A stretch of DNA of 37,484 nucleotides from Actinomycetota bacterium (GCA_030017355.1 JASEIR010000002.1:1285-38768); one strand, 5' to 3'. Shown: positions 1 through 37,484, numbered from the stretch's first letter. Numbers and translations are program-made. The notes: generated by a model not told the origin, from the letters alone.

Positions 1-552
1 TGGCAATCGGTATGATGGAATACCATACCTTAGCATACCGCCAGATTTTTCAAACGCTTCAAAAATCGTTACGGGATATCCCCTTCTGGCTAACTGAAAT
101 GCACAGGAAAGACCAGCCGGTCCTGATCCGACCACGGCTACTTTCTCTGAACGCGATTCCTCAACAATTTTCTCATGTTGCAAATTGTTTTTTATTGCAT
201 AATCGCCTAAGAATCTTTCTACTTGGTTTATCGATACGGCCTCGTCTTTCGCCTTTCTATTGCATTCGCCTTCGCAGAAATGCGGGCAAACCCTTCCAAG
301 TATAGCTGGCAGCGGGTTGGTATCCGTCAATATTCGCCATGCCTGCTCGTATGATTGATCATCACTTCTCCCAAAATAGCTTGTTTGAGCTATTGATGTC
401 AAAAACGACCTTATGTTATTGCTACTTGGACAGGCATTTTTGCAAGGCGGTGTTTTTTCAACATACTTTGGCCGCAAGTACGAGTCTTCACCGCGACGGC
501 TATAGCTAGCCGCACCGATTGCTCGTTTCCTTGTTTTAAGTACTACCGCCAT
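1..552 (-). CDS. GltD-family (glutamate-synthase small-subunit-like) NAD(P)H oxidoreductase, N-terminal 184 codons only; DsrL-like by operon context; the gene continues past the window start
   Basis: Absent from the ORF track because there is no stop in the window. Hand translation of the reverse strand from ATG 550-552 (SD GGAGGG 5 nt upstream) gives MAVVLKTRKRAIGAASYSRRGEDSYLRPKYVEKTPPCKNACPSS...NPLPAILGRVCPHFCEGECNR...KVAVVGSGPAGLSCAFQLARRGYPVTIFEAFEKSGGMLRYGIPSYRLP. The frame stays open to position 1. The Cys clusters plus the GxGxxG fold are typical of the GltD/NfnB/DsrL family. The gene lies 116 nt downstream of dsrD on the same strand. Confidence 0.7.
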   Translation of the reverse strand, partial: MAVVLKTRKRAIGAASYSRRGEDSYLRPKYVEKTPPCKNACPSSNNIRSFLTSIAQTSYFGRSDDQSYEQAWRILTDTNPLPAILGRVCPHFCEGECNRKAKDEAVSINQVERFLGDYAIKNNLQHEKIVEESRSEKVAVVGSGPAGLSCAFQLARRGYPVTIFEAFEKSGGMLRYGIPSYRLP

Positions 553-668
553 TTCTCCCTCCTTTGAATCCCAGGCGTCACCACACTCTAAACTAAGGGT
601 GTTCAGTGATTGCCCTAATCTTACGAAACCAGTGTGTACACGCCTAAGCGATTTTATGATTACTACTC

Positions 669-914
669 TTAATTAGCAGAGCCTTCTTTGTGAGGCAGCT
701 CAATAGAGCTGCCGCCAAAGTAACCATACACACACCGGCCGGAGTCAATTAGCAGCTTTATTGCATCCTTGCAATCTTGCTTGGATACCTGATCCCCATA
801 CTTTGATGTTATTGCCTTTGTGAGATCGGTTGATTTTAATTTCTTTTGCCCTGCACTCTCAGCAACCATCTGATACATTTCGTCTGCAATCTGCTCAATT
901 GAAATTCCAGCCAT
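669..914 (-). CDS. dsrD: DsrD, small winged-helix protein of the reductive dsr pathway
   Basis: 81-aa ORF starting 12 nt after the dsrB stop. SD AGGGGG lies upstream of the ATG. The lysine-rich N-terminal half and the C-terminal ...IKLLIDSGRCVYGYFGGSSIELP resemble the DsrD pattern (..LVNDEVLEYWSSGSTTMYGL) recalled from Desulfovibrio. Its position after dsrAB is the classical one. Confidence 0.8.
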   Translation of the reverse strand: MAGISIEQIADEMYQMVAESAGQKKLKSTDLTKAITSKYGDQVSKQDCKDAIKLLIDSGRCVYGYFGGSSIELPHKEGSAN

Positions 915-926
915 GTTTAATTCCCC

Positions 927-2003
927 CTAATACCTATTCTGTACCGACCGTTTAAAGGTCGTTCCAGCGTGTCTAAAGTCATCGAGATGATACTTGGTAA
1001 ACTCGATGCCGGTTTTCTCAAAGAACCTTGCCCAGCCGATTCTGTTAATCCATTCACCCACACGCTCAAATGGCCTTGCATCCTTAGCATATATCTCAAC
1101 AATCTTTTTAACTGCTTCAGTAACCTCCGGCCATCTAGGTGGGTTATTTGGCAGATATGGAACCGCAAGCTTGGTAAACATTGGTTCGGTTCTTGCGTTT
1201 GATATCTTTCCGCCTACCCAGATTGAAACTCCATCATTTAGCGGATCAGCTAATGGCATTGATGGGCAAACTGTATAGCAGTTACCACAATACATACATT
1301 TGTCCTCATCAACCTTAACCGTTGACTTACCTTCAATTGATGTTGGCCTGATTGCATTGTTTGGACAAGAAGCAACGGTTGTTGGTATCTCGCAAAGATT
1401 TGGTAGCGTTTCATGGTCAATCCTTGGCGGTGTTCTGTGAACACCTAAAATTGCAATATCAGAAGCATGAACTGCGCCGCACATATTTAGGCAGCACGCG
1501 ACGGCAAGCCTTACCTTATGCGGCAGCTTCATTGACGTAAAGTAATCAGCTAGCTCATCCATAACTACTTTAACTAGTCCTGAAGCATCTGTAGCGGACG
1601 AGTGGCAGTGTACCCATCCCTGAGTATGCACAACATTTGAAATTCCTCTACCAGTTCCACCAACAAGTGTAAACTTGCTTAATTCTTCAATAAGAGGGTC
1701 GATATTATCTTTGTTCGATAGCAGGAACTCGATATTGTTTCTACTTGTAAATCTTAGGTAACCATCGCAATATTTCTCTGCTAATGCCGTTATCTTCCTT
1801 ACGAATTCTGTACTGATCAATCTTGGTGAAGCGGCACGAACGGTATATATTGAATCGCCGGATTCTGCAACATGCACCAATACGCCTGGTTTTAATATTT
1901 CATGATATTTCCACGCGCCATAGTTTTTCTTAATTATCGGGTGCAAGAATTGCTCGTAATGCGGCGGGCCTATATCCGTTCTTCTCTCTGTTGTTACAGA
2001 CAT
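927..2003 (-). CDS. dsrB: Dissimilatory sulfite reductase beta subunit
   Basis: 358-aa ORF with SD GGGAGG. It carries [17 protein letters not shown] and [14 protein letters not shown] siroheme/[4Fe-4S] motifs and an inserted ferredoxin domain (CPNNAI...[12 protein letters not shown]). It sits directly after dsrA. Confidence 0.95.
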
Positions 2004-2081
2004 CTATTTTACCTCCCATTTCATAAAATTAATGTCATTCATGACGCTGCAAGTATAAACAACAATATCCTTCAATCTCGA

Positions 2082-3263
2082 TTATTCTTCCTCGTAATAT
2101 TCCTCATAGAAGATATACGGATTGTCTCTTGGCTGCGTAACCATTTGCGGTATTGGCTCTAGTCCTATGCCCTCTATGAAAGCAGCTAAGCCAACTCTCT
2201 CTACGCATTCGCCAATTCTCTCCCTGTTCTTTCCATGCTCATCCCAGAACTCCCAAATCCTCTCGATGAGGTCATGCAGTTCTTCAAAGTCATCCATCTT
2301 CATAAACGGAATCATCATAGAGCCAAACAGGGCACCTTCAACGATCGGTGCTTTTCCACCTAGCACAATCGCCGCACCGCGTTCTTTGCCCACTCTAAGA
2401 GCTTTTGGTAGCATATTGATGCAATGCATGCATTTTACGCAGTCGCTGTTGTCAATCTTAATCTCTTTACCTTCAATGCTTATGCATTTGGTTGGGCACT
2501 TCTCAACCACATACTCTTGAACATTCATCCCTGAATCAAGATACTCAGCAAAAGCTGCCTGATCTACTTGGATATCATCTTTCCAGATGCCAATGATGCC
2601 AAGGTCTGACCTTGCTATTGCGGCAGTACAATCATTCGGGCAGCCTGACATTTTGATCTTAAACTTATAGTTAAACATCGGCCTATGTAGCTCATCCTGA
2701 TACTTATGCGTTAAATCATAAGTTAAAGCTAAAGTATCATAGCAAGCATTCTGGCACCTAGCGGGACCTACGCAACAGCTTGGTGTCCTCATATCAGACC
2801 CAGAGCCGCCCAAGTCCCAATCTTTTGCAGTTAGTTCTCTAAACGTCGGCTCAAGTTCATCAGTAACTGTTCCCAGGAATACCAAATCGCCTGTTGAACC
2901 ATGCATGTTTAGAAGACCTGAACCGTGTGCATCCCAGATATCCATCAGCTCATTTAGAGCTTTAGCAGTATAAAACCAACCCGATGGCTGATTCACACGG
3001 ATCGTGTGGAAGTGCGAGACTCCCGGGAATTCTTCCGGTAATGCAGAATACCTTCCAATAACACCTCCACCGTAACCCATAACTCCTACCAAGCCGCCGT
3101 GCTTCCAGTAGCCCCTTTTGTCACGATACGACTTTTCGAGCTGACCTAAAAGGTCTCTAACCATGCGTTTTTTCGGAGCCATTTGCTTAAGGTCTGACAC
3201 GAAACTTGGCCATGGTCCTTTCTCCAACTCATCAAGGAGTGGAGTTTTTAGCTCATCTGACAT
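2082..3263 (-). CDS. dsrA: Dissimilatory sulfite reductase alpha subunit
   Basis: 393-aa ORF with SD AAGGAGG. The N-terminus LLDELEKGPWPSFVSDLK is typical of DsrA. It has CVGPARC (C-X5-C) and CPNDC (C-X3-C) cluster motifs and a ferredoxin insert (CPTKC...CVKCMHC). Confidence 0.95.
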   Translation of the reverse strand: MSDELKTPLLDELEKGPWPSFVSDLKQMAPKKRMVRDLLGQLEKSYRDKRGYWKHGGLVGVMGYGGGVIGRYSALPEEFPGVSHFHTIRVNQPSGWFYTAKALNELMDIWDAHGSGLLNMHGSTGDLVFLGTVTDELEPTFRELTAKDWDLGGSGSDMRTPSCCVGPARCQNACYDTLALTYDLTHKYQDELHRPMFNYKFKIKMSGCPNDCTAAIARSDLGIIGIWKDDIQVDQAAFAEYLDSGMNVQEYVVEKCPTKCISIEGKEIKIDNSDCVKCMHCINMLPKALRVGKERGAAIVLGGKAPIVEGALFGSMMIPFMKMDDFEELHDLIERIWEFWDEHGKNRERIGECVERVGLAAFIEGIGLEPIPQMVTQPRDNPYIFYEEYYEEE

Positions 3264-3353
3264 TTACTTAGCCTCCTTTTCTTTTCTGCAGCAATTTTTG
3301 AATAGGTCTTTTTTAATAATTTGATCTTTCTTAATAACTTAATTAATCGATAG

Positions 3354-4550
3354 CTAGTGATCTTGCTCTTTTACAAACTTTCCTTCAACCGGAAGCAGTG
3401 GTAGCATCCTTAAGCCCATTATGTATACGAATGCTATGAAGGCAAATATACCTATAAACTGAATTATCTCTGCTAGATGAGGTATATAGGGCATAACAAC
3501 TCCGTCTTGGAATGAACTGGCAAGTTCATAACCTGGAAATATTGGGATAGGTAGGAACTGGCCTGGTAGTATAAAGAGCATCCTTTCACCAAGCACACCG
3601 ATCACATGTAAAACCGATGCCGTTAGTATCCATTTAATTTTCGTTTTCGTAGCTGGGTTTAGCAGCAGGAAAATTGGTATTAGCAATCCAAGCCCGTATA
3701 GCATTCCCCAAAACACCCAAGTAAAGAATCCGCCGCTAAACATTACATAAAACTCGCCTTCCTGGGCTTCGGGTACATATAGATGAGTTAAGTGCTCAAT
3801 CGTTACAAGATAAAACACAAATATTATTAGCCCGAGCATAACCCGGCTTAGCTGCTGGAAGAATCGCATATCTATAGATCTTTTTGTAAGCTTGAAGGTG
3901 TAATAAAGCACAACCATTGCAAGAGCACTACCTGATGAAAGCGCAGCAACAACAAATGCTAGTGGTGTTATTGATGAGAAGAACATATCTCTTCCATTTA
4001 CAACACCAAAGATAAATCCAGTACCTGAGTGGACAAAAATAGCGACTATAACAGCTGTTATGCCTAGTATCTTTGTCCATTTTTCATTCTCTTTAAGCTG
4101 CGCCCATAAATACAACACACCAACTGTCATGTATGTCATGTATATGTATGCGTTCAATGACAGCATTGACCTTGGGTTTACCATATAAAATGGCAAAACA
4201 ATCCTGTCTGGCCGGCCCCAATCAGTAATTAGAATTCCAAGCGCTCCGGCCATGAACAAAACAGCATTAAATGCCGCAACCCTTCCTAGTACTTTGTATT
4301 CCTTCTGGCCAAATATAGCCGATAGCGCTGACATTATTAGTGACCCTGCACTAAGACCGACAAACAAAACAAATATAACTTTTGCTCCAGCCCAAGTTAC
4401 AGAGTGGCTCATTCCCGTGATATACATGCCCTTTATGAACCTGACGTAAGAGGCAACCAGCCAGCCAAGAACGAGGGTGCCTAGTATACCCACGGTCCAG
4501 TAATATTTGGGAGTTTTCCCTTCTATTGGTGCAAAATAATACTTAGCCAT
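3354..4550 (-). CDS. dsrP: DsrP, NrfD/PsrC-type polytopic quinone-interacting membrane subunit of DsrMKJOP
   Basis: 398-aa, highly hydrophobic ORF (about 10 TM segments). It starts 15 nt after dsrO, in the canonical position at the end of dsrMKJOP. Confidence 0.85.
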   Translation of the reverse strand: MAKYYFAPIEGKTPKYYWTVGILGTLVLGWLVASYVRFIKGMYITGMSHSVTWAGAKVIFVLFVGLSAGSLIMSALSAIFGQKEYKVLGRVAAFNAVLFMAGALGILITDWGRPDRIVLPFYMVNPRSMLSLNAYIYMTYMTVGVLYLWAQLKENEKWTKILGITAVIVAIFVHSGTGFIFGVVNGRDMFFSSITPLAFVVAALSSGSALAMVVLYYTFKLTKRSIDMRFFQQLSRVMLGLIIFVFYLVTIEHLTHLYVPEAQEGEFYVMFSGGFFTWVFWGMLYGLGLLIPIFLLLNPATKTKIKWILTASVLHVIGVLGERMLFILPGQFLPIPIFPGYELASSFQDGVVMPYIPHLAEIIQFIGIFAFIAFVYIMGLRMLPLLPVEGKFVKEQDH

Positions 4551-4565
4551 ATCTGCCTCACAATC

Positions 4566-5285
4566 CTATAGTCCCTTATAGAATACGCCTGGTCTTACAA
4601 GTTTTTCAGGTCTTAATACCTGAGTCTTGCCCTCAGCGATTATCTTTGCAATCTTACTATTCGGGTCATTTATGTTGCCAAATGTAAGTGCGTTGTGCGG
4701 ACACTTTTCAACGCAAGCAGGCTCTACACCTTTATCTACCCTGTGCACACAGAACGTGCACTTTGTTGCAACACCTATCATCATTCTCGGCAACTCTTTG
4801 TTTGTCCACGTGTTGCTGTTCCTAAAGATAATCGATCTTGCCCTGTACGGACAGGCCACTACACAGTAACGGCATCCAATGCACCTATGCTCATCTACAA
4901 GCACTATGCCATCTTTGCGAACAAATGATGCCTTTGTTACGCATACGTGCACACAAGGTGCATCTGCACAATGCTGACACAATAATGGTATGTATCTCTC
5001 CGGCGCGCCCGGCAATTCCTGCCTAATATTAGCCACTCTTATCCAATAAGCGTCATAACGCTTATTGCCATAGAAGGGCACATTGTTCTCTTCTCTGCAG
5101 ACTTTTTCACATACCTTGCAGCCGGTGCATTTGTTAAGGTCAACAACCATGCCCCACCTGGTTTTAGATTTCTCGCCTGGCTTTTTTTCTTGTGAAGCCA
5201 GCAAATACTGTGTACCAGGAGTGATCATTGAGCCTATAACAATTGCTCCACCGAGTTTCAGAAATGTCCTTCTGTCCATTCCCAT
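4566..5285 (-). CDS. dsrO: DsrO, periplasmic Tat-exported 4x[4Fe-4S] ferredoxin-like subunit
   Basis: Twin-arginine motif MDRRTFLKLGG. Cys motifs CTGCKVCEKVC, CQHCADAPC, CIGCRYCVVACP, CTFCVHRV...CVEKCP. The ORF is open to 5318, but the ATG at 5285 has SD GGGAGAAGG at proper spacing and precedes the Tat motif. Confidence 0.85.
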   Translation of the reverse strand: MGMDRRTFLKLGGAIVIGSMITPGTQYLLASQEKKPGEKSKTRWGMVVDLNKCTGCKVCEKVCREENNVPFYGNKRYDAYWIRVANIRQELPGAPERYIPLLCQHCADAPCVHVCVTKASFVRKDGIVLVDEHRCIGCRYCVVACPYRARSIIFRNSNTWTNKELPRMMIGVATKCTFCVHRVDKGVEPACVEKCPHNALTFGNINDPNSKIAKIIAEGKTQVLRPEKLVRPGVFYKGL

Positions 5286-5451
5286 CGCTAGACCTTCTCC
5301 CTTTAATCCTTCTAGCACTTTTAAGGTTTATTAGCTAGAATTTTTCCTTCCTCGAAGCTCTGCACTGCTATTGCCATTTTCGCTTAAACGCTTACTTTCT
5401 ATTATTTTCTTGCTTAAAATACTTGCTTAAATTACATTTTTGTGTTTTAAA

Positions 5452-5838
5452 TTACTTCTTTGTGTTTGCGTAATGGCAGCCTCCCCTGTCACCGAAACAT
5501 CCTGGTTCTACTCCAGCATAACTATGGCACTTGTCGCAGAACTCAGCCCTATTTCTGTGGCAGGTAAAGCAGTTCTCCAAGCTGTACTTTTTGTATTTCT
5601 CCCTTAAACCATTTCTAACCACTTGCACCCGCGCGGTCTTGAGAATATTCATGTGGTTGGCCCTCATGTACGGAACCTCTTCAACACATTTATTCTCAAC
5701 GCCTGCTGGTGCTTTGGCTTTTTCAAGCTTGGGTTGCGGGGCTTGACTTAAAATATCCCCGTTTACAGCGCTTACCAAAAATGGAAGCGTTAATATAACC
5801 AAAAAGACTAGAAATGCAGTTATTGCCTTCATCTTCAT
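5452..5838 (-). CDS. dsrJ: DsrJ, periplasmic multihaem cytochrome c subunit
   Basis: 128 aa with an N-terminal signal anchor. It has the conserved KCVEEVPYMRANHM segment (candidate Cys haem ligand) and haem motifs CFTCH and CDKCH, plus an atypical CFGDRGGCH. Its ATG overlaps the dsrK stop (ATGA), which suggests translational coupling. Confidence 0.8.
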   Translation of the reverse strand: MKMKAITAFLVFLVILTLPFLVSAVNGDILSQAPQPKLEKAKAPAGVENKCVEEVPYMRANHMNILKTARVQVVRNGLREKYKKYSLENCFTCHRNRAEFCDKCHSYAGVEPGCFGDRGGCHYANTKK

Positions 5839-7403
5839 TCCTTTGCTCCAAGAACTATAGCCCTACCAACTAGCTGATGGACGCCGCCTGCAACTTCCAT
5901 CGGGATTCCGTATTTGGGCATTATTTTTGTAAATTGTGCTTTACATATAGCACAAATAAGAGCCATAAAGTTAACGCCATGCGTTTCCATAACGTTATGC
6001 AAGGCTTGCATCCTTGGCATTGCGCCCTTTACTCTAACATCGATAAGCTCATCGGTTAATAAACCACCGCCACCACCACAGCAGAATGTTCTCTCCCTTA
6101 TGGTGTCGTATTCCATATCGACATACTTGTTGGTAACTGCTTTTATTAGCTCTCTTGGGATGTCAAATTGCCCGCCAGGCTTATCCCCCATCCTTGTCGC
6201 ACGCGCCACGTTGCACGAATCATGGAACGTCACAACAAACTCGTCATTTGCCGACTTATCGATCTTTAACGCTCCTCTATTTATTAGATCAAGAGTAAAC
6301 TCGCAAATGTGCTGCGGCCTTGGGTATTTTTGATTTAACATATCGAATGGACCGATCAAGGTATTCCAGAAAGCATAGGCTACTCTCCAAGCATGCCCGC
6401 ATTCACCAACAACAAGACGTTTTGGCCTTAATTCCTCAATGGCCTGCTTAATTCGAGAAGCTATCTTTTGCATATGATAGTAACTTCCAACAAACATGCC
6501 GAAGTTACCAGCCTCTGCTGCCGTTGTGCTTAACGTCCAGTTGATGCCTGCTTGATGAAATACTTTTGCATAACCAACTAAAGACTCTAGATGCGGCGTT
6601 GCAAAGAAGTCTGCTGATGGTGTAACTAGTAGTACCTCAGCATCTTCCTCATTAATAGGTAATTTAACCGGTACGCCTGTGTCTTCCTCGATTTCCTCTT
6701 CAACAAATTCTATTGCGTTTCTTAAGGCCGCCTCGTTCATGCCCAGGTTGTTGCCTAGCTCATGAACTTTTCCAATGATCTCATTGGTATACTTTTGGCC
6801 GAGACCAATGGAATCCATAATCTCTCTAGCTGCCATAGAGATTTCTGCTGTATCTATACCATATGGACAATACAGTGAGCATCTTCTGCATTGAGAGCAC
6901 TGATGGAAATAGCTATACCATTCAGCTAGTAAGCTTAAATCGAAATCAACTGCTCCGGCTAGCTTACCAAAAATCTTACCTTCAGTTGTAAAATACTTCC
7001 GGTAAACCTGCCTAAATAACTCTGCCCTTCCAGCCGGCATATTTTTTGGATCCCTGGTGCTTAGGAAATACTGGCACTTATCTGTACATGAACCGCACCT
7101 CACGCATATATCCATGTACACTTGAAGTGATTTATACTTTCCAAGTAGCTCACGCATTTTTGCTACAGCAGCCTCTTGCCAGTTTTCCACCAATGTTCCA
7201 GGAAAACCTAACTTTTCTTGTATCTCCGGCTTAGCAACATGCGGTTTATAGTGGGCAGCAGCACCTTGAACGATTTTAGGCTTTACAATTTTACCCGTTA
7301 ACTCAGGTGTCGGCTCCGGCGCTCTTTTAGGTGGTGACGTCAATAGAGCCGCTATATCCTTATCAACGGTTTTTTCCTCTGTGGTTGTTATTTCTTCTGC
7401 CAT
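5835..7403 (-). CDS. dsrK: DsrK, HdrD-like cytoplasmic FeS/CCG-domain subunit
   Basis: 522 aa with CVRCGSCTDKC and CSQCRRCSLYCP ferredoxin motifs and a C-terminal CCG-type Cys-rich motif (FCCGGGGG, CAIC). It lies between dsrM and dsrJ. Confidence 0.9.
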   Translation of the reverse strand: MAEEITTTEEKTVDKDIAALLTSPPKRAPEPTPELTGKIVKPKIVQGAAAHYKPHVAKPEIQEKLGFPGTLVENWQEAAVAKMRELLGKYKSLQVYMDICVRCGSCTDKCQYFLSTRDPKNMPAGRAELFRQVYRKYFTTEGKIFGKLAGAVDFDLSLLAEWYSYFHQCSQCRRCSLYCPYGIDTAEISMAAREIMDSIGLGQKYTNEIIGKVHELGNNLGMNEAALRNAIEFVEEEIEEDTGVPVKLPINEEDAEVLLVTPSADFFATPHLESLVGYAKVFHQAGINWTLSTTAAEAGNFGMFVGSYYHMQKIASRIKQAIEELRPKRLVVGECGHAWRVAYAFWNTLIGPFDMLNQKYPRPQHICEFTLDLINRGALKIDKSANDEFVVTFHDSCNVARATRMGDKPGGQFDIPRELIKAVTNKYVDMEYDTIRERTFCCGGGGGLLTDELIDVRVKGAMPRMQALHNVMETHGVNFMALICAICKAQFTKIMPKYGIPMEVAGGVHQLVGRAIVLGAKE

Positions 7404-7409
7404 CTCACA

Positions 7410-8132
7410 CTATCCTTTCACAGCCCAGGGAGTTACATGCCTTACTTCCCTAGCATCATCAACCTGATTCCTTGTCGGACTAAAGAATATACCGCCGGAA
7501 TGCATCAGTTTGCTAAATGGGAAATATATCAATAGCAGCAGCACTAGGGTGAAATGGATGATAAATATAGGATCGCCTGGTATTGCCTCCGGCCTAAACT
7601 GCACTAAACCCATAACAAACTGCTTGACTTTAATAATATCTGTTCTTACGTAATATTTCGTCAAGATGCCTGTTGCTGCAATGAGCATTAGAAAGATTAG
7701 AAGCACATAATCCTGCATTAGTGATAAGTAATAGGTTCTATCTATCACTAGACGCATAAGAAATAGAAATGCAAGCGCTCCAAAAAAGATAAACCCCACG
7801 TAGATTTCGAAACTTGTAATCCAAGCAAGCGCTGCGGGGGTTGTCTTAAAGAAGAATCTTAGATGTTTAACTATAGTAATTAATAGGGCGATGTGCATAA
7901 GGTATCCGCCTATCCAGATGATCCTATTACTATAGAATAGACTCTTAAAGAATCCTACTTCTTGGACCATCCTATAAACCACCCCGACCGAATTAACCGG
8001 CGCAGGTGTTAATGGAATCTTTAAGGGGGATGGCGTAGTGGCATATTTCCAGATTCTAGCGAGGAAACCGACTAAAAACACGGCTATCGCCACGTAAGCA
8101 AACAGAGTATACAACAATGTTAACCCGCTCAT
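7410..8132 (-). CDS. dsrM: DsrM, NarI/HdrE-like dihaem b membrane subunit
   Basis: 240-aa hydrophobic ORF with about 5-6 TM segments and conserved His residues within the TMs. It is the first gene of the MKJOP block. SD AAGGGAAG. Confidence 0.85.
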   Translation of the reverse strand: MSGLTLLYTLFAYVAIAVFLVGFLARIWKYATTPSPLKIPLTPAPVNSVGVVYRMVQEVGFFKSLFYSNRIIWIGGYLMHIALLITIVKHLRFFFKTTPAALAWITSFEIYVGFIFFGALAFLFLMRLVIDRTYYLSLMQDYVLLIFLMLIAATGILTKYYVRTDIIKVKQFVMGLVQFRPEAIPGDPIFIIHFTLVLLLLIYFPFSKLMHSGGIFFSPTRNQVDDAREVRHVTPWAVKG

Positions 8133-8542
8133 ATTTCTTCCCTTTTTGCACTGTAGAACATTTAAGTTCTACGGATTGACTTTTTCTTGAAAGTAACTTG
8201 CCTTCAGGCGACTTAGCTTATTTTAATGCAGCTTAGCTTATGCTTTTTAAGAAAAAACAACCAAGCTCTGCAAGACAAGCTAAGCCTTTTGGCTATTAAA
8301 TTTCTTGCTTGAAGATTCAATAATTCTATTTTCTTTATTAACTTACTTCTCGCTACAGCCAACTACAGGCAGACTACATACTACTTTTCTGCTGTACCTT
8401 TAGGAAATCCCTTTCCTCCAATTTAGACCGGCTTACCCACTTGGGATTTAGTTAAGATTTAGCTAAGATTCTCGAAATTACACAAAGCCGATCTTTAGCG
8501 CGACTTTGCTGCAATTAATCGCAATTAAAGCAATCGCTAGTT

Positions 8543-8878
8543 TTATACGCAGCCAGTCGGCTTTGGCAGACCAGCAATCTTACATGCCTGGAGAGCTGGA
8601 CCAGCCGGATACAACTGATAGAGATACGCGTTATTGCCCTTTTCTGGCCCAAACATCTTCTTCATTTCTTTGATCAAGATCTTGATCATTGGGGCAATTT
8701 TGTACTCCTTGTAGTAATCTCTTAGGAAGTTTACAACCTCCCAGTGGGCGTCCGTCATTTCGACACCCTCTTGCTGAGCGATGTAATTGGCTACCTCTAC
8801 CGACCAATCGTCTAAATTTACCAAGTAGCCGTCATCGTCAGTCTCGTAGAACTTTCCATTGAACTCAAAACCTGGCAT
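8543..8878 (-). CDS. dsrC: DsrC, sulfur-carrier co-substrate of DsrAB
   Basis: 111 aa with SD AAGGAGG. The C-terminal arm ...LQACKIAGLPKPTGCV carries both conserved cysteines (the penultimate Cys and the Cys 11 residues before it). This distinguishes true DsrC from TusE/RspA. Confidence 0.95.
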   Translation of the reverse strand: MPGFEFNGKFYETDDDGYLVNLDDWSVEVANYIAQQEGVEMTDAHWEVVNFLRDYYKEYKIAPMIKILIKEMKKMFGPEKGNNAYLYQLYPAGPALQACKIAGLPKPTGCV

Positions 8879-9108
8879 TAAAATACCTCCTTAATTGTAA
8901 TTGTATTATTAAGGTCGTCTAATAGCTGTCCTGCTTATTTTTGGAGAGGTCCTTACCTCTTATTTTAGGAAAGGAGTATGTACCAATTGTTACGATAAAC
9001 CTTATCAATAACGTTACCTTTTGTCAAGGGTATAGCAAATAAATTTTCTAGTTTTTGCATTGCTAGAGCATACCTACCCTAAAAGCATTTTTGTTTAGAG
9101 CTAAAGGG

Positions 9109-16289: not shown

Positions 16290-18254
16290 TTACAAAGGAA
16301 TTGTAACCATGATGGTTGTACCCCTATCGGGGTTTGGGTATACGTTAAAAGTTCCGCCAACTAATCGTGTTCTGGTTTGCATCCCGTCAACACCCAACTT
16401 TCCGTGACGCGATAGTTCTCCAATGCTTGAAGGCAATACAAATCCCTTTCCATTATCTACTATTTTGACTATAGTCTGCTTGTCATCGAAAGTTAGTACG
16501 ACTTGAGCCTTTGTTGCGCAAGCATGCTTTATAATATTTCGTAAAGCCTCTTGGATAATGCGGAAAAGAGTTACTTCGATTTCTGGTGTAAACCGTCTCT
16601 TCTTTCCTAATACCGTTAATTCTGTATCAATGTTATGATCTTCTTTTAGCTGGTTAATTAGCCACTCAACAGCAGGAAGCAGACCTAGCTCATCTATGAC
16701 TGAGGGCCGCAAATCTCTGCTTAGCTGCCTTACTTCATTTACAGCATCTTTAATCTGCTTATGGATGCCCCATAATACAGCTAACCTATCTCTTGGCAGC
16801 AAACGATCCTCTTCACAGAATTTCTCAAGCAATCTTAGTATTCCAATTAAGCTTTGAACTGTACTGTCATGGAGCTCTCGGGATATCCGTAATCTTTCTT
16901 CTTCATGAGCTCTGGTTATTTGCTGTAGGTAAAAACTTTGATCCTCCTGCATTCTTACTTCTTTTGTTATATCCCGACCAATAAATTGTATAGCTCCATA
17001 ATGACCGTCTATTGATATTCGATTAGCAGTTAGCATAACAAAAGCCCGCGATCCATCTTTCCGAATAATTGTCCTCTTGTATGGCTGCTGTTTACCGGCT
17101 CTATTTAGTTCATCCTTCTGAGTCAAAGATAAAGCTGAGTCATCATGTAAGAATAAATTCTTACTGTCAATACCGACCAGTGATTCTAAATCATATCCGA
17201 AAAGCCCTGCAGCTGCTTTGTTTGCTGTTATAACTTTTCCATGTGTATCTTGAACCCATATCGCATCATGCGCATTTTCGAAAAGCTCCCGATACTTTTT
17301 CTCGGATAACTTTAGCTTTTCAATTGCTCTAATTCTTGCATGATAGAGAAGATAGTTATGCATGGCAATGCCAATTAAATTCCCTAATGCTGTAAGCAAT
17401 TTAATATCTGACGTTTCAAGTAATCTATCTGACTTTATTGCTACGCATAGAATCCCCACGACTTCTCCATGCGCAACCAATGGAACGCTATGCTCTGATC
17501 TTAAGCCTTCTCTAAGTCGAATCTTGTTTGTTAAGCCATGCGATGCATCACCTAATACTATTCCGTCTAAGACCCTTGCTGATCCTTCATTTATGCCTTC
17601 ATATGCTATTAGCTTCAGCGCCTTGCTACCTTCATCAATAGAAAATACTAAAACAACTTCAACTTGTATTAGCTTCATAACCATGCCAATGGTTGTTTTC
17701 ATAATTTGATCTAACTCGTTTGACTTGCTCATCATTGTTGTTAAAGAATTTATGACTGATAGCTGTCTCTCCTGCTCTAAAGATAGTTTGACGGTTGTAT
17801 CCAAATCCCTCTGAGTGGCTTCTAATTGCTCCTTTGTCAATTCTAACTGCTCGGTTTGCTTTCTATAGCGATCAATCAATAAAGGTGCAAGGCTCCCAAT
17901 TAAGCAAATCACAAGTGTTTCCCACATGGCCTCTAGAGGTTGATTTGATATGAAAAGAGCTCTTGGCAGCATTGCAATAAAAGCCAGTATGACTGAGACC
18001 AATCCTCCTCTTGGTCCAAGGATAAAACTACTAAGAGTAATCGGAAGTAAATAAAGAATTCTATCAATTGTATGCCTTGTAATGCCTAGTGTTATATCGG
18101 GGCGTGAAAATAACCGAAAGGATGTCTGATCTTCGTAATGATGAAGTGTTATTAGAGTAAAAATAACTATTACTGACCAGATCTGGGGATTATAGATAGA
18201 TAATTGCTGATTCCCGCCCTGAGGTTTCCAAAGTATTTTAGTTGTCCGTTTCAT
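16290..18254 (-). CDS. Sensor histidine kinase (polytopic membrane sensor - coiled coil - GAF - PAS - HisKA_3 - HATPase), TCS-1
   Basis: H-box EERLRISRELHDSTVQSL (HisKA_3 type) and ATPase motifs DNGKGF and GVDGMQTRTRLVGGTF. The PAS-like segment is YRELFENAHDAIWVQD. The ATG at 18254 has a GGAG SD and leaves a 13-nt gap after the RR stop, the same spacing as in TCS-2. The track start at 18305 overlaps the RR gene. Confidence 0.85.
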   Translation of the reverse strand: MKRTTKILWKPQGGNQQLSIYNPQIWSVIVIFTLITLHHYEDQTSFRLFSRPDITLGITRHTIDRILYLLPITLSSFILGPRGGLVSVILAFIAMLPRALFISNQPLEAMWETLVICLIGSLAPLLIDRYRKQTEQLELTKEQLEATQRDLDTTVKLSLEQERQLSVINSLTTMMSKSNELDQIMKTTIGMVMKLIQVEVVLVFSIDEGSKALKLIAYEGINEGSARVLDGIVLGDASHGLTNKIRLREGLRSEHSVPLVAHGEVVGILCVAIKSDRLLETSDIKLLTALGNLIGIAMHNYLLYHARIRAIEKLKLSEKKYRELFENAHDAIWVQDTHGKVITANKAAAGLFGYDLESLVGIDSKNLFLHDDSALSLTQKDELNRAGKQQPYKRTIIRKDGSRAFVMLTANRISIDGHYGAIQFIGRDITKEVRMQEDQSFYLQQITRAHEEERLRISRELHDSTVQSLIGILRLLEKFCEEDRLLPRDRLAVLWGIHKQIKDAVNEVRQLSRDLRPSVIDELGLLPAVEWLINQLKEDHNIDTELTVLGKKRRFTPEIEVTLFRIIQEALRNIIKHACATKAQVVLTFDDKQTIVKIVDNGKGFVLPSSIGELSRHGKLGVDGMQTRTRLVGGTFNVYPNPDRGTTIMVTIPL

Positions 18255-18267
18255 GTTGGTTGCTCCA

Positions 18268-18921
18268 CTAATCCAGGCCAACCCAACCTTTTTTAAATGC
18301 AACAATAACAGCTTCTGTTCTCGAATTTACGCCTAATTTATCAAAAATATGACCTAGGTGTGCTTCAACTGTACGCACACTCACGTAGAGCTTGTCTGCG
18401 ATCTCCTTATTACTCTTACCCTGCGAGGCTAGTCCTAGAATCTCTATCTCACGATCTGTAAGAACTTTGTAGGAGTCATAGGTCTGAACCTTACTCTTAC
18501 TAACAAAACGGTCGATTACCTTACGCATAATAACAGGATGTAAGACGGATTCCCCTCTAGCCACGCGACGTATACTATCAATAAGTTCTTTCCCGCTTAT
18601 ATCTTTTAGTAAATAACCAGCAGCCCCCGAATCAAGAAGGGATACTATATATTGGTCTATGTCATATGCAGTAAGAATAAGTATTGGCACAGAGATATTT
18701 AAAGCCCTTATTTGCTTCGTAGCCTCAATTCCACTGAGCTTGGGCATAGCCACGTCAGCTACAATAATGTCTGGCCGCAACTCCCTTGCTAAATCCACCA
18801 TTTGTTCGCCATCTGCAGCTTCACCAACTACTTCCAAATCTCCCTCTTTTTCCAAATATTGCTTGAGACTCTCCCGAACAAATGTATGGTCCTCAGCAAG
18901 AAGAATTCTTATCTTTTTCAT
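18268..18921 (-). CDS. NarL/LuxR-family response regulator, TCS-1
   Basis: Receiver domain (ILLAEDH, DIIVADVAMPKLSG, ILTAY) plus a LuxR-type HTH (LTDREIEILGLASQGKSNKEIADKLYVSVRTVEAHLGHIFDKLGV). Confidence 0.9.
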   Translation of the reverse strand: MKKIRILLAEDHTFVRESLKQYLEKEGDLEVVGEAADGEQMVDLARELRPDIIVADVAMPKLSGIEATKQIRALNISVPILILTAYDIDQYIVSLLDSGAAGYLLKDISGKELIDSIRRVARGESVLHPVIMRKVIDRFVSKSKVQTYDSYKVLTDREIEILGLASQGKSNKEIADKLYVSVRTVEAHLGHIFDKLGVNSRTEAVIVAFKKGWVGLD

Positions 18922-19116
18922 AGTAGATATACTATAGCCATTTTCAGTAATTTCTATTGGTTATTACCCGAACTTGTCAATGTTTAAACGAACAATAATC
19001 AATCATTGCATAACCTCTTTAATTCTTTTCAATCGACAGCTGAAATATGAATCGATTGATAATATAGATGGAATTATTATATGCGGGCAGATTTCAGAAT
19101 CTATAGTAATTGGCCA

Positions 19117-20484
19117 TTAAAAGTAAAACACGTAATATCTTAACCATACATAAATCGTGCTAATTATCATTGTTAAAATCATTATTGGCATGCCATAGAT
19201 AAGAAATTTTGCAAACGTAATCTTATTGCCCATCTTTTCAGACATTCCAACAATGACTACATTTGCAGAAGCGCCAATAGCTGTTCCGTTTCCACCAAGA
19301 CAAGCGCCAAGTGCTAAGGACCACCAGATTGGCATCAATTGAGGGTTGTGAAGAAGCTGGATTCCTGCTTGATTTGGCCATAGCTTATGAGCCATATCGA
19401 TTATTAAGGGATTCATTGTAGCAACATATGGGATATTATCAACTATAGCCGATGCAAATGCTGAAAACCACATGATAATCATGCTCATAGCAAACAAATT
19501 TCCTTTGGTTATATCTAGTACTTTTAAGGAGGCCAGATCTATAAGCCCTACCTTGACTATACCTCCAATAATAATAAACAAGCCTATGAAAAAGAATATC
19601 GTTGCCCACTCAACTTCTGAAAATATGCTATGCAAATTTGGCTTTCTCGAAAGAAGCAAAAGCAATCCAGCTCCAAGCATGGCTATTGTTGCCGGTTCTA
19701 GGCCAAGCATACCATGTGCAATAAAACCAATTATTGTAATGCTTAGCACAAACAACGACTTTCCAAGCATTGAATAATCCTTTATTGCTTCTTTCTCGTT
19801 CATTTTCATGATTCTTGCTTTTAGCTCATCTTTTGTCTTTAATTTCTTGCCCCAGATAAGTTTTATCGCAAGAAGGTATACAGCCATAATTAAAATTATT
19901 GCGGGCGTAAGATGGTATATAAATTCCATGAAATCTAATTTAGCCTTTGAAGCTATCATAATATTTGGCGGGTCACCAATCAAAGTAGCAGTACCACCAA
20001 TATTAGATGCAAGCGCGCAAGAAATGAGGTAAGGAATTGGGTCAACATCGAGCGCATCTGCTATTAGTAGCGTCACTGGTGTGATTAAGAGTACTGTAGT
20101 TACATTATCTAAGAAGGCACTAATAAACGCAGTTACAATAGCAAATATTGCAAGTATCTTAAACGGCTCACCTTTACCAATTTTAGCACTTTTTATTGCT
20201 ATATATTCAAAGATACCTGTTGGTCGCATGATATTAACTATCAACATCATCGATATAAGCAAAAATATTACATTCCAATCTACGCCAAGCTCTTCGGAAT
20301 GAAATGCTTCTTGCTGGCTGAGTATGCCCATCGCAATAACAAGAGCAGCGCCAAAGATCGCTATAATTGTTTTATGTATGCGCTCAGAAACTATTAGGCT
20401 ATAAGATATGCCAAACACAGCGGTTGCTGCCCAAAAGCTTTTATCCATTACAATTTGTTGTGTTGCAGAACCCTCGGCTATCAT
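19117..20484 (-). CDS. ArsB/NhaD-type (ion-transporter superfamily, CitMHS/SLC13-like) anion permease
   Basis: 455-aa polytopic protein. The internal two-fold repeat carries the family-typical SAFLDNVTTVLL and SAIVDNIPYV hairpin motifs. It starts 11 nt after the CBS gene stop. Confidence 0.7.
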   Translation of the reverse strand: MIAEGSATQQIVMDKSFWAATAVFGISYSLIVSERIHKTIIAIFGAALVIAMGILSQQEAFHSEELGVDWNVIFLLISMMLIVNIMRPTGIFEYIAIKSAKIGKGEPFKILAIFAIVTAFISAFLDNVTTVLLITPVTLLIADALDVDPIPYLISCALASNIGGTATLIGDPPNIMIASKAKLDFMEFIYHLTPAIILIMAVYLLAIKLIWGKKLKTKDELKARIMKMNEKEAIKDYSMLGKSLFVLSITIIGFIAHGMLGLEPATIAMLGAGLLLLLSRKPNLHSIFSEVEWATIFFFIGLFIIIGGIVKVGLIDLASLKVLDITKGNLFAMSMIIMWFSAFASAIVDNIPYVATMNPLIIDMAHKLWPNQAGIQLLHNPQLMPIWWSLALGACLGGNGTAIGASANVVIVGMSEKMGNKITFAKFLIYGMPIMILTMIISTIYVWLRYYVFYF

Positions 20485-20495
20485 TCCATCAATCC

Positions 20496-20969
20496 TTAAT
20501 CTTCATAGAACATTTCTTTTGTGATCGCAAGGAATAAGTTGTGCTCGTAAAGCATTCCAATAACCGCACCAGTCTCGCCAATGACTGGCAATCTTTTAAC
20601 CCCATGCTTTAGCATGTGATCAATGCATTCCATAAGCGGAGCATCTTTGCTAACCGCTACTACAACTTTGCTCATAATATCCCTGACTAGACGTTCTCCA
20701 GATCTTTTAGCAATACCTTCTACCATTCCCTCCCATGAAAAATCACCTAAGTCTAGCATATCCATATAAAAAGGAAGCATAGCCTTAAGTACATCTCTCA
20801 TGGAGAGAATCCCTACCAGCTTTCCAAAATCATCCTTTACTGGTAATCCTTTACTGCCAATACATTCCTCTCCGCTCCTTGTTGTTCTTAAAAGAATTAC
20901 AGCTTTTTTAAGCGTATCATCTGGCTTTAAAAAATCGATTACAGGAATCATTATATCCTCTGCTCTCAT
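20496..20969 (-). CDS. CBS-pair (Bateman) domain protein
   Basis: About 157 aa with two CBS repeats (..LPVKDDFGKLVGILSMRDVLKA.. and ..RLPVIGETGAVIGMLYEHNLF..). The ATG at 20969 lies 5 nt after SD AAGGAG. The track start at 20975 is a GTG inside the SD. Confidence 0.8.
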   Translation of the reverse strand: MRAEDIMIPVIDFLKPDDTLKKAVILLRTTRSGEECIGSKGLPVKDDFGKLVGILSMRDVLKAMLPFYMDMLDLGDFSWEGMVEGIAKRSGERLVRDIMSKVVVAVSKDAPLMECIDHMLKHGVKRLPVIGETGAVIGMLYEHNLFLAITKEMFYED

Positions 20970-21110
20970 AAGCACTCCTTTTGCTTACCTTCCATTCTTT
21001 TTATTTAATATCCATATGCTTCTTTAAGCTATTTGTAGAAGCCAAGGTCGCTCTTAGGGAAGCTAACGATATATTACAAAACACCATCTTTTGATTCTAG
21101 TCAAAGCAAA

Positions 21111-21142
21111 AGAGAGCGAGAAGATTATTTTTCTCGCTCTCT
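21111..21142 (-). terminator. Rho-independent terminator after USP cassette 2
   Basis: A 12-bp perfect stem (AGAGAGCGAGAA / TTCTCGCTCTCT) with an 8-nt loop. On the minus strand it is followed by TTTGCTTTG. It lies 58 nt downstream of the USP stop. Confidence 0.7.
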
Positions 21143-21199
21143 CCTTAATCATTTTTTCTTTAAGTTAATTCTGGATTGCCTTTTTATTATGCTAGACCA

Positions 21200-22081
21200 C
21201 TAATTAGATTTTACTACTAGCACTGGACACTTTGCGCTTCCAATAACCTTTTCAGTGGTGCTTCCCATAAGAAGCCGTCTTAAGCCAGTGCGACCGTGAC
21301 TACCCATGCATATAGTATCAGCATTTAGTTCGTCAGCCATACTTAAAATCTTCTTATGGGTTTCCCCTTCCCTAACGTAGGTCTTAGCTTTTATGCCTGC
21401 CGACGCCGCCTTTTCCTTAACCGAATCTACATAACTTCTAGCGCCCTCAATCATTTTTTCTACAGCATCTGGTGCCTGTGCGAAAAATTCGTCTGATACA
21501 TCAACTACAGAGAGTATTATAATCTCGCCTCCACACAATTGAGCCATTGATATAGCTCTATTTGCGGCTATATCGCTATATCTAGAACCATCAACAGCTA
21601 GCAGAATTGTGTCGAAGCTAATAGAGCTATCATGCGGCATAACAAGCACATCTATCGGGCTATAACCAATTACCCTTGCTGTTATGCTTCCCATAAAGGC
21701 TCTCTCGATATTGCCTAATCCCCTTCGCCCCATGACAATTAAGTCTACGTCGTGCGACGTTGCAACATCGATTATTACCTCATGGATATTGCCCTCTTCA
21801 AGCGATGACGGCAAAAAGGCGCCTTCATCGCGAGCAATCTGCATTGCCTCAGACAGTATTTTTTCACCAGGCTCTCTAAACGCTCGTTTGATATTGCGCA
21901 TTCCAATTAGCTCTATTTCTCCTTCGTATGATGGTATAGCGGTTACTACCATTACATCACCGCCACACTTACCCTTTTTTGTGAACCTTATAGTTTGCCT
22001 AAGAGCATTCTTGCTCGAATCAGACCCATCAAAGGCAACTAATATGTCTCTAAATTTCCTCATAGGTAATAGTTTTCCCAT
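21200..22081 (-). CDS. Tandem universal stress protein, cassette 2
   Basis: 293 aa, collinear paralogue of 13400-14290 (VMGRRGLG.., ICMGSHGRTGLRRLLMGSTTEKVIGSAKCPVLVVK). It has the same SD context, AAGGAAGCTG. Confidence 0.85.
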   Translation of the reverse strand: MGKLLPMRKFRDILVAFDGSDSSKNALRQTIRFTKKGKCGGDVMVVTAIPSYEGEIELIGMRNIKRAFREPGEKILSEAMQIARDEGAFLPSSLEEGNIHEVIIDVATSHDVDLIVMGRRGLGNIERAFMGSITARVIGYSPIDVLVMPHDSSISFDTILLAVDGSRYSDIAANRAISMAQLCGGEIIILSVVDVSDEFFAQAPDAVEKMIEGARSYVDSVKEKAASAGIKAKTYVREGETHKKILSMADELNADTICMGSHGRTGLRRLLMGSTTEKVIGSAKCPVLVVKSN

Positions 22082-22111
22082 CGCAAACAGCTTCCTTTTT
22101 CAGTGGCTATC

Positions 22112-22173
22112 CTTAGATATCATTATAGCTAAGCATTCTTAGATATCATTATAGCTAAGCATTATAGCTAAGC
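22112..22173. repeat. Tandem direct repeat: 26-bp unit CTTAGATATCATTATAGCTAAGCATT x2 plus a partial third copy
   Basis: Units at 22112-22137 and 22138-22163 are identical, followed by ATAGCTAAGC. On the minus strand each unit reads GCTTAGCTATAATG, so a consensus -10 hexamer is reiterated upstream of the USP gene. Confidence 0.9.
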
Positions 22174-22226
22174 TATATTAGATTTATTATAGCCAAGCTG
22201 CACTTAATAAACCATCCTGGCTAGCT

Positions 22227-23393
22227 TTAGTTTACTGCCGTCTCAAGACTAATAGTCCTATCTCTTTCTTCCGCTGGCTTCTTACGCATAGCCTTTGCCA
22301 AACTACCCCCGATTATTATTGCACCAAGAGTTAAGGCAAAAACCATAATATAAAAGCTTATGTTGCTAAATGTCGGTATAAGGTTGTCTGCAAAATGTGT
22401 TAGACCAAGCTGATTTGTGTATTTAGGAATTGCAAAACCCCTACTAAAGGCAACTATGAGCATAATGGTTCCCATAACAACCTTTATCATATGCTCTTTT
22501 ACATAGGTGGTCCCAACAGCACCGATCTGGATGCCAAGTAGCGAGCCAGCAAGAATCATTAATGTTAGCCTTATGTCTATGTTTCCAACCAAAGCCCACT
22601 CAGTAGATCCAACAAGGCCCATTATAAATGCAATTACTAGCTCTGTTGCAGATGCTACTAGACTTGTCGCACCAATTATGTAAATCATTCCGGGAACACC
22701 CACAAACCCGCCGACTGCAATTGTTGCTGCCAGCAGACCGGTTGCAAGACCAACCGGAATCGTAATCCACATAGAAATCCTTAAGCCCGCGGTTTTAAAA
22801 TTCATCATTGGAGGAATATTGATCTTCTGCAGAGCTAGCGCAAGTCTAGATATTCTTTCGGGACCTGGGTTTTTCTTTGACTTCCATGCATCATAGAAGA
22901 CATAACTACCCACCGTAAGGAGTATTACTAGAAAAGCAAAGCTTACATAAAGATTAGATCCTGCTTCGCCCCACATGCGCTGTATATATTGCTGCACGAT
23001 AATGCCAATTTTTACACCAACAGACGCAGATACGCCCAGCGTTAAGCCAAGTTTAACATCAACTTGACCATATTTGTGCCGTTTAATTGCACCTACCAAG
23101 GCTTTAGGAAATTTGTGGCACATATTGCTAGCAACAGCCACAAGCCCCGGTACACCAATACTCATCATAGCTGGAGTTAATACGAAAGCACCTCCAGACC
23201 CTATAAAACCGCTAACCATTCCACCTATAAAACCAACAATAAACAAGAACACCGCATTAAAAAGAGTAAGCTCAATAAACTTGTTTCCTGTAAACGCTTT
23301 TACTGCTTCACCTGTAGCTAGGGCAGGACTTGCTAAAATTACAAGCAGTAAGACCGCTACCAGAGAACTGAAAATCACTCTACTTCGTATCAT
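22227..23393 (-). CDS. TSUP-family (TauE/SafE, DUF81) permease, long form, cassette 2
   Basis: Collinear paralogue of 14341-15516 (GFIGSGGAFVLTPAMM, AVGGFVGVPGMIYI) with the N-terminal LASPALATGE. The ATG at 23393 lies 7 nt after SD GAAGGAAGG. The track start at 23399 is a TTG. Confidence 0.8.
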   Translation of the reverse strand: MIRSRVIFSSLVAVLLLVILASPALATGEAVKAFTGNKFIELTLFNAVFLFIVGFIGGMVSGFIGSGGAFVLTPAMMSIGVPGLVAVASNMCHKFPKALVGAIKRHKYGQVDVKLGLTLGVSASVGVKIGIIVQQYIQRMWGEAGSNLYVSFAFLVILLTVGSYVFYDAWKSKKNPGPERISRLALALQKINIPPMMNFKTAGLRISMWITIPVGLATGLLAATIAVGGFVGVPGMIYIIGATSLVASATELVIAFIMGLVGSTEWALVGNIDIRLTLMILAGSLLGIQIGAVGTTYVKEHMIKVVMGTIMLIVAFSRGFAIPKYTNQLGLTHFADNLIPTFSNISFYIMVFALTLGAIIIGGSLAKAMRKKPAEERDRTISLETAVN

Positions 23394-23576
23394 ATACAAC
23401 CCTTCCTTCTCATTTATTCAGTTCAGCCGCCTAAGCACATGAGGTCGGGTCAGCGCATATTTTCATTTAATGCATTTCTAATCCTATTCCTCCTTAGGTA
23501 TGGCGTCTTATACATAAACCATAAACCATATTTTTCAATGTAAAGTTTTCAAAGATCTCTTTTATTTTTCTTTTTC

Positions 23577-23822
23577 TTACTTTTTCTTCTTCGCTACTAT
23601 ACCAAGCGACGACATGAGGCTATCAGCAAAAGTTCCATGCACAAAAGAGAAAACAAAGACTGTTACAATTGGTAATATTGCGTAGACCCCTCCCTTTGCC
23701 CAGGTACTCCTTACAAAAACTTCGTTCGCAAATACCGCTATGTATAGGGCTAGTGATAGCACTCCAAATAAAAGTGCTTTTGCATATGGCTTTTTTGCGG
23801 GTTTACCAGTAGTCTTGGCCAT
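23577..23822 (-). CDS. Small (81-aa) two-TM membrane protein, cassette 2
   Basis: Paralogue of 15608-15850. The SD AAGGAGG lies 9 nt before the ATG at 23822 and only 3 nt before the ATG at 23828. Confidence 0.65.
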   Translation of the reverse strand: MAKTTGKPAKKPYAKALLFGVLSLALYIAVFANEVFVRSTWAKGGVYAILPIVTVFVFSFVHGTFADSLMSSLGIVAKKKK

Positions 23823-24235
23823 AAACATTAACCTCCTTTGCTAATTATTTAACTTTTATTCCCCCCTTCCTTGTGATTTTTCTAGCATTTAGTGCATGGC
23901 ACTAGTGATATCCACCGCAGTAAAATCTGGGCGCTAATAAAATGAGTACCTCAGTAGCATGCAAGCCTATTTTCATATTAGCACTACGGGTTATTTCGTC
24001 AATGGCCAACGAGTATGTACACTATTCGCCGCACCGCATTATGCTGAATGATTCAATGCATTAATTCACAAAGAATTAAACGTTATTTCCGCACGATACA
24101 AGCTGTGATTTAACGTTTACATTAGTCAGAGTAATACGTTGTCAAATCTTGGTACTAGCTCCGATGTGCACGGACCGCGTTCATGTTCAAATGAAAACTA
24201 GTCAAATTCCCAATCGCTAATGAAGGAGGGAACAT

Positions 24236-25198
24236 ATGATAAATAAGAAACAATACGGCTTTTTGCTTATAAGCTCACTGATATTTCTAGCAGCGTTATT
24301 TGCATCACATCCCGCATTAGCTGCTTCAGGTAATCACTCAGCCAATGTTGCCAGTACCACTCCATGGTGGATATGGCCATTGGTTTTATTTTTAGTTACT
24401 TTCACTATGGGAATAGTTGCGATCCCTGCTGGCGTAGGTGGCGGGGTTCTTTTTGTTCCAATTGTCAGCAGTTTCTTTCCTTTTAACCTTGACTTTGTCA
24501 GAGGCGCAGGCTTAATGATTGCCCTATCAGGATCGTTAGCTGCTGGTCCTGGTTTGCTTAAGAGAGGACTTGCTGACCTTAGATTGGCAATGCCGGTGGC
24601 TCTTATAGCGTCAGTATGCTCTATTTTAGGTGCTATGGTTGGCCTTGCTATACCTCAAAATCTTGTTCAAATAGGCCTTGGTGCAGCAATTCTCGGGATT
24701 GTAGTGGTTATGCTGACTGCTAAAAAGTCAGAGTATCCTGAAGTTAGAAAGCCAGACGCATTGTCTATAGCCTTGCGATTGTCTGGCATCTATCACGAAT
24801 CATCAACCAATCAAAACATATCGTGGCAAATCCACAGAGCACCAGCTGGTTTCGTTTTATTTATTCTTATTGGTTTTATGGCTGGCATGTTTGGTCTTGG
24901 TGCCGGCTGGGCAAATGTTCCCGTTTTAAATCTCGTGATGGGAGCACCACTTAAATTATCTGTTGCTACAAGCAGTTTCCTACTTTCCATAACAGACACG
25001 TCAGCTGCCTGGATTTACATAAATAAAGGAGCGATATTACCTATGGTTGTTGCTCCCTCTATTGTTGGAATGATGTTGGGTGCGTTTGTTGGCGCAAAGG
25101 TACTTGCAAAAGCAAAACCATCAAGAATTAGATATATTGTTATTACAATGCTCTTTTTATCTGGCTTAAGAGCCTTACTTAAAGGCTTTGGTGTGTAA
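24236..25198 (+). CDS. TSUP-family (TauE/SafE, DUF81) permease, 320-aa form, copy 1
   Basis: SD GAAGGAGGG. Canonical DUF81 motif AGVGGGVLFVPIV and second-half GLGAGWANVPVLNLVMG. The signal-like N-terminus ends in HPALAASG. Confidence 0.85.
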   Translation: MINKKQYGFLLISSLIFLAALFASHPALAASGNHSANVASTTPWWIWPLVLFLVTFTMGIVAIPAGVGGGVLFVPIVSSFFPFNLDFVRGAGLMIALSGSLAAGPGLLKRGLADLRLAMPVALIASVCSILGAMVGLAIPQNLVQIGLGAAILGIVVVMLTAKKSEYPEVRKPDALSIALRLSGIYHESSTNQNISWQIHRAPAGFVLFILIGFMAGMFGLGAGWANVPVLNLVMGAPLKLSVATSSFLLSITDTSAAWIYINKGAILPMVVAPSIVGMMLGAFVGAKVLAKAKPSRIRYIVITMLFLSGLRALLKGFGV

Positions 25199-25305
25199 TA
25201 AAAGGCATTTTAAAGTCATTTGTTTTACCTTTCTTAAAAGCTTGAATTCGACTTATAAAAGAATAAAGCATTAGAAAGGTTATTGCATGATTTAAGGAGG
25301 TAGAA

Positions 25306-25782
25306 ATGGCTGTTACACCATCAGGTAGTAGTGAATTAACCAAGCCTGCTGACGAGTTAATCTCCCTGGATGAGAAAAAAATTGGAGCAACAAAAGAGCA
25401 GCTCACATACTCCAGTATCCTTGGCTTGGGAAGAAAAGTTGGTCTAGCCGGCATTATAGCTGCTTTCGTAGTTTACATAACAGGGCTGATAACGCCTAGA
25501 ATACCTTTGGAAAGAGTACCGCAGGTCTGGAATCTATCGTCCTCCGATTACCTTAAAGCCGTGGGCCTTAAACCTGGCTGGTCTTGGCTTGCCATGTATC
25601 GTTATAGCGATATGCTTAACTTCTTCGGTATCGCAATTCTTGGAATTATAAGCATTATTTGTTACCTAGCCATAATACCAGAATTCATACGCAAAAAAGA
25701 TAAAGTATATGTTGCTATAGCAATTCTTGAAGTCATCGTTCTTGCAGTTGCAGCTTCTGGTATTATTAATATTGGAGAATAG
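25306..25782 (+). CDS. DUF1634-like small membrane protein partnered with the TSUP permease, copy 1
   Basis: 158 aa with SD AAGGAGG and about 3 TM segments. It has a paralogue at 27367-27834 (shared ..PGWSWL.MY...D.LNFF.IA.L..I.I.CY.AIIP...RKKD..Y...A.LE). The family name is from memory of TauE-DUF1634 gene pairs and is not verified. Confidence 0.7.
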   Translation: MAVTPSGSSELTKPADELISLDEKKIGATKEQLTYSSILGLGRKVGLAGIIAAFVVYITGLITPRIPLERVPQVWNLSSSDYLKAVGLKPGWSWLAMYRYSDMLNFFGIAILGIISIICYLAIIPEFIRKKDKVYVAIAILEVIVLAVAASGIINIGE

Positions 25783-25801
25783 CACCTCTTATAACTCCTC
25801 T

Positions 25802-25829
25802 AATGATGGCATCTAGCGATGCCATCATT
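25802..25829 (+). terminator. Rho-independent terminator after TSUP-320/DUF1634 copy 1
   Basis: A 12-bp perfect stem (AATGATGGCATC / GATGCCATCATT) with loop TAGC, followed by CATTTTCT. Confidence 0.75.
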
Positions 25830-26048
25830 CATTTTCTAACCAACCAATACCTTCCCTTCAAAAATAAATAATAACACTTAGCGTAATAAAAGCAGTTTAA
25901 CTTATGGTGCATAATGGTATTCATTATAATAAGATAGGTAATTCTACGTAGTTAACTATTGACGATTTCACATACTCTGGTAACATTTAATATAGCTTGC
26001 AAGCCATAATTTGGTCTTTTATAGGGTAAGCATCCTTTGCTTTTAACA

Positions 26049-26155
26049 TTTGTATGCGTAGGCCATCTATAAGACCAACAATAAACAAGAACACCGCATG
26101 TAATTGTTTGGCCTGGTTTATAGAACATCCGCCTACGCATACAAAGGTTTGTATG
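26049..26155 (+). other. TSUP-390 gene fragment (37 nt) held in the loop of a perfect 15-bp inverted repeat; either a decayed gene relic or the seed of an antisense sRNA
   Basis: 26049-26063 (TTTGTATGCGTAGGC) pairs perfectly with 26131-26145 (GCCTACGCATACAAA). Positions 26063-26099 are 35/37 identical to 15344-15380 and 23221-23257. A third TTTGTATG at 26148-26155 offers an alternative hairpin. The strand of any transcript is unknown. Confidence 0.45.
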
Positions 26156-26364
26156 ATACATGCACGGCCGTGTTGTGACATAAAAAGCGCTGGAGAGCTT
26201 CTAAAAGACATCTGGTCTAGATCATTTTTGAACACAAAGTCGCTTGAAGCAGTTAGGCTATAGATATTTGCCATTGTTGCTGTCTCTATTAGGTAGTTGG
26301 CAAATTTTCTAATTTATAGCTCAGTTTAGCGACCCTAAATTAAACGCTAAAGGAAGGATGATAC

Positions 26365-27327
26365 ATGAGAGTTAGCAGGACTATCGCCACCGCAGTGATA
26401 TTTTTTATTAGCTTGTTTATCCTCACCACCGAGCCTGCTTTAGCATCTGGGATTTCAAAGAGCGCGACTTCGGCATCCAGTACTCAATGGTGGATATGGC
26501 CGGTTTTATTGTTTATCGTAACGCTTGTTATGGGTATAGTTGCAGTTCTCGCTGGTGTTGGCGGTGGCGTGTTGTTCACCCCAATAATCGGCGGGTTTTT
26601 TCCGTTTAATATGGATTTTGTAAGAGCAGCTGGCTTGATTGTGGCTCTATCAGGCTCACTTGCTGCTGGTCCTGGCCTGTTAAAGAAAGGAATGGCTGAT
26701 TTAAGGCTTGCAATACCAGTAGCCCTAATTGCATCATCAGCTGCTATCGTTGGAGCCATGATCGGCCTGGCCTTGCCTGATAATATCACTCAGACTACTT
26801 TGGGAATTGCCATACTTGCGATTGTGGCAATCATGCTTCTTGCCAAGAAATCTGAGTATCCAGAGGTTAAAAAGGCAGATAGTCTATCATCAGCGCTAAG
26901 GATTACTGGTATTTACCATGAGGCTGCAACTGGTCAGGATATCAACTGGAAGATTCACAGAACACCTCAAAGTCTAATAACGTTTATCTTCATAGGTATT
27001 ATGGCAGGCATGTTTGGACTCGGCGCTGGCTGGGCAAATGTACCTGTTCTTAACCTTATGATGGGTGCCCCACTTAAAGTATCAGTTGCAACAAGTAAAT
27101 TTCTTCTTTCAATAACCGATACATCAGCAGCCTGGGTCTATATAAACAAGGGCGCTGTAATACCAATGATTATTGTTCCATCCGTTGTAGGGATTATGCT
27201 TGGTTCCTTTATTGGGGTAAGGCTGCTAGCAAAGACAAAGCCTTCTGCTATAAAAATTATCGTCATAGCTTTATTGGCTTTTTCTGGTCTAAGAGCCCTA
27301 CTTAAAGGCATTGGCATTTGGACCTAA
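26365..27327 (+). CDS. TSUP-family (TauE/SafE, DUF81) permease, 320-aa form, copy 2
   Basis: Collinear paralogue of 24236-25198 (AGVGGGVLFTPII, GLGAGWANVPVLNLMMG). SD AAGGAAGG. N-terminal EPALASG. Confidence 0.85.
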   Translation: MRVSRTIATAVIFFISLFILTTEPALASGISKSATSASSTQWWIWPVLLFIVTLVMGIVAVLAGVGGGVLFTPIIGGFFPFNMDFVRAAGLIVALSGSLAAGPGLLKKGMADLRLAIPVALIASSAAIVGAMIGLALPDNITQTTLGIAILAIVAIMLLAKKSEYPEVKKADSLSSALRITGIYHEAATGQDINWKIHRTPQSLITFIFIGIMAGMFGLGAGWANVPVLNLMMGAPLKVSVATSKFLLSITDTSAAWVYINKGAVIPMIIVPSVVGIMLGSFIGVRLLAKTKPSAIKIIVIALLAFSGLRALLKGIGIWT

Positions 27328-27366
27328 TAGTAAAACTCAAGGCTTGCTTTAAAAGGAGGAAGAAAC

Positions 27367-27834
27367 ATGAGTACTCCAGAAAGTCAGTTAAAAGAAAAAC
27401 AACAGGTAGCTGTGGAGGCTGGTAAAAGGTTAATAGCCACTGAAGAGCAAACGACCTATGCTAAAATCCTTGATATTGGCATGAAGATAGGTCTTATTGC
27501 AATTATTGTGGCATTTTTTCTCTATGCTTTTGGTATTTTAAGCCCAAAAATACCGGTCACCGAGGTATCAAAATACTGGGGTATGAAAAGCCACGATTAT
27601 CTCGAAGCTGTCAACATACAACCAGGCTGGTCATGGCTTTCAATGTATAAACATGGCGACTTTTTGAACTTTTTCCCAATTGCTTTTCTAGCGGGATTAA
27701 CAATTGTTTGCTATGTTGCAATAATACCTATCCTTATACGCAAAAAGGATGCAATTTACGCAGTTTTAGCATTGCTTGAAGTGCTTGTTTTGTTAGGGGC
27801 AGCATCAGGACTTCTTGCTGCTGGAGGGCACTAG
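27367..27834 (+). CDS. DUF1634-like small membrane protein, copy 2
   Basis: 155 aa, SD AAGGAGGAAG, paralogue of 25306-25782. Confidence 0.7.
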   Translation: MSTPESQLKEKQQVAVEAGKRLIATEEQTTYAKILDIGMKIGLIAIIVAFFLYAFGILSPKIPVTEVSKYWGMKSHDYLEAVNIQPGWSWLSMYKHGDFLNFFPIAFLAGLTIVCYVAIIPILIRKKDAIYAVLALLEVLVLLGAASGLLAAGGH

Positions 27835-27937
27835 AATACGTTTACCATCAATATAAGTCAATGGCTTAAGTTACATTGCTTAAAGTGATTATATTGCCTT
27901 CCTGTTAAAAAAGTAACAACGCATTGTTTTATAACTA

Positions 27938-27967
27938 AAAACGGCGGGCTTGATAGACCGCCGTTTT
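27938..27967 (+). terminator. Rho-independent terminator after TSUP-320/DUF1634 copy 2
   Basis: Stem AAAACGGCGG / CCGCCGTTTT (10 bp) with a 10-nt loop, followed by CTGTTT. Confidence 0.7.
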
Positions 27968-28052
27968 CTGTTTAATAAATTATAACTCTGCTAATATTCA
28001 ATCCTACTATCATAATCCCTTTTATTGCCAGAAAACGTACTTGTCACTTACT

Positions 28053-28081
28053 TGACAAACAGCGGCAATAATGCTAGCATT
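28053..28081 (+). promoter_or_regulatory. Candidate sigma70-type promoter for sat (TTGACA-N17-TAGCAT)
   Basis: A perfect -35 hexamer at 28053-28058 and a 4/6 -10 hexamer at 28076-28081. The -35 is also the right half of the inverted repeat TTGTCA-N6-TGACAA (28041-28058). This promoter implies a leader of about 240 nt. Confidence 0.3.
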
Positions 28082-28326
28082 TTGATTGCTAACAAGATAA
28101 AGTAAAAGGGCTTTCTGCTTTAATAATGGACCGCAAGGCGGCCATTATCTTTAATTGTTTAAAGACTTGCTTTTTGGAAATATAACCCTGAAGGATCGCT
28201 TGTTAAGTTTTGAGGCTATCTTTGATTGTGTGTTCTATCTACAAACTTCTAAGGCCAGTCTTAACAAGCTTGAGCCATTTGCAATTTTAAGCAATAAAAG
28301 CAAATCAACAAGTATAAGGAGGTATT

Positions 28327-29547
28327 ATGTCAAAACTAGTCCCCCCACATGGTGGCGGTGAGTTAAAGCCGCTTCTACTCGAAGGCGATGAGCTAAAAGA
28401 AGAATGGGAAAAGGCTCAAACCCTAGAGAAGGTTATGATGACCTCACGTGAGACAGGCGATCTAATTATGATGGGCATAGGCGCCTTCACTCCACTAGAA
28501 GGTTTCATGACAAAAGCTGACTGGAAAGGTGTTTGCGATGAGTACAAGATGGAAAATGGGATTTTCTGGCCTATTCCGATAACACTTTCCACGTCAAAAG
28601 AACAAGCCAAAAATCTAAAAGAAGGTCAAGAGGTTGCACTTGTTGATACCGAGACTGGCGAGCTCATGGGCAGCATGGAAATCACTGAGAAATATGAGAT
28701 TGACAAAGTCTATGAATGTAAACAGGTATTTAGAACCGATGATATGGAAGGGCACCCAGGCGTTCAAAAAGTTATGGCCCAGGGTGATGTCAACCTTGCC
28801 GGTAAGGTAAAGGTATTTAGCGAAAGCTATTTCCCGGAAATGTTTAAGGGTGTTTACATGCGCCCAGCTGAAACAAGAAAAGCTTTCGAGGAGAGAGGCT
28901 GGAGTACTGTTGCTGCATTGCAGCTTAGGAATCCAATGCACCGCTCCCATGAGTATCTCGCAAAAATAGCTATCGAAGTAACCGATGGTGTACTAATTCA
29001 CCAGCTTGTTGGTAAACTTAAACCAGGTGATATTCCTGCTGAAGTTAGGGTAAAAGCCATTGATAAGCTTGTTGAACTTTACTTTGTACCCAATACGGTT
29101 ATTCAGGCTGGCTATCCAGCGGAAATGCGCTATGCCGGCCCGCGTGAAGCACTCTTGCATGCAACCTTCCGTCAGAACTATGGCTGCAGCCACCTAATAG
29201 TTGGTCGTGACCATGCTGGCGTTGGTGAATACTATGGCCCGTTTGATGCCCAGCATATATTTGATGAGATTCCTAAGGATGCCCTTATTACAAAGCCGCT
29301 TAAGATTGACTGGACGTTCTACTGCTATAAATGCGATGGAATGGCATCAATGAGAACTTGTCCACACGGTAAAGAAGATAGGCTGATCCTTAGTGGTACC
29401 AAATTAAGAAAGATGCTATCTGAGGGTGAAGAGGTACCAGATCACTTCAGCCGTCCAGAAGTTCTCGAAATCCTAAGGGAATATTATGCAAGCCTTACAG
29501 AGAAAGTTGAAGTTAAACTTCACAAGTATGCTGAGGGTGAAAAGTAA
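28327..29547 (+). CDS. sat: Sulfate adenylyltransferase (ATP sulfurylase), homo-oligomeric type
   Basis: 406 aa with SD AAGGAGG. Motifs: N-terminal [29 protein letters not shown] and a C-terminal Cys/His zinc-type motif ([15 protein letters not shown]). Confidence 0.95.
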
Positions 29548-29586
29548 TTAACTTTTAATAAATTGCTTTGGGCCCCACCTTAAAGC

Positions 29587-29619
29587 AAAACACACCTCCC
29601 ATCCTGGGAGGTGTGTTTT
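29587..29619. terminator. Bidirectional rho-independent terminator between the convergent sat and HK-2 genes
   Basis: A 15-bp perfect stem (AAAACACACCTCCCA / TGGGAGGTGTGTTTT) with a 3-nt loop. The A run on one side and the T run on the other give a U-tract on both strands. Confidence 0.8.
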
Positions 29620-29686
29620 TAGTTTTATTCTCTGAAAGCTTATTCGTTTCTTATAAGGTGTTTTATTTTATTATCTTGTGTATCCA

Positions 29687-31738
29687 CTACTCAGGAATTG
29701 TTACGTTTATTACAGTTCCCTTACCTGGTGCTGATTGAATATCAAACGTACCACCAGCTAATCTAGCTCGTGTCTGCATACCGTCAATTCCTAGCTTCCC
29801 ACGCCGCGAAAGTTCACCAATATTCTCTGGTAATTCAAATCCCTTTCCATTATCGGTAATAGTAACCCTTGTTTCATGATCTTTTAGCTCAATTATAACT
29901 TGGGCCATTGTAGCCTCAGCATGCTTTGCGATATTTCTTAGTGCTTCTTGAATTATTCTAAAAAGCGATATCTCAATTTCTTGAGAAAAACGCCTTTCCT
30001 TTCCAATCACTGTTAATTTTGTCTCCACATTGTTTTCGGTTTTCATTTGCTCTGTTAGCCATTCGACTGCTGGCAAAAGGCCAAGATTATCAAGGACTGA
30101 TGGTCTCAGATCACGGCTTAATTGCCGAATCTCGTGGAGTGTCGATTTGATTTGGGCATGTAGGTTCCACAGAAAATTTAGTTTTGTTTCGGACAAACGA
30201 GTGTTCTCCTCGCAAAACTTTTCCAATTGACGCAAAATTGCGATGAGATTTTGTGTGGTAGAATCATGCAGGTCCCGAGATATTCTTTGACGCTCCTCTT
30301 CGTGCCCCTTTGTTATCTGCTTCAGATAAAATCTCTGGTTCTCTTGCATTCGCACTTCTTTAGTTATGTCGCGCCCTATGAACTGAAACCCGTCAGGACT
30401 ACCAGCGGTTGTTATAAGATTGGTTGTTAGCATTACAATAGCTTCTGTTCCATCCTTTTTCTGGATTTTCCGTCTATATGGCTGATGATTCCCTATACCA
30501 TTCAGAATCTCCTTCTGTATAGCCGTTGAGGCTAGAAATTCGTCGTGTGAATAAAACTGCTTACTATCTGACCCAACCAAATCTGTTAAACTACATCCAA
30601 ATAGATCCGCTGCCGCTTGATTCGCAGCCGTTATTTTTCCCGATAAATCTTGAACCCAGATCGCATCATGTGCATTTTCGAATAATTTTCTGTATTTTTT
30701 CTCTGATAATTTAAGCTTATTAGTCGCAATTTCTCGCTCCTGATACAGATGTGCATTGTGCATCGCAATACCAGTTAAATTTGCGAGCGCGGAAAGAATC
30801 ATCAAATCCGGCTCCTGAAATTTTCGTTCGGATCTCGAACCCACGCACACAATACCTATCGTTTTACCTTGCGCAACCATTGGGACGCTTAATTCACCCA
30901 ATATATTCTCGCCTTCTAGAAACGAGGAGCAAAATTTAAAATCTAAACCAAAGTCGTCTATTAAATCCTCTATAATTTCTTCGTTCATGTACGATTCTTC
31001 GAGTTTTGCTATCTTGTTTAGCAAATCATTGTTGAGCTCTATATTGTTTAAGAATGAAGTGCTTTCTTCTTTAATCCCTCTATGAGCTATTACTTTTAGT
31101 TTCTTATCCTCGGTAAGAGCAAATATTAAAACAACCTCTACCTGCATTACATCTATAATCATATCCACAGCTACTTTTGTTACGTGATTTAATTCTAAGG
31201 ACTGGCTAAGCATTGCAGAAAAAGTATTAATTACAGACAGTTGTCGCTGCTGTTCGATGGATAGCTGTACTCTTGTATGTAATTCTTTCTCTGTTGATAC
31301 TAATCTCTCTCTTGTTACTTCAAGTTGTAGCTGCTGCTTTTTATAATGGTCTATCCCAAGCGGTGCAATACTTCCTATTAAAGTAATAAGAACGGTCTCC
31401 CAAAGTGCTGTTAGCGGATAAGCTGAAATAAAAAGCGCCCGTGGTAACATAATAATGAATGCAAAAACTAGCGCTATTTTTCCACCCTTCGATCCAAAAA
31501 TAAAACTGCTTAGGATAACAGGTACAAGAAATAGGATTCTATCTATAGTATGCCGGGTTATACCTAACGGCAAGTCTGGTGCTGAAAATGCACTAAAACT
31601 TGTTAAGTTATCGTAATGGTGGAGTGTCATTAATATGAATATACTAACTATTGACCAGAATTGAGGATTACTGATGAGGTGACTTTGACCTTTCTTTTGT
31701 TGTTTACCAACTTCATCTAGAGCAAGTTCAGACTCCAT
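29687..31738 (-). CDS. Sensor histidine kinase, paralogue of 16290-18254, TCS-2
   Basis: 683 aa with the same architecture as TCS-1. The membrane sensor is nearly superimposable (NPQFWSIVSIF..LHHY....LGITRHTIDRILFL..MLPRALFIS). H-box EERQRISRDLHDSTTQNL. ATPase motifs DNGKGF and GIDGMQTRARLAGGTF. Confidence 0.85.
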   Translation of the reverse strand: MESELALDEVGKQQKKGQSHLISNPQFWSIVSIFILMTLHHYDNLTSFSAFSAPDLPLGITRHTIDRILFLVPVILSSFIFGSKGGKIALVFAFIIMLPRALFISAYPLTALWETVLITLIGSIAPLGIDHYKKQQLQLEVTRERLVSTEKELHTRVQLSIEQQRQLSVINTFSAMLSQSLELNHVTKVAVDMIIDVMQVEVVLIFALTEDKKLKVIAHRGIKEESTSFLNNIELNNDLLNKIAKLEESYMNEEIIEDLIDDFGLDFKFCSSFLEGENILGELSVPMVAQGKTIGIVCVGSRSERKFQEPDLMILSALANLTGIAMHNAHLYQEREIATNKLKLSEKKYRKLFENAHDAIWVQDLSGKITAANQAAADLFGCSLTDLVGSDSKQFYSHDEFLASTAIQKEILNGIGNHQPYRRKIQKKDGTEAIVMLTTNLITTAGSPDGFQFIGRDITKEVRMQENQRFYLKQITKGHEEERQRISRDLHDSTTQNLIAILRQLEKFCEENTRLSETKLNFLWNLHAQIKSTLHEIRQLSRDLRPSVLDNLGLLPAVEWLTEQMKTENNVETKLTVIGKERRFSQEIEISLFRIIQEALRNIAKHAEATMAQVIIELKDHETRVTITDNGKGFELPENIGELSRRGKLGIDGMQTRARLAGGTFDIQSAPGKGTVINVTIPE

Positions 31739-31751
31739 CTTACGCTGTCAG

Positions 31752-32405
31752 CTATTCTAAGCCAACCCAACCTTTCTTTATGGCAAGAATTACTGCCTCT
31801 GTTCGCGAGCTTACATCTAGCTTGCTAAATATGTGACCTAAATGAGCCTCTACTGTTCGTACGCTTAAGCTAAGGTCGTCTGCTATTTCTTTATTGCTCT
31901 TGCCTCTAGCTGCCAGTTTAAGAACTTCTACTTCTCGTTCGGTTAGTAAATCTAAAGATTGATATCCGGCTCCAGTACCCGTATTTCTAAACCTTTGCAT
32001 AACCTTTTTCATGATTGTCGGATGGAGTACTGAGTCTCCTTTGCTTACACGGTAGACGCTATCAATTAGTTCCTGCCCGCTGATATCTTTCAGAAGATAT
32101 CCTGCTGCGCCAGCTTCAAGAAGCGGAAATATGTATTGGTCAAGGTCATAAGCAGTTAATATAAGCACTGGTATAGAGCTATCTATAGCTTTTACTTGCT
32201 TTGTTGCTTCTATACCGTTTATTTTTGGCATGGCAATATCTGCAATAATTAAATCTGGCTTTAGCTGCGAGGCTAAAGACACCATCTGTTCTCCATCCCC
32301 GGCCTCACCAACCACCTCAAGATTGGGATCTCTTTCTAGATATTGACGGAGACTCTCTCTTACAAGTACGTGGTCTTCTGCTAACAAAATCCGAATTTTT
32401 CCCAT
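31752..32405 (-). CDS. NarL/LuxR-family response regulator, TCS-2
   Basis: Paralogue of 18268-18921. The ATG at 32405 gives MGKIRILLAEDH, which aligns with MKKIRILLAEDH of RR-1. The track ORF extends to 32465, but that extension has no counterpart in RR-1 and would contain a consensus promoter. Confidence 0.85.
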   Translation of the reverse strand: MGKIRILLAEDHVLVRESLRQYLERDPNLEVVGEAGDGEQMVSLASQLKPDLIIADIAMPKINGIEATKQVKAIDSSIPVLILTAYDLDQYIFPLLEAGAAGYLLKDISGQELIDSVYRVSKGDSVLHPTIMKKVMQRFRNTGTGAGYQSLDLLTEREVEVLKLAARGKSNKEIADDLSLSVRTVEAHLGHIFSKLDVSSRTEAVILAIKKGWVGLE

Positions 32406-32414
32406 AGTAGCTTC

Positions 32415-32443
32415 ATTATAAGCCTTTAATAACATTAATTCAA
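32415..32443 (-). promoter_or_regulatory. Candidate promoter of TCS-2 (TTGAAT-N17-TATAAT), with the -10 only 9 nt from the ATG
   Basis: On the minus strand, TATAAT is at 32415-32420 and TTGAAT at 32438-32443 with a 17-nt spacer. RR-1 has an analogous TATAGT (18931-18936) 9 nt before its ATG, and both share CTACTATG. Confidence 0.35.
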
Positions 32444-32510
32444 ATTCCGTATATAACTTAGACAAAGTAAGTATTACTACCTAACCAACTCTGAGTGGTT
32501 ACATAAAACA

Positions 32511-32541
32511 ATAATTGGGCGGATAAAATCCGCCCAATTAT
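32511..32541 (-). terminator. Rho-independent terminator after qmoC
   Basis: A 13-bp perfect stem (ATAATTGGGCGGA / TCCGCCCAATTAT) with a 5-nt loop. On the minus strand it is followed by TGTTTTATG. Confidence 0.75.
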
Positions 32542-32563
32542 TAACCTTTATCATGCCAAAAAG

Positions 32564-33769
32564 TTAACCAATCTTCAAAACTTCATCGGGTGATACAAGG
32601 TCCCTTTGCGCTTGTCTTGCAAATACCATGGCTACGGTTCTATAGGCAAGGTGCGCCATTTTTGAAAATGGCAGATACAAGAAGAGATATGCTATAAAAA
32701 GCAGATGCAGGAAGTAAACCTGATAAGCAATGCTTTTCATATCAGCAAGCCTTGCAAACTGTGCACCCCAACCTGTTACAGCAAGCCCAAACACAAGTGT
32801 CACCAGCGCCCAGTCGTAATAGCTATTGGCGCTCTTAGTGTTAGTAAACCTCTTGACTAAGATTATAATAGAGCCGATAAAAAGCGCCGCTGCGCTGATA
32901 TTTGCTATAAACTTCACGGGGCTACTCATCTTATACGGGGTATGCACACCAAAGAACCAGTAGGCTGTTGCAACAATCATTGTTGTTACAAACAGACCCA
33001 CAAAGCCATAAAACACGCCTAAGTGACCGTAGTACCTTTCCTTATTTTCACCGCAAGACTGGAACCTGTTGTGCTTTAAAATTGTTGGAAGTGCCTTGAT
33101 TAAGTTAGGTATTGGTGCTCCCATTAAACCAACGGTCCCATGATTTGCAACCATTGCTTTCCAGAACCTACCAATACCGACTATCAATGATATGATAGCC
33201 AGTGCGGCAAATGTCATAAATGTTATGTCAATTCCAAGCTCCGGATAGAAATTCTTATAGACAATCGGCCCAGCAGGGAAATTACCCCAGCCTGCATGTT
33301 TAAATTCCTCAAACATTGGAACGCCCTTAGGTAAAATATTATAAATTGTTGGCCAAAGGTTTATCATAAACAGCAGTATTAGAGCCGGGATACCTAGCAC
33401 TAGCGGCAAGTATGCAGGTCTACTCAACCAAGTGCCCATAAAACTTGGAAACGCATAGTTTTTAAAAGCTGCGTTTCTAACTGCGGCCAGTACATCACCT
33501 GGTTTCGCGCCCCTCGGGCATTTAGCTGTGCAATCATTGCACTGGTGGCAAAGCCACACATCGGGGTCACTCATAAGTTTATCCTTCTGACCCCACTGCG
33601 CCCATATCATCTCTTTTCTTGGAAAAGGTTTGTCGTCGGGCGTAAGTTTGCAGACAACCGAGCATGTCGCACACTGGAAGCATTTCTTTAGGGAATCGCC
33701 TCCTGCCCGCTGCATATCCTTTATAAAATTTAGATCAGGTTCAACCATGAATTCTGTCGACATCTTCAT
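32564..33769 (-). CDS. qmoC: QmoC, fused HdrC-like FeS / HdrE-like haem b membrane subunit of the quinone-interacting membrane oxidoreductase
   Basis: 401 aa. The N-terminus has CFQCATCSVVC and CHQCNDCTAKCP, followed by about 6 TM segments. It sits directly after qmoB. The second ATG at 33763 has better SD spacing. Confidence 0.85.
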   Translation of the reverse strand: MKMSTEFMVEPDLNFIKDMQRAGGDSLKKCFQCATCSVVCKLTPDDKPFPRKEMIWAQWGQKDKLMSDPDVWLCHQCNDCTAKCPRGAKPGDVLAAVRNAAFKNYAFPSFMGTWLSRPAYLPLVLGIPALILLFMINLWPTIYNILPKGVPMFEEFKHAGWGNFPAGPIVYKNFYPELGIDITFMTFAALAIISLIVGIGRFWKAMVANHGTVGLMGAPIPNLIKALPTILKHNRFQSCGENKERYYGHLGVFYGFVGLFVTTMIVATAYWFFGVHTPYKMSSPVKFIANISAAALFIGSIIILVKRFTNTKSANSYYDWALVTLVFGLAVTGWGAQFARLADMKSIAYQVYFLHLLFIAYLFLYLPFSKMAHLAYRTVAMVFARQAQRDLVSPDEVLKIG

Positions 33770-33774
33770 ACCCC

Positions 33775-35913
33775 CTAGAAGCCTTTATAGGGATTGGGAC
33801 CAATCTCCTGCAGTTTTTCCATAAACTCACCAATTATGCTCGGTATCTTATCGTATTCATCTATTGAAAGTTGCAAAAGCTGAACCCTGTCTGATTCCAG
33901 AACAAGCCTGTTCAGAGTCTCCTGTACCTTGCCCATCCTATAATTTGCTAGCTCGCTACCTTTTGCAAAGTGGCATTGGTAATCGTCACCATATTTGCAG
34001 CCAATCATTAAGATGCCATCAACGCCCTTTGATAGGGCATCAGCAATCCATACAGTGTTACAGGAGCCCAGGCATCTTACCGGAATCATCCTTACGTTCG
34101 GATCATATTGAATCCTGTTAATTCCAGCCATATCAAAGGCCGGGTAAGCATCATTTTCACATACAAAGGCCACTACCATTGGCTTGCCTTCTTCCTCGCC
34201 TGGCACATCTATAATTTTTACAGCTGAAGATAGGATGTCTACGCTGTAATTTTTAAACGATATAAGCCTTTCCGGGCAAGCGCCCATGCAAATTCCGCAT
34301 CTTCTGCAGCGGTTTGGATTGGGCTGCGGAGTACCTTTTTCATCCTCATCAAGCGTTCCAAATGGACACTCTTCAGTACACCTCTTACACTGCGTACACC
34401 TCTGCAGGAAGAATTCTGGATATGTCATATCTCCAGCTCTTGGGTGTACCGCCATGCCTCTTGATACAGCTTCTACAACCTGTATAGCCTTCAAAGCAGC
34501 ACCTGTTGCATCATCTATGCTCTCAGCTATGGTTTGAGGCATCTTTACGCACCCGGCTGAATATATACCAGTTCTTCTGGTTTCATAGGGGAAGCATATG
34601 AAGTTTGAATCAGCAAATCCATTAAACAAATCCAGATCAGGTAAACCTGGACCTTGTCTATATTTAAGGTTAAGGATTGCTTCTTCAGCAGTGGTTGGAA
34701 CCATACCGGTCGCCAAAACTACCATATCTGCTTTTATCTTAATTGGGCCACCAAGAAGCGTATCCTCAACTTCTAGAATAAGGTTGTTTGCCTCATCCTC
34801 GGTTATGCTTGTTATATTACCTTTTGTTAGGAAGATACCTGGGTCATCTTGTGCGCTCTTATAGAAAAGCTCATACTGACCAGGTGTTCTCATATCTTTA
34901 TAGATTATATATACTAACGCATTTGGATCGCTCTCACGCACATACGTTGCCTGCTTTAGCGATGTAGCACAGCAGACCGAGGAGCAATATGGTAGATGAT
35001 CGGCATCTCTTTGACCTGCGCATTGTATAAACACAACATTTTTTGCTGCTTTTCCATCTGATGGCCGATTAATTCCGCCGTTCTTAGCCATCTCTTCCAT
35101 CGCTACATTGGTCACCACATTTGGATATACACCGTAGCCGTAGCTCTCAAGTTTTGAAGCATCATACGGTTTCCAGCCTGTTGCTAGAACAACTGATCCA
35201 ACTCTTGTCTCAACAGTACCGCCATTTGCATTTATAGTGACATCAAACATGCCTGGCTGGCCTGCTATCTGCTCAACAGTGGCAGAAGTATATACCTTTA
35301 TATTTGGATTGCTGTTAATTTCAGCAACTTTTGCATCGACGCCTGGATCTTCAAGCTTTGCATATGGATACTGTGTGGGAAGTCTCTTTTTCATCTTTCC
35401 CATCCAGCCACCAAGCTGAGCTTCTTTCTCCACAATAACTGCTTCGTAACCTGCTCTAGCAACTTCCAAAGCAGCTGTCATACCGGAAACTCCGCCACCG
35501 ATGACAAGAACGCTTCTTGTAACCTCCTCGATATGAGGCTCTGGAAGCTCTATTTTCTTTGCCTTTGCAGTCCCCATTTTGATGTAGTCAGAAGCTATTC
35601 TTTGCGTATCTTCGTCATTTGGGGTGTGAGACCAGGCTACATGCTCTCTTAAGTTAACTCTCTCGACAACTGTATTTGGGAAGTCAAACTCTTCATAGTT
35701 TACTCGCGGGGAGCATGCAGCTATAACTACTGTATTTACTCCCTCTCCATCAATATCGCCTTTTATAAGCTGCAGCCCTTGTTCTCCACATAAAAACTCA
35801 TGCGTTTTAACTGTAGCACCTAGGCTCGGGCCCATATTGGAAAGCTTCTCAACATCAAGAGCTTCTCCTATTCCACAGCCTGTGCAGATATATACACCAA
35901 CTTTTCTCTCCAC
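33775..35913 (-). CDS. qmoB: QmoB, HdrA-like flavoprotein with ferredoxin and MvhD-like domains
   Basis: 712 aa with a GTG start 7 nt after SD GAGGAGG. It has an FAD fold (VIGGGVSGMTAALE), HdrA-type CCATSLKQA, 2x[4Fe-4S] motifs CTQCKRCTEECP and CRRCGICMGACP, and a C-terminal MvhD-like Cys pattern. Confidence 0.9.
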   Translation of the reverse strand: MERKVGVYICTGCGIGEALDVEKLSNMGPSLGATVKTHEFLCGEQGLQLIKGDIDGEGVNTVVIAACSPRVNYEEFDFPNTVVERVNLREHVAWSHTPNDEDTQRIASDYIKMGTAKAKKIELPEPHIEEVTRSVLVIGGGVSGMTAALEVARAGYEAVIVEKEAQLGGWMGKMKKRLPTQYPYAKLEDPGVDAKVAEINSNPNIKVYTSATVEQIAGQPGMFDVTINANGGTVETRVGSVVLATGWKPYDASKLESYGYGVYPNVVTNVAMEEMAKNGGINRPSDGKAAKNVVFIQCAGQRDADHLPYCSSVCCATSLKQATYVRESDPNALVYIIYKDMRTPGQYELFYKSAQDDPGIFLTKGNITSITEDEANNLILEVEDTLLGGPIKIKADMVVLATGMVPTTAEEAILNLKYRQGPGLPDLDLFNGFADSNFICFPYETRRTGIYSAGCVKMPQTIAESIDDATGAALKAIQVVEAVSRGMAVHPRAGDMTYPEFFLQRCTQCKRCTEECPFGTLDEDEKGTPQPNPNRCRRCGICMGACPERLISFKNYSVDILSSAVKIIDVPGEEEGKPMVVAFVCENDAYPAFDMAGINRIQYDPNVRMIPVRCLGSCNTVWIADALSKGVDGILMIGCKYGDDYQCHFAKGSELANYRMGKVQETLNRLVLESDRVQLLQLSIDEYDKIPSIIGEFMEKLQEIGPNPYKGF

Positions 35914-35917
35914 AGCG

Positions 35918-37183
35918 CTACCTCCTCACCATAGTTTGAATCGCCTTTAGTGCTGATCCGGTAGCGTCTTTAACACTAGTCGTAACATCCACCGGCCTCT
36001 TGGCACAACCGGCAGCATAAATTCCTGGTTTGCTCGGATCTTCTAAAATCAACCCGTTTTCTTCATACTTAACATCAGCGGCTAACTTGCTCTCAGCAGT
36101 TGAAGGCTGCATTCCAGTTGCTAGCACAACCAAATCAACCTGCTGTTTAATCTTAGTGCCTGTCATGATGTCTTCTGCCTCAACCACTGGATTACCTGTC
36201 GCCGGGTCTGCCTCAATATTTGCAACCTTGCCCTTTATAAAGGTTACTTTATCATCGCTCTCTACTTTATTAAGGAATTTTTCATACCTGCCAGGGGCAC
36301 GAAGGTCGATGTAATATATATAAATCTTTGCCTCGGGATATTGCTCCCTTACATACATGGCCTGTTTTAACGATGCCATACAGCATATATATGAGCAATA
36401 AGATAGGTGGTTTTCATCTCTTGAACCAGCGCACTGCACAAATGCTACTGATTGCGGTTCATTGCCATCCGATGGTCTTACTATCTTACCTCCAGTTGGA
36501 CCGTTCTTGGCAGCATATCTTTCCATCATCATATTTGTGATAACATTATCAACTCTGCCAAATCCAAGGTTATCCAGCTTTTTGGCGTCATACGGTTCCC
36601 ATCCTGTGGCAAAAACAATGGAGCCTACATTTAATTCAACTGTCTGCGGCTCCATATCCAACTCTATTGCGTTGTACTTGCATGCCTCAACACATTTGTT
36701 GCAACCTGCCCCTTTGCAAGCCTTTCTGTCGATTACATAACGCATTGGAAACGCCATTTGATGGGGCAGGTAGATTGCCTTCGTCGTGTCCAATCCAAAA
36801 TTGTGCTCGTTAGGCCTCTCAACCGGGCATGCCTCCACGCAATCACCACATGCTGTGCAATTTTCGTTGACAAGACGGGGATTTACTTTAATTGTTACGT
36901 TAAAATTCCCGGGCTGGCCCGAAACACTTGCTACCTCCGCCTGTGTAAAAAATTTAATTTTGCGGTTCTTCTTTACACGTTGGTAATTAATCTCAAGACC
37001 GCATGATGGTGGACATAGCTTCGGGAAATACTGGTTTAATTGGGCAACTCTGCCACCCATAGAAGGGTTCTTTTCAACTAGGTAGACGTTGTAGCCAACT
37101 TCTGCGGCTTCAACTGCCGTCGTTAAACCACTTATTCCCCCTCCTACGACCAAAACACTTCCTAAACTCTTCTCTTCTGCCAT
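35918..37183 (-). CDS. qmoA: QmoA, HdrA-like flavoprotein
   Basis: An FAD fold (VVGGGISGLTTAVE), CTACGDCVEACP and CNKCVEACK ferredoxin motifs, and CCMASLKQA. The ATG at 37183 (MAEEKSLGS...) follows SD GGGAGG by 7 nt. The track start at 37255 adds 24 residues with no SD. Confidence 0.9.
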   Translation of the reverse strand: MAEEKSLGSVLVVGGGISGLTTAVEAAEVGYNVYLVEKNPSMGGRVAQLNQYFPKLCPPSCGLEINYQRVKKNRKIKFFTQAEVASVSGQPGNFNVTIKVNPRLVNENCTACGDCVEACPVERPNEHNFGLDTTKAIYLPHQMAFPMRYVIDRKACKGAGCNKCVEACKYNAIELDMEPQTVELNVGSIVFATGWEPYDAKKLDNLGFGRVDNVITNMMMERYAAKNGPTGGKIVRPSDGNEPQSVAFVQCAGSRDENHLSYCSYICCMASLKQAMYVREQYPEAKIYIYYIDLRAPGRYEKFLNKVESDDKVTFIKGKVANIEADPATGNPVVEAEDIMTGTKIKQQVDLVVLATGMQPSTAESKLAADVKYEENGLILEDPSKPGIYAAGCAKRPVDVTTSVKDATGSALKAIQTMVRR

Positions 37184-37337
37184 CCTATTCCTCCCGGTTG
37201 TGACTATTTTTAAGGCATGCATCACAACGACCAGTAATGTTTTTTTGCCTGCCATTTATATCATCTTGGCTTTTTATTTAGGCACAGCCTTGCGCAATGC
37301 TATGCTCTATTTCAGAGCTAAAACACAAGCCAAGCAA

Positions 37338-37366
37338 ATTATACCTAATCTTTAGATCGATGTAAA
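37338..37366 (-). promoter_or_regulatory. Near-consensus sigma70-type promoter for qmoABC (TTTACA-N17-TATAAT)
   Basis: On the minus strand, TATAAT is at 37338-37343 and TTTACA at 37361-37366 with an exactly 17-nt spacer. It lies about 150 nt upstream of the qmoA ATG. Confidence 0.45.
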
Positions 37367-37484
37367 ATATTGTTTGTAGGATACAGACTTTAAGCAATTA
37401 AAAATTTAGGGATTTTGCATTTTATCCTCTGTCATCCCGAAGGGCCGTAAGGCCCTGAGGGATCTAAATCGTATTTTCTAAATT

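What the first reader, a model, noticed from the sequence alone, without database searches (positions are those of the whole stretch)
26049..26155. Candidate antisense sRNA: a perfect 15-bp stem presents a 37-nt loop segment complementary to both TSUP-390 mRNAs
**Seen in sequence:**
- TTTGTATGCGTAGGC (26049-26063) and GCCTACGCATACAAA (26131-26145) are exact reverse complements enclosing 67 nt.
- The loop opens with 26063-26099, which matches the frozen 38-nt block of both TSUP-390 genes at 35 of 37 positions.
- Flanking DNA shows no convincing homology to those genes.
- The local ORFs (25952-26161, 25987-26274, 26054-26263) lack SD sequences.
- The TSUP-390 genes are on the minus strand, so a plus-strand transcript here would be antisense to both mRNAs about 45 codons into the ORF.
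- The two differences are plus-strand transitions (C to T and A to G). In that duplex they become U-G and G-U wobble pairs. In the opposite orientation they would be C-A/A-C mismatches.
- The right arm can instead pair with a third TTTGTATG at 26148-26155, so the two structures are mutually exclusive.
- A possible promoter TTGACG (25959-25964)-N16-TAACAT (25981-25986) lies upstream. A weak hairpin plus T5 (26210-26229) lies downstream.

**Inference:** This may be a trans-acting RNA, co-oriented with and sandwiched between the TSUP-320 operons, that represses or processes both TSUP-390 mRNAs. That would create a switch between the two transporter classes and would explain the frozen synonymous sites in the targets.

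**Alternative:** It may be a decayed third gene copy or a recombination scar. With only two substitutions, the wobble argument is weak statistically.
Basis: partly seen in the sequence, partly recalled or inferred. Interest (0 to 1): 0.75.

Follow-up and report, generated by a model that had tools for sequence, protein, structure and literature searches.

The report
Conserved antisense hairpin against transporter mRNAs
Between two transporter operons of an uncultured sulfate-reducing actinobacterium lies a conserved RNA hairpin whose loop is the exact antisense of a 33-37-base stretch inside two other transporter genes, and those genes have kept that stretch letter-for-letter across species, which is the signature expected of an untested RNA-RNA regulatory link.

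Summary
A perfect 15-bp inverted repeat (26049-26063 / 26131-26145) encloses a 37-nt segment that matches both TSUP-390 genes at 35 of 37 positions.

It is not a one-off scar. The same hairpin occurs in five Aquicultor-like lineages (eight copies). A 32-nt core is invariant, while the outer stem changes by compensatory substitutions and the rest of the loop drifts.

In the target genes, 12 consecutive codons (AVFLFIVGFIGG) are identical at the nucleotide level in six genes that otherwise share only 24 of 221 codons at invariant residues. An outgroup homologue encodes a near-identical motif (two conservative substitutions) with 11 base differences across those 12 codons.

The element always sits on the TSUP-320 coding strand. 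Copy 1 lies 8-14 nt after the operon-A stop codon and, in two lineages, before a strong terminator. Copy 2, the window's copy, lies about 60 nt behind a conserved promoter upstream of operon B.

The annotated minus-strand ORF (95 aa) is not conserved. Rfam has no match.

Best reading: a structured antisense RNA module carried in TSUP-320 transcripts that pairs with TSUP-390 mRNAs. It probably originated from a duplicated fragment of the target gene. Transcription and any regulatory effect are untested.

The parts
26049..26063 (+). P1 5' arm of the hairpin (outer stem)
   Evidence: Exact reverse complement of 26131-26145. Pairs in every fold. P1 has five pairs with compensatory changes across lineages.
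26131..26145 (+). P1 3' arm of the hairpin
26063..26099 (+). Antisense block. 37 nt complementary to both TSUP-390 mRNAs with two G.U wobbles. The 32-nt core 26067-26098 is invariant in all eight element copies found.
26066..26077 (+). P2 5' strand (UCUAUA-GACCA), inside the antisense block
   Evidence: MFE and centroid folds. Consensus fold. 75% of cells paired across copies, with the 5' side invariant.
26114..26124 (+). P2 3' strand (UGGUUUAUAGA)
26082..26088 (+). P3 5' strand (UAAACAA), inside the antisense block
   Evidence: 89% of cells paired.
26104..26110 (+). P3 3' strand (UUGUUUG)
26089..26103 (+). Apical loop exposing GAACACCGCA, the candidate seed for first contact with the mRNA
   Evidence: Fold. 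Opening this segment costs about 3 kcal/mol, against about 21 kcal/mol for the whole block.
25959..25986 (+). Promoter-like site TTGACG-N16-(TG)GTAACAT, about 60 nt upstream of the hairpin
   Evidence: Scan hit. An equivalent site lies at the same distance in L026, and by alignment in L024.
25994..26004 (+). Palindrome AGCTTGCAAGC at about the predicted transcript start. Invariant in the three lineages that have a copy-2 element.
   Evidence: I8.
25935..25950 (+). Direct repeat TAGGTA-N4-TACGTA just upstream of the -35 hexamer. Candidate regulator-binding site.
   Evidence: Conserved in L024 and L026.
26146..26207 (+). 3' extension that is invariant among close relatives. Function unknown.
   Evidence: A 159-nt invariant run 26049-26207, while 33 of 588 intergenic columns vary.
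23221..23257 (-). Target block in TSUP-390 paralogue B (gene 22227-23399), about codons 47-59
15344..15380 (-). Target block in TSUP-390 paralogue A (gene 14341-15516)
24236..25782 (+). TSUP-320 operon A (320-aa TauE-family protein plus 158-aa membrane partner). Its terminator is at 25802-25829.
26365..27834 (+). TSUP-320 operon B (320-aa plus 155-aa). The window element lies in its upstream region.

Best explanation
The element is a structured antisense RNA module transcribed on the + strand as part of TSUP-320 transcripts. In the window it lies about 60 nt downstream of its own conserved promoter, in the leader of operon B. In some relatives a second copy lies in the 3'UTR of operon A.

It folds into a three-helix hairpin:
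- P1 is a 10-16 bp outer stem.
- P2 and P3 partly sequester the antisense segment.
- An apical loop of about 15 nt exposes GAACACCGCA.

The proposed mechanism is inferred, not shown. The loop first contacts the complementary UGCGGUGUUC about 47 codons into each TSUP-390 mRNA. Pairing then spreads to a 33-37 bp duplex. A double-strand-specific RNase (RNase III type) cleaves that duplex, or the duplex blocks elongation. Expression of the TSUP-320 class would then lower the TSUP-390 class, and co-degradation could make the effect reciprocal.

Because both partners must stay complementary, 12 codons of the target genes are frozen at synonymous sites.

The module most likely arose when an old tandem duplication of the TSUP-320 operon carried along a 5' fragment of the divergently oriented TSUP-390 gene. 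That placed the fragment where TSUP-320 transcription reads it in antisense.
For: 1. Element conservation. A covariance model finds the hairpin only in the window, L001, L003, L016, L024 (two copies), L026 (two copies), L027 (cut by the contig end) and L032. These represent five lineages, and every copy is next to TSUP-320 genes and on their strand.

2. Invariant core. The 32-nt antisense core is identical in all eight copies, while the rest of the loop and the flanks diverge. TSUP-320 A and B are only 68% identical as proteins, and their partner proteins only 52%. The duplication is therefore old, and a neutral relic should have decayed.

3. Structure. 88% of cells pair, against 47% or less when partners are slid. 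Five P1 pairs show compensatory double changes. The covariation score is 0.156 against 0.080 in shuffles, and 0 of 500 shuffles reach it. Single-sequence folds give z-scores of -3.3 to -8.4. The hairpin persists when the full 388-nt leader is folded.

4. Strand.
- There are 14 G.U cells against 5 A.C cells on the + strand.
- A + strand promoter is conserved about 60 nt upstream of copy-2 elements.
- Copy-1 elements start 8-14 nt after a + strand stop codon. In L024 and L026 a strong intrinsic terminator follows 30-40 nt later.

5. Target constraint. In six TSUP-390 genes, 12 consecutive codons are invariant, while only 24 of 221 codons at invariant degenerate residues are invariant elsewhere. 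By my arithmetic the chance of such a run is about 0.11^12. The outgroup homologue L034 encodes a near-identical motif (two conservative substitutions) with 11 nucleotide differences across those 12 codons, and no element lies within its 17 kb locus.

6. A fixed difference. Every element has G where every gene's antisense strand has A. Gene-to-element conversion over the whole block has therefore not been homogenising them. In the duplex this position is a G.U pair.

7. Energetics. The 37-bp duplex forms in the dimer MFE, with a net gain of -16.5 to -17.8 kcal/mol after both RNAs unfold.
Against: - There is no expression data of any kind. Transcription, 5' and 3' ends, processing and any effect on TSUP-390 are all untested.
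- Only five lineages are available, and the stem types are shared between orthologous copies. Independent covariation events are therefore few.
- The strand call is moderate. Minus-strand folds are energetically as good in two of four cases.
- The two copies in L026 share an identical 3' loop segment. Gene conversion therefore does act between element copies and contributes to their uniformity.
- No conserved terminator follows copy-2 elements, so the effective RNA species is unclear.
- Pairing 47 codons into a CDS cannot block initiation. Repression would need an RNase, and that was not examined.
- The direction of control could be the reverse, or the effect could be stabilising rather than repressive.
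- Whether the genomes of the element-free loci lack TSUP-390 or the block elsewhere could not be checked.
Confidence: 0.6

Rival explanations
1. Neutral relic. The block is only a scar of the tandem duplication that carried a 5' fragment of TSUP-390. It stays similar to the gene through occasional gene conversion and has no function of its own.
For: - The architecture is what a tandem duplication with one end inside TSUP-390 would leave: gene block, then operon A, then element, then operon B.
- The block is in the gene's reading frame on the minus strand.
- Conversion between the two element copies is visible in L026.
Against: - The 32-nt core is invariant in eight copies across five lineages, while the adjacent loop and flanks diverge. 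The duplicated protein genes themselves are down to 52-68% identity.
- The flanking stem shows compensatory changes.
- The fixed G/A difference shows that gene and element are not being homogenised.
- Conversion within a genome cannot explain identical synonymous sites in the genes of different species.
- Every lineage keeps at least one copy, although which copy survives differs.
Confidence: 0.07
2. Shared binding site. The block is recognised by a third party, either a protein or another RNA, both in the TSUP-390 transcript or gene and in the intergenic copy. The intergenic copy would then be a co-regulated site or a decoy rather than an antisense partner.
For: Both copies are conserved at nucleotide level. 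No data prove that the two RNAs meet. The minus-strand fold is as stable as the plus-strand fold in the window and in L016.
Against: - 32-37 contiguous invariant bases is far longer than typical protein sites.
- The covarying stem 67-90 nt across argues for a folded single strand.
- For an RNA-level decoy the element would have to be transcribed from the minus strand. However, G.U bias, promoter and terminator context all point to the + strand.
- The copy-1 terminators have A and U tracts on both sides. They would stop minus-strand transcripts arriving from downstream.
Confidence: 0.12
3. Purely cis-acting UTR structure. The hairpin would be an mRNA stabiliser, a processing site or an attenuator for the TSUP-320 transcripts. 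Its similarity to TSUP-390 would be historical.
For: It always lies inside or next to TSUP-320 transcription units, in 3'UTR or leader positions. The long stem would be a plausible RNase III or stabiliser hairpin.
Against: - A structural role would constrain pairing, not the exact sequence of 32 bases on one strand. Here the 5' strand is invariant and the 3' strand drifts.
- It leaves the 12 frozen codons in the TSUP-390 genes unexplained.
- The window hairpin is not followed by a U tract.
Confidence: 0.12
4. Small protein gene. The minus-strand ORF 25987-26274 (95 aa), annotated as a hypothetical protein in a related MAG, is real, and the block encodes a TM1-like segment.
For: The ORF is open in the window, L001 and L003, and was called by annotation pipelines.
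Against: - In the other lineages the same frame is open for only 28-68 codons around the block, with no conserved start or flanking residues.
- L003 carries a +2 and a +1 indel that rewrite about 10 codons.
- There is no Pfam match.
Confidence: 0.02
5. DNA-level recombination substrate. The direct repeats of the block, in the gene and in the element copies, exist to promote deletion or amplification of the TSUP-320 operons.
For: The repeats are direct and 0.5-2.8 kb apart. Lineages differ in which copies and operon parts they retain, including loss of TSUP-320B in L016.
Against: - The L016 deletion does not end at the block repeats.
- Recombination between the gene copy and an element copy would destroy TSUP-390.
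- It explains neither the covarying stem nor the fixed G/A difference.
Confidence: 0.03

Closest known systems
Regulatory mRNA 3'UTRs and mRNA-mRNA base-pairing in Gram-positive bacteria. Examples: the S. aureus vigR 3'UTR acting on isaA and folD (PMC9217812), and the L. monocytogenes hly 3'UTR pairing with the prsA2 5'UTR (PMC8722363).
   Same: A base-pairing segment is carried in the untranslated part of a protein-coding transcript and is aimed at another mRNA encoded elsewhere. It is found in Hfq-independent lineages, where double-strand or 5'-end RNases read out the pairing.
   Different: - Those interactions are short and imperfect, target UTRs, and were shown to stabilise or activate. 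Here the complementarity is 33-37 nt, essentially perfect, and lies inside the CDS.
- Here the segment is presented in a dedicated, covarying three-helix hairpin.
- Here the outcome is unknown and nothing has been shown experimentally.
3'UTR-derived and trans-encoded base-pairing sRNAs. Example: GlnZ, released from the glnA 3'UTR (PMC9731577).
   Same: The regulator may be released from an operon transcript. It has a conserved seed and a conserved target site. It couples the expression of functionally related genes.
   Different: Classical trans sRNAs use 7-12 nt seeds and several targets, usually near the ribosome-binding site. This element has cis-antisense-like full complementarity to one site in two paralogues. 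No processing or terminator-defined 3' end is evident for the window copy.
Cis-encoded antisense RNAs with kissing-loop initiation and RNase III cleavage. Examples are plasmid copy-number antisense RNAs and type I antitoxin RNAs. This comparison rests on my own knowledge and was not tested here.
   Same: Long perfect complementarity. A structured hairpin presents a short, G+C-rich loop for first contact. A double-stranded product suits RNase III.
   Different: This element is not encoded opposite its target. It lies 2.8 kb and 10.7 kb away from the two targets, on the strand of a different operon. Its complementarity must therefore be maintained by selection on two separate loci.
Origin of plant microRNA genes by duplication of target-gene fragments. 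This comparison rests on my own knowledge and is an evolutionary analogy only.
   Same: A hairpin RNA whose one arm is antisense to a gene, and which appears to descend from a duplicated piece of that gene.
   Different: Bacteria have no Dicer/Argonaute pathway. The duplication here was direct, read in antisense by a neighbouring operon, rather than an inverted duplication. Homology of the 3' arm to the gene is not demonstrable.

Membership tests
Any described RNA family (Rfam 15) | Match to a curated covariance model at or above its gathering score | tested here: not met
   No hit at gathering score in the whole window. In 25780-26370 only noise appears below threshold, and none of it covers the hairpin as a family.
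Base-pairing antisense regulator (sRNA or regulatory UTR) | Complementarity to the target that is conserved across species | tested here: met
   33-37 nt complementarity in all five lineages. The core is invariant in eight elements and in seven gene copies.
Base-pairing antisense regulator (sRNA or regulatory UTR) | Conserved secondary structure that presents part of the pairing region unpaired | tested here: met
   Three-helix hairpin with P1 covariation. The apical loop is cheap to open, at about 3 kcal/mol.
Base-pairing antisense regulator (sRNA or regulatory UTR) | Transcribed on the antisense-competent strand | not testable with these tools
   Only indirect evidence is available: a conserved + strand promoter, a position in + strand 3'UTRs before terminators, and a G.U over A.C bias of 14 to 5.
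Base-pairing antisense regulator (sRNA or regulatory UTR) | Changes level or translation of the target | not testable with these tools
   No expression or genetic data. Cofolding shows only that the duplex is thermodynamically favoured.
Stand-alone sRNA gene | Own promoter and own terminator delimiting a short transcript | tested here: inconclusive
   The promoter is conserved for copy-2 elements. No conserved terminator lies between the element and TSUP-320B. Copy-1 elements have a terminator but no promoter of their own.
Decaying pseudogene fragment | Evolves at the neutral rate of surrounding non-coding DNA | tested here: not met
   The core is invariant across five lineages while the flanks are unalignable. 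A 159-nt invariant run occurs among close relatives, where 33 of 588 intergenic columns vary.
Protein-coding small ORF | Reading frame, start codon and residues conserved in relatives | tested here: not met
   Stop-to-stop length is 28-109 codons. Nothing is conserved outside the block-encoded AVFLFIVG(L/F)I.
Intrinsic terminator | G+C-rich hairpin with a short loop, followed directly by a U tract | tested here: not met
   The loop is 67 nt and no U tract follows 26145.
Dispersed repeat / MITE | Many copies at unrelated sites with fixed terminal inverted repeats | tested here: not met
   One copy in the 37-kb window. All copies in 36 loci are at the same TSUP-320 position. The stem sequence varies by compensation.

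The most novel reading that the evidence does not exclude
A bacterial analogue of a hairpin regulator born from its own target. A fragment of the TSUP-390 gene, captured by a tandem duplication, has been shaped into a long hairpin inside the transcripts of a competing transporter operon. A double-strand RNase excises the hairpin to give a discrete antisense RNA that silences both TSUP-390 paralogues by forming a perfect duplex. The two loci are then locked in nucleotide-level co-conservation, which produces the 12 frozen codons.
Probability: 0.2. Interest if true: 0.85.

Novelty: new variant of a known kind. Interest (0 to 1): 0.66.

Why it matters
If it holds, this is an unusually clean comparative case of RNA-RNA regulation leaving a mark on a coding sequence. 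Twelve codons stay frozen across a class of uncultured sulfate-reducing Actinomycetota because a partner RNA encoded kilobases away must stay complementary.

It would link two classes of TauE/TSUP transporters that sit next to the sulfate-activation genes (sat, qmo). That suggests post-transcriptional either/or control of anion transport in organisms that cannot yet be grown.

It would also show one way such regulators are born: a duplicated fragment of the target gene is read backwards by a neighbouring operon.

On the practical side, it adds an undescribed structured RNA family and corrects a 'hypothetical protein' annotation. It also shows that searching for frozen synonymous blocks with an antisense copy nearby can find regulators in metagenomes without expression data.

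Tried and rejected
- Small protein. I tested the minus-strand ORF 25987-26274 as a gene. It is rejected because the frame is not conserved outside the block.
- Known RNA families. Rfam found none at gathering score or at permissive E-value. There are no tRNA or tmRNA genes.
- More homology to the TSUP-390 genes. Sensitive blastn extends the match only to 51 nt at 86% against paralogue A.
- Homology between the operon-A leader and the region upstream of operon B, which would define an 'insertion'. Only a 20-nt weak match around AGCWTGCAAGC was found, and nothing in L024 or L026.
- A conserved structure in the target mRNA around the block. RNAalifold gives only a weak hairpin (-14.7 kcal/mol, two covarying pairs). 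This is inconclusive.
- A terminator after the window element, including the T5 at 26225-26229. None is called and the site is not conserved.
- The mutually exclusive pairing with TTTGTATG at 26148-26155, and an anti-SD-like CAUCCUU at 26033-26039 that pairs with the operon-B ribosome site in the full-leader fold. Both are confined to the window lineage, so I dropped them.
- Other targets of the apical seed in the window. There are none beyond the two genes.
- Wider sampling.
  - The 22-mer scan of 185,579 species genomes returned only two Aquicultor-type genomes plus two probable chance hits.
  - The element-specific 26-mer scan of metagenomes returned three contigs.
  - A literature search for Aquicultor RNA biology found nothing relevant.

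Full report
**What is in the window**

The window comes from an uncultured actinobacterium of the Aquicultor group.
- Its sulfate adenylyltransferase falls in a 90%-identity cluster with Candidatus Aquicultor secundus proteins.
- Its exact proteins occur in a MAG labelled Actinomycetota.
- Aquicultoria are described as uncultured Actinomycetota that encode the full dissimilatory sulfate-reduction pathway (PMC10591310).

The relevant genes:

| Feature | Coordinates | Strand |
|---|---|---|
| TauE/TSUP gene, about 390 aa, paralogue A | 14341-15516 | - |
| TauE/TSUP gene, about 390 aa, paralogue B | 22227-23399 | - |
| Tandem operon A: 320-aa TauE protein + 158-aa membrane partner | 24236-25782 | + |
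| Tandem operon B: 320-aa TauE protein + 155-aa membrane partner | 26365-27834 | + |
| sat | 28327-29547 | + |

The finding lies in the 582-nt spacer between the two tandem operons.

**Check of the observation**

All sequence-level statements hold.
- The arms 26049-26063 and 26131-26145 are exact reverse complements with 67 nt between them.
- Segment 26063-26099 matches both TSUP-390 genes at 35/37, and no shuffle of the window gives such matches.
- The two paralogues are about 70% identical in DNA but share a 38-nt exact run. The next longest run is 16 nt.
- Homology to the genes does not convincingly extend beyond the block.
- The two differences are transitions that would be G.U pairs in a duplex between a + strand RNA and the mRNAs.
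- The promoter-like site 25959-25986 is found by the scan.
- One addition: the block lies in frame inside a minus-strand ORF of 95 codons. One MAG annotates this ORF as a hypothetical protein.

**The element is conserved and structured**

Loci were fetched through exact-protein look-ups and two DNA-pattern scans. They show the same hairpin in five lineages:
- the window type (window, L001, L003/L004);
- L016 (GCA_902810715.1);
- L024/L025 (Aquicultor secundus-like metagenome contigs, two copies);
- L026/L027 (Candidatus Aquicultor sp., two copies);
- L032 (GCA_023511485.1).

A covariance model built from six copies finds these and nothing else in about 280 kb of related loci.

Sequence pattern:
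- CTATAAGACCAACAATAAACAAGAACACCGCA is identical in all eight copies.
- The remainder of the loop drifts.

Outer stem P1:
- It keeps pairing while its sequence changes: TTTGT/ACAAA, CTGCAC/GTGCAG, CTGTGT/ACACAG, GGT/ACC. There is also one T-A to A-T swap in the otherwise constant inner part.
- On the model-fitted alignment, 88% of cells pair, against 47% or less when partners are slid.
- Five pairs show double compensatory changes.
- The covariation score exceeds all 500 shuffles.
- The sample is small, and the alignment is fitted to the model. I read this as good but not overwhelming support.

Inner helices P2 and P3:
- They pair parts of the invariant antisense strand with a drifting 3' strand.
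- They leave an apical loop of about 15 nt that holds GAACACCGCA.

The hairpin survives folding of the whole 388-nt leader.

**Which strand, and which transcript**

Three indirect lines point to the + strand.
- Wobble pairs. G.U pairs outnumber A.C mismatches by 14 to 5.
- Copy 1. These elements (L016, L024, L026, L032) begin 8-14 nt after the stop codon of the operon-A partner gene. In L024 and L026 a strong intrinsic terminator follows 30-40 nt later. There the element is part of the operon-A 3'UTR.
- Copy 2. These elements (window, L024, L026) lie about 60 nt downstream of a promoter-like site. Its -35 hexamer, TG-extended -10 hexamer and spacing are conserved while the surrounding DNA is not. 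A TACGTA-N4-TACGTA repeat precedes it, and an invariant palindrome AGCTTGCAAGC follows at about the transcript start.

No conserved terminator separates copy 2 from the operon-B start codon. The window element is therefore more likely part of a long leader than a stand-alone sRNA, although processing could release one.

The window lacks copy 1, because a terminator at 25802-25829 follows the 158-aa gene directly. L032 lacks copy 2. L016 has lost TSUP-320B altogether and keeps one element next to a truncated B-type partner gene. Every lineage therefore keeps at least one copy.

**The target side**

I aligned six TSUP-390 genes by codon: both window paralogues, L016, L024, L026 and L032.
- Only 24 of 221 codons at invariant, degenerate residues are themselves invariant.
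- Twelve of these 24 form one uninterrupted run, AVFLFIVGFIGG, which is exactly the block. By my arithmetic the chance of such a run is about 0.11^12, before correcting for a few hundred possible positions.
- The outgroup homologue L034 (about 70% amino-acid identity) encodes a near-identical motif (TLFLFVVGFIGG) with 11 nucleotide differences across those 12 codons. No element lies within its 17 kb locus. The freeze is therefore not intrinsic to the protein or its translation.
- Loci with TSUP-320 operons but no adjacent TSUP-390 (L017, L028-L031) have no element.
- Within the limits of partial contigs, the element and the frozen block co-occur.

**Why not a scar kept alike by gene conversion**

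The architecture is what a tandem duplication with one end inside TSUP-390 would leave, and I think that is how the element arose. Four points argue against a purely neutral relic.
- The duplication is old. TSUP-320 A and B are 68% identical, and their partners 52%. The two leaders are unalignable.
- The core is nevertheless perfect in eight copies.
- All elements carry G where all genes carry A on the + strand (the antisense strand of the genes). Gene-to-element conversion across the block has therefore not occurred since the lineages split.
- Conversion within a genome cannot hold synonymous sites identical between species.

Conversion does act between the two element copies of L026, whose 3' loop segments are identical. 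Some of the uniformity among elements is therefore concerted.

Among close relatives, the 159 nt from the first base of P1 to 26207 are invariant, while 33 of 588 intergenic columns vary.

**Other readings**

- The 95-codon minus-strand ORF is not conserved. In the other lineages the frame around the block is open for only 28-68 codons, and nothing outside the block-encoded residues is shared.
- No Rfam family matches.
- The hairpin is not a terminator, because no U tract follows it.
- It is not a dispersed repeat.
- A purely structural cis role would not freeze one strand of the hairpin, and it would not freeze the target codons.
- A shared third-party binding site cannot be excluded. It fits the strand evidence and the length of the invariant stretch poorly.

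**Mechanism (inferred)**

The TSUP-320 transcripts would carry a hairpin that first contacts UGCGGUGUUC in the TSUP-390 mRNAs through its apical loop. It would then zip into a 33-37 bp duplex. Cofolding puts the full duplex in the dimer MFE, with a net gain of about -17 kcal/mol.

The site is about 47 codons into the CDS. The likely read-out is therefore cleavage of the duplex or a block to elongation, not a block to initiation. The direction and sign of control are unknown, and co-degradation would make it reciprocal.

**Comparison with known systems**

The closest described systems are regulatory mRNA 3'UTRs and mRNA-mRNA pairing in Gram-positive bacteria, such as vigR (PMC9217812) and hly-prsA2 (PMC8722363), and 3'UTR-derived sRNAs. 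This case differs in four ways:
- the complementarity is of cis-antisense length and is maintained in trans;
- the target site lies within the CDS;
- a dedicated covarying hairpin presents the pairing segment;
- the element apparently descends from a fragment of the target gene.

**Verdict**

I rate it a new variant of a known kind, with interest 0.66. The main weakness is the complete absence of expression data.

Noticed in passing
window 25935-25950; L024 about 4197-4212; L026 6832-6847: Direct repeat TACGTA-N4-TACGTA (TAGGTA-N4-TACGTA in the window) immediately upstream of the -35 hexamer of the promoter in front of copy-2 elements. It is conserved in three lineages. It may be the site of a transcription factor, possibly one of the neighbouring LuxR-type response regulators.
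   Followed up: partly
window 25994-26004 and 23956-23966: Palindrome AGCTTGCAAGC at the predicted transcript start, invariant in the window, L024 and L026. A one-mismatch version, AGCATGCAAGC, lies upstream of TSUP-320 operon A. It could be an operator or a protective 5' hairpin.
   Followed up: partly
window 25987-26274 (-): A related MAG annotates this ORF as a hypothetical protein (MEW5706735.1). It is not conserved as a reading frame in other lineages, so the annotation is probably spurious.
   Followed up: yes
window 26146-26207: Among close relatives, the invariant run that starts at the first base of P1 continues 62 nt beyond the hairpin. This stretch has no counterpart in other lineages and no obvious structure.
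   Followed up: no
window 23577-23828 (-) and 15608-15925 (-); L016 7119-7361; L024 1370-1618; L026 4094-4336; L032 5916-6152; L034 7688-7930: A small ORF of 78-105 aa with no Pfam match sits just upstream of every TSUP-390 gene, including the outgroup homologue. This suggests a conserved two-gene unit.
   Followed up: no
L016 9324-9719: The 131-aa ORF after the L016 element is an N-terminally truncated B-type partner gene, 68% identical to window 27367-27834. This lineage has therefore deleted TSUP-320B and kept a single element.
   Followed up: yes
L026 6500-6600 and 6945-7048: The two element copies of one genome share an identical 3' loop segment (CCGCAATGACCAATTGTTTATGAC) that differs from the other lineages. 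This is evidence of gene conversion between the copies.
   Followed up: partly
L024 3798-3812: Copy 1 carries an 11-nt internal duplication in the 5' arm of P1 (CGTAGGT GCCT CGTAGGT), which gives two alternative registers for the stem.
   Followed up: no
window 26033-26039 with 26351-26357: In the full-leader fold, CAUCCUU just 5' of P1 pairs with the Shine-Dalgarno region of TSUP-320B. The sequence is weakened in L003 and absent from L024 and L026, so it is probably not general.
   Followed up: partly
L032 about 3490-3535 (-): Tandem repeat of GATATCTTAACCAGAG-like units upstream of TSUP-320B in this lineage only.
   Followed up: no
L007 782-3603: In some Aquicultor secundus contigs the region upstream of sat holds IS21-type and DDE transposase genes instead of the TSUP-320 operons.
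   Followed up: no
window 13400-23399: Both TSUP-390 paralogues are followed by tandem-domain universal stress protein genes. A CitMHS transporter with a CBS protein, and a GAF-PAS histidine kinase with a LuxR-type regulator, lie between them. A second kinase/regulator pair follows sat. The locus looks like a dense block of anion transport and its regulation.
   Followed up: no
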